DNA from: Candidatus Hydrogenedentota bacterium
GTDB taxonomy: Bacteria; Hydrogenedentota; Hydrogenedentia; Hydrogenedentales; SLHB01
Reading direction: 5' to 3'
Length of the DNA: 64,000 nucleotides
Assembly (NCBI GenBank): GCA_963668025.2
Contig: CAXXTH010000017.1
Coordinates: 1,216,001 to 1,280,000 of the forward strand
The notes below the pieces were generated by a model that did not search any database, was not told the DNA's origin, and saw only the letters and a program-made list of their open reading frames with translations. Shown piece after piece: positions 1 to 64,000 of this stretch; positions within the stretch are counted from its first letter, which is position 1, and each line of letters starts with the position of its first letter. The position numbers and the translations under genes are program-made.

Positions 1-1690
1 CTAAAAAAGGCAGTAAGAGCTTGCTTTGGGATTTTTCCGGCCCAATTTTGTAAAGAAATAACTGTCCTGGCCCGCTCTTTACGTTGGCGCCGACAGCAGG
101 TTGGGGGTGGCCAGCGGCCTTCCCTCGAGTATTTTGGCGAAGATCCGGCTGAGGATCGTCCGCCATCGTTCGTTCCAGTTCAACTGCCGCGCAGTTGCTT
201 TCACCTCCAATAAAAAGGCGTTTACGGATTTCAGAACTTGTTCCATAGCATGTCCTTGCGCATGCACGGGGGTGATGGTGAGCGTGGTTTGGCCTCCGTG
301 GCGGGTCTGCTGTCCCACACCATACAGCAGCAGAGGGCGGCTTGTGATCGCTTCGGCGTGGCGCTCCGGAATGGCCAAGCGCACGTACAAAGACCACCAA
401 TTGTAAATCAGGGCTATGATTCGCGCCATGATTTGGCAGCGCTTCATATCGTGGGTGGTATACCCGCCCCACCCCCACTGGTTTTTCTGTTCATCGTAGA
501 TGTTTTCCGCATCGCCCCGGTCGCGATAATGCTGGGCCAAGGCCGATAGGGGGTCTGTCAGCGAAGTGGCCAGCAGCGCGTATTCATACTGCTGCACGGC
601 TCCCGCTTGGATCTCAATGAGCTGTAGTTGGGGGGAGGGGTCAGGCAATAGCGGCTCCGTTTCCAGAACGATACTCCCTTTGAGCTTGCGCCGCAGAACG
701 ATTATCCGGCGTTTGCTCGTCCATCCCATAAGCTCCAGACGGTCTTCCAAACCTTCCCAGCCTTGGCCTGCTGGCGTCCAGTCCTTAGAACAAAAGGCCT
801 GCTGGATAAGCCGTTTCACGTTGCTGGTCTGCCGCAATTTGAACAGATAGGGCACTCCGCGCGCTTCGGCTTCGCTCATGTCGCGTTCGTTGCCGAAGGC
901 GCAGTCGCCGCGAATCATGCCCGGCCAGGCCGCGCGCGGCAAGCCATCGAGAAAATGCCACAATCCAGGCATGGTGTATTTCGCCGCCGTCTCGTTGCCC
1001 GGCCGGACTTCCACGTCCAGCACCAAGCGCGTGTTCGCCATAAAATAGGTATGCAGCACATGAGAAGGACGGCCCTGTTTCGCCGGATTGTAGCCCAGCA
1101 CGGCCCCTTCTTGATGGCCGAACAGGGGCTTCACGCTTGTATCCACGTCCAAAATCCAAGGCTCATAAAGCAACGGCTCATAACAGCGGCGCAGGTGCTT
1201 CTGTAGCCAGCCCGCGCAGGCTTCCCCGTCCGCCAGTATAAATGCCCGCCGCGCCGAGGAGGCGCTCATGATCTTGCTCATACCCAGCAAGCCCGGGTTC
1301 ACCGCGTCGTAACGGACCGCGTCAATGTGCGCATAGCGGGTGTGGCCCGCCAGCACTGATAAAAATAGCGTGCCCAGCACATCCCTCTTGCGCGGCGCAT
1401 TATTGCTGGCGTACGCCAGCGGACAGTCCTCCACCCACGCTTCAAAAAGCTCCGCCGTCTTGAGGAAATCGATAAAGAACGCCAACTGGCCAAACGGCGT
1501 CGTTGCCGCCTCCCGGTCCCATTCCACATGCACCCGGCCCCCGTAGCTATCTACGAAAATCGGCGCCTCCAAAGACAACCATTCCTCCTCTCCCAATGGG
1601 GGAGCATCTTGCTGTTGCGATTCTGTTTCCATGTTCTTTATCTTGAACTACTTCCTGCTCGACACTCAAGATTCAACTGGCGTTTTTAGG
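1..1690 (-). mobile_element. IS1380-family insertion sequence, copy 1 (first base of one IR lies just outside the window)
   Basis: Ends (c)ctaaaaaaggcagt ... actggcgtttttagg form an imperfect 15-bp inverted repeat; near-identical to 7159-8849. Confidence 0.88.
79..1632 (-). CDS. IS1380-family DDE transposase
   Basis: 517 aa; LDVDTS, RGDCAF and YRDRGDAENIYDEQKN DDE motifs; FGHQEGA...YNP typical of IS1380. Confidence 0.88.
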   Translation of the reverse strand: METESQQQDAPPLGEEEWLSLEAPIFVDSYGGRVHVEWDREAATTPFGQLAFFIDFLKTAELFEAWVEDCPLAYASNNAPRKRDVLGTLFLSVLAGHTRYAHIDAVRYDAVNPGLLGMSKIMSASSARRAFILADGEACAGWLQKHLRRCYEPLLYEPWILDVDTSVKPLFGHQEGAVLGYNPAKQGRPSHVLHTYFMANTRLVLDVEVRPGNETAAKYTMPGLWHFLDGLPRAAWPGMIRGDCAFGNERDMSEAEARGVPYLFKLRQTSNVKRLIQQAFCSKDWTPAGQGWEGLEDRLELMGWTSKRRIIVLRRKLKGSIVLETEPLLPDPSPQLQLIEIQAGAVQQYEYALLATSLTDPLSALAQHYRDRGDAENIYDEQKNQWGWGGYTTHDMKRCQIMARIIALIYNWWSLYVRLAIPERHAEAITSRPLLLYGVGQQTRHGGQTTLTITPVHAQGHAMEQVLKSVNAFLLEVKATARQLNWNERWRTILSRIFAKILEGRPLATPNLLSAPT

Positions 1691-1748
1691 TTGTACGTTC
1701 CTCTAGGGCCTCCCTGCCCTCGGCGGTTATGTAGTAATATTTGCGCCG
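1691..1748 (-). pseudogene. 3' fragment of a second PadR-family gene, cut by IS copy 1
   Basis: Translates RRKYYYITAEGREALEERT; 51/58 nt identical to 2766-2823 of the intact padR. Confidence 0.8.
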
Positions 1749-1772
1749 GGCTCACGCCACTTGCTAAGACCG

Positions 1773-2714
1773 CTAGCCCAACTTATGAAACAGCGTGTAT
1801 TGCCCCGCTTTGTAGAGCGCGCACGCTACGAGGGCATAGGCCACGAAGGAAGTAAAAGAAAGGGTGATGCTTGTCACGACGTCGGATAATGGCATGAAGG
1901 GCCACAAGGACACCCGCTTTACCAAAGTGTCGATATAGGCGGGCGAAAATGAAAATAAAAAACTCCAAACAACCCAACAGCCTGCCGCGGCTCTCATCGC
2001 CCGGGCTTGTCGAGGCGGCCGGTCACACCACCAGAGCCATACCATACATATAAACACGGGATGCATCGTTATAGGGATTATTATAAGAATAGAGTTCCAG
2101 GACCACGCCACAAATGATCTTTGTGCCGCGTTGGCATATAAGTCGGCATATAATAAGTTGAAAAACGTATCCGTGCGTGATTCTAGAAAAAATAAGGCTG
2201 CAATAACGCACGCTAAATATAGGGGACGCCAAGTGAGGAACCATGGCGTATGGCCCATATCGAGGCGGCGTTGCCAGCGCCATAGAAACAACCACGAAAA
2301 AACGATTGTAAGAGCATACACACAAGCTAATACTGCCTGGGGAGGGGCAAATGCTAGTGTCTCTGGCGGCAACCTCAGGAGGGTGATTCCTAGGGAATCG
2401 AAAATGACGCTAACGGCCATCGTGACAACCATCGCCGCCGCAAGCCGCCGGTAAAGTCTTACATTTGTGTCATACCCATGAACCTTCTGAAATAATGCCT
2501 TGACTTGTGACGGATCTCCGAAGTGCTCGCGGACAAGGATGAGTGCGTCTTCCTCGGCAAACGTTTCATCGCCATTCATATATGCGATTAGCTTGTCCTC
2601 CATGTGAGCATATAGCTCCTCCTGGATTTCCGCATCCAAGTTATGGGCCACGGAGATCTTCTTGCACAACGCCCGCATTTTTTCAGATGTGTCCGGCTTC
2701 AGTTGGTCACCCAT
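1773..2714 (-). CDS. Multi-pass membrane protein with N-terminal 'permease prefix'-type helical domain (PadR partner)
   Basis: EIQEELYAHMEDK...EHFGDP N-terminal motif followed by several TM segments; start overlaps padR stop. Confidence 0.75.
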   Translation of the reverse strand: MGDQLKPDTSEKMRALCKKISVAHNLDAEIQEELYAHMEDKLIAYMNGDETFAEEDALILVREHFGDPSQVKALFQKVHGYDTNVRLYRRLAAAMVVTMAVSVIFDSLGITLLRLPPETLAFAPPQAVLACVYALTIVFSWLFLWRWQRRLDMGHTPWFLTWRPLYLACVIAALFFLESRTDTFFNLLYADLYANAAQRSFVAWSWNSILIIIPITMHPVFICMVWLWWCDRPPRQARAMRAAAGCWVVWSFLFSFSPAYIDTLVKRVSLWPFMPLSDVVTSITLSFTSFVAYALVACALYKAGQYTLFHKLG

Positions 2715-3039
2715 TGCGCACCTCCCCAAGACGTAGAACCATCTGGTTGAATGCGTTCCATTCTTTTGTACGTTCCTCAAGGGCTTCCCGGCCCTCGGCG
2801 CTTATGTAATAGTATTTGCGGCGGCGGCCCGTGTCGGCCTCCTGCCATTGCGTGCGCACGAGTTTGGCTTTCTCCAGCTTGTGCAACACGGGATACAGCG
2901 TGCCCTCTTGCCAGAGAAACACGCCCTCGGCCTCTTTGTTGAGGCGCTTGACGATCTCGTAGCCGTAACTTGCGTGTTCCGCCAACACGCCCAGCACGAG
3001 AAGAGCGGTCGATGCACCCACCAATTCTTTGTTTGTCAT
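2707..3039 (-). CDS. PadR-family transcriptional regulator
   Basis: SYGYEI, EGTLYPVLHKLE and RRKYYYIS motifs; GGAGG RBS upstream of ATG 3039. Confidence 0.93.
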   Translation of the reverse strand: MTNKELVGASTALLVLGVLAEHASYGYEIVKRLNKEAEGVFLWQEGTLYPVLHKLEKAKLVRTQWQEADTGRRRKYYYISAEGREALEERTKEWNAFNQMVLRLGEVRNG

Positions 3040-3164
3040 GACGGCCTCCATACATAGAAGTTCTAAGGCTATGATACCAAGAACTTCTTGGCGTGTCAAG
3101 CCCCTTTGTGGCTCCAAATCACCAGGGGGACGAAAAAGACTTCTCAAGCGAGTTCCAGACGTCC

Positions 3165-3250
3165 AAAGCGGCAGCAAGCTGCCGCACTCCAAATACTTTC
3201 GCAAAAAATACTTAGGGCGTGTATGGAGTGCGGTAGCTTGCTACCGCTTT
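3165..3250. repeat. Inverted pair of REP-like palindromes
   Basis: aaagcggcagcaagctgccgcactcca ... tggagtgcggtagcttgctaccgcttt; each unit is a hairpin and the two are inverted. Confidence 0.75.
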
Positions 3251-3468
3251 CATGTTCTCTTACGCGCATCTTGGCAGCATTTCCTTGCTTTGGCTTGCCG
3301 ACGCCATTTTTTGGGTAATTCCCTTTCGTGGATATGACTCAGTAATAGTACATTACATTCGCCATCATATTTTTACCCGGCGACTAAAGAGATTTTCCCG
3401 TGTCTTGTTTGTGGTGTATCATGGCTATCAACCAATCCAGGCGGTGAACTTCGTGAAGGAGAATATAC

Positions 3469-5253
3469 ATGGACATCCCGCGTGCTGAATATCCGCGCCC
3501 CCAATTGGTCCGGGAGCGCTGGCTGTGCCTGAATGGCGAATGGCAATTCGAGATGGATTGCGGTGATTCGGGCCTTGAACGGGGCCTGCTGGGGCGTGAA
3601 CTCAAGAGCCGCATCATCGTTCCTTTTTGCCCGGAATCCTCGTTGTCTGGAATAGGAAACATCGATTTCATGCCTGCGGTATGGTACCGGCGGACCATCA
3701 CGATACCGGATGATTGGGCAGGCTCGCGGGTGTTGCTGCATTTCCAAGCGGTGGATGAAGACGCTACGGTATGGGTGAATGGGATCGAAGTGGGCCGCCA
3801 TCGTGGCGGATTCGCGCCGTTCACGTGCGATGTCACCCGTGCGGCGCATCCTGGAATGGAAGCGGTGATCGTGGTGCGCGCGCGCGACGACGCCCGCGAG
3901 TGGAAGCCCATGGGCAAGCAGTCGCGGGCCTATGCCAACGCCGCATGCCACTACACGCGCACCACCGGCATCTGGCAAACGGTGTGGCTCGAGCCCGCGC
4001 CCCGCACGGCGCTCGAGCGGCCCCGCATCACGCCGGATATCACCAACGGCTGTTTCTATATCGAGCAGCGGCTCGATGGCGCGCGCGAACCGGGGCTGCA
4101 TATTCGCGTGCGTTTGTGTACGGAAGCCGGGGAAATCGCCCGCGTGGATTGCCCAGCCGACCAGGACTTCCAGCCGAAGGCCATGCTGCTCGTGCCCAGC
4201 GAGCACCGGCGGTTCTGGTCGCCCAGCGATCCATTCCTGTATACGCTTTATATTGAACTGCGTGATAGCCACGGCAATCTGCTCGATCAAGCGGAGAGTT
4301 ATGCGGGCCTGCGGGGCATATGCCTTGACGGGAAAACCATCCGCATCAATGGGCAAACCATCTTCCAACGCCTGGTGCTCGACCAGGGCTATTATCCAGA
4401 TGGCATCATGACCGCGCCAACCGAGGAAGCATTGGTGGACGATATCCGCCTGTCGCTCGAGGCGGGATTCAACGGGGCGCGCCTGCACCAGAAAGTGTTC
4501 GAGGAGCGTTTTCTGTACCATGCCGACCGCATGGGATATTTGGTATGGGCCGAATTCCCCAATTGGGGCAGCCGGGAAGAGCCAGGGAAGGAACACACCC
4601 GCGCCACCTACATCACCCAGTGGCTCGAAGCCATCGAGCGCGATTACTCGCATCCCAGCATTATCGGGTGGTGCCCGTTGAATGAAACCGTCGAATACCT
4701 TGGCGACCGTATCACTGAACTCGATGATGTCACCTGGGGCATGTTTCTCGCCACAAAGGCCTTGGATGGCACACGGCCCGTGCTGGATACTTCCGGATAT
4801 GCCCACCGGATTCCCCAGAACGATGTGTACGACTCGCATGATTACGACCAGAATCCGGAAACCTTCGCGGCGCGGCATGCGGCGTTAGCCGATGGCAAGC
4901 CTTACCTGAACGAAGCCAATGGACGCGCCATCTCGATTCCCTATGGCGGCCAGCCCTATTTCGTGAGCGAGTTCGGCGGCATCTGGTGGAATCCAGAAGC
5001 GCGCGAGGGCGAGAACTCGTGGGGGTATGGCGACCGGCCCACGAGCATTGAAGAGTTTTATACCCGGTTCGAGGGCCTATGCGCGGCGCTGCTCGATAAC
5101 TCGGATATGTTCGGCTATTGCTACACGCAATTAACGGACGTTTTCCAGGAGCAAAACGGCATCTACACCTTCGACCGCCGGACCAAGTTCGACATGAAGC
5201 GCATCCGCGCCGCCCAGGAACGGCCCGCGGCCATCGAGCCAATGTCGTTTTAA
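3469..5253 (+). CDS. Glycoside hydrolase family 2 (beta-galactosidase/glucuronidase-like)
   Basis: PRAEYPRPQ, LNGEWQF, GIWQTVWLE, VLDQGYYPDG, HPSIIGWCPLNE and SEFGG motifs. Confidence 0.92.
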   Translation: MDIPRAEYPRPQLVRERWLCLNGEWQFEMDCGDSGLERGLLGRELKSRIIVPFCPESSLSGIGNIDFMPAVWYRRTITIPDDWAGSRVLLHFQAVDEDATVWVNGIEVGRHRGGFAPFTCDVTRAAHPGMEAVIVVRARDDAREWKPMGKQSRAYANAACHYTRTTGIWQTVWLEPAPRTALERPRITPDITNGCFYIEQRLDGAREPGLHIRVRLCTEAGEIARVDCPADQDFQPKAMLLVPSEHRRFWSPSDPFLYTLYIELRDSHGNLLDQAESYAGLRGICLDGKTIRINGQTIFQRLVLDQGYYPDGIMTAPTEEALVDDIRLSLEAGFNGARLHQKVFEERFLYHADRMGYLVWAEFPNWGSREEPGKEHTRATYITQWLEAIERDYSHPSIIGWCPLNETVEYLGDRITELDDVTWGMFLATKALDGTRPVLDTSGYAHRIPQNDVYDSHDYDQNPETFAARHAALADGKPYLNEANGRAISIPYGGQPYFVSEFGGIWWNPEAREGENSWGYGDRPTSIEEFYTRFEGLCAALLDNSDMFGYCYTQLTDVFQEQNGIYTFDRRTKFDMKRIRAAQERPAAIEPMSF

Positions 5254-5605
5254 AAGACTAGTATGGCAATTGCCCACTATCCAATGGAACGGCGTTATGC
5301 CGTATATGCTTATTTACCTTTGTGTTCTTAGCGGCTTTGCGTGAGATTGAATGGATATCCTTCATCGAAGGCGTTTCTCCGGTTAGCTTTTGCATCCGTT
5401 GATAGCTTTTGCGAGCGTATCCAATCTTGTTCATCATGTAAATCATGTCAAAAAAAAGCTTTTGTTTTTTCACGCAAAGCCGCGAAGCCGCAAAGGATTC
5501 AATGCGCGGCATAACCGTAATTAAAACACGGGATTGTAGTTACGGGTGGCTGTAGGCGAAAACGTTTTGTATTTTCTTGTAGAAGTTGGAGCGTAAGGTA
5601 TTTAG

Positions 5606-6553
5606 TCATTTTGCTAGACGGCGCTGTGTAGCGACGTGGGCGAGCCCTTGCGCGTCGAGGGCGAGTTCGTCCTCGAACCATGCCGCGTTATTCGGGGCAT
5701 ATGCCATACCGTGCCGCTGGAAATGCACCGCCATGGCCTGTTGCAATCGTTCGTAGCAGAACGCCCCGAGGGCCTCATCCGGCGCATCGGAGGCCGCTGC
5801 TTCGACAAGGATAGCCGCCATGTCTTCAATGGACGCGCGAAGCGACGCCGCACACGTTTGGATATCCTCGACAGGGCCGTAGTGGCTTAAATACACCCGT
5901 TGCGCGCCCGTGGCGAACAGGCGTTCCATGGTTTCGAGAGTGGCGTTGGGATCAAATTCCGTGGGTGTGGCCGCGCACAGGAATAAGGGCTTTGCGCCCT
6001 GCCGAAACTCGGGATAACACGAACCAAACACATCGCCCGTGAATACGCCCGCCGAGGCCGAATCATATATGCAGATATGGTGCCGCGCATGGCCCAGCGT
6101 GTGCATCATCACGAGCGGGCGTTTACCCAGCCAGATGGTTTCGCCGTCCTCGACGGCCCGCAAACGCGCCTCGGGCAAGGGCAGTATTTCGCCGAATAGC
6201 GATGCGAACCGTTCCGGCCCATATACCACGCGCGTGGCTTCGATGAGCCGTTCTGGATGGGCCAGATGGCGCACACCGCGCGGATGCACCAGCACCGTGG
6301 CGTTGGGGCACACTGCCGCCAGCGCCGATGCGCCCGCCGCATGGTCGAGATGGATATGGGTTAGGATGATATAGCGCACCTGCCCGGGGGCGAGCCCGTT
6401 CGCTTGAAGCGCATCAAGGAAGAGAGGCAGGGCATGAGGCGTTCCCGCCTCCACGAACGCCGCTTCGCCGCCATCTTCGAGCAGATAAGCGCTGAACCGC
6501 CCCGGATGAATATAGTGGCAATCAAAAGGGATGACATGAGTATTCACTTGCAT
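5606..6553 (-). CDS. Metallo-beta-lactamase-fold hydrolase
   Basis: THIHLDHA, GHARHH and FTGD motifs. Confidence 0.9.
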   Translation of the reverse strand: MQVNTHVIPFDCHYIHPGRFSAYLLEDGGEAAFVEAGTPHALPLFLDALQANGLAPGQVRYIILTHIHLDHAAGASALAAVCPNATVLVHPRGVRHLAHPERLIEATRVVYGPERFASLFGEILPLPEARLRAVEDGETIWLGKRPLVMMHTLGHARHHICIYDSASAGVFTGDVFGSCYPEFRQGAKPLFLCAATPTEFDPNATLETMERLFATGAQRVYLSHYGPVEDIQTCAASLRASIEDMAAILVEAAASDAPDEALGAFCYERLQQAMAVHFQRHGMAYAPNNAAWFEDELALDAQGLAHVATQRRLAK

Positions 6554-6714
6554 GATATGTTCTCTTCACAGTTCTTATATACGCACAGCCAGACAATATC
6601 CGCACATGATATAGAAATTGGCCGCCTGTTTCGATTCGTTATGAGAGCTTGCTTTCATCCGCACAAAAAAGCATCCCTAAAACGTGGTATAGGTAGTTGT
6701 AACTAGGAAAGAGC

Positions 6715-7158
6715 ATGCGGGATACCTATGCAGACAGCATAAAAGCGGCCTACCACGAAAATAGCGCTGCTTTATTGGCATATGCCACGGCGTTGCATCC
6801 ATGCCGGGAAGCCGCTGAAGACGCCGTACATGACGTTTTCGCGCGAATTCTAAAAAACCGGCCCCGCGTGGACGAGTGGCGGCCGTACCTCTTTCGAGCC
6901 GTACGAAATGCGTGTATGGATGGCCGCAGAAACCAGCAGCGCGAAGAACGCAGCCAGGCGCGGCTTCACTTACTTGATGCGGATCCAGCGGATATGCAAG
7001 AGCGTCTGGCCATCGAGGATGCGCTGGGACAGCTTTCCGCCAATCACCGGGAATGTATTGTGCTGAAGATATATATGGGCTTCACGTTTAGCGAGCTCGG
7101 CTCCATCTGCGGTGTTCCGGCCAATACCGCGGCTTCGTGGCACCGCCGGGGCCTTCAA
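6715..7158 (+). pseudogene. ECF sigma factor, 5' part; interrupted by IS1380 copy 2 (native 3' end at 8855-8893)
   Basis: AEDAVHDVF, YLFRAVRN and sigma4 HTH motifs; removing the IS and one TTCAA restores ...HRRGLQ-RLHEILDGQDNG*. Confidence 0.88.
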
Positions 7159-8849
7159 CCTAAAAAAGGCAGTAGGAACTTGCTTTGGGATTTTTCCAGC
7201 CCAATTTTGTAAAGAAATAACTGTCCTGTCCCGCTCTTTACGTTGGCGCCGGCAGCAGGTTGGGGGTGGCCAGCGGCCTTCCCTCGAGTATTTTGGCGAA
7301 GATCCGGCTGAGGATCGTCCGCCATCGTTCGTTCCAGTTCAACTGCCGCGCAGTTGCTTTCATCTCCAATAAAAAGGCGTTTACGGATTTCAGAACTTGT
7401 TCCATAGCATGTCCTTGCGCATGCACGGGGGTGATGGTGAGCGTGGTTTGGCCTCCGTGGCGGGTCTGCTGTCCCACGCCGTAGAGCAGCAGAGGGCGGC
7501 TCGTGATCGCTTCGGCGTGGCGCTCCGGAATCGCCAAGCGCACGTACAAAGACCACCAATTGTAAATCAGGGCTATGATTCGCGCCATGATTTGGCAGCG
7601 CTTCATATCGTGGGTGGTATACCCGCCCCACCCCCACTGGTTTTTCTGTTCATCGTAGATGTTTTCCGCATCGCCCCGGTCGCGATAATGCTGGGCCAAG
7701 GCCGATAGGGGGTCTGTCAGCGAAGTGGCCAGCAGCGCGTATTCATACTGCTGCACGGCTCCCGCTTGGATCTCGATGAGCTGTAGTTGGGGGGAGGGGT
7801 CAGGCAATAGCGGCTCCGTTTCCAGAACGATACTCCCTTTGAGCTTGCGCCGCAGAACGATTACCCGGCGTTTGCTCGTCCATCCCATAAGCTCCAGACG
7901 GTCTTCCAAACCTTCCCAGCCTTGGCCTGCTGGCGTCCAGTCCTTAGAACAAAAGGCCTGCTGGATAAGCCGTTTCACGTTGCTGGTCTGCCGCAATTTG
8001 AACAGATAGGGCACTCCGCGCGCTTCGGCTTCGCTCATGTCGCGTTCGTTGCCGAAGGCGCAGTCGCCGCGAATCATGCCCGGCCAGGCCGCGCGCGGCA
8101 AGCCATCGAGAAAATGCCACAATCCAGGCATGGTGTATTTCGCCGCCGTCTCGTTGCCCGGCCGGACTTCCACGTCCAGCACCAAGCGCGTGTTCGCCAT
8201 AAAATAGGTATGCAGCACATGAGAAGGACGGCCCTGTTTCGCCGGATTGTAGCCCAGCACGGCCCCTTCTTGATGGCCGAACAGGGGCTTCACGCTTGTA
8301 TCCACGTCCAAAATCCAAGGCTCATAAAGCAACGGCTCATAACAGCGGCGCAGGTGCTTCTGTAGCCAGCCCGCGCAGGCTTCCCCGTCCGCCAGTATAA
8401 ATGCCCGCCGCGCCGAGGAGGCGCTCATGATCTTGCTCATACCCAGCAAGCCCGGGTTCACCGCGTCGTAACGGACCGCGTCAATGTGCGCATAGCGGGT
8501 GTGGCCCGCCAGCACTGATAAAAATAGCGTGCCCAGCACATCCCTCTTGCGCGGCGCATTATTGCTGGCGTACGCCAGCGGACAGTCCTCCACCCACGCT
8601 TCAAAAAGCTCCGCCGTCTTGAGAAAATCGATAAAGAACGCCAACTGGCCAAACGGCGTCGTTGCCGCCTCCCGGTCCCATTCCACATGCACCCGGCCCC
8701 CGTAGCTATCTACGAAAATCGGCGCCTCCAAAGACAACCATTCCTCCTCTCCCAATGGGGGAGCATCTTGCTGTTGCGATTCTGTTTCCATGTTCTTTAT
8801 CTTGAACTACTTCCAGCTCGACACTCAAGATTCAACTGGCGTTTTTAGG
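7159..8849 (-). mobile_element. IS1380-family insertion sequence, copy 2 (1691 bp), 5-bp target duplication TTCAA
   Basis: IRs cctaaaaaaggcagt / actggcgtttttagg; TTCAA at 7154-7158 and 8850-8854. Confidence 0.93.
7238..8791 (-). CDS. IS1380-family DDE transposase
   Basis: 517 aa; differs from copy 1 at 3 residues seen (I/V, V/M, S/P). Confidence 0.88.
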   Translation of the reverse strand: METESQQQDAPPLGEEEWLSLEAPIFVDSYGGRVHVEWDREAATTPFGQLAFFIDFLKTAELFEAWVEDCPLAYASNNAPRKRDVLGTLFLSVLAGHTRYAHIDAVRYDAVNPGLLGMSKIMSASSARRAFILADGEACAGWLQKHLRRCYEPLLYEPWILDVDTSVKPLFGHQEGAVLGYNPAKQGRPSHVLHTYFMANTRLVLDVEVRPGNETAAKYTMPGLWHFLDGLPRAAWPGMIRGDCAFGNERDMSEAEARGVPYLFKLRQTSNVKRLIQQAFCSKDWTPAGQGWEGLEDRLELMGWTSKRRVIVLRRKLKGSIVLETEPLLPDPSPQLQLIEIQAGAVQQYEYALLATSLTDPLSALAQHYRDRGDAENIYDEQKNQWGWGGYTTHDMKRCQIMARIIALIYNWWSLYVRLAIPERHAEAITSRPLLLYGVGQQTRHGGQTTLTITPVHAQGHAMEQVLKSVNAFLLEMKATARQLNWNERWRTILSRIFAKILEGRPLATPNLLPAPT

Positions 8850-8885
8850 TTCAACGGCTCCACGAGATTCTGGATGGGCAAGACA

Positions 8886-9260
8886 ATGGATGAATGGGAA
8901 TCGCCACTAGAAGAGAGGCTGGCGCGGCATTCGTTGCAGACGCCGCGACCCGAGTTCGACGCGCGCATGGAATCGCTCTTCAATCGGCGGCGCTTCCGCT
9001 TCGCGGGCTGGTCCCGGCCCGTGAAACTCTGGCAATGCCTGGCGGCATGCGCTGCCTGCCTGCTGCTCGGGCTGGCCATCCAAACACTTCGCACGCCAGC
9101 CGCACCATCCATGCAGCCGCCGATCCAGCGTACGGTCGTGTATGTCATGCCACAAGAAGAACAGCAACTATTCGATGCAACTACCCGCGCCTGCCGCCCC
9201 TGGCGGGGCGATGCCACCGTCACGGTGGAGGCTGTGTCCGGGAAGAACAATAGAATCTAG
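8886..9260 (+). CDS. Putative single-pass membrane anti-sigma factor
   Basis: Start overlaps the reconstructed sigma stop (ATGGATGA); LEERLARHSLQTP N-terminus, one TM segment, short C-terminal part. Confidence 0.7.
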   Translation: MDEWESPLEERLARHSLQTPRPEFDARMESLFNRRRFRFAGWSRPVKLWQCLAACAACLLLGLAIQTLRTPAAPSMQPPIQRTVVYVMPQEEQQLFDATTRACRPWRGDATVTVEAVSGKNNRI

Positions 9261-9546
9261 AGTGGTTTGAGTCGGTATTCACGGAATCCAATAGAGCATG
9301 CGCCAATTTTGATGCTGGATGAATAGGAGGCCAGGCGCGTAATGCCAAAAAAACTATGCGCCATTTGCCGTAGGAGGATGTGGTTAATTATCCAGTCCAG
9401 AAGCCCTTGCGCCCTGCCTGCTGCTCGGGCTGGCTATCCAAACACTTCGCATCCGATCAGCCCGCTTTGAGCGGGCTAAAAAGAGGCACCAGATAACCTG
9501 TGGCTTATTGCATGTAAACTTGAACTGCTCTCGGGAGACTAACGCC

Positions 9547-11238
9547 ATGAAAACCATGCTGGCAATAGTATTTTTAGTGCTTGCTTCCGCCGGACTCGCT
9601 GCCGGTGAAGAGCCCGCATATCTCCAAATCGAAACCTGGGTGTTAGGCTTCGACCGGCTTGTTGGCCCGATCACGGGCGTTGACAACGCCGCAGTGGTCC
9701 CGGAACAGGCTTCAGAGAATAATGGCCTCGTGACTGTCGAAACCATGGGGCCATCTCTTACCCTTTCCGGAATAGGCCTCAAATTTCTCAACACACCAGA
9801 AGGAATCCGTTGGAAAGCCGCTACCGCCTCCGACGCAAAGACCTTCGAGGAACTGCAAGAGGCAGACTTGAAGGGCTACGCTCTGGTCCTCAAAAGGCAA
9901 TTATCCGTCACGATGGCGGAGAATCAGCAGACCGACATGCGGATCAATCAGGAAGCCGGACAGTATTTCGAGCCCGCTTCGGATAAGGATGAAACGCTAT
10001 TTCGATTGGTGAACATTTCGGAGTCGCCGGGGGCGGTGACATCACCAGGGATGACCTTTCGGGTGCGCGCCGAGCGTATAGGCGAGGAAACATGCCAGCT
10101 ACAGACTCATCTGACCCTCACTGAATTAGTGGAACGAGAAAACATGGACGGCGTGGCGCTCGATGTGGGCAAGCCCAGCGTGCGCAAGACGGAACTGCCG
10201 GACACCGACGCCTATTACCATCCATACACCCTTCGGTATGAAGACCTGCTGGCGACCTATGTCGAGACAGCTCCGGCGAATTCCTATCTGCTCCTCACGC
10301 GCGTTCAGAAAGCAGCCAATGAGCCGCCTGCGCCTGCAACGCCGTCCAGCACGAAACAGGCGTCCTTCTCGTTTCCCTGTTACTTGATAAAGGGCGGCAA
10401 AGACGATGCCCGGTCTTTTCGACATGCCTTTCTCAACGCGCTCATGCCCGCCAGCGACATCCCGGTGAACCAGCCGGACACGATCCCTTTCCGCACGTTG
10501 AAGTGGGATGCCCTGGCGCGATGGATGCCGGAAAATGCCTCCGCAGCTCCACCGGATTCCGAGGGATGGGCGCGTTTGAAGCAGTTACTAGACGCGAATT
10601 CGAGTTCTTGTGAACTCTTGCCTTGCCTCCGTTTGACGATAGGCGCAAAGCCAACTCCGGGATCCGGCGACTACATATTCGTGAGATCTGCTAGTCCCAA
10701 TCAGGCGCCCGTGGCTAGATTGGAAGGAAAGAACGAACAAAGCGCGTCAACCTACTACATTGACCATATGTCCGAATACTCGGATGCGTTCGATTGGCTT
10801 TTGAAAGGGATAAACCAAGCAAAGTCAGATACCTTGGGGCCCAGCATTGTTGCTGATTTTTCTACCCGTATGTTTGAACGGGATGGGCTGATACAACCAG
10901 TAGACGCAGGTATTGCCTGCGGCATCCTGGCCAAATGGCCCCAATCCGGTGATGTATCGCCGGTCCGGTTCTCCTTTCGAAGAAACACACTCACCAAGTC
11001 CGCGCGGGGCGGCAATGGGTTTCTGGCGGATATAAAGCGCCATCTGTTCGGCGAGATCAAAGGAGAGCTCATTGATAAACAGAGTTTCGATTCAACATTT
11101 ACCCTGCCGGATGGCGGGATTGTTTGTTTCGTTGGCGACGCGCTCGACACGGATGCGACGGTATTGGTGATCGCCACCATGAAGATCAGTGACCCCAATC
11201 GGCAGGGATCTTCTGAAGCGGATGAACCAGGATGGTAA
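9547..11238 (+). CDS. Secreted hypothetical protein (paralog 1)
   Basis: Signal peptide MKTMLAIVFLVLASAGLAAG; shares IETWVLGFDR, GQYFEPASD, DGVALDVGKP and KWDALARW with the next ORF. Confidence 0.8.
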   Translation: MKTMLAIVFLVLASAGLAAGEEPAYLQIETWVLGFDRLVGPITGVDNAAVVPEQASENNGLVTVETMGPSLTLSGIGLKFLNTPEGIRWKAATASDAKTFEELQEADLKGYALVLKRQLSVTMAENQQTDMRINQEAGQYFEPASDKDETLFRLVNISESPGAVTSPGMTFRVRAERIGEETCQLQTHLTLTELVERENMDGVALDVGKPSVRKTELPDTDAYYHPYTLRYEDLLATYVETAPANSYLLLTRVQKAANEPPAPATPSSTKQASFSFPCYLIKGGKDDARSFRHAFLNALMPASDIPVNQPDTIPFRTLKWDALARWMPENASAAPPDSEGWARLKQLLDANSSSCELLPCLRLTIGAKPTPGSGDYIFVRSASPNQAPVARLEGKNEQSASTYYIDHMSEYSDAFDWLLKGINQAKSDTLGPSIVADFSTRMFERDGLIQPVDAGIACGILAKWPQSGDVSPVRFSFRRNTLTKSARGGNGFLADIKRHLFGEIKGELIDKQSFDSTFTLPDGGIVCFVGDALDTDATVLVIATMKISDPNRQGSSEADEPGW

Positions 11239-11288
11239 TGGTTTGTCCACTCGACCAGGATTCAATCCATTTTTAGGAGTCTAGCACC

Positions 11289-12941
11289 ATGAAGACCATG
11301 CCGGCGCTAATAATATGGGCGCTTGTTTTCACGGGAATCGCCGTTGGTGAAGAGCCCGTGAGCTTCGAAATCGAAACCTGGGTGCTGGGATTCGACCGGA
11401 CTGTTGGCCCCATTGCCCTTGTTGGCCAAAACGCGCCTCAGGGACAGATTTCGGGAGATAAAAGCCTGCCAAGCCTCATGAAAGCCGTAACCGAAGGATC
11501 GCCTCTTCTCGTATCTGGTATAGGCCTAGCGTTTTTCAGTACGCCGGAAGGAATTCGTTGGACCGCCTCTGCGGACGGCCACGGCAACACAAAGACCTTC
11601 GATGAATTGGAGGGAGCGGATTTAAAGGGATGCTCTTTTGTTTTCAAGAAGCAGCTATGGGCCGTAACAACGGAGAATCAGCTTGTCTCGATGCGGATCT
11701 TGCAGGAAAGCGGGCAGTATTTTGAGCCCGCCTCGGATACGGATGAGACGCTCTTCAACCTGGTGAACATGATGGAATCACCAGGGATGGAGCTGCGGAT
11801 GTTTGCCGAGGACATTGGGGAGGAAATCTGCCAGCTACACACCCAAGTGGCGCTCACTGAATTGGTGGAACGGGAGAAGATGGATGGCGTGGCGCTCGAT
11901 GTGGGCAAGCCCTGCGTACGAAAAACGGAACTGCCAGACGCAGGCGACTTTGGCAAGAGCGCCCTTCGATACGGCTCCCTGCTGGCGACCTACTTTGAAA
12001 CCGCCGCGACCAATTCCTATTTGCTCCTTACGCGCGTCCAGAAACCATCTGGGCCGGGCCAACACACCGTATCGCCCTACAGAGGGCAGGCTTCTTTCAG
12101 TATGCCTGTTATTGTGATAAAGGGCGACAAGAACGATCCTCATTCCTTTCGCCGTGCTTTTCTAGACGCGATCGTACCAGCCAGTGACATCACGGTGAAT
12201 CAAACTGGGGTCGTTCCTTTCCGTACCATGAAATGGGATGCGCTGGCGCGATGGACGCCCCAAGACATATCGGCAGCCACGGAACCGGAACGTCTCCGGC
12301 AAATACTATGCGGCTCAACATGCTGTGAGCTTATCTCAAGTCCCCGGCTGACAACGGGAACACGCCCTATTTCTGAATTGGATGGCAGCATAGTAAAAGT
12401 GGTGTCCTCCAAACCCGATCCTTTTCCTGCGGACACAGGGGAGAAAGCAGCGGAGCAACGCGACGCCATCCGGGAATACGCCCCTCTCACGATTGACGGC
12501 ATACTGGAACAGCTTTCAAAAGGGAAAAATCGGGCGAAATCGGACGTTATGAAGCCGGGCATCCTCACGGATGTATCGATATTCAAATATGAGCAGGATG
12601 GCGTGGAATACCACGCGAATGTAGGACTTGTATTCGGCGTCATGGCTAGATGGCCCAAGTCCGGCGGGCCATTGCCCGTCCGATATTTGTTCCGAAACTT
12701 CACACGGAACGAGTCCGCATTTGACGAAAGCACGCTCATCAAGGGAATGAAGCATCTGAAAAACAGCGCCGGTGAGCCCGTGAATACGCAGGCAATTGAC
12801 GCGGATTTCACGCTGGCGGAGAACGCCTTTGCAGCCTTCGCCATGGATGCGGCCGATATGGACGCGACTCTTTTGGCCATTGTCACCGTTAAAACACCCG
12901 ACGCAAATGGACAATGGAATTTTAAATCGGGTGAATGGTAG
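11289..12941 (+). CDS. Secreted hypothetical protein (paralog 2)
   Basis: Signal peptide; collinear similarity to 9547-11238; AGGAG RBS. Confidence 0.8.
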   Translation: MKTMPALIIWALVFTGIAVGEEPVSFEIETWVLGFDRTVGPIALVGQNAPQGQISGDKSLPSLMKAVTEGSPLLVSGIGLAFFSTPEGIRWTASADGHGNTKTFDELEGADLKGCSFVFKKQLWAVTTENQLVSMRILQESGQYFEPASDTDETLFNLVNMMESPGMELRMFAEDIGEEICQLHTQVALTELVEREKMDGVALDVGKPCVRKTELPDAGDFGKSALRYGSLLATYFETAATNSYLLLTRVQKPSGPGQHTVSPYRGQASFSMPVIVIKGDKNDPHSFRRAFLDAIVPASDITVNQTGVVPFRTMKWDALARWTPQDISAATEPERLRQILCGSTCCELISSPRLTTGTRPISELDGSIVKVVSSKPDPFPADTGEKAAEQRDAIREYAPLTIDGILEQLSKGKNRAKSDVMKPGILTDVSIFKYEQDGVEYHANVGLVFGVMARWPKSGGPLPVRYLFRNFTRNESAFDESTLIKGMKHLKNSAGEPVNTQAIDADFTLAENAFAAFAMDAADMDATLLAIVTVKTPDANGQWNFKSGEW

Positions 12942-13294
12942 TGATTTAACCAATTGGCGCTAGATGCCCACTGGGGGGCGCCGGTCCCACACCTTGATTA
13001 TGACAAAAGTGTGGGGCCGCCGCCCCTGGTGGTTGTTAGTGGAATGTGGTGCGTCATCGATGCCATGATGCAGCCATAAAGGCCAAATAGCCCGCCATGG
13101 CGTTATTCGATAACGCCATTCCATATTGCTTCAGCCTGCGCGGTTGCAGCGCACCGAGGCTCTTGGTACACTTCATGTTCACCGGGCGCGTGTTTGCCAG
13201 GAGAATGACAGCTCATGCGCCGCTTCGTAACGCCAGGCCGGCGGACGGCAAGGGCGGCGCTTTGAACCCATTTTGCAAAGGGAGTTACAACGAG

Positions 13295-13861
13295 ATGATG
13301 GTAATGAGATGGATTGCAGGCAGCATGATGGCGGCATTTGTGTGTGTATTGGCGGCCTCGGCGCCGGTTTCGGCGCAGGAGAACACGGCAGCCGCCGCGC
13401 CGCGTGCTCAGAAAATTGGAGTCGTGGACCGTTCTAAAGTAATGGCGGGCTACACCAAATTCCAAACCGCGCGCACAACCCTCGAAGCGGAGATGAAGGC
13501 GAATAATGCGCAACTCGATCAGCGCGAGGCGGACCTGAAGAAACTTAAAGAGGAATATGAAAAGAGTGGCAATACATGGTCCGCGGATGTACGGTCGCAA
13601 AAACAGCAGGACGCCGAATCAAAGGTCATCACCTTCCGCGCGGAACTCAACCGGCTTCAGGCGGAATTGAACAGCAAATCCAATTCGCTCACCAAGACCA
13701 CTAAAGACGAGATCGAAACGGCCATACGCGAGATCGGCCAGGCGGGAAGCTATGACTTGATTCTCGAAGGGAATCCGGAGAGCGCATCCGGCGTGTTGTA
13801 TTTTGCGGCGGGGATCGACATTACCCAGGCGGTAATAGACAAGCTCAATAATAAAAAATAA
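13295..13861 (+). CDS. skp: OmpH/Skp outer-membrane chaperone
   Basis: Signal peptide, KIGVVD, coiled coil, YDLIL...VLY...DITQAVIDKLN. Confidence 0.88.
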   Translation: MMVMRWIAGSMMAAFVCVLAASAPVSAQENTAAAAPRAQKIGVVDRSKVMAGYTKFQTARTTLEAEMKANNAQLDQREADLKKLKEEYEKSGNTWSADVRSQKQQDAESKVITFRAELNRLQAELNSKSNSLTKTTKDEIETAIREIGQAGSYDLILEGNPESASGVLYFAAGIDITQAVIDKLNNKK

Positions 13862-13998
13862 ACCGCTCGTATAAATGGATTTAGGTTTATGCGCGCCTTG
13901 GGCGGCGGAATCGCCCAGCGGATACGAATGGAAACCAGCTCGTCCGGTTGCGGCGTTGTGGTATTTCCACCGCTCACACCATATGGGGATAATGGCGG

Positions 13999-16032
13999 AT
14001 GTTTGATATTGTAGTGCCAGTGTTTAATGCCATGCACCATGTTCGCGCTTGCATCGAGAGCGTATTCCGCTACTCCGCGCTGCCATTTCACTTGTATATC
14101 GTGGATGACGCCAGCAAATCGTACACCGCCCAAGCCATGGCGGAACAGCTTGCCCAGTATGATCCAAGCTTGTACACGATCGTCACGAATGAAGAAAACA
14201 TGGGCTATCTGAAGTCTTGCAATGCGGGCATCGCGGCGGGCTCGAACCCCTATGTGGTCGCCCTCAACTCAGACGCCATGGCGACCCCAGGCTATTTGGA
14301 GAAAGTGCGGGACGCCTTCGAGTCCGATCCGTCTATCGCTATCCTCAATCCGGTCTCGAATTGGGCGAATTGGACTCGAATCTCCTTCCCGGAAGGATAT
14401 AACGTCATTGAACTTACCGAGGAAGTGGCGAATCTGTCCTATGGAGAAATCCCGGATATCTACAATGCCTCCGGCTTTTTTTTCGCCATGCGGCGCGACG
14501 CCTTGGACAAGATAGGCGTGTTCGACGAGGCGTATGGAGCGGGATATTGGGAGGAAACGGATCTTTGCATGCGCGCCTTGCAGGCAGGCTACCGCGTGGT
14601 AGTGGATGACAGTCTCTATATTTTCCACCACGGATGGGGCACTTTTGCCGATGATGGGCGCAACGAGAACATGTCGAAGAATGAGGCCGTTTTCATGAAG
14701 CGGTGGGGCGCGCAGTACGAGCCGCTCAAAAACGATTGGAAAAAACGCAATCCGATCGCCTATTTGCAGCGCCGCCTCGAAAAACCGGCGTTATGGGAAC
14801 GCAAAGGCCTGCTTTCCTCGACGGGCCGGGGCCTGTCGGTGGCCCAGGTCCAGCGCAGGCTGGATACGTTGATGGACCTCGACGCCAGCCTGGAACAGAT
14901 CATGGCGGATATCAAGAAGCATACGCCTGAAACGGAAGCTCCGTCGGAACGCCGTAAAGTGATCTATATCCTGCCCGCCGTCGTGTTGTATGGGGGCATT
15001 ATTTCGGCCTTGCAAGTCGTGAACCAGCTTGTCATGCGCGGCTACGACGCTAATGTGGCCACGTACGGGAAAGTGGACGAAAGCGTATTCAAGCTGTTTC
15101 CCACGTATTTCCGCCCGTATAGCTTCCCCGACATGGCTACCATGGTGGCGGAATTCCCCGATTGCGACTTGGTCGTGGCGACGAAATGGGAGACCGTGTA
15201 CGCCGCGCAGGTGCTTAAAGAAATCAAGCCCGAATTGGAATTGGCTTATTACGTGCAAGATTTCGAGCCGGATTTCTACCTCCCCGAGCATCCCAATCTC
15301 GCCGCCCAGGCGGAGCGGACGTATTCGCTTGTCCGCCACCAGATCGTGAAAACGCGCTGGCTCCAGGAGCTAATCGAACAATATGGCGGCCAGGTGCGCC
15401 GGATTCCGCTCGGCTTGAATCTGGATTATTTCCACCACACCGAGCGCAAGCGCGTGCTGCAAATCATCTCCCTGGCGCGGCCTTCCTCGCTGCGCCGCAA
15501 CTTCGATATGCTGAAAGCCGTGTATGCGGAGCTGCATAAGCGCCGCCCGGATATCCAGCTCGCATTATATGGCGAAGGCTATACGCGCGCCGATTTGCCG
15601 TTCCCGGTGAAATCCTACGGCAAGCTCACGAAGCTTGAAGATGTGGCCCATGTGCTGAATACATCCACTATTCTGTTGGATTGCTCGACATTCCAGGGAT
15701 TTGGCCGTCCTGGCCTCGAGGCCATGGCGTGTGGCGCGGCTGCCGTTCTTACGCGCGAAGGCGGCATCACGCAATACGCCAAGCACGACTACAACTGCCT
15801 CCTCATCGATCCAAATGACAAGATGGATATCGTGACCGAGATTCTCGAATTGATCGATAACCCCCCAAAACGGGCTTATCTGGTCCACAACGGTTATAAA
15901 ACAGCGAAAGAATATTCCCTCGACCTCGAGGGCGGGCGCACGGCGGCTTTCCTCGAAGAGCTTGGCCTGCGAACCTCCATGCCGAGTTGCGCCGCCAATG
16001 CGGTTGGCCACGAACCAAACGGAATAGCGTAA
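13999..16032 (+). CDS. Fused glycosyltransferase (GT2 N-terminal plus WsaF/GT4-like C-terminal domain)
   Basis: IVVPVFN, VDDAS, LNSD and YWEETD motifs; C-terminal VVATKWET, YYVQDFEP and GFGRPGLEAMACG. Confidence 0.88.
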   Translation: MFDIVVPVFNAMHHVRACIESVFRYSALPFHLYIVDDASKSYTAQAMAEQLAQYDPSLYTIVTNEENMGYLKSCNAGIAAGSNPYVVALNSDAMATPGYLEKVRDAFESDPSIAILNPVSNWANWTRISFPEGYNVIELTEEVANLSYGEIPDIYNASGFFFAMRRDALDKIGVFDEAYGAGYWEETDLCMRALQAGYRVVVDDSLYIFHHGWGTFADDGRNENMSKNEAVFMKRWGAQYEPLKNDWKKRNPIAYLQRRLEKPALWERKGLLSSTGRGLSVAQVQRRLDTLMDLDASLEQIMADIKKHTPETEAPSERRKVIYILPAVVLYGGIISALQVVNQLVMRGYDANVATYGKVDESVFKLFPTYFRPYSFPDMATMVAEFPDCDLVVATKWETVYAAQVLKEIKPELELAYYVQDFEPDFYLPEHPNLAAQAERTYSLVRHQIVKTRWLQELIEQYGGQVRRIPLGLNLDYFHHTERKRVLQIISLARPSSLRRNFDMLKAVYAELHKRRPDIQLALYGEGYTRADLPFPVKSYGKLTKLEDVAHVLNTSTILLDCSTFQGFGRPGLEAMACGAAAVLTREGGITQYAKHDYNCLLIDPNDKMDIVTEILELIDNPPKRAYLVHNGYKTAKEYSLDLEGGRTAAFLEELGLRTSMPSCAANAVGHEPNGIA

Positions 16033-16111
16033 CCGCAACCAATATCCTTCACTACACCACGAATGGACGCGAATGAACGCCAATAAATATTTCTCCGTGT
16101 TTTTAACTCCC

Positions 16112-16134
16112 GTAGCATGGGCGTCTCGCCCATG
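16112..16134 (+). repeat. GTAG-type REP-like hairpin (further copies at 21622-21644, 30052-30074 minus, 49262-49284)
   Basis: GTAGCATGGGCGTCTCGCCCATG and close variants seen four times, all intergenic. Confidence 0.75.
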
Positions 16135-16509
16135 TGATGAGTAAGATTCAAACAAAACGCATGCAAAGAGCCGGGATATGTGGCTCCAAAATCTTCGCGC
16201 TCTTCACGAAAGCAGATTCTAGTTCTTTATAATGTGGGGCCAGCGCCCCCGCTGGCCATCGGTTTTTATGCAATCAAAGTGTACCAATTAAACACATACA
16301 TGCCTATTGTGTATGCAACCGCGTTCCTTTTTGTTTTTTTATGTTCGTATAGGTAGAATATACGCAGATTCAAAATTGGCGGCTTTCGTACGGTTTCAAT
16401 ATTCCGAGGCCCTCCGGAACTAGGTCCGGGAGGGCATCGTGGCAGGTATCCGGTAACGCACACGAAATGCCGCATGACTAGGCGCTGCAAGCAACTAAAG
16501 GAGCAAAAC

Positions 16510-17883
16510 ATGGCTACGACACCGTTTTCGACGTTGGAATGGGGCAAAGTGGATCTCACCCGCTACCCGAACATGGTGGCGCCCCCGCCAGGGCCAAAAT
16601 CCAAGGACCTCCATGGCCGCTGCACGAAGTACTTCAAAGGTCTCAGCAGCCAGGTGAAGCTTTTCCCGGTGGCCTTCGAGTCGGGTGAGGGCTGCGTCCT
16701 GCGCGACGTGGACGGCAACGAGTATATCGACTTTTCGTCGGGCATCTACGTCACCACGTTGGGCCATTGCCATCCGAAAATCAGCGAGGCCGTGGCGAAA
16801 TACGCCCATACGCTCATGAACGCCCATGACTTCACGACACCCATCAAGACGGCGCTCGTCGAGAAATTGGCCGAGATTTTGCCGGGCGATTTGAATGGAT
16901 TCCAGTTCTACGACTCGGGCACGACGGCGGTCGAAGCGGGCCAGCGCGTCCTGCGCGCCGCCACGAAGCACAACGAGATGCTTTCGTGCTTCAATGATTA
17001 CCATGGCAAGACTTATGGCGCGGTATCCATGGGGCAGATCCGTGGGGCCGTATATGGAGCCGTGCGTGCGCCCGGCATGCACATGGTGCCGCGTCCAGAT
17101 GCCTACCACCCCCTGTGGACCAAAGCCGACGGAACCATTGACACCGATCAGTATCTGAAGTTTTACGCGGAATATCTCGACAAAGCGACCGTGCATGACG
17201 TGGCGGGATTCGTACTCGAACCCATCCAAGGATGGGGCGGCTCGGTCATGCCTCCCGACGATTTTTTCCCGAAGCTGCGCGCTTTCTGCGACGCCCGCGG
17301 CCTGCTGCTCATGGCCGACGAGGTGCTCACGAGCTGGGGCCGCACAGGCAAATGGCTCTGCATGGAAAACTGGGGCGTCCTGCCCGATGTCGTCACGATC
17401 GGCAAAGGCTTCGGCAACGGCTTCCCGGTCACCTGCGTGGCCGTGCGCGAGCCGTATAAAGAGAGCTTCGAGTCTATCTCGGCGTCGAGCAGTTACGGCG
17501 GCAATCCAATGGCCTGCGCGGCGGCGCTGGCGTCCATCGAGGTCATCGAGGAGGAGAATCTGCTCGAGCATTCGGCGCACCTGGGTGAAATCGCCCTCAA
17601 GCGCATGGAGAAGATGAAAGACGAGCACCCCATCGTGGGCGATGTGCGCGCCAAGGGCTGCCTGATGGGCATCGAGCTCGTGAAAGACAAAGCCACGAAG
17701 GAGCCTTTCGACGAGGCCGGCAAGCGCGTTTACCAAAAGGCCTTCGCGAAAGGCCTCGCCTGGATCCCCGCAGGCCATATCCTCCGCATGAGCCCGCCCA
17801 TTGTCATGGACGATGCTACGCTCCTGAAAGCGCTCGATATGATCGACGAAGCCATCGGCGAGACCGAGAAAGAATTGATGTAA
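16510..17883 (+). CDS. Class III PLP-dependent aminotransferase (GabT-like)
   Basis: DVDGNEYIDF, LGHCHP, EPIQG, ADEV, GKGFGNGFP and YGGNP motifs. Confidence 0.9.
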   Translation: MATTPFSTLEWGKVDLTRYPNMVAPPPGPKSKDLHGRCTKYFKGLSSQVKLFPVAFESGEGCVLRDVDGNEYIDFSSGIYVTTLGHCHPKISEAVAKYAHTLMNAHDFTTPIKTALVEKLAEILPGDLNGFQFYDSGTTAVEAGQRVLRAATKHNEMLSCFNDYHGKTYGAVSMGQIRGAVYGAVRAPGMHMVPRPDAYHPLWTKADGTIDTDQYLKFYAEYLDKATVHDVAGFVLEPIQGWGGSVMPPDDFFPKLRAFCDARGLLLMADEVLTSWGRTGKWLCMENWGVLPDVVTIGKGFGNGFPVTCVAVREPYKESFESISASSSYGGNPMACAAALASIEVIEEENLLEHSAHLGEIALKRMEKMKDEHPIVGDVRAKGCLMGIELVKDKATKEPFDEAGKRVYQKAFAKGLAWIPAGHILRMSPPIVMDDATLLKALDMIDEAIGETEKELM

Positions 17884-17917
17884 CCAATAGCGCTTGGCGC
17901 ATAGGCGTCTAATCAGG

Positions 17918-17960
17918 AAAAACGCGCGGAACACGTTGGAAGTGATTCCGCGCTTTTTTG
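17918..17960 (+). terminator. Probable intrinsic terminator
   Basis: gcgcggaa...ttccgcgc stem followed by T-run after the aminotransferase. Confidence 0.55.
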
Positions 17961-18307
17961 TAGGCCTAAGCAAGCGCTTACTTTTTTAAGGACAGTAATA
18001 CTATTTCCGGGAAGTGCTTAAAAATAACGGATTTACAGCATAATCCCTTGGAAAGCAATACACCCGGAATCACCTATTACCGGCTTAATCGAACCTTTCC
18101 CTTGACAAAACGCTGGTTTGGGTCTATGCTGGCGTTGGTCAGTGTTTTAAAAGTGCAAATATTGCGTATCTCTTTAGGTATGCGTTTACCTATTCGGAGA
18201 GAGGCGCATCCAGAGCGGCATGGAATACCGGCCATTCCTCATACGGCCAAACGGCGGGGTATGAGTGAAGAATAGGGCGAGAATGCAACAAAAACGGAGG
18301 ATGAGCA

Positions 18308-19774
18308 ATGAGTAGGAGACTTGGTATTTTTCTGATGCTGCTGGCGATATGCTGCCTGTATGCAACATCCAGCCAGGCGGTGATTATCCACGTCGCTAAG
18401 AGCTATGCGGAAATCGAACGGTTGAATGAGTCGGGAGGAGTCTGGACGGATGGCGTCGATAACGCCGACTATTATGAATTTCGCGTGAACAATATCGGCC
18501 GTCTGAAAAGTGCGTGGACCTGGAATGGGGGCGAGGCGCTCCGGCATACGGTCCAAGACTACACCGACCCGGCCACGAGCACGGTCTATCCCAACATGAG
18601 CATCATCTATTTTGAGGACAGCAGCACTTATAATGTGCGTGATGATGTGACAACGTATACTCCCGATGCCGGTATTGAAAACCTCTTCTTTGACTGGTGG
18701 GGCATGTTTTTTGATGCGACGAACGGATTTGGCTCCGACGGCCACGGTGGTATTGCGATGATCGCTGCCGATGGACAAGCGCCGGTCATCGACTATTCCA
18801 CGGTTTCAACCAGCCAATGGGGTGCTGGACGTAATTTTGTGTTAACCGCCAACCACAAAGCGGGCCAAATCTATTACTTTTTTGAGGGACTACATTTTAC
18901 CGACACCGCGACAGGATATGGCGATCCTTGGGGCAGCGGCGCTTTTGCCAACGGCGGCGATGGTTCGGTTCCTGGTTTCCGGGACTGTGAGTTTAACATT
19001 ATTCACCAAACCTTTGGGTCCGGTGGTGGCCAGACACATACCATGCTCAATGGCCCGGAATATTATCATTGCGCATTCCGTCTCCTGGGCGATTCTTCGG
19101 TAGCGGATCGTGTGTTTGATCCCTACGGCAGCCTTACCGGCGGCGATGGCAGCGTCGATTTCGTCGATTGCACGTTTATTGCCGCGGACGCCAATTCCAT
19201 TTGGTCCCCTGGCACGAACCAAATCACCACGGGCAATGCTTATACGTTCACGCGCTGTATTTTCAACAACATCGACCATCTGCAACAAGATGACGCGGAT
19301 GTGGTGACGGGTTATACGGACAACTGCGAGTGGCCGGCATTCGCGGGAACGGTGCTCAAGCCTGCGGGTGAAACCGGCACGCTCACCGAAGATCCCCAAT
19401 TGGTGGACATCACCGCGGACGATTTCTGGCGCATCGCCGATACATCGCCGTGCGTGGTTCCTAGCGGCTCCAATATCGGCTACGACAAAGATGCGGGCGG
19501 AGCCGTGGATACCGATGGCGACGGCTTGGCGGACACCGTCGAGACCGATACCGGCGTGTATGTCAGCCCGACGGATACCGGCACGGACCCGGCCGTAGCG
19601 GACACCGACGGCGATACCTATAACGACGGCGATGAAGTGGATGCGGGAACGGATCCGACGGATCCGGCGTCATTCCCGGGCAGCGGTTCGGAATTGCCTG
19701 CCGCGTCCCTGTTGGGTCTTGCGGCGCTCATTAGCGCGACAATTAGCGCTGCCGCGCGCCGCCTTCGCGCATAG
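18308..19774 (+). CDS. Secreted/surface protein with Ca-binding DTDGDG repeats and a C-terminal membrane-anchor/sorting motif
   Basis: Signal peptide; DTDGDGLAD and DTDGDTYNDGDEV repeats; C-terminal LPAASLLGLAALISATISAAARRLRA. Confidence 0.75.
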   Translation: MSRRLGIFLMLLAICCLYATSSQAVIIHVAKSYAEIERLNESGGVWTDGVDNADYYEFRVNNIGRLKSAWTWNGGEALRHTVQDYTDPATSTVYPNMSIIYFEDSSTYNVRDDVTTYTPDAGIENLFFDWWGMFFDATNGFGSDGHGGIAMIAADGQAPVIDYSTVSTSQWGAGRNFVLTANHKAGQIYYFFEGLHFTDTATGYGDPWGSGAFANGGDGSVPGFRDCEFNIIHQTFGSGGGQTHTMLNGPEYYHCAFRLLGDSSVADRVFDPYGSLTGGDGSVDFVDCTFIAADANSIWSPGTNQITTGNAYTFTRCIFNNIDHLQQDDADVVTGYTDNCEWPAFAGTVLKPAGETGTLTEDPQLVDITADDFWRIADTSPCVVPSGSNIGYDKDAGGAVDTDGDGLADTVETDTGVYVSPTDTGTDPAVADTDGDTYNDGDEVDAGTDPTDPASFPGSGSELPAASLLGLAALISATISAAARRLRA

Positions 19775-19796
19775 CCACTTGGGCTTTGCTCCAATA

Positions 19797-19843
19797 GCCG
19801 GGGCCGCTTCCACGCTCAACAGGGAAGCGGCCCCGGCGCTTTT
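19797..19843. terminator. Intrinsic terminator between convergent genes
   Basis: gccggggccgcttcc / ggaagcggccccggc stem followed by gcttttt. Confidence 0.75.
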
Positions 19844-19850
19844 TATGGAT

Positions 19851-20363
19851 TCAACAGGTGTGAAGGGCGTCGTACAACGCGGTGAGTTCGCGGTGCGCCT
19901 TGAAAGCCAGCGGCGGCCGCGCTTCCTTGGTGAAGAAACCCAAGTCCAATGCGTCCGACATCGCGGCGGCCTCGCCTCCCCATTCCTCGATGAGATACCC
20001 CAGTACGACCACGGAGCCAGACAATGGGCTGGGCTGGGTGCTTACGCCCAGGAGGCGCACGCCATGGGCGCGCAAACCGGTTTCCTCGAGTAATTCCCGT
20101 ATGGCAGCCTCTTCGGTGGTCTCGCCCATTTCCACGAAACCGCCCGGCAGCGACCATTGGCCGTAGCACGGTTCAATGGCGCGCTGGACCAGCAGAAGTT
20201 CGCTGCCGCGCGTAACGAAACAGCAACATGCCGGAACGGGGTTCGAGTAAAAGAACCGCTGGCAGCCGGCGCAATGCGGCCGTTCGCTCTCGCCATCATG
20301 GCGAAGCGCCAGCGGTTTCCCGCAAGTAGGGCAGAAGTTCCAAGCGAAAGGGCGTGCATTCAT
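19851..20363 (-). CDS. NUDIX hydrolase with N-terminal zinc ribbon
   Basis: FCPTCG...C-x2-C; GGFVEMGETTEEAAIRELLEETG Nudix box. Confidence 0.92.
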   Translation of the reverse strand: MNARPFAWNFCPTCGKPLALRHDGESERPHCAGCQRFFYSNPVPACCCFVTRGSELLLVQRAIEPCYGQWSLPGGFVEMGETTEEAAIRELLEETGLRAHGVRLLGVSTQPSPLSGSVVVLGYLIEEWGGEAAAMSDALDLGFFTKEARPPLAFKAHRELTALYDALHTC

Positions 20364-20432
20364 CGTCAATACCTTAACTAAGCAACAAGGCGGCTCTTTA
20401 GGAGCGGCATGCCGCCGCCTTGTTGTTTCCGA

Positions 20433-20738
20433 TTAACCGCGAGGGAGTTCGATCCGCCGCTTTTCCTCATTCGGCTGCCACCGGTAGAGGATGGCCACAT
20501 GGCCTAGCAAGCTGACTTGCTGGCTGTTGGTCCGTGCGGTGATCTCGGCAAGAATCGATTCTTTCTCTTCTTTTTTATCCACGAACTTCAGCTTGATCAA
20601 TTCATGGGCTTCGAGCACCTCATTCACGGCGTGGATGAGCGTATCCGTGACGCCCAGCTTGCCCACCTGCACGACGGGCTCGAGATGATGCGCCAGGCTG
20701 CGCAGATGCCGCACTTGCGCTCCAGTTAATTCGGCCAT
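20433..20738 (-). CDS. yhbY: YhbY (CRM-domain) RNA-binding protein
   Basis: LRSLAHHLEPVVQVGKLG and HELIKLK motifs. Confidence 0.92.
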   Translation of the reverse strand: MAELTGAQVRHLRSLAHHLEPVVQVGKLGVTDTLIHAVNEVLEAHELIKLKFVDKKEEKESILAEITARTNSQQVSLLGHVAILYRWQPNEEKRRIELPRG

Positions 20739-20759
20739 GTGATGAACTCCTCGAGCCGG

Positions 20760-21455
20760 TTATTGTCCGGCCTGCTGAAAATACACTTCCTCTTTGGGCT
20801 GGATCACCACGAATCCGCTGCCTCGAAAGAGCATCTGAATCGATTCGCCGCTGCCGCGCCCTAGAAACGTCTTGAATGAGATATCCGTCTTGAACTCGGG
20901 ATTCAAGGTTCCCGACCAAGCCACCGTGGCGTTGGGGTCCGTACATACCGGCGATTGGGGCGTCACCAGCAAGGTAAGGGGATCATAATGCGTCGAGATA
21001 GCCGCCATGCCTGTGCCGGACAATTTCACATTAAACAGGCCGCCCGCCATCATGCCCGCGATTTTGCGCATCATCTTGATATCCCACTCGATGGTTTCCT
21101 CGAACGCAAGAATGTCATTGCCATTTACATAGAGCGTTTCATTCGCGAGATTCAAAATCGAAATCTTCTTGCCTTCATCGGCCAGATAGACCCGCCCAAC
21201 GCCTTCCGCTTTCGTGAGGCGCGTGCCCTCGCCACTCACGGCGCGTTTCAGCAGTGTGCCCACGCCATGATCGAGAACGCCTTCGCGGGTGAACTTGACG
21301 TCTCCCCGATAGGCCACCATGGAGCCCATCTTTGTCCAAACACGGCCATCAAGGTTGATTTCGAGAAGGCGCTCATTCTCCATCTCGAAAAGCCCCTGCC
21401 CTTGATCTTTTTGGCCCGTCTTGGCGATAAACTCGTTTAGCGTATATCTCGGCAT
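20760..21455 (-). CDS. AIM24-family protein
   Basis: KMGSMVAYRG, VNGNDILAF, GGLFNV and GRGSGESIQM motifs. Confidence 0.88.
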   Translation of the reverse strand: MPRYTLNEFIAKTGQKDQGQGLFEMENERLLEINLDGRVWTKMGSMVAYRGDVKFTREGVLDHGVGTLLKRAVSGEGTRLTKAEGVGRVYLADEGKKISILNLANETLYVNGNDILAFEETIEWDIKMMRKIAGMMAGGLFNVKLSGTGMAAISTHYDPLTLLVTPQSPVCTDPNATVAWSGTLNPEFKTDISFKTFLGRGSGESIQMLFRGSGFVVIQPKEEVYFQQAGQ

Positions 21456-21680
21456 GCTTTATCCTCCACGTGCTGGTTTCCCTGAACCCATGGCCCAGCC
21501 ACGTACACGATGTCAGAGCCTTGGCGCATAGTCAAGCCATATCTTGGCACAAGCCGGATATAACAAATTTTTTCTTCTGCTCCAGCATGGCCTCACCTAT
21601 CTGGAAAGAGAACCGCTTTCCGTAGCATGGCCGTCCCGGCCATGTGTATGGGTGGGACGCCCATACGAGGGATTCCATGT

Positions 21681-23516
21681 TTATTCCACCGTGACGCTCT
21701 TGGCGAGATTGCGGGGCTGGTCCACATCGCAGCCCCGGTTTATGGCGACATAATACGCAAAGAGCTGGAGCGGAATGGCCGAGACGATTGGGCTGAATGG
21801 CTCGAAGCATTCCGGCACGTAAATGACATCCGCACAATATTGCTTGATCCCCTCGTCGCCTTCCGTGGCGATGGCCAGAACGATTCCTTGCCGCGCGAGG
21901 ATCTCTTGCACATTGGACACCATTTTCTCGTAGGTTCCACCTTGGAGGCACAGGCATATCGCTGGCAATTCATTGGTCACCAGGGCGATGGGGCCATGTT
22001 TCATCTCGCCCGCCGCGTAGCCTTCGGCATGGATATAGCTGATCTCTTTTAGCTTGAGCGCTCCCTCGAGGGCGTTCGGGAAATTGTAGCTGCGCCCGAT
22101 ATAAAAGGCGTCTTTGGCGTTCATATATTTCGGTTCTTTGGCGAGCCGGATAATTGTATCTTTGTGATCGAGCACCCACTGGACTTTTTCCGGAATGGCG
22201 CGCAAATGGGCGATCATCTCCCGCGCGTGCGCCTTGTCCATGACGCCGCGCACTTCCGCGAGCCAGATGGTGAACAGGGCGAAGCAGGTGACTTGCGAAG
22301 TGTAGGCTTTTGTCGATGCCACGCCAATCTCGGGCCCGGCTTGTTGATACACCACGCCATGCGATTCCCTCGCGACGCTCGAGCCGACCGTGTTGACGAT
22401 GCTGGCCACTTTCGCGCCCCGGCTCTTCGCGACGCGGATGGCTTCGAGGGTGTCGGCGGTTTCACCAGATTGCGATACGGGAATCATGATGGTGTGCGGC
22501 GGCACGATGGGATCCCGATAGCGGTATTCGGACGACAGATCGAGATCAACGGGCACTTTGGCGAATTTCTCAATCAAGAATTTTCCCACCATTCCCGCAT
22601 GCCATGCCGTGCCGCAAGCGACGATAGTGATCTTTTGGCACGCCCGCAACTCTTCCGGCGAAATGTTCATATCCGAAAGGCGCACCGCATCGGAACCTTC
22701 CTCGACGCGTCCCCGCAAGGTGTTGCGAATCACTTCCGGCTGCTGGTGGATCTCCTTCAACATGAAGTGCGGATAGCCATCTTTCTCGGCCGCGGAGTCA
22801 TCCCAATTGATCTGCTCGATTTTAGGCGTTACGGATATCCCCTCCACGCTTTCGATTTTATACCCGACGCGCCGGATTTCACACACCTGGTTATTATCGA
22901 GGTAAATTACTTTTCGGGTGTATTTCATGATGGCGGGCACATCGGAGGCGATAAATGCTTCCCCATCGCCTAAGCCCACGATGAGGGGGCTGCCATGGCG
23001 CGCCGCCACAAGCACATCGGGATTGTCCTTGCATATGACGCCGATGGCGTATGCGCCCGCCACGTCTTTCAAGGCGCGCTGGACCGCTTGAAAGAGATTG
23101 CCTTGATAATACTTGCGCACCAAATGGGCGAGCGTTTCCGTATCGGTTTGGCTGCGGAACGTTACGCCCTCGGATTCGAGCATATGGCGCAATTCCTGGA
23201 AATTCTCGATGATGCCGTTGTGGACCACGGCGATCTCCATGGGCATGTCATAATGCGGATGCGAATTCACTTCACTGGGCGCGCCATGGGTGGCCCAGCG
23301 GGTATGGCCAATGCCTAAGGGGCCTTGGATGGCGCTTTCTGCGATTCGTTGATCTAGGGCTTGTAGTTTGCCCAGGCTCTTGACGCTCTCCAGGCCGCCA
23401 TCTCGGATGACCGCCACCCCCGCGCTGTCATATCCCCGGTATTCGAGGCGGTGCAAGCCAGCCATGATGATGTCAACGGCGTTTTTATCTCCAATGTAGC
23501 CTACGATACCGCACAT
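21681..23516 (-). CDS. glmS: Glutamine--fructose-6-phosphate aminotransferase
   Basis: MCGIVGY start, LEYRGYDSAG, GHTRWATHG, C-terminal PRNLAKSVTVE. Confidence 0.98.
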   Translation of the reverse strand: MCGIVGYIGDKNAVDIIMAGLHRLEYRGYDSAGVAVIRDGGLESVKSLGKLQALDQRIAESAIQGPLGIGHTRWATHGAPSEVNSHPHYDMPMEIAVVHNGIIENFQELRHMLESEGVTFRSQTDTETLAHLVRKYYQGNLFQAVQRALKDVAGAYAIGVICKDNPDVLVAARHGSPLIVGLGDGEAFIASDVPAIMKYTRKVIYLDNNQVCEIRRVGYKIESVEGISVTPKIEQINWDDSAAEKDGYPHFMLKEIHQQPEVIRNTLRGRVEEGSDAVRLSDMNISPEELRACQKITIVACGTAWHAGMVGKFLIEKFAKVPVDLDLSSEYRYRDPIVPPHTIMIPVSQSGETADTLEAIRVAKSRGAKVASIVNTVGSSVARESHGVVYQQAGPEIGVASTKAYTSQVTCFALFTIWLAEVRGVMDKAHAREMIAHLRAIPEKVQWVLDHKDTIIRLAKEPKYMNAKDAFYIGRSYNFPNALEGALKLKEISYIHAEGYAAGEMKHGPIALVTNELPAICLCLQGGTYEKMVSNVQEILARQGIVLAIATEGDEGIKQYCADVIYVPECFEPFSPIVSAIPLQLFAYYVAINRGCDVDQPRNLAKSVTVE

Positions 23517-23700
23517 AATCCGTTGCTCCTTTTTGACGACATGCACCTGCTGTTGCAAGCGGTTTTTAAGGATTTACAAAATGAGTGTACAGGCTTTTTA
23601 CCAGCGTTCGCCTCGATATATGCCATCTAGGCACATACCCGGCATCATACCCATTCCTTCATCATGCCGCAAACAGCGGTGAAGGCAGGCAATGGCGGTA

Positions 23701-24246
23701 TTATGGGGCGGCAGGAGGCGGCGCGCTGCCGAAGAGTTGGATAAAGGTCTCCCGGGCGGCAATCGAGAGCACGGACATGATCACGCCTGCGATGCAGACG
23801 CCTAGAAAACATGCCCAGAGGTTTTTGTACCATTTTAGCCCAAAAATATAGCCCGCCATGGCCCCTGTCCAAGCCCCCGTCATCGGAAGCGGGATAGCCA
23901 CGAAAATGAGAAGGCCCCACATTTCGTATTTCTCGATTTGCGCTCCTTTGCGGCGGGTTCGGGCGAATAGCCATTCGACGAAGCGATCTCCCATTTTCCA
24001 CCGGCGCAAGAACCGGGTGATGGGATCGAGCAGGAAAATAATGAACGGAATGGGAATCATATTTCCAAACACCGCCAGCGGATAGGCCAGCCATAGCGGC
24101 AGCGTGGGCGGCCAGAGCAGGGCGACGGGTAATGCGCCGCGCAATTCGAGAATCGGCAAGGTGGCGAGAATGACCGTCGCGGCAGGAAGTGTAAAATGGG
24201 CCATTATGAATGCTACTAATTGTTCTTTCACCCGGTGAATCCCCAT
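23701..24246 (-). CDS. Small multi-drug export family membrane protein
   Basis: LPILELRGALP and FVAIPLPMTGAWTG motifs. Confidence 0.88.
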   Translation of the reverse strand: MGIHRVKEQLVAFIMAHFTLPAATVILATLPILELRGALPVALLWPPTLPLWLAYPLAVFGNMIPIPFIIFLLDPITRFLRRWKMGDRFVEWLFARTRRKGAQIEKYEMWGLLIFVAIPLPMTGAWTGAMAGYIFGLKWYKNLWACFLGVCIAGVIMSVLSIAARETFIQLFGSAPPPAAP

Positions 24247-24983
24247 TTTCGGATAGTGTTGATGGCGTCATGGTTGGTCAAATCGCGGTGGAGCGGCGTG
24301 ATGCTGGCCATTTGGTTTCCGATGGCTTCGAAATCGGTGCCCTCTTCGATGTGATGGGAAGGCATCGAGCCGCCGATCCAGTAGTAACTGCGCCCCCGAG
24401 GATCCTCGCGGCGCACGATTTCATCTTCATACCGCCGCCTGCCCATGCGGGTGATCGCGGCGCCCTTTAACTCTTCAACTGGAATATCCGGCACGTTCAT
24501 GTTCAACATGGTGCCTGGCGGAAGGCCATGCTCCAATACTTCCCGCGCCAAGCGCACCGCCAGCGCGGCGGCGGTTTCATAATGCGCGGGGGAATAGCTT
24601 ATATCGGAAACGGCGATGGCATTGACGCCCAGGAGCATGCCCTCGAACGCGCCCGCCACGGTGCCGGAGTAGGTCACATCATCGCCCAGATTCGCGCCCG
24701 CGTTAATGCCGGATACCACGATATCGGGCTTGCGAGGCAGTAAATCGCGCACGGCGAGCATGACGCAATCGGTGGGGGTGCCATCAACGGAAAACCATTG
24801 CTTACGCACTTCCGTGACGCGTAGCGGCCGCTCGAGGCTGACGCCATGGCCCACGGCGCTTTGCTGCCGGTCGGGCGCATACACCCATACATCGCCGATG
24901 GAATACAGCGCCTCCGCCAGCGCCTCGAGGCCCGGCGCGCGGATGCCATCATCATTTGTGGCCAATATCAACGGATTCGCCAT
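24228..24983 (-). CDS. surE: 5'/3'-nucleotidase SurE
   Basis: TNDDGI, GTPTDCV and SGINAGANLG...YSGTV motifs. Confidence 0.96.
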   Translation of the reverse strand: MANPLILATNDDGIRAPGLEALAEALYSIGDVWVYAPDRQQSAVGHGVSLERPLRVTEVRKQWFSVDGTPTDCVMLAVRDLLPRKPDIVVSGINAGANLGDDVTYSGTVAGAFEGMLLGVNAIAVSDISYSPAHYETAAALAVRLAREVLEHGLPPGTMLNMNVPDIPVEELKGAAITRMGRRRYEDEIVRREDPRGRSYYWIGGSMPSHHIEEGTDFEAIGNQMASITPLHRDLTNHDAINTIRKWGFTG

Positions 24984-25186
24984 AGCGCCGATGCACCTAG
25001 AATTATTCTGGACACACAACCTTTTCCGCCTCGGCACGAAAATGCCCCGGCGAACACAAGAAGGACTTATAACATAGGCTTCCGCAAGGATTCAATGGAC
25101 GCGCGCGCTTGTACGGCAAGCCGTTTCTTGCTTATAGTCTCATTGCCAAGCCTATTTCCAGCTTTCACTTATAGAAGGAGTTTTTT

Positions 25187-25735
25187 ATGCGTTCTTTTAC
25201 GGTGGACACGAATATCGTGTTAATTGGTATGCCCGGCGTGGGCAAGAGCACGGTTGGAGTACTCGTGGCCAAAGCGTTGACGCGGGATTTTTTGGATACG
25301 GATGTCTACTTGCAGGCGGAAGAAGGCCGCCTGCTTCACGAGATCATCGCGGCGGAAGGCAGGGAAGGTTTTTGCGCCATCGAGGAACACTATCTGCTCT
25401 CCATTGATTGCACTGCCTGCATCATCGCCACGGGCGGCAGCGCGGTGTATAGCGAGAAAGCCATGGAGCATTTGCGTGCTGGCGGCATCGTTGTATTTCT
25501 CGATATGTCTTTCGATGAATTGGCGCGTCGGGTCGAGGATTTAGGGGGGCGGGGCGTTGTGATGGCGCCGGGCCAGACTTTTTTGGATTTGTATTCGATG
25601 CGCACTCCTCTATACCGGCGCTATGCGGATATAACCGTATCGCTCGATGGATTGGACCATACCGAGGCGGTTGCGGAAATTGAACGGGCGTTGCAGGATG
25701 CGGGAATACCGCTTTCAGGGAGAAAATCAGTCTGA
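25187..25735 (+). CDS. aroK: Shikimate kinase
   Basis: GMPGVGKSTVG, DTD and IATGGSAV motifs. Confidence 0.92.
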   Translation: MRSFTVDTNIVLIGMPGVGKSTVGVLVAKALTRDFLDTDVYLQAEEGRLLHEIIAAEGREGFCAIEEHYLLSIDCTACIIATGGSAVYSEKAMEHLRAGGIVVFLDMSFDELARRVEDLGGRGVVMAPGQTFLDLYSMRTPLYRRYADITVSLDGLDHTEAVAEIERALQDAGIPLSGRKSV

Positions 25736-26949
25736 TGGCGCTGCTTTCAAAAATAGTGCTCGGAGCCTCCTTGGCGGTTCTTTTGGCCCAATGCGCATGG
25801 GCGGATACGTTTTGGCGCGAAAAAGTGGAGCTTGGCCCGGCTCCTCAATCCAAAGTGGCATCCATTCCCTTCGAGGTGGGCAATCCCGCCACGCGCATGG
25901 GCTTATCCTTCGTCGCGGATCTGAAACGGGGCCGCGGGCTGCTCGAAATCCTGGATCCGGAAGAGAACGTGCTGATTCAAGTTAAAATCGGAGCGGGCCA
26001 GGGCCAATTTGATCGCATATTGGGTCCATTTGATGTAACAGGAACGTTTCAAATTCGCACTAAGGTGGAGAACGCCTTAGGCGAATACCGAATTATGCTG
26101 GCGCAGGAACCTGCGCGGGGAGTGGGAACCACGCTGTTCACGCGGGGCGCTTTAATGGCGCTGGCGGGTGCATGTTTGCTGGTTGCGGGCCTGCTTTACT
26201 TCGGCGTACGGGTGTCTTGGTTTTCTGCAGGCGCAGGGGTGTGGCTGCTTGGGATGATGCTCAAGCTTATATTTGCATTCAAGGTGACGCCGCTTATTCT
26301 GTTTGTGCTGGATGCGAAGCTGAGCCGCCCGCTGTTCCTATTGCTGGGCAGCGCATACACAGGCCTTACGACCGCCATATTCGAGATAGGCGCTGTGGCG
26401 GCGGCGGCCCTGATGTGGCCTTGGCTGGCGCGGGAACGGAATCGCGGCCTGGGAGTCGCCCTGGGCGGCGCTGCCGTGGAGCCTTTGTTATTTGGCGTGC
26501 GCGCCATGCTGGTAGGCATGGCGGTTTGGTTCGGGTTGAACCGGGCGCCTGAGCTGTTGGGGCTGGGAACATATGACTATGTGGTGGTCTCCACCGCCAA
26601 TGAGATGACCACTGTCTCGATGGCCTGGCTGCTCGTGCCCGTTCAAAGCATGCTGGTCATGCTGGCCCAAGCGAGCGCCCGCGTGTTGGCGTTGATGTCC
26701 GCCGCCACGGGGCGGTGGCGGTATTTTACGGCGGCGTTTATATACATTGCGTTGTTTGACGCCGTGGTAAGCTGGCCCCGGCTGGCGGAACGGCTGGTGT
26801 TTACGCCGATGTGGAGTGTGACGCTGGCGCTCGCACCGATTTCTGTTTTGGGGCTCTACATGCTCTATAAAACATTGGCCGCCTGGCTTGAATCCTCCGC
26901 CGGGATGGTGGAGGCAAAGGCTTTCAAGCGAGGCCGGGTGGAAGCATAA
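25735..26949 (+). CDS. Membrane protein: exported N-terminal domain plus YhfC/PrsW-like intramembrane protease-type domain
   Basis: Signal peptide, soluble domain, about 8 TM segments with GLTTAIFE and GGAAVE motifs. Confidence 0.55.
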   Translation: MALLSKIVLGASLAVLLAQCAWADTFWREKVELGPAPQSKVASIPFEVGNPATRMGLSFVADLKRGRGLLEILDPEENVLIQVKIGAGQGQFDRILGPFDVTGTFQIRTKVENALGEYRIMLAQEPARGVGTTLFTRGALMALAGACLLVAGLLYFGVRVSWFSAGAGVWLLGMMLKLIFAFKVTPLILFVLDAKLSRPLFLLLGSAYTGLTTAIFEIGAVAAAALMWPWLARERNRGLGVALGGAAVEPLLFGVRAMLVGMAVWFGLNRAPELLGLGTYDYVVVSTANEMTTVSMAWLLVPVQSMLVMLAQASARVLALMSAATGRWRYFTAAFIYIALFDAVVSWPRLAERLVFTPMWSVTLALAPISVLGLYMLYKTLAAWLESSAGMVEAKAFKRGRVEA

Positions 26950-27087
26950 CGCATGGCGTTATGGAGAAGAATAAAAAAGGAAGGAACTTCCCAATATAAA
27001 TGGGGTTTTACCTGTTGCCAGGAATAAATCAGGAAAACCGGTCCGAAAAACCCACAAACAAAAGCCAACGGACAAAGAGGTGAACGC

Positions 27088-27873
27088 ATGAGAATGGCCT
27101 TGGTGATCATCGTGTCGCTCGCCGCAGGCGCGGCAGGCACAGCGGCGGTAATGTCTTTGCTGAACCAACAGAGCCAAAGCAGTCTGAGAGCCGAATTACA
27201 AACCGCACAGAACACCCTCCAAGACGCACTGAAGCAAGCCCAAGAACAACAGGAACGCGCGGATTATTTGCAACAGCAAAACACCGCCTTGACGGAACAG
27301 ATCGCGGGCATTTCCAAACAGGCGCAAAACACCCCCATGCCGGAAGATGCGAGTATGGAGCCTCCCGCCGTGCCGGAAGAACAAGCCCCGCCTGATGCGG
27401 AAAACCAAGATCCAAACCGCGAAGAACGCAATCAACGAAGACAGATGCGCATGGCCGACTTTCGGAACCGCATGAATGATTATTTTACCAATGCCATTTC
27501 GAGCGCCACCAACAAAGAATCGCAGCAGCGCCTTGCAAATATGCAGCAATACATGGCGTATATGGAAGAATTGCGGACGGAGATGCGTGATGCGCAAACG
27601 GAAGAACAGCGGGAACAATTGCGGCAAAACATGCGCGACACCATGGACTCAATGATGCAGACGCGCGCGGAAGAACAAAGCTCCCGGCTACGCAGCGTCG
27701 CGGAGCAATACGGCATTACAGATGAAGCGGCGCAACAATCGTTTGCGGATGCCATCCAGCAGCTTCAATCCGACCCCATTATGATGGGCGGCGGCGGGCC
27801 TGGGATGGGTGGTCCTGGGATGGGCGGCGGCGGCCCTGGCGGTGGTCCTGGCGGCGGCCCCGGTGGGCCATGA
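27088..27873 (+). CDS. Hypothetical membrane-anchored coiled-coil protein with Gly/Pro-rich C-terminal repeats
   Basis: N-terminal hydrophobic segment, Q/E-rich helices, (GGPG)n tail; GAGG RBS. Confidence 0.75.
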   Translation: MRMALVIIVSLAAGAAGTAAVMSLLNQQSQSSLRAELQTAQNTLQDALKQAQEQQERADYLQQQNTALTEQIAGISKQAQNTPMPEDASMEPPAVPEEQAPPDAENQDPNREERNQRRQMRMADFRNRMNDYFTNAISSATNKESQQRLANMQQYMAYMEELRTEMRDAQTEEQREQLRQNMRDTMDSMMQTRAEEQSSRLRSVAEQYGITDEAAQQSFADAIQQLQSDPIMMGGGGPGMGGPGMGGGGPGGGPGGGPGGP

Positions 27874-27899
27874 CGCAAAACGCCCATAGTGAAATCTAG

Positions 27900-29916
27900 C
27901 CCATTTTCCGCAGTAAGGCCGTCTTTTTTCTGGTTTTGAGCGTCTTTTCGGCTGTAAGTCCTTTGTTGGTCTTGCGTGCTGGTAGGATTTCCGTGTAGTG
28001 GCGAAAACCCCCTTGTTACGCGGGCCAGCGCGTGAGATCATGAGTGCCAGTTGGGAGGCTCTGGCATCGTGTTTCTCAAGCCGAATCGGAAGACCTTCGA
28101 TGGCGTGACCTACGAGTATTGGTCGCTCGTGGAGTCGGTGCGCACGGCGAATGGGCCGCGCCAGCGGACGGTGGCCACCATCGGGAAGCTGCCGGGCCTG
28201 GATGAGGAAGCGCGGGTGGGCTGGGAGCACATCGGGGAGATCCTCGATGGCCGGGTGCATCAGCGGGACTTGCTCGAAGTGGAGCCGGAACCGCCGGCGT
28301 GGGCGACGGTGGACACGTCTCGGGTGCGGGTGGAACGGTTGCGCCGTTTCGGCGAGGTCTACTTGGGGCTGGCGTTGTGGCGGCGGCTTAAGCTGGATGC
28401 GTTTTTCGACGAAGCCATGGCGCCGGGCCGCGAGGAGATCCCGTGGGGCGTAATGGCTTGTATCCTCACGTTGGCGCGGTTCTGCGCGCCGTCGTCGGAG
28501 TTGCACATCGCCGAGTCGTGGTATGGCAAGACGGCCTTGGAGGATATCCTCGGCGTGGCGCCGGAGAAGGTGAATGAGGACCGTCTGTACCGGGCTCTCG
28601 ACGCGCTGCTGCCCCACAAGGACGCGCTCTTCGGTCACTTCCAGAAGGTCTATGGTGAGCTGTTTGGCGCCACCTTCGACATCCTGCTCTACGACATCAC
28701 GTCGACGTACTTCGAGGGGCAGGCGGAGGGCAACCCCCAAGCGAAACGAGGCTACTCCCGGGACAAGCGGCCCGATTGCGTGCAGGTCTGCATTGCGTTG
28801 GTGGCCACGCCGGAGGGACTTCCCCTGGCCTACGAGGTCTTCGACGGCAACCGCAGGGACGTGACCACGGTGGAGGAGATGGTGGAGGCCATGCGCACGA
28901 AGTACGGTCACGAGCGCCGCACGTGGGTCATGGACCGCGGCATGGTGAGCGAGGACAACCTCGACATGCTGCGCGAGGCCAAGGCGAGCTATCTCGTGGG
29001 CACGCCCAAAAGCATGCTCAAACAGTTCGAGCGTGACCTCTTGGAACAGGGTTGGGAGCAAGTGGAGCCCGAGGTGGAGGTGAAACTCCGCCCCTCGCCC
29101 GAGGACGAAGACGAGACCTTCGTGCTCTGTCGCTCGCGCGGCCGCATCGAAAAAGAACGGGCCATACGCGAGAAACAGCGCGTGAAGCTCGAGGCTGAAC
29201 TCAACCGGCTCAAAGCGCGCATCGACGCCGGCACACGCGCCCTGCGCGACCGCGGCGCCGCTGAACGCCGCGTGGGCCGGTGCTTCCAGAAGTACTCCCG
29301 CGCCGCCCGCTTCTTCCAAGTGGCCATCCGCGAACAAGACGACCCCAAACACAAAAGCGGCAAGCGCCTCGCCATCGCCATCACCCAAGACCCCGCCCAT
29401 CGCGAATGGGCCGAACTTACCGACGGCTGCTACCTGCTGCGCACCAACCTCCAGAACCACGACCCAAAGCAACTCTGGAAAGCCTACATCGGCCTCACGC
29501 AGATCGAGGACAGCTTTCGCATCAGCAAGCACGACCTCGGCCTCAGGCCTATCTTCCATCACAGAGAACGCCGGACCCAAGCACACATCCTCGTGTGCTT
29601 CCTTGCCCTCGTGATGTGGCGGACCCTCCAGCAATGGATGGACGGCGCCGGTCTCGGCGCCGCGCCCCGAAAACTCCTCGAAGAGATGGCCGAAGTCCGT
29701 TCCTTGGACGTGGTCTTGCCTACCGGCCAAGGCACAGAGTTGCGCCTGCGCACCGTCAGCAAGCCCGAGCAGCGCCTCGCGATCCTACTCCAGAAACTCG
29801 ACCTTCCCCTGCCCAATAAACCAAAGTCGATCCCAAATGTAGTGGCGAAAACCCGCCGAAATCTCCAATTTTCCTAGAAAACGCCAACCTCCTTTGCCTC
29901 AACTGCGGAAAATGGG
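27900..29916 (+). mobile_element. IS1634-family insertion sequence (2017 bp), flanked by CTAG
   Basis: Perfect 15-bp IR cccattttccgcagt / actgcggaaaatggg; CTAG at 27896-27899 and 29917-29920. Confidence 0.9.
28069..29877 (+). CDS. IS1634-family transposase
   Basis: LLYDITSTYFEG, RGYSRDKRPD, VMDRGM, IEDSFR and LRPIFH motifs. Confidence 0.92.
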   Translation: MFLKPNRKTFDGVTYEYWSLVESVRTANGPRQRTVATIGKLPGLDEEARVGWEHIGEILDGRVHQRDLLEVEPEPPAWATVDTSRVRVERLRRFGEVYLGLALWRRLKLDAFFDEAMAPGREEIPWGVMACILTLARFCAPSSELHIAESWYGKTALEDILGVAPEKVNEDRLYRALDALLPHKDALFGHFQKVYGELFGATFDILLYDITSTYFEGQAEGNPQAKRGYSRDKRPDCVQVCIALVATPEGLPLAYEVFDGNRRDVTTVEEMVEAMRTKYGHERRTWVMDRGMVSEDNLDMLREAKASYLVGTPKSMLKQFERDLLEQGWEQVEPEVEVKLRPSPEDEDETFVLCRSRGRIEKERAIREKQRVKLEAELNRLKARIDAGTRALRDRGAAERRVGRCFQKYSRAARFFQVAIREQDDPKHKSGKRLAIAITQDPAHREWAELTDGCYLLRTNLQNHDPKQLWKAYIGLTQIEDSFRISKHDLGLRPIFHHRERRTQAHILVCFLALVMWRTLQQWMDGAGLGAAPRKLLEEMAEVRSLDVVLPTGQGTELRLRTVSKPEQRLAILLQKLDLPLPNKPKSIPNVVAKTRRNLQFS

Positions 29917-30024
29917 CTAGGCACTCTCGATAATAGGGCTTATCCCGCCACGCTAACGGAGGGATAGGCCCTATTAATCGCTACTGGCCGCATATCGGTT
30001 GAATGGCCTTGGCCAAATGCGTGA

Positions 30025-33307
<3,283 letters not shown>

Positions 33308-33311
<4 letters not shown>

Positions 33312-34087
33312 ACGAAAACGAAAAAAAAGAGATGATTATCCAGGTGCGCGGCTTGCACACCTTCTACGGGGAACGAAAAATCCTCGAGGATGTGTCGTTT
33401 GATGTGAACCGTGGCGAGATCTTCGTCATCATCGGCGGCAGCGGATGCGGCAAGACCACGCTCCTCAAGCATATGGCCGGTCTCTTGCAGCCCTCGGAGG
33501 GGTCCATCCTGCGCGACGGTGAAGACATCGCGCACATGGATGAAGACCAGCTTTCGGCCATCAAGCGGAAAACCGGCATCGCCTTCCAGTCGGGCGCGCT
33601 GTTCAACTCGATGACCGTGGGCGGTAATGTGGCGCTGCCGCTGCGCGAATACGGCCATGTGGACAATGACCTTATCGAGGACATTGTTCGTTTAAAACTC
33701 AGCCTGGTGGGATTGGCCGACGCCGAACATAACTTGCCGGACGAGCTCTCGGGCGGCATGCAGAAACGCGCGGGCCTCGCACGGGCCATCGCCGTGGACC
33801 CGCCTCTGGTATACTTCGATGAGCCTTCGGCGGGCCTCGACCCCATTATGGCCAGCGGATTGGACGACTTGATCTTGCGCCTGCGCGACTTGCTTGGCAT
33901 CACCTTTATCATCGTGACGCACGAACTGGATTCCATTAAGAAAATCGCGGACCGCGTGCTGATGCTCGATAAAGGCAAGACGATCTTTCTCGGGACGCTC
34001 GAAGAGGCCCTAGCCTCGCAAAACGAGCGCGTCCGCCAATTTTTCGAGCGCCGCGCGGATGAGTACATCATGCAGCGAAATATTTGA
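33308..34087 (+). CDS. mlaF: MlaF-family ABC ATPase
   Basis: GGSGCGKT, FQSGALF, LSGGMQKR and DEPSAGLDP motifs. Confidence 0.92.
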
Positions 34088-34318
34088 GTTTATATTTTAA
34101 CGCGGAGACGCAAAGGACGCAGAGATTCGCAGAGAATAAACAGCAATACAAACAAGGATGGCGCAGTTGTTTTTGTGGAGTGGGGTAATATTTATTTCTT
34201 ATATTTATTAAATCCGGCTCTGCGAAACTCCGCGTTCCCCGCGCCTCTGCGATAGAAAAAGCGCGTTTCACGCAAACATACATGCAAAAATGGCCAGTAT
34301 GAATGAAAGGGCACTATA

Positions 34319-35305
34319 GTGGCGACGCCAGCCCAGAAAACCAAAGTAGGCGTGTTTCTCACGCTATGCACGATCTTGATTGCCGGAGGCCTGATCTATG
34401 TGGCGGGATTCCGGGGCAAGGATGAACGGGCGTATACCGTCGTATTCCGCGAGAACGTGCTTGGCTTAAGCCAAGGCAGCGTCGTGCAATATGAAGGCGT
34501 CATCGTCGGCAGTGTGGAAGACATTATAGTTGCTCCTGATCACACCGTTCATGTGAACATTCTGGTGGACCAAGGCAAGGTGAAGCTCTATCCCGGCGTG
34601 AAAGCTGTATTGCAGATTTACAGTCTTGCCGCGGGCACGATGACCGTTGCGCTCTCGGGCGGTGATTCGCCCGGTGACGCGGAAGTGTTGCCCGAAGGTT
34701 CTCTGATTGAAGCGCAGCCGTCTTTGGTTTCCGCGTTCAGTTCGCAAGCCTCCGAGATCATGGATGGCATTCGTGACTTCGTGGACCGGGTAAATATTGG
34801 CCTCGAAGGGATGGAAAAGGGTGAATTAACGAAGGTGATCCGGAACACCGACTCGACGATCGTGGAATTGCGCGCCACGGCGCAGCGCATCCAAACGCTT
34901 GCGGATGATGCATCGAAGCAAATAAACAGTTTGTCGGGCGGCGTGCATGATACGGTGGAGGAGATCAATACATTCGCGCAAAAAGCCACGGAATTGGCGG
35001 GCAATGCCAATGACACGGTGCTGGCGGTGAAATCCAAGATCGAGCCGCTGGATCTCAACAAAACGGTGAATGAATTGCAAGCGGAAATCAATCGCCTGGG
35101 CGCTCAGTTGTCGGAATTGGCGAATTCGATGAATGATGCGACCAAAACCATTGTATCGCAGGGCGATAATGTCCAATACAATAGCGTTGAGACCATGAAG
35201 ACGTTGAACGAGACGCTGGAGGCGGTGCAAGGCCTGGCCCAGTATCTGCACGATAATCCATCGTCCCTTCTGCGGGGCAGGGGAAAATCATCTGAGGAAG
35301 AATGA
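34319..35305 (+). CDS. MCE/MlaD-family protein
   Basis: KVGVF plus TM segment, GLSQGSVVQYEGVIVGSV, long helical tail ending NPSSLLRG. Confidence 0.9.
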   Translation: MATPAQKTKVGVFLTLCTILIAGGLIYVAGFRGKDERAYTVVFRENVLGLSQGSVVQYEGVIVGSVEDIIVAPDHTVHVNILVDQGKVKLYPGVKAVLQIYSLAAGTMTVALSGGDSPGDAEVLPEGSLIEAQPSLVSAFSSQASEIMDGIRDFVDRVNIGLEGMEKGELTKVIRNTDSTIVELRATAQRIQTLADDASKQINSLSGGVHDTVEEINTFAQKATELAGNANDTVLAVKSKIEPLDLNKTVNELQAEINRLGAQLSELANSMNDATKTIVSQGDNVQYNSVETMKTLNETLEAVQGLAQYLHDNPSSLLRGRGKSSEEE

Positions 35306-35351
35306 GAAACGACTGATGGGGCAAGCCCCATCCTACACCTGGAGAAACGCC

Positions 35352-35930
35352 ATGCGCTATATGGCCATTATGATGTGTTTGTGTGCGGCAGGCTGTTTAT
35401 CGCGCAATGAAACGCCCATTGTCCGGTATGTGCTCGAGCCGCCCATTGTGGTGGCGCAAGCGCCGGGCGATGGCCCTTCCTTGGCGCTTCGGGCGCTGCG
35501 GGTGTCGAATGCCTACCGGGAGAGCGTGGCCATTTACAAACCCGGCCAAGTGCTCGCCAATTCGAGCACGACAAAATGGGCGGAGCCGCCTGCGGCCGCC
35601 ATGGGGCGTGCGCTCGCGGACGCTTTGACGGCCACGGGCCGTTTTTCCGACGTGGGCGCGGCGGAGGCGATTCTCCAGCCTGGCTTGGTATTGACTGGTG
35701 AACTGCGAAAATTTCATCTAGATAAGACGGCCTCGCCATGGACCGCCGTGTGTGAAGCGCGGCTCGAGTTGCGGACGGGCGGCGATTACGAGGTAGTATG
35801 GAGCGGCACTTTGAGCGCCGCCAAGCCGTTGGCCACGGATTCGATGGACGCCTTGCCTATGGCCATGAGCAGCGCCGTGGGCGATGTGGCCAGCCAGGCA
35901 GCCAACGCCATGGCCGCCGCAGTCAAATAA
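35352..35930 (+). CDS. PqiC-like ABC-transport auxiliary lipoprotein
   Basis: Lipobox AAGC, WAEPP motif, last gene of the MCE operon. Confidence 0.8.
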   Translation: MRYMAIMMCLCAAGCLSRNETPIVRYVLEPPIVVAQAPGDGPSLALRALRVSNAYRESVAIYKPGQVLANSSTTKWAEPPAAAMGRALADALTATGRFSDVGAAEAILQPGLVLTGELRKFHLDKTASPWTAVCEARLELRTGGDYEVVWSGTLSAAKPLATDSMDALPMAMSSAVGDVASQAANAMAAAVK

Positions 35931-35938
35931 TTTCGCGG

Positions 35939-36835
35939 TTACAGCCGTTCGGCAAGGGCCTCGAGTGAATCCGCCACGCCTTCCATGGGTGGCATGCCGG
36001 AGCTTGTGGCAAAGCCAGTAAATCCCAGCGCCGTAAAGGCGCTGATGACATCTCTCGGGTGTTCGCTCCCTAATTCGAGCGGAACCACTACAGCATTGCA
36101 GCCCTTGCGGCGGAGCTGGACGTTGATATGCGCCAATTCTTCTAAGGGCGCGGGTGCGGGCGCAAGATAACCGCCCACGCGCGTTTCGGCATCTATTTCA
36201 TCCACTCGATACGTCCCGTGCAACACCTCGATAGACACTTGCCCCGGCGCGGTCTCGCGTCCTGGCTCGCCCAAGCTGGCGAAGGTTAGGTACGCGCCAT
36301 ATTTGAAGGCGAGAATACGGCTCACGATTCCCGGCGCGCCCATGGCCAGCGAAATAGCGGGCGTATCCGCGCTTTGCAGCGCGCGCAGCGCCATGGCGGC
36401 ATCAAGAATCGTGGACGCCATGCCCACGGCCTTGGCGATGTCCGCCCCAGCCACGCGGCAACGATACAGGGCTTGGGCCAAATCGGGCATTCGCGTAAAA
36501 TCGTGGTGCGACAAAATGAGTTTTGCATTTCCTAAGGCGCGCCGGTCGAGACGTTCGATGGCGGCAAGTTCGCAATCAATGTGTTCGGCGCCTTCCGCCG
36601 CCGCCTCGATAAGTGCGCCCAGCCGCGCGGATTCATCGCCATCGCAGCGGCCGCCCTCCCATACGGGCCGGTTAGTCACGATGACCGGGCATGGCTTATC
36701 GTGCAGCAATGCATGGAGATTGCACTCGCGCATGCCGTCGATGCGCAATTCGACCAGGCCCACCTTGCCCGCATAGGCTTCAAGCGTGCGCCGCGCCTCA
36801 CCGGTCGTTTTCGCCGCCAGCGCTAGAGCGATCAT
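35939..36835 (-). CDS. aroD: Type I 3-dehydroquinate dehydratase with degenerate C-terminal extension
   Basis: VELRID, VIVTNRP..EGG, SHHDF, DIAK, MG..G..SR and TAPGQ motifs. Confidence 0.88.
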   Translation of the reverse strand: MIALALAAKTTGEARRTLEAYAGKVGLVELRIDGMRECNLHALLHDKPCPVIVTNRPVWEGGRCDGDESARLGALIEAAAEGAEHIDCELAAIERLDRRALGNAKLILSHHDFTRMPDLAQALYRCRVAGADIAKAVGMASTILDAAMALRALQSADTPAISLAMGAPGIVSRILAFKYGAYLTFASLGEPGRETAPGQVSIEVLHGTYRVDEIDAETRVGGYLAPAPAPLEELAHINVQLRRKGCNAVVVPLELGSEHPRDVISAFTALGFTGFATSSGMPPMEGVADSLEALAERL

Positions 36836-37124
36836 CGTTTTATGTCTGGTTGCCACTATCGAATAAACCTCGTGTATATCACCATCAACAACGGGCTTAA
36901 CAACTAAATACACTAAAATATGTAGGGTGGGGCTTGCCCCACCTTATAACTATCTAAAACCTGAAGATATTTGGATCCGCAGATGACACAGACGATCAAT
37001 TAATAACAACGTTACCAGAGTCATAAAGTATTTGGTGTAATATTTTAGTGTATTTAGTGTATTTAGTGGTCTAAATCCGGCTCTTTGGTTGTTGCTCCGC
37101 CGTGCTAGGCATTTTGTGGTCTAT

Positions 37125-38168
37125 TCAAGAACGATTACGGAATTCTCCCAGTTTATCCGCGATTTCGATGGCTTCCTCCCGCGTGGCGGCTGGCGCTGGG
37201 ATCACCACGCGGCAACCGGGTGGATATTGGCCTGGCCATGTCCATGCCGGGCCGGTTTCACGGGACTTGGCGTGCATATGCAGTACTTCGCCGCCGAAGA
37301 AATCGTAGGTTTCCCAGGGATCCATCTTCGGGCCGACGAAGTTGAGCACACGCAAATTTGGGAGGGCGCGGAAACTCTCCCATTGGTGGCGCGCGCCCGC
37401 GCAACAATGGATGCCGATCTGCCCATAGCGTTTCGACAGCGCCGCCAGTTCAGGCAAGAAAAACGTTTCGAAAGTCTCGGAATTGACCGAGCCAATCTCA
37501 TCTTCCGAAAGGGTCACCCCATATGGCATGTAGTAGTCTGGATAATGGGCGATGAAGGCCTGGCCATAACGGCCGAACCATTCATCAAGAAAGGCGCACA
37601 AGAATTCGCCCACCTTCGCGGCCAGTTCGAGCACAACCTCGGGCGTTTCCATCAAGGCGGCATAAAAACTGCTCTTTTCCCAGATCAGCGCGGCGATGTC
37701 CATGGGGCTTTGGATATCCACGAGGCGTACAAGAGCTTCTCCGCCCGCACGGGCCTGCAACTCATCCGCCATGTCGAACAGATAAGTCAGAGAGCAAGAG
37801 GATATGTTCGGCACGCGTAGTTTTGCTATTTGGGAAGCCGAATGTATCAGCGGTTTCGCGGCGGGCAAGTCGAAATCGGGGCGGTACACGCCGCATCCGA
37901 ACGCCTCGGCGAAGATCTCCGTGCCGGTGGTCATGTCGAGATACGGCAGGGCGTCGTCGTGCAACCACTTCATGCGCTCAAGCTGTAGCTGGTACTTGTT
38001 CCATACCCACTCGATTCGCTCCGCCCGGTATTCCGGCCACAGCGGCGGGCGTTCGGACATCTCTGGAGTATATTGGACCAAATAAAGAAATCCCGGAAGC
38101 GCATCCGGATCTTGGATCCGCGTCCAGCGTTGAAGCCGCTCCGTATAGGTATCTCCCCGCATAGCCAC
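37125..38168 (-). CDS. Uroporphyrinogen decarboxylase/MtaA-fold family protein
   Basis: AEAFGC, DIQSPMDIAALIW, LSEDE and IHCC motifs. Confidence 0.75.
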   Translation of the reverse strand: MAMRGDTYTERLQRWTRIQDPDALPGFLYLVQYTPEMSERPPLWPEYRAERIEWVWNKYQLQLERMKWLHDDALPYLDMTTGTEIFAEAFGCGVYRPDFDLPAAKPLIHSASQIAKLRVPNISSCSLTYLFDMADELQARAGGEALVRLVDIQSPMDIAALIWEKSSFYAALMETPEVVLELAAKVGEFLCAFLDEWFGRYGQAFIAHYPDYYMPYGVTLSEDEIGSVNSETFETFFLPELAALSKRYGQIGIHCCAGARHQWESFRALPNLRVLNFVGPKMDPWETYDFFGGEVLHMHAKSRETGPAWTWPGQYPPGCRVVIPAPAATREEAIEIADKLGEFRNRS

Positions 38169-38306
38169 CCCCTTCCGCGTTCCATCGATTCTCGACGGAT
38201 TATATGAAACACAAGAAGACTATACCAGATAGCATGCACTGAGAATCGCATATCAATCAAGAGCATCGGGGGTAATCAGCATCGCCGCTGTTCTTGATGC
38301 ATATGA

Positions 38307-38339
38307 GAAACGAGGAGTCCATTCAGACTCCTCGCTTTC
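38307..38339 (-). terminator. Hairpin closing the phage-like operon
   Basis: cgaggagtc-cattca-gactcctcg stem flanked by gaaa and tttc, about 20 bp past the holin stop. Confidence 0.65.
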
Positions 38340-38356
38340 AGAAATTTGCAATTGCT

Positions 38357-38725
38357 TCAGGCGTTCTTCAGCTTGCTCACCAGCCGTGTGATCCATAGGT
38401 CGATATACGAATCGCCCAGCTCTTTCAAGACATCCACGCCCGCCGTGCGGCCATATTCGACAGCCGTTTGGCGCGCCATGCTCCGGGCCTGCTCACGCTC
38501 CTGCGCCGTCAGCTTTCCGTCCTCACGCGCTTGTTTCAATTGCTGCACATAGGTGCGGTAGGTGGCGTCCACCGCAGCTTCAACGGCTTCGACCGCTGTA
38601 TAGTAGCGTTGTTTTTTCACGCGGGCGAACCAGTCGCCCGTCTTGAACATAGCCCACAATCCCCCGACCAAACTGCCCACTGCAGCCACCACTTGGTCCG
38701 CTTGAATCACTTCCGCCAGCACCAT
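38357..38725 (-). CDS. Putative holin (single N-terminal TM)
   Basis: One TM segment then AVEAAV...DGKLT..E amphipathic region; follows the peptidase. Confidence 0.6.
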   Translation of the reverse strand: MVLAEVIQADQVVAAVGSLVGGLWAMFKTGDWFARVKKQRYYTAVEAVEAAVDATYRTYVQQLKQAREDGKLTAQEREQARSMARQTAVEYGRTAGVDVLKELGDSYIDLWITRLVSKLKNA

Positions 38726-38742
38726 CCGCCTTGCTCCTTTCG

Positions 38743-39237
38743 TTATTGTCCCCGTTCCCGGTTGTCCGCATGCACATGCCCGTCCCGGTAATCATCCTTC
38801 ACCCAATCGAAATGCCGCCTACACGCCGCCCCCAACACCTGCTGGGGAATACGCACCCGGCCGCGCACCCGCACAGCCGCCAAATCCACCGCAATGCCGC
38901 CGAACCGCGCCAAATGCTTCGACTGCCGCGCCACCGCGCCGCCTTCATCCGCCCAGCCCAAACGCCGCGCCAGGCGCTCGAGATCCGCCTGTGTCCGCAT
39001 GGCGTCCGTTACCACGAGCCAGACTTCTTCGCCCGCCGCCGCGCACAGTTCCCTCCGCACCCGTTCGAGAGACTCGATGACGCTCCGGTGGACCATGCAC
39101 AACCCTTCGCCGTTCTCGAATTCCTTCAGCCGGAAATGCGCCAGCGCTTCGCCGTCCACGTCCACCAACAGGCGCAGGTCATTACGCCCTTTATACGAAT
39201 TCCCGCTTGTCGATGATGTATCCATTGGTTCCGTCAT
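38743..39237 (-). CDS. M15-type Zn peptidase (putative endolysin)
   Basis: HFRLKEF, LERVR, R, SKHL...AVD and HVHAD: His/Asp/His zinc-ligand pattern of M15A; start uncertain. Confidence 0.78.
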   Translation of the reverse strand: MTEPMDTSSTSGNSYKGRNDLRLLVDVDGEALAHFRLKEFENGEGLCMVHRSVIESLERVRRELCAAAGEEVWLVVTDAMRTQADLERLARRLGWADEGGAVARQSKHLARFGGIAVDLAAVRVRGRVRIPQQVLGAACRRHFDWVKDDYRDGHVHADNRERGQ

Positions 39238-39712
39238 CCGTTTGGTTAATGGCCGACATGCCCAGCCGTAAAAATAGGTGCGCCAATGGAATGCAGTCCG
39301 TGTCAGGCGTTGGCGCGGATGGAGAGGCCGACTCCGTTCCAGTTTTTACACTGACATCCCACGTTCCCAGCCTGGCCTGCACCAGATCGAGCCGCACGCC
39401 AGTCAATGGTTCCGGTACGGCAGGCGTCTGCACGGATACATCCAAGTGGTATGGCAGATGGGAAATGAACGCCCAACCCGGCTGCACCATTACCGACATT
39501 CCCGGCGTAGCGCTAGGTATAACCTGCAAATCCGATTCCGCCGCCCCGCGTATCACGCCGTCGCCGCCGCCCCATGCCAAATTCAACAAATAACATACCC
39601 GTTCAAGCGCCGCCTCGATGCGGTCATCCCACAAGTTCAATTTCGCCGACGACACGGGCCGTTCCTGAAATGCCCACGCCGTCTTGATGTACGCTTGCCC
39701 CTTAATCGCCAT
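39191..39712 (-). CDS. Putative baseplate/minor tail protein
   Basis: GMSVMVQPGWAFI, RLDLVQARL, KTGT..ASPSAP, IPLA and I.D.R pattern of siphophage minor tail proteins. Confidence 0.65.
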   Translation of the reverse strand: MAIKGQAYIKTAWAFQERPVSSAKLNLWDDRIEAALERVCYLLNLAWGGGDGVIRGAAESDLQVIPSATPGMSVMVQPGWAFISHLPYHLDVSVQTPAVPEPLTGVRLDLVQARLGTWDVSVKTGTESASPSAPTPDTDCIPLAHLFLRLGMSAINQTDDGTNGYIIDKREFV

Positions 39713-39741
39713 CTTGCCCTCCATGCCGTCCCGGCAGGCGT

Positions 39742-41475
39742 TCATGCATCTAAATGCAGCCCCGCATCCAGCGTTATCGCTTCTTCATCGAGTGAAAACG
39801 CGCTCAGATAATCGGCTCCCGGTTGATTCGCTTGCAGGAATCCCAGCGGTTCCGCCACCGAACGCAACGGAGAGGCCAGTTCCGCTACCGTCTGCACCGA
39901 ACGCCCAGACAAACGATGGGATACCCGCGCCACCCGGCCCGCCAGCCTCCCTGCGAACCGGCTTCCCCATTCGCCGTCCAAGGGCGCATCCAGCCGCTTC
40001 AATGTGCTTCCACGCACTTCAATGATATCGCCCGCATCAAGGTGGGCATCCCCAGCGTAAAATTCGATGGTTCCCACACACCCCGGATACGCCACATCAT
40101 CCAGCAGCCCCGCCGCCAGCCGGTCCGCATCCTCTTCAAGCCGTAATGCGGACACTTCCAGGCTAGATGCATGCGCACCCAGCAGCGCCACGCTCTCCGC
40201 GCGCACATACGTTTTTCGCAGCGCCCCACCCACGGGATCGCTCGACAACACCAGCTCATTCACGATCCCTTCCGAGGAGGCCCCCAGTTCAACGCCCGTC
40301 CGCGTACGGTTCGCAAATGCCACACGCTTTACCTGCGCCGGACCGAACGACACGGCCCCGTCCACATCCAGGCTCCATACATGGCCGCCCGCCGCGTAGG
40401 CGAGCAGCGCCAGCAATCCGAATAATCCGCCGTCATAATCCAGACGTCCCAGCACGGTTGCCGCACCCGATACCGAATCCGTGTTTGCCGTGCGATACGA
40501 CAGAAAATCCTTCAGCGCCATCTCCGGCTTGAGCAGCGCGCCATTTTCCGGCAATTCCACATCCGCCGCGCCTTGCTCCACCATCGCCGCGTTCACGCAT
40601 TCTCCGCCGCCATACGCCAGGCCCACATACCGGCCCGCCGCATCCATCCGGAAGTCATATGCTCCCCGCGCGTTCCGGTGCGGGTTCAGTTCGACGTAAT
40701 CCACGCCCTTTTCATCGAGCCAGGCTTGCAGCGCCTCTTTCGCCGTTTTAGCATTCAAGGCATATCCGCTTGCCGCATACCGCGCCGCCGTCCATTCCTC
40801 CGTCTCCGGATGGCGCGCCACGGCTTCCGCATCGAGCGCCAGAGATTCACAGTCCAACATGAGCAACCGCAAATCTGGCCACGCCACGCCGTCCACTACA
40901 AGGCCCGCGATGGTGCGCCCATCTTTCGCATAGGCCCCGCTGGCATCCACGCGCACCCCGCCCGCCCATTGGCCTGAAGCAATGCCGCCCACTGCCAATG
41001 CATTTCCGTCTGTCTTGCGCGTCAGAAACTTTTGATACTCCCGCCGCGCCCCATCGGGATACGCCTCATGCGCCACGTTGTAATGGATGGGGCTTATCGC
41101 GCGCTGAATGGCGTCCTTCACGATGGCCCCCACGGTCCGGTTCTGGTAGAGCTGCGAAAGGGCCACATCCGCGAACCGCGCTTCCGTCTCGAACGCCACC
41201 AGTTCATGGAATCGCACATATCGGTCCAGGATTAGCTTCTTCGTGTCGCTCCATCGCGCCGACGCCTGGGTGACGTACCCAACGCAGGCCTTCCGGCCTT
41301 CGAGCCACAACTCGACCCGGTAGCCTGGCCCCAGCGTATCGATGGACACGGGCAGTAATCCCGCGATATGGTCCGCTTGCCCGGCCCATGCCCGTTCCGC
41401 GTCGAGGAGCGGCGCTTCGTGAAACCGCGCCACGCGCCGCCCCCACGTGTCATACACATCAATCCGGTAATCCAC
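39742..41475 (-). CDS. Putative tail hub/Tal-like protein with inserted thermonuclease-like domain
   Basis: Follows the Dit-like gene; WSLDVDGAVSF, IVNELVL, ESVALLG, LDAGDIIEV and RVARVSH hub-like motifs; insert DGRTI/RLLMLD/DAAGR/VNAAMVEQGAA. Confidence 0.65.
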   Translation of the reverse strand: MDYRIDVYDTWGRRVARFHEAPLLDAERAWAGQADHIAGLLPVSIDTLGPGYRVELWLEGRKACVGYVTQASARWSDTKKLILDRYVRFHELVAFETEARFADVALSQLYQNRTVGAIVKDAIQRAISPIHYNVAHEAYPDGARREYQKFLTRKTDGNALAVGGIASGQWAGGVRVDASGAYAKDGRTIAGLVVDGVAWPDLRLLMLDCESLALDAEAVARHPETEEWTAARYAASGYALNAKTAKEALQAWLDEKGVDYVELNPHRNARGAYDFRMDAAGRYVGLAYGGGECVNAAMVEQGAADVELPENGALLKPEMALKDFLSYRTANTDSVSGAATVLGRLDYDGGLFGLLALLAYAAGGHVWSLDVDGAVSFGPAQVKRVAFANRTRTGVELGASSEGIVNELVLSSDPVGGALRKTYVRAESVALLGAHASSLEVSALRLEEDADRLAAGLLDDVAYPGCVGTIEFYAGDAHLDAGDIIEVRGSTLKRLDAPLDGEWGSRFAGRLAGRVARVSHRLSGRSVQTVAELASPLRSVAEPLGFLQANQPGADYLSAFSLDEEAITLDAGLHLDA

Positions 41476-41494
41476 CGCACACCCCGCTGTCCGT

Positions 41495-42172
41495 TCACCA
41501 CCACCGGTCCCGGAACGCCACCGTGACATCCGCCGCATGTGAGCCTCCCGGCCCATCCGCATACGCCAGCGCCGTTCCGCTTGGCGCAATCACGGGAAAC
41601 AGGCCCGAGGTATACGGCGTCACGTCCACGCCTTCCAGCGTGGCCCGTTCCGCCACGCCGTCCAACACGAGCGACTGCCCATCCGCCACCGTGCCCGCAT
41701 ACGCAATCGTCCGCACGCCATCGCTGAACGAAGGATTTTTCACCGTTCCTACCGCCACAAGCGTGATCACGACGGGTGAATTCATATTGCCTTGCGCGTT
41801 CAATGTCCGTATGGCGCTTGCGGTGCGTATTTGCCATGCCGTGGCCCGCTCCACCTCTGACTCCTCGAAAGGCTCCCGCGCCGACAATTGCAGCGTAAAC
41901 GAAGCCGCCAGTGGTTGCGCCGACACTTCCCGTGTGAATCCCGCGCGCCGCACCCACATCCGCCGTCCGTCACGTAGCGACAACGCCGCCGAATAGTCTT
42001 CCGCCGAAGCCACGTTCACGATGGCGTCCAATTGGGCTTCCGCGTCCGCCACATTCACGAGAAGGCCCTGAATCTCGATGGACCGTTCATCCCGGCCGCC
42101 CACCTCTTCGAGCTTCTCCTGCGCATGAGTGTGCAGTGGGTCCAGCGCCAGCGCCCCCAGCGTGATCCCCAT
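41495..42172 (-). CDS. Putative distal tail (Dit-like) protein
   Basis: FTLQLSAREPF, GNMNSPVVITL, NPS, GQSLVLDG, GLFPVIAPSG and FRDRWW: Sipho tail-family pattern. Confidence 0.72.
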   Translation of the reverse strand: MGITLGALALDPLHTHAQEKLEEVGGRDERSIEIQGLLVNVADAEAQLDAIVNVASAEDYSAALSLRDGRRMWVRRAGFTREVSAQPLAASFTLQLSAREPFEESEVERATAWQIRTASAIRTLNAQGNMNSPVVITLVAVGTVKNPSFSDGVRTIAYAGTVADGQSLVLDGVAERATLEGVDVTPYTSGLFPVIAPSGTALAYADGPGGSHAADVTVAFRDRWW

Positions 42173-42175
42173 CGC

Positions 42176-42592
42176 CTACGCCTCCCTCAGCACGGACTGT
42201 GTATCCGTCACGTCCGCCACGGCCCGCGCGGGACGTTCCGCGCCCGCCGGTTCCAGTAAATACCACGCCTGGTCTTCGAGCCACGCCGCCATGGTCATCA
42301 GCGCCTGGAACCGGTTCCCGTCCGACACCACGTTCGATCCCAGCGACACCTGTTTCACGTCAAACGCATCTTTGGCCGCCAGCGCGCCATACAGCCGCGC
42401 CCCCGCCAGCAGCGTCTCACCCGCCACGAGCCCCTTATCCGGCGGGTCTATTTCCGCATCCGGGTCCAGCCTCCTCAACACCTCGCCGTGTGCTTCCTCA
42501 ATCACTTGTTCGATCAGTTCCGATGGAACGCGCGCCGCATCCCCAAGCTGGAACCGCTCCCGCACCAGCGCCTCAGTCGTAAACGCCGCCAT
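42176..42592 (-). CDS. Putative head-tail adaptor
   Basis: 138 aa; FTT...VR...SELIEQVIEEAH.EV N-terminal helices; first gene after the capsid. Confidence 0.6.
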   Translation of the reverse strand: MAAFTTEALVRERFQLGDAARVPSELIEQVIEEAHGEVLRRLDPDAEIDPPDKGLVAGETLLAGARLYGALAAKDAFDVKQVSLGSNVVSDGNRFQALMTMAAWLEDQAWYLLEPAGAERPARAVADVTDTQSVLREA

Positions 42593-42628
42593 CGCATCAC
42601 CCCCGTCAATTATTTTTCATGGGCATCT

Positions 42629-42737
42629 GGGGAACCCTTTCTTTCGTAGAAAGGGTTCCCCAGCCCCCCTCCTAAAAAACTTCAATTCCGCTTCGCGTGC
42701 GAAGCACAACTAAAAGTTTTTGGAGAGGGGTCCGGGG
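42629..42737. repeat. REP-like inverted pair; second unit split by the IS4 element (continues 44084-44122)
   Basis: ggggaacccttt...aaagggttccccagcccccctcctaaaaaactt versus aagtttttggagaggggtccgggg|agaacctttttccaaaaaggtcctcccc. Confidence 0.75.
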
Positions 42738-44083
42738 CATAAGCGCTAACCTTATATTGCCTCCATCAAACCACGCAACTGTTGCATTCGCTTCCTTGGG
42801 GGCTCTGCCAGATCTCTCGCGATTTCCCGCCACTGGCTGATGCATTCGGATAATCCAAGCGTCGGATTGACCGCTTGGCGAAGGAGGTGCAAGGCGAAAG
42901 AGAGTTCGCGCCACAAGGAGGCCTCGCGGTAGATATCGTCACAGTGGATATCCCCAGGGGGAAAAAAAGCGCCCCTCATCAACAATGGCCTGGGCAAGGC
43001 AGGAGACAAGCATTTTGCCGTGGAGCCAAGCCTTGGCCGACTCCTCGTCTTCCTTTGGCAAGTGTCCCAATCCCATAATCGACTTCATCCGTTTGAAGGC
43101 CAACTCCACCTGCCAGCGCGCCCGGTACAACTCGATAACCTGGTGCGGCGATATTGAATCCGGCAAGGATGTGGCCAGTATGACGTAGCGATGCAGCACA
43201 AGCGTTTCGGGATCCAGACTCCGTTGCTTCTTGCTTAGCTCTTTCTTCGCCCGGCGGATGCTTTGCGCGGCGGCTTCCTCGCTCAAACGCAGCGCACAGA
43301 TCCGTAGCGCCAGCTCCTCCTGCCCCTTTGCCTGGCCAATCAGGGCCCAATCACCCACTTCCCCTACCTCTAGAGACGCCACCAATCCAGCCAGTGGACA
43401 GGTGTTCCCTGCGCCATTCCGAAGACTGAAGGCTTTATTCTTAAGACGCGTCAGAAAGTTCCCGTTATGGCCGAGCACATAACGAAAACCTTTGAGATGC
43501 CCATAAGCACGATCTCCGAGCAATAGGTCGCCAGGCGAGACTCGGAATCGCGCGAAACTCTCTCCAACCTTCGGGCCGGTAATATGAAACTCATCGCATT
43601 GAAGACCGTATAAACATAGGCTGTAGTGAACGCGCCAGTCCGTTCCCGTGCTTCCCGGTTCGCAGACAACGCTCGCATCCACGACGCGAACACGGTAATA
43701 CTCCAGCCATGCAGGCCGAACGCACGGTCCCGCGCGACGTTGAAGTATCTCTACGGCCATCCACCGCAGCCATTCCCCCGAAGCACGCAACCGCTTAAGA
43801 AGTGCCACATCCGACACGGACGCCACATTCCCTTCTCGAGCACGAACGACAGCCTCACGCAGAGAACACCCATCCGCCAAATGGATCAACAGCAAGCGCA
43901 GGAGCGATTCCGTCGACGATATAGAACGAGGCTTGCGGTGCCACGCGCCCAATTCACGAGCCTTGTCCTCCCATCCAGCAGGGAGAAAACGCTGTAAACA
44001 CTGCCAATTCTCATTCCACGCTGCTTCCATGCACCCAGTATAGAAGATTCGTCAGGAGACATCAAATAAGGTTAGCGCTTATG
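42738..44083 (-). mobile_element. IS4-family insertion sequence (1346 bp), 11-bp target duplication GGGGTCCGGGG
   Basis: Perfect 18-bp IR cataagcgctaaccttat / ataaggttagcgcttatg; TSD at 42727-42737 and 44084-44094. Confidence 0.92.
42939..44030 (-). CDS. IS4-family DDE transposase
   Basis: VVDAS, LGDRAY and YRARWQVELAFKRMKS (YREK) motifs. Confidence 0.92.
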   Translation of the reverse strand: MEAAWNENWQCLQRFLPAGWEDKARELGAWHRKPRSISSTESLLRLLLIHLADGCSLREAVVRAREGNVASVSDVALLKRLRASGEWLRWMAVEILQRRAGPCVRPAWLEYYRVRVVDASVVCEPGSTGTDWRVHYSLCLYGLQCDEFHITGPKVGESFARFRVSPGDLLLGDRAYGHLKGFRYVLGHNGNFLTRLKNKAFSLRNGAGNTCPLAGLVASLEVGEVGDWALIGQAKGQEELALRICALRLSEEAAAQSIRRAKKELSKKQRSLDPETLVLHRYVILATSLPDSISPHQVIELYRARWQVELAFKRMKSIMGLGHLPKEDEESAKAWLHGKMLVSCLAQAIVDEGRFFSPWGYPL

Positions 44084-44136
44084 GGGGTCCGGGGAGAACC
44101 TTTTTCCAAAAAGGTCCTCCCCGCTGCTTATTCCCC

Positions 44137-45180
44137 TCAGCTCCAATCGCTCCGCACCACCACGCGGGCCTTTTCGTAGATCACCGCGAAGTCCGTCACC
44201 ACTGTCAGGTAGGTGCGATCCCATTGCTGGTTGATCAGCTTGTCGCTCTCCACCAGCAAATCCTGCTCCGTCAGCTTCTGCACGGCATACCGCGCATCCA
44301 AGATCGTTAGCTTGTTCGCAGGCTGCTCCGCCATGGGCACCAGCTTCGCCCCTAGCGGCGTCGGCAGTTCGCCCGACTGCGCGAAATTAAACAGCGTCGC
44401 GTCCTCGAACGGCTCCAGTTGCAACAACGCTTGCACCAGCGCCGCATCCGCCAGCATATGCGTCGGACGAAAGTAATGATCGAGCGCCAGTTTCATGTAG
44501 CCCTTCAAGATGTCCCCATACGCCCATGTCCCCGCCGTGGCCGTGTTGATCGACACCGGAGCCGTATCGCCGCCCGACGAATCCCCCTCCGCCAGCACCG
44601 TGGCCAGCCGTGCATCGAGATTCCGCCCCAGGCGTTCGCCAATGCGTTGGAGATGCACCCGCAGCACTTCCATCGACATGCGGCGGATCACCTCATACGA
44701 CGCGATCACTCCTCGCCCCTTCTTGTCCAGCCGCACCACGCGGTCTCCATATGTGATTTCCGACTCCGGGATTGAAGCCCCTTCCGCCACGTACATCAAT
44801 TCTTCCTGCGCCGCTGATTCCTGCACATACGGCACATCCACCGCCGCGCTTTCCACCGCCTGATCGTTCATGATCAACTGCGGATACATCGGCTTCGACT
44901 TCATCCCCGCCAGCACCGATTCCCGTACCATGTCCGGGAACAGCCATTTCGCGTTCGGGTCTGATTGGAAAAACCGGTCCACCGTGATTTTGTTCACGTC
45001 CACGCCGAACTCCGCCGCGCAGTAGTCCGCCGCATTCGTCCCCAATGCGCGGAAATACTGCCCATGCGATAGCCCCAGCGTGTTCAATGTTTCATACAGC
45101 TCGCGACCCCGGACCTGCCGCAGCCGTTCCGGCTCCTGACCCAAAAACGCCACCCGTTCCTTCATTCGCTCATGCGCCAT
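44137..45180 (-). CDS. Major capsid protein (HK97-fold)
   Basis: 347 aa; VAEGASIPESEITYG..VVRLDKKGRGVIASYEVIRR...LD HK97-like E-loop and spine helix. Confidence 0.88.
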   Translation of the reverse strand: MAHERMKERVAFLGQEPERLRQVRGRELYETLNTLGLSHGQYFRALGTNAADYCAAEFGVDVNKITVDRFFQSDPNAKWLFPDMVRESVLAGMKSKPMYPQLIMNDQAVESAAVDVPYVQESAAQEELMYVAEGASIPESEITYGDRVVRLDKKGRGVIASYEVIRRMSMEVLRVHLQRIGERLGRNLDARLATVLAEGDSSGGDTAPVSINTATAGTWAYGDILKGYMKLALDHYFRPTHMLADAALVQALLQLEPFEDATLFNFAQSGELPTPLGAKLVPMAEQPANKLTILDARYAVQKLTEQDLLVESDKLINQQWDRTYLTVVTDFAVIYEKARVVVRSDWS

Positions 45181-45210
45181 CGTTCTCATTCCCCCATCAT
45201 GCAAATGGCT

Positions 45211-45585
45211 TCACAGCAGCACGTGCGCCGCTCCCAAGCCCGATTTCACCACGATTCCTGAACCACTCCCCGAAGCCGGGGCCTTCACCTTGCCCGCCGT
45301 AGCCGATACCGAAATCCCATGTATGCCATCCACTACCGGCGCATTGCCGTCATAGGCGAACACGCAGATCCCCCGCACCCGCACGGGAATCCCCATGCGG
45401 TTCTCCGCCGCGTCCGCCAGCGCTTCGCCGAACACCGGCGCTTCCGCGCCCGCCGTATTGCTCACCGTATACGGCCCCACCAGCGCCACCGCGTCGCCCT
45501 TGCGAATATTCACGTTCCCGGAGGCCGCTGTCTGGCAGGCAATCACCAGCTCCGTCACCGGACCCCCCACATCTCCATACGCCAT
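45211..45585 (-). CDS. Capsid decoration/cement protein (DUF2190-like), short paralog
   Basis: IRKGDAVAL...VFGEALADAAE...IPVRVRG pattern; directly upstream of the capsid gene. Confidence 0.7.
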   Translation of the reverse strand: MAYGDVGGPVTELVIACQTAASGNVNIRKGDAVALVGPYTVSNTAGAEAPVFGEALADAAENRMGIPVRVRGICVFAYDGNAPVVDGIHGISVSATAGKVKAPASGSGSGIVVKSGLGAAHVLL

Positions 45586-45597
45586 TCCGCGAACTCC

Positions 45598-46284
45598 TCA
45601 CCCTTCCCGGGCAATCGCCAGCGCCACATCGGCGCGTTCTTCCGCATCGAGCGCCTCTGGCTGTGACACCGGTTCCGGCGGGTATTTCTGGTCGAACCGC
45701 ACTTCGAAAGCCCGCAGTTGCCCATGCACCTCATCCAGGCTCAGCCCATCGAGGGCTTTCCGCCAGACCGACTCATCAAATGTGTCTCCGTCCAATTCGC
45801 GCCCCAGCCCGCAGAATCGTTCGATAGCCCGCCGCCGCGCCTCGATGCCATCCCGCACCAGCCGCGCCGCCTGCCCGGACTCCACGCCCGCGGCATCGAG
45901 CGCCGCGCATACCGAACGCACCACGCCCAGCGGCAATCCCGGCTCCCGTTCCACGCATACCACCTGCCGTTCCGCGCCCAGCAGTAAAAACCGCTGCTGT
46001 CCCGGCCGCCCTTCGAGCCAGTAATACGTCCCCGCGTCCACCCGAACGGCGTCCCGGTCGTCATCCAGCCATGCCAGCGGATGCGGACCCTTCGCCTCTG
46101 CCCAACGCTCCTCCTCGAGCCCGCCGCCTTCGATCCGCCAACCCAGCAGGAAGCCGTCCGACTCGAGCCGCAAATCCAAGTGCGGCCCTTCCGCGTCCCG
46201 GTGCCGGTGCAGCACGAAACGCCCTGTGGGCGGCCCTGCCTTCACGCCTTCCGCGCCCGCTTCCCGCGTGATTTTCCAATACAT
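45598..46284 (-). CDS. LigD-type 3'-phosphoesterase-like domain fused to a helical scaffold-like domain
   Basis: RFVLHRH...HLDLRLESDG.L.GW, HPLAWL and VDAGTY match the LigD PE pattern RFVxQxH..HYDxRLExDG..W / HP..Y / WDxGxY. Confidence 0.72.
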   Translation of the reverse strand: MYWKITREAGAEGVKAGPPTGRFVLHRHRDAEGPHLDLRLESDGFLLGWRIEGGGLEEERWAEAKGPHPLAWLDDDRDAVRVDAGTYYWLEGRPGQQRFLLLGAERQVVCVEREPGLPLGVVRSVCAALDAAGVESGQAARLVRDGIEARRRAIERFCGLGRELDGDTFDESVWRKALDGLSLDEVHGQLRAFEVRFDQKYPPEPVSQPEALDAEERADVALAIAREG

Positions 46285-46296
46285 CCAACGCCTCCC

Positions 46297-46488
46297 TTAC
46301 CGGAGCAACTGCTCCGCCAGCGCCGCCACCACGCACGCCAGATTCGCCACCAGTAACAGCACCCCGCGCGCCAGCGTCGCCTCGAGCCGCCGCACCCGCT
46401 CCTTCAACTCGAGCAGGTCCGCCTCCACATTCCGGAACTGCACCTCATACGCCCGCTCGTACGGGCATGGTTCACAATTCACGCTCAT
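46297..46488 (-). CDS. Small coiled-coil plus C-terminal TM protein (XhlA/holin-like)
   Basis: 63 aa; LLELKERVRRLE followed by a hydrophobic segment; GGAGG RBS. Confidence 0.6.
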   Translation of the reverse strand: MSVNCEPCPYERAYEVQFRNVEADLLELKERVRRLEATLARGVLLLVANLACVVAALAEQLLR

Positions 46489-46496
46489 GGCCCTCC

Positions 46497-47186
46497 TCAC
46501 TCCGCCGCCCAAGCCCGCCGCGTCCATATTTCGAGCGGGCGATGGTAGGCCGCGCGCGCCGCTTCGAGCGCCCGCTCCGCGTTCAATGCAGGCTCACTCG
46601 CCACGAATCGCGTGCCCTGCGACCCTGACGGCACCACCGAGCCTTCGATCACCTCCAGCACGTTCCGCATGATGTAATGGCACGCCGCATCACCATACGA
46701 ACGCCCTGGCACGTGGTCGCAGGTCCGCAGATCTTTCCCGCACACGCTGCACTCCGGCGTCTGGAACGAGAACCCAATCGACGTCTCGCGGTACACTCCG
46801 CCCTCGATGTTCAAGATGAATCCCTCGTTCTCCCGCGTCCGCAGCACATACACATCCGGCCGCACCGATACATGCTTCTCATCCCGGTGCAGCCGCGACC
46901 GGAAAAACGTCCCCCGTGGCAGCGAACCCCGCACGTCATGCCGCTCCATCAGCGGACGCCCCGGCGTCAGTTCGTTGATCTTCACCAGCTCCTCTTCCGG
47001 GAAACGGCTGAAATGGCGGTCCACCTGGTCATGGCACAAGTCCATGGTGAACGCCACAAATTCCTGGCGTTCCAGGGGGCGCAGCGCGAAGCGGTTCACC
47101 TCCGCCAGCGTCCCGTCGTCCGCCGCATCCGCGCGCATCCCCACCAGCACGCCCTCGTGCCGGAAAACGAACGGTTCCAGTTCCAT
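46497..47186 (-). CDS. Prohead maturation protease with Cys/His metal-binding insert
   Basis: VDR..SRF, LMERHD, ETSIGF, CSVCG...CDH.PG..Y...C and EGSVV motifs; lies between portal and capsid. Confidence 0.78.
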   Translation of the reverse strand: MELEPFVFRHEGVLVGMRADAADDGTLAEVNRFALRPLERQEFVAFTMDLCHDQVDRHFSRFPEEELVKINELTPGRPLMERHDVRGSLPRGTFFRSRLHRDEKHVSVRPDVYVLRTRENEGFILNIEGGVYRETSIGFSFQTPECSVCGKDLRTCDHVPGRSYGDAACHYIMRNVLEVIEGSVVPSGSQGTRFVASEPALNAERALEAARAAYHRPLEIWTRRAWAAE

Positions 47187-47245
47187 GCATCCCCCTTTGC
47201 CTTTTGCGCTTTTTGTGCCTCTTGTGGCTAGAAAAACTCGTCCAC

Positions 47246-47926
47246 CTACAGCAGCGTCCAAACATAGCCGCCGCCCACCGCCACCGCGATGGTGGCCGCC
47301 GCATCTGCTACATCCACCTGCGTGTTGTCCCAGTCATCCGCCGCCACAGTCACCACCGCGCCGTCCACTGTCGCCGTCACGCCCGTCACGCCATACGTGG
47401 CGTCATTGATCACCGAAGCCAGCGCCGCCGCATCCGCCGCATTGTCCCCGCTGATCGAATATTTCCGTTCCGAAGGCGTCGTCGCCGTGGCATGCGCTGT
47501 GAACGTCACTCCATTGATTGTCACGGCATCTCCCGCCGCCACCGATGTGAGCGTCAGATACCGCTTTGTGGTCTCCGTTTTCAGATTCCGGCCCGTCCCA
47601 TTGCCCGACGCGGGCGGCTTCACGATCCCCCGGTTCACCGAAGCCGCGACGCCCCGCAGGCCATCCGTGGCCGGCAGCCCGCTCGAGAAGCGGAACTTCG
47701 CCACGCCTGACACCAGCACCGGTATCACTTGCGCGTTCTTGGTGGCCGCCGCCATGGCCTGCCCGAAGACCACGTCCTCCGCCGAGAACTCGTTCGTCAC
47801 ACGGAAAAGCCCCGTCAGCTTCACCGCGTCCCCTTTTGCGATATTCACGCCCCCCGAATTCGGCGTCACCATTGTCAGCACGTGCCAATGCTCCTGCCCG
47901 CCAACACCCTTGCCATACGCCACCAT
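47246..47926 (-). CDS. Capsid decoration protein, long paralog with an ~100-aa inserted domain
   Basis: Aligns by eye to 45211-45585 (AYG.VGG, VNI.KGDAV.L.G, VFG.A.A.A, VK.PASG.G.G, terminal LL). Confidence 0.72.
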   Translation of the reverse strand: MVAYGKGVGGQEHWHVLTMVTPNSGGVNIAKGDAVKLTGLFRVTNEFSAEDVVFGQAMAAATKNAQVIPVLVSGVAKFRFSSGLPATDGLRGVAASVNRGIVKPPASGNGTGRNLKTETTKRYLTLTSVAAGDAVTINGVTFTAHATATTPSERKYSISGDNAADAAALASVINDATYGVTGVTATVDGAVVTVAADDWDNTQVDVADAAATIAVAVGGGYVWTLL

Positions 47927-47948
47927 GCCTAAATCCCCTTTCTTGTTT

Positions 47949-49193
47949 TCAGCCGATGCCAAGCGTGCGGGCCGCTTCCCCATGGGCCATAAAGCCCTGA
48001 TCCCGCAGCTTCACCGCATTGTCAATCGCCTTGCCCCGCGCCGACGCCTCCTTCAGCGCGTCCACCGTCCGGTTCTGCCGCATATGCACCCGCGCCCGCG
48101 CGCTGCCCCACATCAGCGCCAGCTCGAAGTTGTAGAGCCGCTCCAGAATCCGCTTCACGCTCCGGTTCACCGCCTCCACCTGCCGGTTGATGATCTCGAA
48201 CTGCGCCGTCCCATAGGTCTCCGTAGTCCCGTAGTTGCGACCCAGCAGGATAGGCATCAGGTGCGTTCCTGTGATCACTTGCTCCTCGATGGCCTTGTGG
48301 TTCTCGTAAAACACCAGGCCCTCCTGGCCCCCGCGCACCAGATTCACCTGCACGTTGTCATAGGTCACCAGATTCTGATCCACCTCGAGGCCCGACAGCT
48401 TTTCCCGCAGCCCCGCGAAGCTCCCTTCGACCCGGTTTCGGTATGCCTCCGCCGATTCCCCCCGCTCGCGTGGCTCCGGCGCATACTGCACGTGCAGCTT
48501 AGGCCACCCCGCGTTATGCGCCGCCTTCGCCATGTCCTCCAGCAGCCGCTGCTGGATCTTCACCACGAACGGAATCGACCGTAGCATCGAACGCCCATAC
48601 GGATTCGTCCCGTCCCGGTCCAGGCCCACATACACGAAGCGCTCCTTCGGCAGCCGGACCTCTTCCCCGTTCACCACCTGGTACGGTTGTAAGCCCCCTG
48701 CTTCGCGCTTGAACCGCACCGTCCACACATCCACCGGAACCACGTCGTGGACGGACTCCCGGCTTTTCGACAGCACGATCTCGAGCGCCGCCGCCCCGTA
48801 CGTGAACAGCGACGCATAGAACACATCCAGCAGCCCGTCCATCCCCCGGTCGCCGCCGTTCACCCGCGTATCCAGCTCCCGCAGCAGACGCTCCGCGCGC
48901 CACTTCGCCACATCCGATGAAGGCTCCACGATCTCGATGTCGTAGCCCGTCTGGCATAGCCGCTTCCACGTCCACACCGCATCCGAGATATCCGGGATCG
49001 CATCCCGCAGAAACCGGTACACCGGCAGCATGAAAAACGGCGTCTCATTCGGCAGCCGCACGAACTCATGCGCGCCCATCCCCAGCGCCCGCACATCCTC
49101 CGCCACCGAAACCGCCCGGAATGTCTCCAGCCGCGTCCCCCGGGGCCGACTCTCTTCCTGCTTGCCCATCCAACGCTTCAGCCACTTCGCCAT
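47949..49193 (-). CDS. Phage portal protein
   Basis: 414 aa; SLFTYGAAALEIV, NPYGRSMLRS and EQVITGTHLMPILLG portal motifs; first gene of the block. Confidence 0.82.
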   Translation of the reverse strand: MAKWLKRWMGKQEESRPRGTRLETFRAVSVAEDVRALGMGAHEFVRLPNETPFFMLPVYRFLRDAIPDISDAVWTWKRLCQTGYDIEIVEPSSDVAKWRAERLLRELDTRVNGGDRGMDGLLDVFYASLFTYGAAALEIVLSKSRESVHDVVPVDVWTVRFKREAGGLQPYQVVNGEEVRLPKERFVYVGLDRDGTNPYGRSMLRSIPFVVKIQQRLLEDMAKAAHNAGWPKLHVQYAPEPRERGESAEAYRNRVEGSFAGLREKLSGLEVDQNLVTYDNVQVNLVRGGQEGLVFYENHKAIEEQVITGTHLMPILLGRNYGTTETYGTAQFEIINRQVEAVNRSVKRILERLYNFELALMWGSARARVHMRQNRTVDALKEASARGKAIDNAVKLRDQGFMAHGEAARTLGIG

Positions 49194-49413
49194 CGCACCA
49201 CCCCCCGCTCCATATCCATCATTCACCCTTTATGGCCACTCTGTTGCACAAATCCTATCCCGTAGCATGGGCGTCCCGCCCATGAAAACGCAGGATTTAT
49301 TACCAGCTAAAAAAGCGCAAGAGATCACAAACATCTTTTTGCGTCTCTTGCGCCTTTTGAGGCCAAATATCCCTTCTTGCCCTATCCCCTCCGCACGCGC
49401 TACAATCCCCGCC

Positions 49414-50013
49414 ATGTTTGCTTTTCTACGAGGTATCATTGCCCGGAAAGACGCCCAACGTGTCGAGCTCGATGTGAACGGAGTGGGCTACGCCCTCCTC
49501 GTGCCTGAACGCATCACGCATAAACTCTCGATTGATGCGCCCGCGACGCTTCTCACGTACTGCTATATCCGGGAAGACGCTTTTCAGCTCTACGGATTCT
49601 TGCGGGAAGAAGAGCGCGCCCTTTTTAAAACCTTGCTCGGCGTCTCTGGCGTAGGCCCCAAGGCCGCCCTCTCGATTCTCTCGGCCATGTCCGTGCAGGA
49701 GATTGGCCGCGCCATCCTCGAAAATGATGTCAAGGCCTTCACCCGCATCAGCGGCATCGGCACCAAAGGCGCGCAGCGCATCATCCTCGAAATGAAGGCC
49801 AAACTCGGCCAGGACACCGAACTCAGCGTTTTGCTCGGTGAAGCCCCCGAACCTACCGCCGATACAGATGATGTCATCGCTGCGCTATGCGCCCTCGGTT
49901 GTACGCTCCCCGAAGCCCGAAAAGCCGCCGCCCGCGCCCGCCAAGGCCTCCCCGCGGACGCACCCGACGAAGAAGTGGTCAAGGCCGCCCTGCGCTCCCT
50001 CGCCAAAACCTGA
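49414..50013 (+). CDS. ruvA: Holliday junction DNA-binding protein RuvA
   Basis: MFAFLRG, VNGVGY, IREDA..LYGF, VSGVGPK and GIGTKGAQRIILE motifs. Confidence 0.96.
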   Translation: MFAFLRGIIARKDAQRVELDVNGVGYALLVPERITHKLSIDAPATLLTYCYIREDAFQLYGFLREEERALFKTLLGVSGVGPKAALSILSAMSVQEIGRAILENDVKAFTRISGIGTKGAQRIILEMKAKLGQDTELSVLLGEAPEPTADTDDVIAALCALGCTLPEARKAAARARQGLPADAPDEEVVKAALRSLAKT

Positions 50014-50020
50014 CCACTAC

Positions 50021-51547
50021 ATGGTGATTCCTGTGCAAAACTTCCTGATCCATTTTGACAACGTCACGCTGCGCGTGGACGGGCGCGATCGGTTTAAAGA
50101 TATCCAGTGGACGATTCGCCCCGGCGAACAATGGGCGGTTATCGGCCCAAATGGCTCTGGCAAAAGCACCTTGCTACGGGCGCTCTTGGGGCAGACGCCC
50201 GTGTCGGACGGCGAGATCCGGTATCAATTGCGTGGAAGCGATGAGGAGCCTGCATGGGATTATCCGGATGGGGCCATCGGCTACGTCTCGCAAGACGAAC
50301 ACCGCGCCCTGCTCCAATCCGTCCTGGCCTATCACCAAGCCCGATGGACTCCCGTGGACGACACGCCTCCCCTGCGCGTGCGTGACGTGATTTCGCAGCG
50401 ACAATATGATCTCGATGAACGCCAGCGCGGCATCCATGAATTACTCGGCATCACCCATCTGCTGGATCGGGGACTCGAAACTCTATCCAACGGTGAAATG
50501 CGCAAGACGCTTATCGCACGCGCCCTGGCTTCCTCTCCAAAAATTGTGCTGCTGGACGCACCTTATGCCGGATTGGACACAGGCGCACGGAAGCATCTAA
50601 AAATATTGCTTGGCCAGCTCATGCACGAAGGACTGAGCATCATCATGTCCGTGCAGCGTCCCGAGGAGCTGCCCCGCGCGGTGACGCATCTCATGTGCAT
50701 GGAAAACAATCGCATCGTGGTCCAAGGGCCTCGTAGGGCGATTATGAAAACCCCGGCCTTTCAACAATGGAAACAACCGCCAACATGCTGCGCCGACTTC
50801 TCCCATGCCACCGCTTTGTTCGACGCCAAGCGTGCTGCAAACAGCAGCAATACCCCTTTGGTCGAGATCAAAAACGCCTCCGTGGCGTACGATGAAGCCC
50901 AAATCCTGTCCAACGTGAGCTGGGAGATCCGACCTGGCGAGAAATGGGTATTGCGCGGTCCAAACGGCTCCGGCAAGAGCACCTTAGCCAGTTTAATCCT
51001 CGGCGACAATCCCCAGGCCTATTCCAACCATGTCCGCGTCTTCGGCTTTTTGCGGGGCCACGGCGAAAGCCTGTGGGAGATCAAAGAGCGGCTCGGATGG
51101 ATCTCGCCCGAACTGCATTATCAATGCGGCCACATGGCCACTTGCCGCGAGATCGTTTGTTCCGGGCTTTACGACACCATGGGCGTCTATCAGGATGGCT
51201 CCGCCCGCGAAGCGCGCCAAGTGCAACGGTGGATGCGCGCCTTGGACATTCATCGCTGGCGCGATGAATATTTCGGGGCCCTTTCAGACGGCCAGCAGCG
51301 CCTCGTATTAATGGCGCGCGCCCTCGTGAAAGAGCCCCCGTTGCTTATTCTAGACGAGCCCTGCCAAGGGCTGGATATCACCCACCGGCAAATCATGCTC
51401 GCATTGCTCGATGCATTGGCCCGGCAGCCTGCCACGGCCATCATCTATATCACCCATCACACCAGCGAGATCCCCGGCTCCTTCACCCACGAACTCTATC
51501 TGAACGCGGGCCGGGTGCTCCGGCAAAAACGCAGGACGCTCGCCTGA
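50021..51547 (+). CDS. ModF-like duplicated ABC ATPase
   Basis: Two GPNGSGKST motifs, LSNGE, GDNPQAYSN, GESLWEIK and LDEPCQGLD. Confidence 0.88.
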   Translation: MVIPVQNFLIHFDNVTLRVDGRDRFKDIQWTIRPGEQWAVIGPNGSGKSTLLRALLGQTPVSDGEIRYQLRGSDEEPAWDYPDGAIGYVSQDEHRALLQSVLAYHQARWTPVDDTPPLRVRDVISQRQYDLDERQRGIHELLGITHLLDRGLETLSNGEMRKTLIARALASSPKIVLLDAPYAGLDTGARKHLKILLGQLMHEGLSIIMSVQRPEELPRAVTHLMCMENNRIVVQGPRRAIMKTPAFQQWKQPPTCCADFSHATALFDAKRAANSSNTPLVEIKNASVAYDEAQILSNVSWEIRPGEKWVLRGPNGSGKSTLASLILGDNPQAYSNHVRVFGFLRGHGESLWEIKERLGWISPELHYQCGHMATCREIVCSGLYDTMGVYQDGSAREARQVQRWMRALDIHRWRDEYFGALSDGQQRLVLMARALVKEPPLLILDEPCQGLDITHRQIMLALLDALARQPATAIIYITHHTSEIPGSFTHELYLNAGRVLRQKRRTLA

Positions 51548-51553
51548 ATCCGC

Positions 51554-54337
51554 CTACTCCCACTCAAACAATACGGTCGTCAGGCCATACGGCGGAACGG
51601 CCACCGGAATACCGCCGTCCGCATCCAAGGCAATCGGCTCGATGGGCGTCTCGGCTAAGTTACAGCGCTGGGCGGAAACGATCCGGCTTTCAAAATGCAC
51701 CGTATCCCGCGCTTCCTCTCCGCCAGGATTCCACAAACGGATGCAACCGTGCCGCAAGGGCTGCGTGGGATCATACCCTTCCGCAGGCTTGAGCGCCGTC
51801 ACAATAGCGGAATTCTTTTCCAGCCGGACAAACGAACAGGTCGCGGGAACCTCTTCCGTTAGATGGCTCCGCACGCCCGCCTGGGCCACCGCCACGTGGT
51901 GCAATGCATCCACGGCGTCAAACGCGCCCCCAAAGGGATACAGCATGTACTCGAACGTGAGGTCGCCTTGCAACTCGCCATCCGGTTCGCCGCCCGTCAT
52001 GACCGTCTTGTAGGTCGAACGGAACAACGTCAGCGCCAGCGCGCCGCGCGGCTGCTCCATCACTTCATATTCATGCATCCCCGCTGGCGACAGCACCGCC
52101 AGTCCGCCTGCGTTGTCCTGAACGCCAAAGAAGGACGTATACGCCTTCTCCGGGTTGACCCGTTCGTACCACTGGGCCGATTCCGCCGGAATGGCCACAT
52201 CGCGTTCCACCACGGCAAAAGGCGTTTCCGCAAAGGACTTCTCGGCGGCGATGCCCGTCGGGAACACCACGCGGAGCCGGTGATCTTTGATATTGTTATG
52301 GACGGTCGTGCGTACCCGCACATACGGTGCGTGTTTCTCCACATAGATCAGGTCTTCCACCCGTAAAATCGCGTGCTCGCTGGAACGCTGCTGCGTGTCG
52401 CGAGCGACATGGGAGGGCAAATCAAACTCACGCTCCACGCGAAACACCGTGCGCAAGGAGCCATCCTCGTCCACTGATGTGCTCACCCGCGCACCCGGCG
52501 TGCGATACGCCACATCTTTGACCGCCCGGCCCAGTGTCCATCCGTCACCTACATCCGCACCATCTTCGTAGCAGAATAAACCATCAAATGCCTGGCCTGT
52601 GGCCTTGTTTGTCAGGCATGCACTGCCATCCGTATGCAGCTCGAACGCAACCGACTCATTCGCCGCGCTCAACAAGCCCGTGCGCAGTGTGCCGAAATTA
52701 CGTATAGCCTCTGTCGAATGCTCGACGCGGAAACCGGTATACCCGCAAGATGGCAGTTCCATCTCCACCGCCAAGTGGTAAATATCACCGCTGGCATACT
52801 GCCGGCGGCCCGTGTCGTTCAACTGCTTCAACACGTCGTTACGCTCGATGCTGCTCAATTGGAACGGCATCACTTTACCTTCGGCGTCCACCAGCTTGAA
52901 CAGATTGACCGATTCTCCGCTCGATAACCCATCGATAAATCTATCTTTCCAGTCGCCGGGGAAAAGCACATCCAGCTCGATGATCCCCTTGCGGGCAAAT
53001 GGCAGCGGTTGATGCACCACCACTCCAGATAGCTTGGACACATCCGCTTGGGGATTGCTCATACCCGCTATGGCCCGGCGGACCAGCCCGTCCGCCAGCA
53101 TCCGGCTCTGGTCGAAGCGATACATCATGTCCCGGTGGACCTGATCAATACTGCACCCGCAAATCGAATCATGCGGATGATTCTTAACCAGATACTCCCA
53201 CGAATGCTCCAGGTAGCTCAGGACCGGCTTCCCACCCGCCATGGCATGGAACAGCGCATACGGCTCCGCCCACTTCTCCAACAGCGCCGTGCATTGGTCG
53301 TTTTGCTGTTTCACCGGATACCGCGACGAAATCGTGTGAACGATCAAATACTGGCACGTGGCATCACGGTCACGGCGTACTTCGCGCAACTCGCCTTTCC
53401 GCTCGGGCAACGCATCTACCTGGGCCGATATGGCATCGCCATACTCCTCGAGTGTGCCCCACTTGAAATCCACATCCGGATTATTCGTGGCGATTTGCTT
53501 GGCCAGTTCCATCATCATCTCTGTAGGCTCTTGATGATCTTGTCCATCTAGCATCAAGGCCATCGAGATAGGAGAACGCCCCAGTTCCGAGTGCATGCTA
53601 TTCGCGACTGATTGCAACGCTTCCTCGTCTAGAGCTCCCGAATTCCCCAGCCGCTGACGCGCCGCATAAAATGGCCACCCATACGACATCTGGTCCGCCA
53701 ATTTATGCGTCGCCATCTTCGAGCCATCTGGCCCCACCCATGCATATTGGGTGGGATACTGCGAATCCTCGGTTCCACGCCACACGACGCCCGCCGGAAT
53801 GCCCATCCCTGTCATAATCATCGGCAGCGCGGCGATGTGGCCAAACTGGTCCGGCGTATACGCGAAACGCAACGGCTCGAAACCCAATTCCTGGCACGTG
53901 CGCCGTCCAAGTTGGATGTTGCGGATAAAGCTCTCCCCCGAGATCAGCCATTCATCCGGCAGATCAAACCACGGCCCCGCAAGGATGCGCCTCTCTTTCA
54001 GCAATTTGACCAACCGCTCTTTGTTTTCTGGCCGAATCTCCAGATAATCCTTGAGCACCACGGCCTGGCCATCCAGATGAAAATAACGAAACTCCGGATA
54101 GGTCTCCATAAGTCCAAGCAGCCGGTCAATCATCTCGACCAGCCACATGCGGTATTCCTGGTATGGTTCGTACCATTCACGATCCCAGTGGCTTGACGTG
54201 CAATAAAACACTTTCGATTTCACGGGAGTACCTTTCATGTCCTGCTGTATCTCATTTTCCGCCTGGCCCAGTGAAGCAATGAATATGCCGCCCGCCAGGA
54301 ACAGCGCGCCCACGATAAACTTCTTGCCGAACATCAA
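51554..54337 (-). CDS. Glycoside hydrolase family 38 (alpha-mannosidase-like), signal peptide
   Basis: HWDREWY, FHLDGQ, SGESFIRN, PDQFGH and HDSICGCSID motifs. Confidence 0.92.
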   Translation of the reverse strand: MMFGKKFIVGALFLAGGIFIASLGQAENEIQQDMKGTPVKSKVFYCTSSHWDREWYEPYQEYRMWLVEMIDRLLGLMETYPEFRYFHLDGQAVVLKDYLEIRPENKERLVKLLKERRILAGPWFDLPDEWLISGESFIRNIQLGRRTCQELGFEPLRFAYTPDQFGHIAALPMIMTGMGIPAGVVWRGTEDSQYPTQYAWVGPDGSKMATHKLADQMSYGWPFYAARQRLGNSGALDEEALQSVANSMHSELGRSPISMALMLDGQDHQEPTEMMMELAKQIATNNPDVDFKWGTLEEYGDAISAQVDALPERKGELREVRRDRDATCQYLIVHTISSRYPVKQQNDQCTALLEKWAEPYALFHAMAGGKPVLSYLEHSWEYLVKNHPHDSICGCSIDQVHRDMMYRFDQSRMLADGLVRRAIAGMSNPQADVSKLSGVVVHQPLPFARKGIIELDVLFPGDWKDRFIDGLSSGESVNLFKLVDAEGKVMPFQLSSIERNDVLKQLNDTGRRQYASGDIYHLAVEMELPSCGYTGFRVEHSTEAIRNFGTLRTGLLSAANESVAFELHTDGSACLTNKATGQAFDGLFCYEDGADVGDGWTLGRAVKDVAYRTPGARVSTSVDEDGSLRTVFRVEREFDLPSHVARDTQQRSSEHAILRVEDLIYVEKHAPYVRVRTTVHNNIKDHRLRVVFPTGIAAEKSFAETPFAVVERDVAIPAESAQWYERVNPEKAYTSFFGVQDNAGGLAVLSPAGMHEYEVMEQPRGALALTLFRSTYKTVMTGGEPDGELQGDLTFEYMLYPFGGAFDAVDALHHVAVAQAGVRSHLTEEVPATCSFVRLEKNSAIVTALKPAEGYDPTQPLRHGCIRLWNPGGEEARDTVHFESRIVSAQRCNLAETPIEPIALDADGGIPVAVPPYGLTTVLFEWE

Positions 54338-54950
54338 ACAACCCTCCTTTTCCCAGTGCTCAGTTTCTTGCTATACCCTCCCTGCGGCATTTGGATAAAA
54401 GCCATGAAAAAAAGACATCAAACGAACGGCTCCAGCACATAAACTCTATCGATACACTATTCGACGAATTAATGCAAATTCTCAAAATCACTCTTCAGGC
54501 AATAGAGCCTAATACTTCAAAAACATTCATATTGCGTAAGCATGAATCGCTTTAAAACCAAGCCCATCCGATTAAAATAGCGGAATTATTCAATGTTTAC
54601 AGGATTCTAGATGGCTCATGCGTCCGCACGCATGAGTGTCAATCCTATAAAAATCCCCTTCGTTCAACATGTATGCCCTTCTACATAAACTGTCCTAGCC
54701 ATCTTTTTGTAAATAGAGCCCAGTCCATCTCAAAATGGATTGTAGGAGCATTCTGATTGGCCATCTTGTGAATCAGGCCTGTAAAAACACCTCTAGATGG
54801 CATGATTCTCTACCAGCCCTCGTCCCCAAACCGCGGCCCATCCGAATTTGCATTTGCCTTATAATGGTGGTAGATTATCCGTTTTCTTGAAAAATGCATT
54901 TTCCGCCAAACAGCATGAGTCTGTTAGGTGCGCTGTAAGGAGTCTGCACC

Positions 54951-55286
54951 ATGCCTACCTATACTTATAGGTGCAAAAAATGCCAGCACGAGATGGATGT
55001 GTTTCATTCCATTAACGCGGAGCCTGAAATTCGCTGCGAAGCTTGCGGCAGCACCCACATGGATCGCCTCATCGGAACGGGCTCCGGGATCATTTTTAAA
55101 GGTTCTGGATTCTACGAGACCGATTATAAGAAAGACGGCAAAAGCGCCTCGAAAAGAGATTCGAAGTCGCATGCAAGCGGGGAATCCAAGTCCGAAACCA
55201 AATCGGAATCCAAAACCGAATCCAAGCCGGATTCGAGTTCGAGTAGTGATTCGGGCGCCGCAGCCAGTTCAACCAGCGCCGCCTAA
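54951..55286 (+). CDS. FmdB-family zinc-ribbon protein
   Basis: MPTYTYRC..C, C..C and IFKGSGFYETDY, low-complexity tail. Confidence 0.92.
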   Translation: MPTYTYRCKKCQHEMDVFHSINAEPEIRCEACGSTHMDRLIGTGSGIIFKGSGFYETDYKKDGKSASKRDSKSHASGESKSETKSESKTESKPDSSSSSDSGAAASSTSAA

Positions 55287-55405
55287 CCGCCTGCACATTT
55301 TCATATGCCGATCCGGTGTGGAGGAGCTTTGTTTCATGAGAAAATGCGCATAAGGCCAAGGATAGGTATTCCTATCGGCTATACACAAAAGGAGGGGCCC
55401 CTTGG

Positions 55406-56593
55406 ATGAACACCAGCGAAATTAAATCACTCCATGACAAATACATCATCAACAGCTACGGCGAACGGAAGCTGGCGCTCGTGCGCGGCGAAGGCATGCG
55501 CTTGTGGGACGCGGAAGGGCGCGAGTACCTCGATTGCTTCGCGGGTATTGCCGTAGTCGCCCTGGGACATTGCCATCCCGAAGTCACGGCGGCTATTTGC
55601 GAACAAGCCAAGACGCTTGTGCATGTCTCGAATCTATACTTCATCGAGCCGCAAGTGCGCCTGGCGGAATTGTTAAGCCAGCATTCGTTCGCGGCTCGCT
55701 GGTTTTTCTGCAATTGCGGCGCAACGGCCAACGAAAGCGCCATCAAACTGGCCCGGCGGTATTGGGTGCAAAAGGGCGCGCCCAAACCCGGCTTGATCAC
55801 CGCCTTGCATTCATTCCATGGCCGCACCCTGGCCACGATCACCGCCACCGGCCAAACCAAATACCAGCAAGGCTTCGAACCACTTATGCCGGGTGTCTCG
55901 TATGTGCCCTATGATGATATCGAAGCGCTCGAAAAAGCCATCACACCCGAAACAGGCGCGATCCTTCTCGAACCCATCCAGGGCGAAGGCGGCGTGCGCA
56001 TGCCTTCGGATGGTTATCTGCCCGCCGTGCGAAAACTCTGCAACGAGCGCGGCGTGCTGTTGATCTTGGATGAAGTGCAGACCGGCTTAGGCCGCACGGG
56101 CCGCCTGTTCGCCCATGAACACGCGGGCATCACGCCGGACATCGTCACCGTAGCCAAGGCCCTGGGCAATGGCGTGCCCATCGGGGCCATGGGATGCACG
56201 GAAGAAGTGGCCCAAGGTTTTTCGCCCGGGACGCACGCCTCGACATTCGGCGGCAATCCCTTATGCTGCGCCGCCGCGCTGGCGACAGTTAAGATCCTGA
56301 CCCGGCCCGGTTTCCTCGATAATGTCGCCAAGATGGGCGCGTATTTTGTCGAAAGCCTGCGCGGACTCCAAGCAAAACATGCCTGTGTGGTGGACGTGCG
56401 TGGGCGCGGCCTTATGATTGGCGTGGAACTGAATTACGACGTGAAACCTGTAGTGGAACGTCTTCTCGACAAAGGAATCATCTGCGGCCCAGCGGGGCCG
56501 CGTGTCCTGCGGTTTGTGCCGCCCCTCATCATCGAACAAACACATATTGACCGCGTAGTGTCCGCACTCGATTCGGCATTGGGAGAGACATGA
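55406..56593 (+). CDS. argD: Acetylornithine aminotransferase
   Basis: FHGRTLA, EPIQGEGG, DEVQTGLGRTG and STFGGNP motifs; coupled to argF. Confidence 0.92.
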   Translation: MNTSEIKSLHDKYIINSYGERKLALVRGEGMRLWDAEGREYLDCFAGIAVVALGHCHPEVTAAICEQAKTLVHVSNLYFIEPQVRLAELLSQHSFAARWFFCNCGATANESAIKLARRYWVQKGAPKPGLITALHSFHGRTLATITATGQTKYQQGFEPLMPGVSYVPYDDIEALEKAITPETGAILLEPIQGEGGVRMPSDGYLPAVRKLCNERGVLLILDEVQTGLGRTGRLFAHEHAGITPDIVTVAKALGNGVPIGAMGCTEEVAQGFSPGTHASTFGGNPLCCAAALATVKILTRPGFLDNVAKMGAYFVESLRGLQAKHACVVDVRGRGLMIGVELNYDVKPVVERLLDKGIICGPAGPRVLRFVPPLIIEQTHIDRVVSALDSALGET

Positions 56594-57495
56594 TGTTAAC
56601 AGACCTGATTTCGCTGGCCGACCTTACTACGGACGAGATCCTGGGCCTCTTGGAACAAGCGGACCACCTGAAACAGCTTCAGCATGACCGCAGGCCCTAC
56701 CGCCCCCTCGAGGGCAAGACCCTCGCCATGATCTTCGAGAAGCCGAGCCTGCGAACGCGGGTCACCTTTGAAACCGGCATGTTCCAATTAGGCGGCCATT
56801 CCATCCTCATGGAAATGTCGCTGGGCGAACGCGAGTCCGTGCCCGATGTGGCGCGCAATCTCGAACGCTGGGTCGATGGCATCATGGCGCGCACATTCAG
56901 CCATGAAGCGGTCATCGAGATGGCGGAAAACGCCTCCGTTCCTGTCATCAACGCCCTGACCGACAAACTGCACCCGTGCCAGATCCTCGCCGATGCACAG
57001 GCCCTGCGCGAACATAAGGGCAAACTCGATGGCCTCAAACTCGCCTTTGTGGGCGACGGCAATAATGTGTGCGCCTCCTGGTTCCACTTCGCCGCGCGCG
57101 TGCCCCTTAGCGTGACCCTTGTTTGCCCTCCGGGCTACGAAGCGGACCCCGAGATCACGGCGTTCGCGCAATCGCAAGCCAAAGGCGCGGTCGTGGTGAC
57201 CAATGATATCGAGGCCGGGCTTAAAGACGCCGACGCCGTCTATACGGATGTGTGGGCCAGCATGGGCCAGGAAGAGGAATCCGCCGAACGCGCCCGCGTG
57301 TTCCAGCCATACCAAGTGAACGCCAAACTCATGTCCCTCGCCAAGAAGGATGCGATTTTCATGCATTGCTTGCCCGCCAAGCGCGGCCTCGAGGTGACGG
57401 ACGAAGTGCTAGACAGCCCGCAGTCCATCGTGTTCGATCAAGCCGAAAACCGCCTGCACGCCCAAAAAGCCGTGCTGGTGGCGCTGATGGGGTAG
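56590..57495 (+). CDS. argF: Ornithine carbamoyltransferase
   Basis: FEKPSLRTR, HPCQILAD, DVWASMG, HCLPA and AENRLH motifs. Confidence 0.96.
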   Translation: MMLTDLISLADLTTDEILGLLEQADHLKQLQHDRRPYRPLEGKTLAMIFEKPSLRTRVTFETGMFQLGGHSILMEMSLGERESVPDVARNLERWVDGIMARTFSHEAVIEMAENASVPVINALTDKLHPCQILADAQALREHKGKLDGLKLAFVGDGNNVCASWFHFAARVPLSVTLVCPPGYEADPEITAFAQSQAKGAVVVTNDIEAGLKDADAVYTDVWASMGQEEESAERARVFQPYQVNAKLMSLAKKDAIFMHCLPAKRGLEVTDEVLDSPQSIVFDQAENRLHAQKAVLVALMG

Positions 57496-57702
57496 CCATT
57501 GAAGAACGAACGCAGAGGCGCGGAGAAGCAAAAAAACGTGAAAATGAGGTATTGTGGGTAGGATCACACGAATAGTCAATCATCTTGCATAAACCGGCTC
57601 TACGAAACTTCGCGTTCTCAGCGTCTTTGCGTTTAGAAAGAATGCAACTTCACGTATACTATAGAGAAACGACAACAAACAATCGTGGAGGGCTTACTAC
57701 AT

Positions 57703-58173
57703 ATGGACGGCAAAATCGTAGCGGACAATATGCGGCGGGAGAAGAAGTGTTTGCTGAACGTGCTGAGCGGCTTCAAGCCCGAGCATGGCGAGTTCATCCC
57801 GGAAGAGGGCATGATGAGCGTGGCGCAGCAAATCCGCCACATCGCGTTCACGGTGAAATGGTTCCGCGAAGGCGCGTTTGGCGCGGGCTTCAATATGGAT
57901 TTCGAAGCGCTCGAAGCGGAGAACCGAAAAGAGATCTCGCTCGCGGATGCCTTGGCGGAGGTGGCGCGCGAGTATGATGAATTCGCGGCTTATGTTGAAC
58001 CGATGAGCGAAACGGAGCTAATGCAGCCGTTCCCGCCCAATCCTGTTTTCGGCGAAATTCCCCGCATCGCGGTGTTCAGCGCGCAGATGGACCATACGGC
58101 GCACCATCGCGGCTCGCTGGCGGTGTATTTGCGCCTGCTAGGCATCACGCCGAAAATGCCCTATACAAAGTAA
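57703..58173 (+). CDS. DinB/YfiT-family protein
   Basis: MSVAQQIRHI and DHTAHHRGSLAVYLRLLG motifs. Confidence 0.88.
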   Translation: MDGKIVADNMRREKKCLLNVLSGFKPEHGEFIPEEGMMSVAQQIRHIAFTVKWFREGAFGAGFNMDFEALEAENRKEISLADALAEVAREYDEFAAYVEPMSETELMQPFPPNPVFGEIPRIAVFSAQMDHTAHHRGSLAVYLRLLGITPKMPYTK

Positions 58174-58373
58174 TAACAGATGGAGATCGCTCCACCTAAA
58201 CGATTTTTATCTCCATTAATGCAAGAGCCTTTTTAGACATGATTTACAAGATGAACAAGATTGGGCGAGATCGCCATCAGAAAATCTTGTATAATCATGT
58301 AAATCATGTCAAAAAAATCATCCACTTTGGTTAAAATATTGCCTATTTCCACTGGCATGAAAAGGAACTGGTC

Positions 58374-59591
58374 ATGGCGAATGTAAAGAAAATCGTGCTG
58401 GCGTATTCGGGCGGCTTGGATACGTCCATCATCTTAAAATGGCTCCAAGAGACCTATAAAGCCGATGTGGTGGCCTTCGTGGCCGATGTCGGCCAAAAGG
58501 AAGAAACGGAGCCTGCGCGGCAAAAGGCCATCGACACCGGTGCGTGCGCCGTGTATGTCGAAGACCTGCGCGAAGAATTCGCCCGCGATTACGTGTTCCC
58601 CGCTCTGCGCGCCAACGCCATCTATGAAGGCACGTATCTCCTCGGCACGAGTGTCGCCCGGCCCCTCATTGCCAAGGCCCAAATCGACGTGCTCCGCAAG
58701 GAAAACGCCGATGCCGTCTCTCACGGGGCCACCGGCAAAGGCAACGACCAGGTGCGTTTCGAGCTGGCGTATTATGCCCTCGAACCGAATGTCACCATCA
58801 TCGCCCCGTGGCGTGATCCCAAGTGGAATATGCGCGGCCGTATGGACATGATCGCATATGCCGAGAAACATGGCATTCCGGTCCCCGTGACGCAAAAGAA
58901 ACCGTACAGCATGGACCGCAACCTGCTGCATATTTCGTACGAAGGCGGCATCCTCGAGGACCCCTGGGCCGAACCGCCCGAGGATATGTTCGTCCTCACG
59001 GTGGACCCGCGCAAGGCCCCCGATACGCCCACATACATCGAGATCGACTTCGAGGAAGGCACGCCCGTGGCGGTGGACGGCAAGCGCCTCTCGCCCGCGA
59101 ACCTCATGGACACCCTCAACACCCTCGCGGGTGCGAATGGCGTTGGCCGGGTGGACATGGTCGAGAACCGCTTTGTGGGCATGAAATCGCGCGGCGTCTA
59201 CGAGACGCCCGGCGGCACGATCCTGTATAAGGCCCACCGCGCCGTCGAATCCATCACCATGGACCGCGAAGTCATGCTGGCGCGCGACCAGATGTCCCCG
59301 AAGATCGCCCAGCTCATGTACAACGGATTCTGGTTCTCGCCCGAGATGAAGCTCATGATGGACTTCGTCAATTCGACCCAGGAGAACGTGACGGGCACGG
59401 CGCGCGTGCGGCTCTACAAGGGCAACTGCGATGTCGTGGGCCGCAAAGCGCCGAAGTCGCTGTACGACCCAAAGGTCAGTTCGTTCGAGGAAGACGAAGG
59501 CGCGTACCAGCAATCAGATGCGGGCGCGTTCATCAAGCTCAACGCTCTCCGCTTGCGCGTGCGCAATAAAGCGGGGCTGCTGGATCTCTAA
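58374..59591 (+). CDS. argG: Argininosuccinate synthase
   Basis: [23 protein letters not shown] and [10 protein letters not shown] motifs. Confidence 0.98.
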
Positions 59592-59599
59592 AATAACGA

Positions 59600-59638
59600 A
59601 CTGGGGAAGCCTCTCTTGTGAGAAGAGGCTTCCCCAGT
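59600..59638. terminator. Hairpin between convergent argG and fabA
   Basis: actggggaagcctct / agaggcttccccagt inverted repeat. Confidence 0.7.
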
Positions 59639-59685
59639 GTATTTCCACCGCTGTTCATCGCCACGAGATGATGTCTTTTCCTTCG

Positions 59686-60204
59686 TTATCCTTTGGCGCT
59701 GTTTGGAAACAAGCCTACCTGCAATCCCTTTACATAATAAATGTCGTGCCCATCCACCGAAACCGTGCCATCCGCGATGGCCATGGTGATCGGTTTGGTG
59801 CGGGTTCGGGTAAAGTCAAGACGGTAGCTGACCGTTTTAGCGCCGGGTAATATCTCGCCGCGAAATTGGGCTTCTTTCAGGCCTAATGCCCGGGCTTTGC
59901 CCATATGCCCAGTCCATGCCAGGTAAAAACCCACCAATTGGAGCAAGGCCTCTATGCCAAGCGTGCCCGGCATGATCGGATCGCCCTTAAAATGGCATGC
60001 AAAAAACCACAGATCCGGGCGCACATCCAGCTCCGCGAGGATCTCCCCCTTTCCATGGGAGCCGCCATCGCCATCGATATGCACGATGCGATCAAACATT
60101 AGGAAAGGAGGGCAGGGAAGCAGCGCGCGGCCTGCATCAAATAACTGGCCTTCCGCGGCTTGAAGAATGTCTTCACGGGAGTATGCATTTCGATATTGTG
60201 TCAT
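59686..60204 (-). CDS. fabA: 3-hydroxyacyl-ACP dehydratase/isomerase, FabA-like
   Basis: LMFDRI, AELDVRPDLWFFACHF.GDP.MPG, QLVGFYL and L.VGLF; 172 aa. Confidence 0.88.
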   Translation of the reverse strand: MTQYRNAYSREDILQAAEGQLFDAGRALLPCPPFLMFDRIVHIDGDGGSHGKGEILAELDVRPDLWFFACHFKGDPIMPGTLGIEALLQLVGFYLAWTGHMGKARALGLKEAQFRGEILPGAKTVSYRLDFTRTRTKPITMAIADGTVSVDGHDIYYVKGLQVGLFPNSAKG

Positions 60205-60286
60205 GGGTCGTCTCCACCGTCTTGGACGGGCCTGTTGTCGGGCGTCCCCGGCGGGCGGCCCATTACAAGCGATTCCATTCTGAATA

Positions 60287-60325
60287 AAAAAGCCGGAAGA
60301 CTCGCATGTCTTCCGGCTTCTTCTT
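60287..60325. terminator. Intrinsic terminator after the PpiD-like gene
   Basis: aaaaagccggaagac-tcgcat-gtcttccggctt. Confidence 0.7.
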
Positions 60326-60330
60326 GCGAA

Positions 60331-62343
60331 TTACGAGGCCGGCTGCGGAGCGGGCGCTGATTCCACCGGGGCTGCAGCAGGTTCGGCGGGCGTTGCTTCT
60401 GGCTTCGCAGGCTCGCCTGTGGCGGCGGGCGCCTCCGCGGGTGCGGAAGACTCCGCACCGCTTTCTGGCGCACTATCTTCCGTGGCGGCTGGCGCTTCCT
60501 CTTGTTCTTTTTCCGGTTTCACCAGATATTGGTATACCTCTTCATCAACGGACCATTTGGCCGTCAAACGGCGTTCCGCGAAATAATCCTCGATGCGGTC
60601 ATTCTGCGCTTCCGTCAGCAGCGCTTTGCGGATATTGGGTTCTTGTTCGGCGAATTTCTCATCGAACACCGATTGCGCGGGAGGAGTGGCGCTAATCAAT
60701 TCGACGAAGTATACTTCCCCGGTATAGGGGCTGATGATAGGCCCGCCAAACGCCCCTGGCTTGCCTTTTCCCACGGCCTTCAACACTTCTTCCGGATTCC
60801 AAAGAGGGCCCATTCCGGGCGCAAAACTGGCAACGCTGAACTCGGGGCTTTCCTCCGGCTGCACCGCCAATTCCGGATGGCTGGCGGCGATGTCCGCGAT
60901 GCTCTTGGCGTTTTCTTTAATCTCTTTGGCTATATCCGCGATCTTCTTGATATGTTCCGGCGTGCGCTTGATGGCGTTGACAGTGTCAAGATCCACGCGC
61001 TGGCGTACTTTCTCGATGGGGATGGGTTTGGCCGGGATAACCTCGACAACCCGTGCGACATAGAGGTTTTCCGTGCCTTTAATGACTTCGGAAATCTGGT
61101 TCAATCCCAGAGAAGACGTGCCATTGCGGAAAGTCCAGCTATCGGACCGAGGCACAACATCACCTTCGAAGCTCTTCTGCGAGTAGAAGCCCGTCTGCTG
61201 GACCGTCAAGCCTGCTTCCGCGGCGGCGGCGGCCAAGTCATTCGTCTCAAGGGCTTTCTTTGCGATAGCCTCCGCCTGGGCGGTGCGTTTCGCCGTTTCC
61301 TCTTCCGCAAGCTTGGCGCGAATAATAATCTGGCGCCCTTTCACCTCGCGTTGCCCTGTCTCGGCGCCGGTGCGTTCTTCTTCCGGCTTATAAATATAGT
61401 AGCTGTTTCCAGGCCCCTCTATGGCGCTAGAAACAATGCCTACCGGTGTCGTGAAAATCGCCTTTTGGTACTCCGGCATATTCGGATTTTCGCTGCGCCA
61501 GTCAAACGCGCCGCCTTGCTCCTTCATCGGATCTTCAGAGTACTGTTTGGCCAGTTCGCCGAAATCTTCACCGCTTTGGGCGCGCTGGACAATCTCATCC
61601 ACGATGGCCGGCTTATCCGCGCGCAAGGATACCGCAGCGAATTCCGCCCGCAATTGCTCCGGCTCTTCATAGCGCTCCGGGTTGTCTTTATATTGCGCTT
61701 GGATCTGTTCTTCCGTAGGTGTGACTACGGGGTCGATGGCCACGTAGCGCACCTTGAGCATGGTGTTGTTTTCAGTAAAACGCTGCCGCACTTCATTGTC
61801 CGTGACGCGCGCCGAGGACATCACGCGCTGAATAACCACATTTTGGCGCAAATTTTGCGCTAAGGATGCATATTGCTCGTTCCAATTCACCCCGCTGCTG
61901 TCTTCCACCCAGGAATTCCAGAGCTCTTTGTCAAATTTGCCGTCCGTCTGGAAGCGAGGATCTTTCTTAAGCTGTTCATCAAGAAGCTTACGGTCGAACT
62001 CAAGACCGGTGGCGGCCGCGTCATAATCTAGAATATACTCGTCCACCATACGCTCGAGTATTTTCCGCGCCGTGCCGTCTTTCTCCAGATCTTCGACCGT
62101 CACGTCAGGATTGCCCCGCCGCATTTGTTCAAGTTGTTGATTAAGGGCTTGCCGGAACAATGCAGCCGGAATGGCCTGGCCTTCTACCACGGCCACAGGC
62201 TCATTCGCCAATCGGCTGGCCTCGTTTCTGGATGAGCCGCTAGACCCAAAATTGCCGCCCCAATATACAAATGGCACGATCACAAACGCTAAGGTGATAA
62301 ACATCACCGCTCTTTTGTGTTTGCGCATCAGATCCTGAATCAT
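60331..62343 (-). CDS. PpiD/SurA-like periplasmic chaperone (parvulin PPIase)
   Basis: N-terminal TM, FQTDGKFD SurA_N motif, GEDFGELAKQYSED..GG rotamase motif. Confidence 0.85.
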   Translation of the reverse strand: MIQDLMRKHKRAVMFITLAFVIVPFVYWGGNFGSSGSSRNEASRLANEPVAVVEGQAIPAALFRQALNQQLEQMRRGNPDVTVEDLEKDGTARKILERMVDEYILDYDAAATGLEFDRKLLDEQLKKDPRFQTDGKFDKELWNSWVEDSSGVNWNEQYASLAQNLRQNVVIQRVMSSARVTDNEVRQRFTENNTMLKVRYVAIDPVVTPTEEQIQAQYKDNPERYEEPEQLRAEFAAVSLRADKPAIVDEIVQRAQSGEDFGELAKQYSEDPMKEQGGAFDWRSENPNMPEYQKAIFTTPVGIVSSAIEGPGNSYYIYKPEEERTGAETGQREVKGRQIIIRAKLAEEETAKRTAQAEAIAKKALETNDLAAAAAEAGLTVQQTGFYSQKSFEGDVVPRSDSWTFRNGTSSLGLNQISEVIKGTENLYVARVVEVIPAKPIPIEKVRQRVDLDTVNAIKRTPEHIKKIADIAKEIKENAKSIADIAASHPELAVQPEESPEFSVASFAPGMGPLWNPEEVLKAVGKGKPGAFGGPIISPYTGEVYFVELISATPPAQSVFDEKFAEQEPNIRKALLTEAQNDRIEDYFAERRLTAKWSVDEEVYQYLVKPEKEQEEAPAATEDSAPESGAESSAPAEAPAATGEPAKPEATPAEPAAAPVESAPAPQPAS

Positions 62344-63037
62344 GATGCGGAGGTCCTCCAATCCATGGTTATTGCCCGGACCGATATGGTACGAAGCGCC
62401 CCGAAGTAATATGTGAAACCTGCGGAGAGTAGCATACCCCCGGCACAACCCGCAACCCTTTCCCCATCCTAAAATTACGGAGCCCATTGAATTTATGTGG
62501 AAAACAGGTGTTGCCGCTTATTATCTGCCCGCCAGGGGCGGCGGTCTCGTACGTTCCCGCTCTGCCGCTCGAAAACAAACCCATCCGTTACCGTGAATAG
62601 ACAGGCGTCAAATCGTGTTTTAAAAAGACGCACGGCCCAGGGAGAACCTGGATTCATATTCTATATGTAGCGAAGGAATTAATGTAGCGAAGGAATTAGC
62701 CCTAAGCCCTTTCCCGTCGGATCCGTCTGTTGCACTTCTCCTGTGTCCAGTGGAGAATCTATTATCGCTACTAACTTATTTCGGAGGAGAGCTTGATGCG
62801 TAGCTTTTCGTAGTATTGTCAATAGAAACTGATAGGCGTTCTTGAATTATACAGTCCTGAGAGAGCTTAGATGGCCGATACCTATCTTTGTGTATCCTCA
62901 TAGCAGAATTCGGCTTTAGGCGCATTCGCGGATGAAACGAACACCCATCACTATGAGTCATGGGATTAATGCGAGCACTTTGGCTCTCCAAGAACCCAAT
63001 ATACGGCAACGGAATTCTTGGTATTACCTGTTCACTC

Positions 63038-64000
63038 TCAAGATATTCCAGTGGAGTCCTTTGACTCTAGTTTATATTCGGGAAGCTTACGGAGTCCGGC
63101 ATAAGGAACACGTTCTGTTTGCTTATTAAATAGCTCTATACTCCTTGCTGCTCTCATGCCTGTGTAGAAACCATAGTCCAGGATCAAACCAAGGTACTTC
63201 CGCCCAGCTTCACTTACAGTGATCCCCTCGCTGATAACGTGTAGGAGACGCAGATCTACAAGCTTTCGCACGTTCTCATAGGTCTGGTCGTCTGCCTTTA
63301 TCTCCACTAAAAAGGCATTCCCACGGTGTTCTTTAATGCAAAAGTTTCTAATCTTTTCAAGTAGGTCTTTCAAAGGGCTAGCTAGTCCAGATGCATCTGC
63401 TTCAAGCTCACGCAATTTTATATTTATAGTTTCGGAGGCGGCAACGTTAATATTGGAGACACTAACCCTCGAACGGCTCGATAATATGGCTTTCGAAATA
63501 GCCTGTGAGAATAGGTTCAATGCGTCGCGCGGCACGCCGGCTGCAACCCATGTAAGTCGAGGAACAACATCCCCACTTGTACAAATGCGTCTGACTGAAG
63601 GCAAACCGCAATAGAGGGCATGAGAGTCGAGAATTGCTTCAATATGCTGCGTAGCTTTGTCAGGTATTGTTAAATTGTAGTCGAGAGGTATGATTTGAAC
63701 ATCATGAGAGATCTCTAGTCCTTTTTTTTTGTTAGGATCAAATGTTTTTGTCAGTGTCTCAATAGCAGACAGCTTAAGAAAAAGCTTGTTGCCTCGGCAC
63801 AATGAATATAGAACATCGAGAAGGCTTGGTTGGAGCTCTGGTGCCAAGACATGAAAATCATCCAGAAATATAAACAGCTCTTGCCCGTTATTAGCAAAAT
63901 ATGATAAAAGTCGGCGTAACGTAGGTAGCTGTTTGCGAATTCCTTTCTCTGTGAGGCCAGCCTTACTATAAGCCGCAAGTGACGATGCGTACTCTGGAAG
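63038..64000 (-). CDS. P-loop ATPase-like protein, 5' end outside window, AT-rich
   Basis: Frame stays open to 64000; Walker B-like LFIFLDDFH, AAGVPRD motif and C-terminal wHTH-like LVDLRLLH. Confidence 0.6.
   Translation of the reverse strand, partial: LPEYASSLAAYSKAGLTEKGIRKQLPTLRRLLSYFANNGQELFIFLDDFHVLAPELQPSLLDVLYSLCRGNKLFLKLSAIETLTKTFDPNKKKGLEISHDVQIIPLDYNLTIPDKATQHIEAILDSHALYCGLPSVRRICTSGDVVPRLTWVAAGVPRDALNLFSQAISKAILSSRSRVSVSNINVAASETINIKLRELEADASGLASPLKDLLEKIRNFCIKEHRGNAFLVEIKADDQTYENVRKLVDLRLLHVISEGITVSEAGRKYLGLILDYGFYTGMRAARSIELFNKQTERVPYAGLRKLPEYKLESKDSTGIS

What the first reader, a model, noticed from the sequence alone, without database searches (positions are those of the whole stretch)
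38357..49193. Candidate domesticated phage-derived particle system (GTA-like): intact head, baseplate and lysis genes, no mobility or packaging genes
Seen: 13 co-oriented ORFs with short gaps and no visible frameshifts, ending in a terminator hairpin. Order: portal, long decoration, protease, small TM protein, phosphoesterase/scaffold, short decoration, capsid, adaptor, Dit-like, hub-like, baseplate-like, M15 peptidase, holin. The block sits directly between a UroD-like gene and a divergent ruvA. Host-type intergenic repeats lie inside and at its edge (42629, ~47200, 49262), and the only IS landed between genes. No integrase, att repeat, repressor, replication gene or terminase was recognised; only ~220 bp separate the portal start from ruvA. 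Established: gene transfer agents and other domesticated phage elements keep structural and lysis genes under purifying selection, lose integration and replication genes, and can be split over several loci. Inference: a long-resident host-maintained particle system, possibly an undescribed GTA-like family.
Basis: partly seen in the sequence, partly recalled or inferred. Interest (0 to 1): 0.9.

Follow-up and report, generated by a model that had tools for sequence, protein, structure and literature searches.

The report
Domesticated phage particle genes, Hydrogenedentota-wide
A block of phage head, stub-tail and lysis genes has been passed down with the host chromosome through almost a whole uncultivated bacterial phylum, so it looks like a newly recognised, independently tamed virus-derived particle whose cargo is still unknown.

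Summary
The block is real: 12 credible co-oriented minus-strand genes (portal, decoration paralogue, prohead-protease-like, LigD-phosphoesterase-like, decoration, HK97 capsid, adaptor-sized gene, Dit, hub, unknown, LAS/M15-like peptidase, holin-like), plus one doubtful small ORF and one IS between genes. The organism is a Candidatus Hydrogenedentota bacterium. The capsid gene is present, single-copy, in 115 of 135 genomes of the phylum. Gene order is kept in 18 of 18 relatives' loci examined, while the flanking genes differ. The head-gene alignment does not reject the RpoB tree (AU p=0.10), whereas shuffled trees are rejected. Median dN/dS is 0.06-0.34 for every gene. One genus has the block split over two contigs, and three families have lost the tail genes but keep the head. 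No close phage relative exists: identity drops from at least 57% to at most 37%. I found no integrase, att repeat or tRNA, and no terminase with eight terminase models. So the reading "long-resident, host-maintained particle system" is supported. GTA function is untested, and the missing terminase weighs against the classical mechanism. Two unusual features are a staphylococcal-nuclease domain in the hub and a LigD-type 3'-phosphoesterase domain in the scaffold position. My searches found no paper describing this.

The parts
47949..49193 (-). portal protein. The ORF is open to 49226; homologues start at the ATG at 49193.
   Evidence: phrog_3753 E 5e-47 and Portal_Mu 1e-9. 51-78% identical in relatives. 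Start position.
47246..47983 (-). 245-aa paralogue of the decoration protein with a C-terminal extension. Among the loci examined it sits at this position only in this genome.
   Evidence: In relatives, tblastn places its N-terminal ~140 residues only on the g06 orthologue. No family found.
46497..47186 (-). prohead-protease-like protein with an invariant Cys/His cluster (g03)
   Evidence: phrog_16951 E 1.6e-32. The same family sits between portal and capsid in Bacillus phage CUBc25. Atlas lead to Peptidase_S78/S77 clusters. No sequence match in the PDB.
   Evidence: Overlaps g05 by 224 nt and has no family. One weak tblastn hit in 18 loci.
45598..46284 (-). g05: N-terminal LigD 3'-phosphoesterase-like domain plus a conserved C-terminal domain, in the position where phages carry a scaffold gene
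   Evidence: Profile A1 against PDB 3p43/3p4h, E 1e-7 and 9e-7. Invariant H28, D30, H35, D37, R39, K65, H68. The family has 381 proteins; 10 of the 11 that carry an organism name in the 120 rows shown are named Hydrogenedentes/-ota/-ales.
45211..45585 (-). small head decoration / virion structural protein (g06)
   Evidence: phrog_4588 E 6e-6. Same family and position as in phage CUBc25.
44137..45180 (-). HK97-fold major capsid protein
   Evidence: phrog_3922 E 3e-49 and PF25209 3e-12. 57-76% identical across the phylum.
42736..44087 (-). IS4-type insertion sequence (transposase at 42939-44030), inserted between the capsid and adaptor genes
   Evidence: DDE_Tnp_1 1.7e-16. Terminal inverted repeats and a repeated flank. 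11 full-length copies at 99.9-100% identity in the genome.
42176..42592 (-). 138-aa gene in the head-tail adaptor position (g09); function inferred from position only
   Evidence: Conserved in 17 of 18 loci. No PHROG, Pfam or PDB match.
41495..42172 (-). distal tail protein (Dit)
   Evidence: phrog_33 E 7e-10. Profile against SPP1 gp19.1 (2x8k) E 5.7e-5.
39742..41475 (-). tail hub (gp27/gp44/VgrG fold) with an inserted staphylococcal-nuclease-like domain
   Evidence: AF2 model with pLDDT 82. Foldseek hub hits at E 1e-11 to 1e-7. Profile against thermonuclease E 1.4e-7. Invariant R203, D208, E210, R282.
39191..39712 (-). conserved 173-aa protein after the hub (g12), function unknown
   Evidence: phrog_5339 'virion structural protein' E 1.7e-5. 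No significant PDB match. Lost together with the hub in some lineages.
38743..39237 (-). LAS/M15-type zinc peptidase-like protein (g13), a candidate endolysin
   Evidence: AF2 model with pLDDT 72. Foldseek top hit Ply500 endolysin at E 1.1e-3, then Hedgehog-N, LysB4, VanX and LdcB. Invariant H108, D118, H154, H156, D158. Atlas lead to Peptidase_M15_3.
38357..38725 (-). 122-aa holin-like protein (g14). From reading the sequence, it has one N-terminal hydrophobic segment.
   Evidence: phrog_13712 'holin' E 5.7e-4. Conserved in 16 of 18 loci.
38312..38333 (-). hairpin with an 8-bp stem, 23 nt after the last stop codon; a possible terminator with a weak T tail
   Evidence: Sequence read. Unique in the genome. 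Not called by the consensus scan.
49221..49248 (-). promoter-like two-block motif TGCAAC-N17-TGAAT, 55 nt upstream of the portal start
   Evidence: The same motif lies within 140 nt of the portal start in 8 of 29 loci; shuffles give 0.12 +/- 0.34. The loci are related, so this is only a lead.
49266..49284 (.). host-wide palindromic repeat between ruvA and the portal gene
   Evidence: 92 copies in the genome.

Best explanation
This is a phage-derived gene module that a Hydrogenedentota ancestor captured and that the host lineage has kept ever since. I put that part at about 0.9.

Proposed working, step by step:
1. (Inferred) It is expressed as one unit from a host-type promoter upstream of the portal gene.
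2. (Inferred) It builds an HK97-type head from portal, maturation protease, capsid protein and a decoration protein. The LigD-type 3'-phosphoesterase protein (g05) is made from the scaffold position and probably ends up inside the head.
3. (Inferred) A stub tail is added, made of an adaptor-sized protein, a Dit ring, a trimeric hub carrying a staphylococcal-nuclease domain, and one further protein. There is no tube, tape measure or sheath.
4. (Inferred) An M15-like peptidase and a holin-like protein release the particles by lysing the producer cell.

My leading guess for what the particle does is that it works like a gene transfer agent, carrying nucleic acid out of the producer cell. The two nucleic-acid enzymes may process DNA ends or extracellular DNA. 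This last step is inference only, and the packaging motor is not identified.

Shown here: the identities of the parts, vertical inheritance, purifying selection, loss of the mobility and terminase genes, and the split locus.
Inferred: that particles form, that cells lyse, and what the cargo is.
For: Distribution:
- The capsid gene is single-copy in 36 of 41 relatives and in 115 of 135 genomes of the phylum (78 of 86 high-quality genomes). This includes two genomes of other orders.
- Homologues carry Hydrogenedentes names.

Content and borders:
- Gene order is the same in 18 of 18 loci.
- No ORF family shared by 3 or more of 19 loci lies outside the portal-to-holin span, so the borders are sharp and the flanks differ between genomes.
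- Flanks are housekeeping genes here and in relatives.

Vertical descent (22 genomes, capsid + portal + protease):
- The RpoB topology is not rejected (AU p=0.10, delta-lnL 33). Five label-shuffled topologies are rejected (delta-lnL 868 or more).
- Mantel r = 0.70 (1 of 5000 permutations reached it); r = 0.85 without the two outgroup genomes.

Selection:
- Within-genus NG86 dN/dS medians are 0.06 (capsid) to 0.34 (Dit) across all 11 genes.

Endogenisation:
- In genus g11 the portal, protease and g05 lie on one contig and the rest on another, and all are intact.
- The window has no tRNA and no att-like repeat.
- Host repeats lie inside the block and at its edge.

No phage source:
- The best phage-database identity is 25-33% for the capsid and at most 32% for the portal.
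- Among 1.84 billion representatives, the family is one full-length cluster plus fragments. The next proteins are at most 37% identical.
- In IMG/VR only 2 of 48 loci are close, and both are 7.7-7.9 kb copies of this same block.

Link to nucleic acid:
- g05 matches LigD-PE structures at E 1e-7 and keeps the His/Asp/Arg motif.
- The hub carries an SNase domain whose R35, D40, E43 and R87 equivalents are invariant in 17 sequences (the SNase numbering is recalled).

Lysis:
- g13 has a LAS/M15 fold with an endolysin as top hit, and g14 is holin-like.

Three of the six defining GTA features in PMC9662315 (passage read) are met.
Against: No packaging ATPase:
- The own genome (93.75% complete) has no match to PF03237, PF17289, PF03354, PF20441, PF04466, PF05876, phrog_38 or TIGR01547.
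- The one sub-threshold hit is Cas3.
- tblastn with the TerL of the nearest annotated phage finds nothing.
- No cluster protein has a Walker A motif.
- In relatives TerL is sporadic (8, 7 and 2 of 41 genomes) and unlinked to the block.
- As far as I recall, all characterised GTAs encode a TerL.

Tail and distribution:
- No tube or tape measure gene was found. The search was limited: only tblastn with one phage's genes.
- Families f13, f4 and f11 lack the hub and g12 (f13 and f4 also g09 and Dit), yet keep the head under dN/dS of 0.04-0.12. Tail-mediated delivery therefore cannot be the universally selected function.
- Five well-assembled genomes lack the capsid altogether, so the system is dispensable.

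This genome and relatives:
- In this genome an IS separates the head genes from the tail and lysis genes and may be polar.
- At the SNase D21-equivalent position the window's copy has Arg.
- G005 has a stop codon in g09.

Other limits:
- The holin and protease calls are weak.
- There are no expression data.
- The host tree rests on a single marker.
Confidence: 0.42

Rival explanations
1. The module is host-maintained and does build particles, but they carry no DNA. The selected unit is the portal-bearing HK97 shell with the g05 enzyme inside, or a protein-delivering or killing particle armed with the hub nuclease. That would be a compartment or a bacteriocin-like device rather than a gene transfer agent.
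For: - No terminase or other ATPase was found.
- Three families keep the head, g13 and g14 without the hub and g12 (f13 and f4 also without g09 and Dit), still under purifying selection.
- g05 is universal in the scaffold position and is absent from the homologous module of phage CUBc25.
- The hub carries an enzyme domain.
Against: - The portal stays under strong constraint even where the tail is lost (dN/dS 0.065-0.084). A closed compartment would not obviously need a portal.
- Both added enzymes belong to families that act on nucleic acids.
- Lysis-type genes fit a released particle better than an internal organelle.
- As far as I recall, no such portal-bearing DNA-free system is known.
Confidence: 0.33
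2. The module is an immobilised satellite-like or defence element. Its procapsids capture the terminase-DNA complex, and perhaps the tail tube, of an infecting phage. This would divert or abort the infection, or give rise to transducing particles.
For: - It encodes a capsid, portal, adaptor and tail tip, but no terminase, tube or tape measure. That parts list recalls capsid-forming satellites (comparison recalled).
- Terminase_6-type phages do occur in the phylum: 8 of 41 and 7 of 41 genomes.
- The module's nearest phage relatives use that terminase type.
Against: - There is no integrase, replication or regulatory module.
- Inheritance is vertical over the whole phylum. That would require portal-terminase compatibility with fast-evolving phages over a very long time.
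- The capsid family is isolated from all known phage capsids.
Confidence: 0.1
3. The module is a mobile phage or satellite that spreads horizontally among Hydrogenedentota and was binned into their genomes.
For: - The genomic neighbourhood differs between genera.
- Two IMG/VR contigs carry the block.
- GC is 0.62 against a genome mean of 0.55.
Against: - It is single-copy and sits on long chromosomal contigs, including two one-contig genomes and the 1.6-Mb contig here.
- Its tree is compatible with RpoB.
- It has no integrase, att repeat, tRNA or replication genes.
- It is split over two loci in one genus.
- The IMG/VR contigs contain only the block itself.
Confidence: 0.03
4. The module is an inert, decaying prophage remnant.
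For: - The terminase, tail tube and integration genes are missing.
- An IS lies inside the block.
- Some lineages have lost the tail genes or the whole block.
Against: - All 11 genes have dN/dS of 0.04-0.43 in the within-genus pairs.
- Reading frames are intact across the 30 relatives' loci tabulated. The only in-gene stop among the 14 loci checked for stops is in one g09 copy.
- The capsid is 57-76% identical across a phylum in which RpoB is 63-84% identical.
Confidence: 0.02

Closest known systems
RcGTA-type gene transfer agents (Rhodogtaviriformidae) and the other recognised GTAs (viriforms)
   Same: - Built from caudoviricete-derived head, Dit, hub and lysis genes.
- Fully endogenised, with no integrase or replication genes.
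- Can be split over several loci.
- Inherited vertically and co-diversifying with the host, under purifying selection.
The defining features are from PMC9662315 (passage read).
   Different: - The proteins are unrelated at the sequence level: the nearest phage module is a Bacillus-phage type, not an RcGTA type.
- No TerL or TerS was found.
- No tube or tape measure was found (one limited search). The stopper and terminator genes were not searched for.
- The head module includes a LigD-PE-like protein, and the hub carries an SNase domain.
- The host is a different phylum.
- DNA packaging and transfer are untested.
The RcGTA gene order is recalled, not checked here.
Head module of Bacillus phage vB_BcM_CUBc25 (PV037644.1) and related uncultured phages
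   Same: The genes match one by one and in the same order: portal (32% identity), phrog_16951 protein, phrog_4588 protein, then capsid (25% identity).
   Different: The phage has a TerL (Terminase_6N/6C, phrog_38) directly upstream of the portal, and a long tail with a tape measure. The Hydrogenedentota block lacks these and has g05 inserted.
Capsid-forming phage satellites (cf-PICI type); features recalled
   Same: A small block that encodes its own HK97 capsid, portal, protease and connector but not a complete tail.
   Different: Satellites carry integrase, regulation, replication and packaging-specificity genes, and they are mobile and patchily distributed. None of that is seen here.
Encapsulins
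   Same: An HK97-fold shell kept by the host, possibly with an enzyme targeted to its inside (inference for g05).
   Different: As I recall, encapsulins have no portal, protease, neck, tail or lysis genes. This block has all of these.

Membership tests
Gene transfer agent (definition of PMC9662315, passage read) | Uses caudoviricete-derived proteins to form caudovirion-like particles | tested here: met
   Portal, HK97 capsid, Dit and hub were identified. The particles themselves have not been seen.
Gene transfer agent (definition of PMC9662315, passage read) | Mostly encapsidates random pieces of host DNA | not testable with these tools
   Needs sequencing of particle DNA. No terminase was found, which counts against it.
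Gene transfer agent (definition of PMC9662315, passage read) | Genome fully endogenised in the host genome, often across several loci | tested here: met
   No integrase, att repeat, tRNA or replication genes. Housekeeping flanks. Split over two contigs in genus g11.
Gene transfer agent (definition of PMC9662315, passage read) | Own genome cannot be fully packaged because the head is small | not testable with these tools
   Head size and packaged DNA length are unknown.
Gene transfer agent (definition of PMC9662315, passage read) | Mostly vertically inherited, co-diversifying with the host | tested here: met
   AU test p=0.10 for the RpoB topology, against delta-lnL of 868 or more for shuffled trees. 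Mantel r = 0.70. One host marker and 22 genomes only.
Gene transfer agent (definition of PMC9662315, passage read) | Encapsidated DNA is delivered to other cells | not testable with these tools
   Experimental. The tail genes are missing in three families.
Gene transfer agent (working requirement, recalled: the known GTAs encode a large terminase) | A TerL packaging ATPase-nuclease is encoded in the genome | tested here: not met
   Eight terminase models plus tblastn with a cognate phage TerL were negative in a genome that is 93.75% complete. The same models do find TerL in other genomes of the phylum.
Integrated temperate prophage | Integrase and att sites, lysogeny control, replication and packaging genes next to the structural genes | tested here: not met
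   No conserved gene family lies outside the portal-to-holin span in 19 loci. No tRNA and no att-like repeat.
Encapsulin nanocompartment | HK97-fold shell gene without portal or tail, paired with a cargo gene (recalled) | tested here: not met
   Portal, Dit, hub and lysis-type genes are present.
LigD 3'-phosphoesterase domain family (for g05) | Conserved His/Asp/Arg metal-binding and catalytic motif, and sequence similarity to LigD-PE | tested here: inconclusive
   The profile hits PDB LigD-PE homologues at E 1e-7 and 9e-7 with the motif aligned. The single sequence scores below Pfam's LigD_N cut-off (16.4 against 31.1 bits). No structure or activity is available.
Staphylococcal nuclease (SNase) domain (in the hub) | OB-fold with the catalytic Arg/Asp/Glu/Arg set and Ca-binding Asp residues (numbering recalled) | tested here: inconclusive
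   Profile E 1.4e-7. The R35, D40, E43 and R87 equivalents are invariant. The D21 equivalent varies and is Arg in this genome. The single-sequence Pfam score is below the cut-off.

The most novel reading that the evidence does not exclude
The conserved unit is a terminase-less, portal-bearing HK97 capsid that the host loads with a LigD-type 3'-phosphoesterase and, in most lineages, fits with a stub tail whose hub carries a nuclease. It would then not be a gene transfer agent at all. It would be a new functional class of virus-derived cell machinery, kept for the whole history of a phylum. It could be a portal-bearing compartment or enzyme-delivery particle, a living intermediate between tailed-phage capsids and encapsulins. 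Alternatively it could be a particle that takes up nucleic acid by a motor of non-terminase origin.
Probability: 0.3. Interest if true: 0.92.

Novelty: new variant of a known kind. Interest (0 to 1): 0.8.

Why it matters
Only a handful of independent phage domestications into particles are recognised. The paper read here (abstract and passages) evaluates three GTA groups. This would add one in an uncultivated phylum found in sludge and sediment, traceable to the phylum's root, with a different parts list.

The missing terminase, the retained portal and the two nucleic-acid enzymes pose a clear question: how, and with what, is such a head filled? That question can be tested by expressing about 6-10 kb of DNA. 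It also bears on how capsids move between viral and cellular roles.

The tight capsid clade is also a practical warning. Virus-detection pipelines will call this host locus viral, and two IMG/VR entries already do.

Tried and rejected
- Complex prediction with capsid and g05 alignments returned 'no answer' (score 0.00). It is not evidence either way.
- The look-up of sequencing runs listed no RNA holder, so I did not use read laying. Nothing can be said on expression.
- The consensus promoter/terminator scan of the block found no more sites than shuffles do.
- A regulon search with a first version of the upstream motif (TGCAAC-N7-10-CTAA) gave 11 genome sites against about 47 expected, and none was informative. 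The window's own site does not even fit that version. I dropped it.
- PDB sequence-profile searches found nothing for g03 and g09, and only insignificant hits for g12 and g13.
- Pfam at E up to 5 added only a sub-threshold LigD_N hit.
- The variable insert ORFs between the protease and g05 in four relatives have no Pfam family.
- The weak Terminase_6N hit in the own genome is Cas3.
- The ORFs next to the portal in G010 and G041 are TPR, DnaA-like and radical-SAM genes, not terminases.
- I first read the nesting of G041/G042 inside family f1 in the head tree as horizontal transfer. I withdrew that reading: the unrooted RpoB tree attaches them at the same place, and the AU test does not reject RpoB's topology.
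- The first dN/dS run had mis-registered rows where tblastn matches ran through a stop codon. This was corrected.
- Literature searches: 'Hydrogenedentes' + 'gene transfer agent' gave 1 paper, unrelated by title and abstract. 'Hydrogenedent*' + 'capsid' gave 3 papers, unrelated by title and abstract. Two broader searches and passages of PMC13669383 showed no description of this block.
- Supplementary files of papers were not available and could hold such a listing.

Full report
**What is there**

The window is G000:C17:1216001-1280000, part of a 6.1-Mb, 24-contig genome that is 93.75% complete. On the minus strand between 49226 and 38357 lies a run of co-oriented ORFs with short gaps or small overlaps. 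Family and structure searches give the following, in gene order.

- **Portal.** phrog_3753 E 5e-47 and Portal_Mu 1e-9.
- **g02 (245 aa).** Its first ~140 residues are a paralogue of the small decoration protein.
- **g03 (229 aa).** phrog_16951, function unknown, E 1.6e-32. It has an invariant Cys/His cluster, and the Atlas gives a lead to Peptidase_S78/S77 clusters.
- **g05.** The N-terminal half matches solved LigD 3'-phosphoesterase homologues (profile against 3p43/3p4h, E 1e-7 and 9e-7). The His-x-Asp...His-x-Asp-x-Arg motif is invariant in 18 sequences.
- **g06.** A small virion protein, phrog_4588.
- **HK97-fold major capsid protein.** phrog_3922 E 3e-49.
- **IS4-type element.** It lies between genes. 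The genome holds 11 full-length, near-identical copies.
- **g09 (138 aa).** No recognisable family.
- **Dit.** phrog_33 E 7e-10, and SPP1 gp19.1 at E 5.7e-5.
- **Hub (577 aa).**
  - The AF2 model has pLDDT 82. Foldseek hits are the hubs of eCIS, Mu gp44, T4 gp27 and VgrG at E 1e-11 to 1e-7.
  - Its middle matches staphylococcal nuclease (profile E 1.4e-7).
- **g12.** Conserved, function unknown.
- **g13.**
  - The model (pLDDT 72) has a phage L-alanyl-D-glutamate endolysin as best Foldseek hit (E 1.1e-3), followed by other LAS-fold proteins.
  - The His/Asp/His-x-His set is invariant.
- **g14 (122 aa).** Holin-like, phrog_13712 E 5.7e-4.

The flanks are a UroD-like gene and divergent ruvA. Further out lie Mla-type transport genes, a dehydroquinase, an ABC ATPase and a GH38 hydrolase.

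**Who has it**

Named homologues of the capsid protein are from Candidatus Hydrogenedentes/Hydrogenedentota.

- The capsid gene was found once per genome in 36 of 41 relatives (30 of 33 high-quality genomes).
- Over the phylum it was found in 115 of 135 genomes (78 of 86 high-quality genomes; 58 of 66 genera). Identity is 57-76%, including in the two genomes from other orders.
- Five well-assembled genomes lack it even with a profile search, so it can be lost.

In 18 relatives' 13-20 kb loci the order is always portal, g03, g05, g06, capsid, g09, Dit, hub, g12, (g13), g14. g13 was detected in 10 of 18 loci and g14 in 16 of 18.

An all-against-all comparison of every ORF of 80 aa or more in 19 loci found no family shared by three or more loci outside the portal-to-holin span. 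The module has sharp borders and a different neighbourhood in each genus.

Three kinds of variant occur.

- **Split locus.** In genus g11 the block is split. Portal, g03 and g05 sit on one contig between a TPR gene and a DnaA-like gene. The rest sits on another contig. All genes are intact.
- **Tail loss.**
  - Families f13 and f4 lack g09, Dit, hub and g12.
  - Family f11 lacks hub, g12 and g13.
  - The hub profile finds nothing anywhere in five such genomes.
- **Insert.** Some genera carry a 1-2.3 kb insert of unknown genes between g03 and g05.

**Inheritance and selection**

I used the 22 genomes for which I held both an RpoB locus and a cluster locus with capsid and portal. Nine further cluster loci were left out for lack of an RpoB locus, or, in genus g11, lack of a portal in the locus.

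- The concatenated capsid + portal + protease tree recovers the same close pairs and the family-f1 group as RpoB.
- The head alignment does not reject the RpoB topology (AU p=0.10, delta-lnL 33). Five label-shuffled versions are rejected (delta-lnL 868-948).
- Pairwise distances correlate: Mantel r = 0.70, with 1 of 5000 permutations as high. Without the two outgroup genomes r = 0.85.
- Within-genus pairs with dS below 1.5 give median NG86 dN/dS as follows:

| Gene | Median dN/dS |
|---|---|
| capsid | 0.061 |
| portal | 0.084 |
| g13 (one pair only) | 0.094 |
| g14 | 0.098 |
| g12 | 0.112 |
| g03 | 0.115 |
| g06 | 0.128 |
| g05 | 0.140 |
| hub | 0.145 |
| g09 | 0.156 |
| Dit | 0.34 |

- The only in-gene stop among the 14 loci checked for stops is in g09 of G005.

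**Not a recent phage**

- In the phage collection the best capsid matches are 25-33% identical (10 records). The best portal matches are at most 32% identical (13 records).
- Against 1.84 billion 50%-identity representatives, the family collapses to one full-length representative (73%) plus fragments (58-87%). Every other listed protein is at most 37% identical.
- The eight nearest outsiders I looked up sit in clusters of 1-3 members. One is named as a Brevibacillus phage capsid.
- In IMG/VR, 2 of 48 related loci are close (67% and 60%). Both are 7.7-7.9 kb fragments holding only the tail-less form of this block. The other 46 are at most 30% identical.
- The window has no tRNA and no att-like flanking repeat.
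- A host palindrome with 92 genomic copies sits between ruvA and the portal gene. A second host hairpin sits inside the block.
- GC (0.62) and GC3 (0.66-0.84) are above the genome's values (0.554 for GC; 0.656 +/- 0.075 for GC3 of long ORFs). I cannot interpret this difference.

**The missing motor**

The nearest annotated phage module is in Bacillus phage vB_BcM_CUBc25. It reads TerL (Terminase_6N/6C, phrog_38), portal, phrog_16951 protein, phrog_4588 protein, capsid, then a long tail with a tape measure.

- Of its 15 proteins, only the portal, the phrog_16951 protein and the capsid find anything in this genome. They find it only at the block.
- Eight terminase models find nothing in the own genome: PF03237, PF17289, PF03354, PF20441, PF04466, PF05876, phrog_38 and TIGR01547. 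The one sub-threshold hit is Cas3.
- The models do work in this phylum. They find TerL in 8, 7 and 2 of 41 genomes, on contigs unrelated to the block.
- No block protein has a Walker A motif.
- In the deep-branching G041 the gene upstream of the portal is a radical-SAM gene.

**How it most likely works**

Shown:
- a phage head, stub-tail and lysis module;
- captured before the phylum diversified;
- stripped of integration, replication and terminase genes;
- kept by the host under purifying selection.

Inferred:
- It still makes particles: a head with a decorated HK97 shell, with g05 probably co-assembled, and a tail reduced to adaptor, Dit, hub and g12.
- The particles are released by a peptidase and holin pair.

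Both lineage-specific additions are nucleic-acid enzymes. From memory, SNase-type cleavage leaves 3'-phosphate ends, and LigD-PE removes 3'-phosphates, so the two chemistries fit each other.

This tips me towards a nucleic-acid-related, GTA-like role, at about 0.4. The lack of any terminase, and the survival of head-only versions, make a DNA-free or otherwise novel role almost as likely, at about 0.3. A helper-dependent satellite or defence role (0.1), an active mobile element (0.03) and a dead remnant (0.02) fit the data worse.

**Comparison and novelty**

Of the six defining GTA features in PMC9662315 (passage read):
- three are met here: phage-derived parts, endogenisation across loci, and vertical co-diversification;
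- three need experiments: random host DNA in the particles, a head too small for the block's own genes, and delivery of the DNA to other cells.

The practical requirement of a TerL was tested and not met. I therefore do not file the block as a GTA. It resembles one in evolutionary status, not in demonstrated function.

My four literature searches and the passages read show no description of this block. Supplementary files could not be seen.

I rate it a new variant of a known kind (a host-domesticated phage particle), with a real chance of being something further removed.

Noticed in passing
window 42736-44087: An IS4-type insertion sequence with terminal inverted repeats. The same ~11-nt sequence flanks it on both sides. 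The genome holds 11 full-length copies at 99.9-100% identity, so it was active recently. Here it separates the head genes from the tail and lysis genes and could be polar.
   Followed up: partly
window 49266-49284 and 42629-42661: Two host repeat types. A 19-nt palindrome is present 92 times in the genome. A longer hairpin has a 12-nt arm that occurs 14 times. I did not look at their distribution or function.
   Followed up: partly
window 49221-49248; upstream of the portal in L015, L016, L022, L024, L028, L062, L070: A two-block motif, TGCAAC-N16-17-T(A/G)(A/G)A(A/T), lies 52-62 nt (in two loci 93-99 nt) upstream of the portal start in 8 of 29 loci. Shuffles give 0.12 +/- 0.34. It may be a promoter for a specific sigma factor. 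The loci are related, so the count overstates the support.
   Followed up: partly
L023 5784-6587, L025 5889-6533, L027 13988-15640, L029 13523-14743: A variable extra ORF family (214-550 aa) is inserted between the protease-like gene and g05 in four relatives. It has no Pfam family.
   Followed up: partly
L015 (G005) about 9650: g09 of G005 carries an in-frame TAG at about residue 106 of 138. The congeneric G118 has it intact. This is either a real nonsense mutation or an assembly error.
   Followed up: no
window 38357-49226: GC (0.62) and GC3 (0.66-0.84) of the block exceed the genome's values (0.554 for GC; 0.656 +/- 0.075 for GC3 of long ORFs). The cause is unknown: it could be expression-linked codon bias or ancestral composition.
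   Followed up: no
L092, L093 (IMG/VR contigs): Two entries of a public virus catalogue are simply fragments of this host block in its tail-less form. This is an example of a domesticated locus being scored as viral.
   Followed up: yes
G000:C17:328303-330642 (L030 562-2901): A Cas3 helicase-nuclease gene (HD, DEAD and Cas3 C-terminal domains). It turned up as a sub-threshold terminase P-loop hit, so the genome probably has a type I CRISPR-Cas system.
   Followed up: partly
protein P0326: One g05 homologue is labelled 'Candidatus Bathyarchaeia archaeon' by its source. Nine of the other ten organism-named rows shown are Hydrogenedentes/-ota/-ales and one is 'FCB group bacterium'. This is probably a binning or labelling error.
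   Followed up: no

Follow-up and report, generated by a model that had tools for sequence, protein, structure and literature searches.

In the closest described head modules, those of tailed phages with protease-scaffold proteins, the genes follow the order portal, protease, scaffold, decoration, and capsid, and the scaffold is kept on the protease, as in a Moorella protein (P0412) and in Bacillus phage CUBc25 (XRA41832.1); gpI of phage Mu represents a further protease-scaffold type. Enzymes are also carried by other head proteins, and fusions of MuF or portal proteins with 2H, PBECR, or PRTase domains are known (PMC5512222). LigD-type phosphoesterases (PEs; PF13298, TIGR02777) are represented by the crystal structures of PaePE from Pseudomonas (3n9b), CkoPE (3p4h), and MbaPE (3p43). 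Polynucleotide ends are the substrates of characterized PEs; in archaeal PEs, alanine mutants of the five core residues abolish activity, and Tyr-to-Ala mutants retain 23% and 18% product formation via the diesterase step (PMC3082917). Tyr88 is required for the 3′-phosphomonoesterase step, in which it positions the water (PMC3082917, PMC3300020), and Arg14, Asp15, Glu21, and Glu82 are specific to this step (PMC3300020, PMC8656161). Furthermore, gene transfer agents (GTAs) have been delineated by Caudoviricete-derived particle proteins, endogenization, often at several loci, congruence between host and GTA trees, packaging of random host DNA but not of the agent's own genome, and delivery (PMC9662315), and GTA particles can provide templates for recombinational repair (PMC9632790).

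The gene considered here lies in a 64,000-nucleotide stretch of a genome of Candidatus Hydrogenedentota (hereafter, the window) and encodes a LigD-type PE barrel followed by a helical domain, very probably the prohead scaffold. The tailed-phage protease-scaffold systems share the gene order and a homologous helical tail with this locus, whereas the scaffold is here separate from the protease and bears an enzyme domain. As in the MuF and portal fusions, an enzyme would enter the head attached to a structural protein, although the carrier is here the scaffold and the enzyme a LigD-type PE (PMC5512222). We lean towards regarding the protein as the scaffold of a domesticated GTA-like particle of Ca. 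Hydrogenedentota, with a divergent, probably active phosphoesterase as cargo. Among the literature matches listed, no paper on the cluster or on a PE-scaffold fusion was found; "LigD" does not occur in the main texts of PMC5512222 and PMC7824862, nor does "Hydrogenedent" in PMC13626063.

The gene and its N-terminal barrel

The open reading frame at 45598-46284 (−) encodes 228 residues, including the motifs quoted in the first-pass annotation, and its annotated start is correct; ATG is used in 63 of the 64 loci examined, and a Shine–Dalgarno-like motif precedes the start in 59 of these 64. Promoter and terminator scans gave results at chance level only. A homologue search retrieved 381 proteins, and the best 120 of the 381 show 50-63% identity; those with a taxon name come mostly from Ca. 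Hydrogenedentota. The protein had no match among 50,697 phage records, none in PHROGs, and no LigD-like match among predicted viral structures. The two domains and the surrounding cluster genes are listed in Table 1.

Table 1. Cluster genes of the window and the two domains of the PE-scaffold protein, in order of transcription (counts refer to the 71 loci compared).
Feature	Position in window	Strand	Evidence and occurrence
Portal protein	47949..49226	−	phrog_3753, E 5e-47; 61/71 loci
Longer decoration-like paralogue	47246..47983	−	Between portal and protease only here and in L062 (L062:6171-6827)
Prohead protease without scaffold tail	46497..47261, likely start 47189	−	65/71 loci
76-aa protein, coiled-coil-like, hydrophobic C-terminus	46297..46527	−	61/71 loci
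LigD-type PE barrel, residues 1-116	45937..46284	−	Profile, AlphaFold model, structure matches
Helical domain, very probably prohead scaffold, residues ~117-228	45598..45936	−	Protease fusions; Moorella tail match
Head decoration-like virion protein	45211..45585	−	phrog_4588, E 6e-6; 64/71 loci
HK97-fold major capsid protein	44137..45204	−	phrog_3922, E 3e-49; HK97 gp5, E 3e-5; 61/71 loci
DDE transposase between capsid and neck genes	42939..44030	−	DDE_Tnp_1, E 2e-16; 0/71 loci, window only
138-aa protein, probable head-tail adaptor by position only	42176..42592	−	No family or PDB match; 44/71 loci
Distal tail protein Dit	41495..42172	−	phrog_33, E 7e-10
gp27-like baseplate hub with inserted staphylococcal-nuclease domain	39742..41589	−	Foldseek hub, E 4e-10; nuclease, E 6.7e-8
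Virion structural protein	39191..39745	−	phrog_5339, E 1.7e-5; 33/71 loci
Probable zinc-peptidase endolysin	38743..39237	−	Without supporting family match, motifs presumably M15-like; 23/71 loci
Holin-like protein, last gene of the cluster	38357..38725	−	phrog_13712, E 6e-4; 32/71 loci

Structural comparison identifies the N-terminal barrel as a LigD PE fold with virtual certainty. The AlphaFold model of the 228-residue protein (pLDDT 93.7) superimposes on 3p4h with Z 13.0 and an rmsd of 1.6 Å over 96 residues and on 3n9b with Z 10.8; the rmsd to the crystal structures of LigD PEs lies at 1.6-1.9 Å. Only two of 48,161 chains, both PEs, reached Z 8, the next match standing at Z 6.6, and all seven Foldseek matches at E ≤ 0.001 were LigD PEs. 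In the PDB, the top match of the single sequence was the archaeal PE 3p43 (E 1.8e-4), and the top five matches of the family profile were all LigD PEs (best E 4.7e-7); furthermore, 89 of 91 remote profile matches that were scanned carry LigD_N, i.e., are PE-domain proteins. The LigD-type PE domain proposed in the first-pass annotation, together with its overlay on the Pseudomonas enzyme, is thus borne out by structure, and the outcome with the LigD_N profile itself was divided: 106 among the best 120 of the 381 homologues match it at E ≤ 0.1, but the single sequence (E 0.01, 16.4 bits) does not reach the cut-off of 31.1. TIGR02777 gave E 4e-4 and 20.2 bits, below its cut-off of 144. On the tree, the PE-scaffold family forms a single clade (SH-aLRT 98) separate from canonical PEs. 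The barrel belongs to the LigD PE superfamily, and would work like a LigD PE, but falls outside the LigD 3′-phosphoesterase family proper (TIGR02777/PF13298).

Seven strands align in order with the PE barrel, and the structural alignments end before β8, at residue 147 of the Pseudomonas PE and residue 140 of the Methanosarcina PE, so that β8 is missing in sequence order in comparison with LigD PEs. The model contains an additional strand at residues 2-8 with a Trp that is conserved in 116 among the best 120 of the 381 homologues; among 101 aligned domains, 78 have Trp as the first residue of canonical β8, and in a tandem-PE protein the family profile places this N-terminus on the end of the repeat that precedes. 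To judge from the model, this N-terminal strand probably supplies the eighth strand in place of β8, and a circular permutation derived from a tandem repeat is plausible from the model, the alignment ranges, and the W-x-hydrophobic pattern. In a position-weight scan, only 2 of 120 sequences had their best β8-like window at the N-terminus, the framing being poor for the start Met, and a covariation test of the permutation returned noise.

The helical C-terminal domain

The first-pass annotation had described the last ~100 residues as helical and the gene as lying where a scaffold gene is expected. Both statements hold, since residues 119-227 are helical in the AlphaFold model and the gene is located between the protease gene and the decoration and capsid genes. 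Further evidence is provided by longer homologues of the protease, 9 of 25 of which consist of the protease joined straight to the helical domain without the PE (E 1e-44 to 8e-52); because these relatives fuse it to a prohead protease, the helical half is very probably a prohead scaffold. In most loci the protease terminates at its own stop, and it matches the "major head and protease protein" of phage Cormatin (E 3e-15). In L069 and L071, the protease-scaffold fusion is found inside the same cluster, with the 76-aa gene missing between the two parts. The direct fusions comprise L069:9293-10270, L071:9245-10216, and proteins P0389-P0397, from which the PE and the 76-aa gene are absent.

The tail of the Moorella protease fusion scores 20.5 bits against the helical domain, a value attained by none of 200 shuffles, and that of CUBc25 scores 7.3 bits, above 200 of 200 shuffles; five of the seven outside proteins did not pass this test, and in an initial profile comparison none of four phage regions reached significance (E 0.13-0.3). 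A comparison of the domain with solved structures gave no specific match (best Z 6.6), an atlas match to Mu-like protease clusters (0.85) is a lead only, and co-folding of the capsid protein with residues 116-228 scored 0.27 against a mark of 0.32. No conserved internal start that would give a scaffold-only product was found in the 64 loci examined; the PE should therefore enter the prohead and travel with the scaffold wherever it is present.

Gain, loss, and origin of the PE domain

The PE is an accessory domain that is dead or deleted in some lineages. It is deleted in nine proteins, has lost both metal histidines in L055, and is degenerate in frame in L068; the remaining loci with a non-intact PE include two cut off by contig ends and two without the domain. 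Five gains or losses are needed on the quick tree. A tree with the nine PE-less fusions as a single clade was not rejected (p-AU 0.836) and scored higher than the unconstrained one, and a tree with the fusions basal was not rejected either (p-AU 0.345), with very long outgroup branches.

A possible source is indicated by P0410, a presumably viral protein in which a protease of the same family is fused with an ATP-dependent ligase (E 7e-25) and a PE-like domain. This fusion suggests that the PE came from ligase-carrying head proteins, and the domain is likely a relic of phage head proteins uniting protease, ATP-dependent ligase, and PE. Two distant proteases, P0409 and P0411, resemble degenerate P0410-type proteins by eye. 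Elsewhere in the superfamily, P0185, P0187, P0194, P0238, and P0263 are proteins of 500-800 aa, presumably viral, with tandem PE repeats and mostly Trp at the Tyr site, which recurs there often together with Lys; in P0205, P0215, and P0219, a PE is combined with a primase-polymerase, 2H, or ligase domain. Small stand-alone PEs (P0177-P0268), in many cases 100-160 aa long, form a large clade in which Met mostly occupies the position equivalent to Arg52 and the last His is often followed by Arg.

Active site and predicted chemistry

By alignment, His28, His35, and Asp37 correspond to Pseudomonas His42, His48, and Asp50, and Arg39 and His68 to Arg52 and His84; the His/His/Asp metal triad and the Arg/His phosphate ligands are hence common to this barrel and LigD PEs. 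Among the best 120 of the 381 homologues, His28, His35, Asp37, and Arg39 are invariant (120/120) and His68 is kept in 119; all five are kept in 65 of the 71 loci and in 19 of 24 divergent representatives, the other 5 being degenerate. The His, His, Asp, and Arg residues and the His of HP listed in the first-pass annotation are accordingly genuine family features, and so is the suspected replacement of the Tyr of HPxxY: of 210 sequences pooled with some redundancy, 206 have Trp at the Tyr88 site and none has Tyr.

The remaining determinants differ from those of LigD PEs. At the Glu82 site, the eight commonest residues, none of them Glu, account for 209 of the 210 pooled sequences; the N-peptide (Arg14/Asp15/Glu21) is not matched, residues 6-20 being without conservation in the best 120 of the 381 homologues, and the lid loop of canonical PEs is deleted. 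By contrast, the same 120 homologues all have Asp30, Arg50, and Lys65, which are new in comparison with LigD PEs, and the family-specific, near-invariant Trp72 sits at the Tyr site. The barrel is, moreover, fused to the scaffold outside any NHEJ context. With the core intact and the monoesterase determinants gone, a metal enzyme other than a canonical 3′-phosphatase is predicted. Conservation makes it quite likely that the barrel is an active enzyme; its substrate is slightly more likely than not a nucleic-acid end. Since the monoesterase residues are missing and near-invariant Arg50, Lys65, and Trp72 have appeared, a diesterase or an altered substrate is predicted to be likelier than 3′-phosphatase activity.

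The loss of the lid loop and the monoesterase residues, together with the extra basic residues, indicates that the substrate may have changed, and the PE might be a delivered counter-defence enzyme that, in the recipient cell, hydrolyses signals made of small nucleotides or RNA ends bearing a cyclic phosphate. Such a role has been proposed for 2H and other head-protein fusions (PMC5512222). No conserved ligase or Ku gene accompanies the cluster, a point that also weighs against the main reading. This reading is nevertheless rather unlikely, because characterized PEs use polynucleotide ends (PMC3082917) and the nearest protease-linked relative, P0410, joins the PE with a DNA ligase.

The baseplate hub of the cluster bears on a second reading. 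This 615-aa protein combines a baseplate-hub fold with an inserted staphylococcal nuclease, and nuclease-bearing hubs occur in the window (39742-41589), at L036:6447-8177, and in 32 other loci. The catalytic positions are largely retained, with the Asp21-equivalent present in 30 of 34 hub proteins; the nuclease of the window is altered at two of these positions, and the copies in L026, L027, and L030 are also altered. Staphylococcal-type nucleases leave 3′-phosphates, and the intact nuclease that the cluster usually encodes would suit a true 3′-phosphatase that heals such DNA ends, the more so because the five essential residues are kept and the invariant Asp30, Arg50, or Lys65 could substitute for those lost. 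Nuclease and PE are, however, not co-retained: the PE is intact without a hub gene in L054, L058, L059, L061, and L063 and beside an altered nuclease in the window, L026, and L027, and in L069 the nuclease is present but the PE is not. Strict coupling of the two was therefore rejected. Moreover, terminase cuts leave 3′-OH, so packaging itself should need no end healing. With Tyr88, Glu82, and the N-peptide all missing, a 3′-phosphatase is improbable. The end-healing enzyme of the prohead envisaged in the first-pass annotation thus stands as to PE fold, metal site, scaffold, and entry into the prohead, but the healing of 3′-phosphate DNA ends is weakened by these missing determinants and further by the dispensability of the PE in some lineages.

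A non-enzymatic barrel that binds metal or DNA and aids assembly nucleation or the grip on DNA in the head would fit the gain of basic residues and the loss or degeneration of the PE where the scaffold stays intact. It is quite improbable, in that the metal and phosphate ligands are invariant and most of the surface is variable, as is typical of enzymes; a divergent, probably active phosphoesterase carried by the scaffold remains the preferred reading.

A conserved and probably domesticated gene cluster

When one genome per species was scanned, 71 loci were retrieved, one in each of 71 different assemblies. According to the record labels, 51 are from Hydrogenedentota, 14 from Nitrospiraceae or Nitrospirales, and 6 from other sources; the 20 records with another or no phylum label mix with the rest on the trees. 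The gene order is fixed, namely portal, protease, 76-aa gene, PE-scaffold, decoration, capsid, 138-aa gene, Dit, hub, structural gene, in some loci the peptidase, and holin. Individual genes were detected in 65 (protease) down to 23 (peptidase) of the 71 loci, many misses being due to contig ends. Pooled dN/dS values (10 pairs each) are 0.18 for the PE, 0.14 for the scaffold, and 0.10 for the capsid, with a range of 0.10-0.22 across genes, and the cluster is under purifying selection. The nearest phage capsid proteins are 25-33% identical, compared with 60-77% within the family.

The flanks vary between loci and contain host-type genes. Among 192 of 219 long flanking ORFs that were scanned against PHROGs, one integrase, one transposition protein, and four partial-length matches to tail or lysis families were found, and the surroundings of the cluster hold no conserved integrase or replication gene; genes of cellular type for replication or nucleotides were each seen at a single locus. 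No tail tube or tape-measure gene was found within the cluster. Of the 71 loci, 42 of which have at least 3 kb of upstream sequence, only 3 encode a large terminase (phrog_2, E 9e-23) close to the portal, together with a probable small subunit; the large terminase is absent from the 64-kb window. Four genomes encode both the terminase and the PE-scaffold protein at distant locus tags. Among the matches listed, terminase homologues are 67-77% identical, except for two near-self matches, and have intact motifs for ATPase and nuclease activity in 116-120 of 120 cases. The terminase loci L008:1894-3399, L024:4750-6291, and L050:4250-5728 represent three arrangements with interleaved host genes, the small subunit being probable.

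Several loci depart from the common layout. L054, L058, L059, L061, and L063 retain head and lysis genes and miss four neck and baseplate genes, including the adaptor, Dit, and hub; L039 and L048 keep Dit and miss the hub. A variable extra gene (median ~450 aa) is found between the protease and the 76-aa gene at L041:4148-5503 and in 20 other loci; its product has a hydrophobic N-terminus and no match in Pfam, PHROG, or NCBIfam. Six loci have a ~140-aa gene in the same region. In L020, L023, L031, and L043, the cluster is interrupted or split right after the PE-scaffold gene, with an integrase at this point in L043. In the window, the transposase insertion and the altered nuclease may reflect local decay of this copy.

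That the cluster represents an ordinary family of prophages, or a remnant in decay, and that the PE is incidental, as the transposase insertion and altered nuclease site of the window copy and the four clusters broken after the PE gene might suggest, is very improbable in view of the single locus per assembly, the fixed gene order, dN/dS values of 0.10-0.22, the lack of conserved integrase or replication genes, and a terminase that is conserved and unlinked. The module instead looks like a conserved domesticated cluster in many genomes of a phylum, a point that escaped the first-pass annotation. Caudoviricete-derived particle proteins are represented by the portal, capsid, Dit, hub, and terminase, and endogenization is seen in the variable host-type flanks and the distant terminase of the four genomes (PMC9662315). 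Phage-derived head genes fixed in chromosomes, split loci, and slow evolution are shared with the RcGTA type (PMC9662315). The cluster differs from that type in its phylum, in the absence of tail tube and tape-measure genes, in a mostly unlinked terminase, and in its nuclease-bearing hub. It looks like an undescribed domesticated, putative GTA-like particle, and on balance it probably transfers host DNA.

Proposed function and significance

For a scaffold of a domesticated GTA-like particle with a phosphoesterase as cargo, the following course may be proposed. The helical half would organize the capsid shell and carry many copies of the PE inside; the protease would then release the small barrel, which could stay with the packaged DNA or act during packaging. 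The most likely chemistry would be Mn-dependent trimming of blocked 3′ nucleic-acid ends, either of diesterase type or by an altered monoesterase in which Arg50 and Lys65 replace the lost residues. Such trimming would allow fragments of host DNA, once delivered, to be recombined or ligated. In its fullest and more tentative form, possible but doubtful as a whole, the cluster would be an undescribed, independently domesticated GTA with a very short tail or none, a nuclease-armed baseplate, and a permuted end-processing enzyme loaded by the scaffold, so that DNA would be delivered with the tool that readies its ends.

If this is true, Ca. Hydrogenedentota would hold a candidate GTA lineage outside the few groups with established particles, and the scaffold would represent a new route for loading an enzyme into a capsid. 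The remodelled active site offers a small soluble variant of the LigD PE that bears on the residues separating monoesterase from diesterase activity, and the lineages in which the PE is missing or dead are natural controls.
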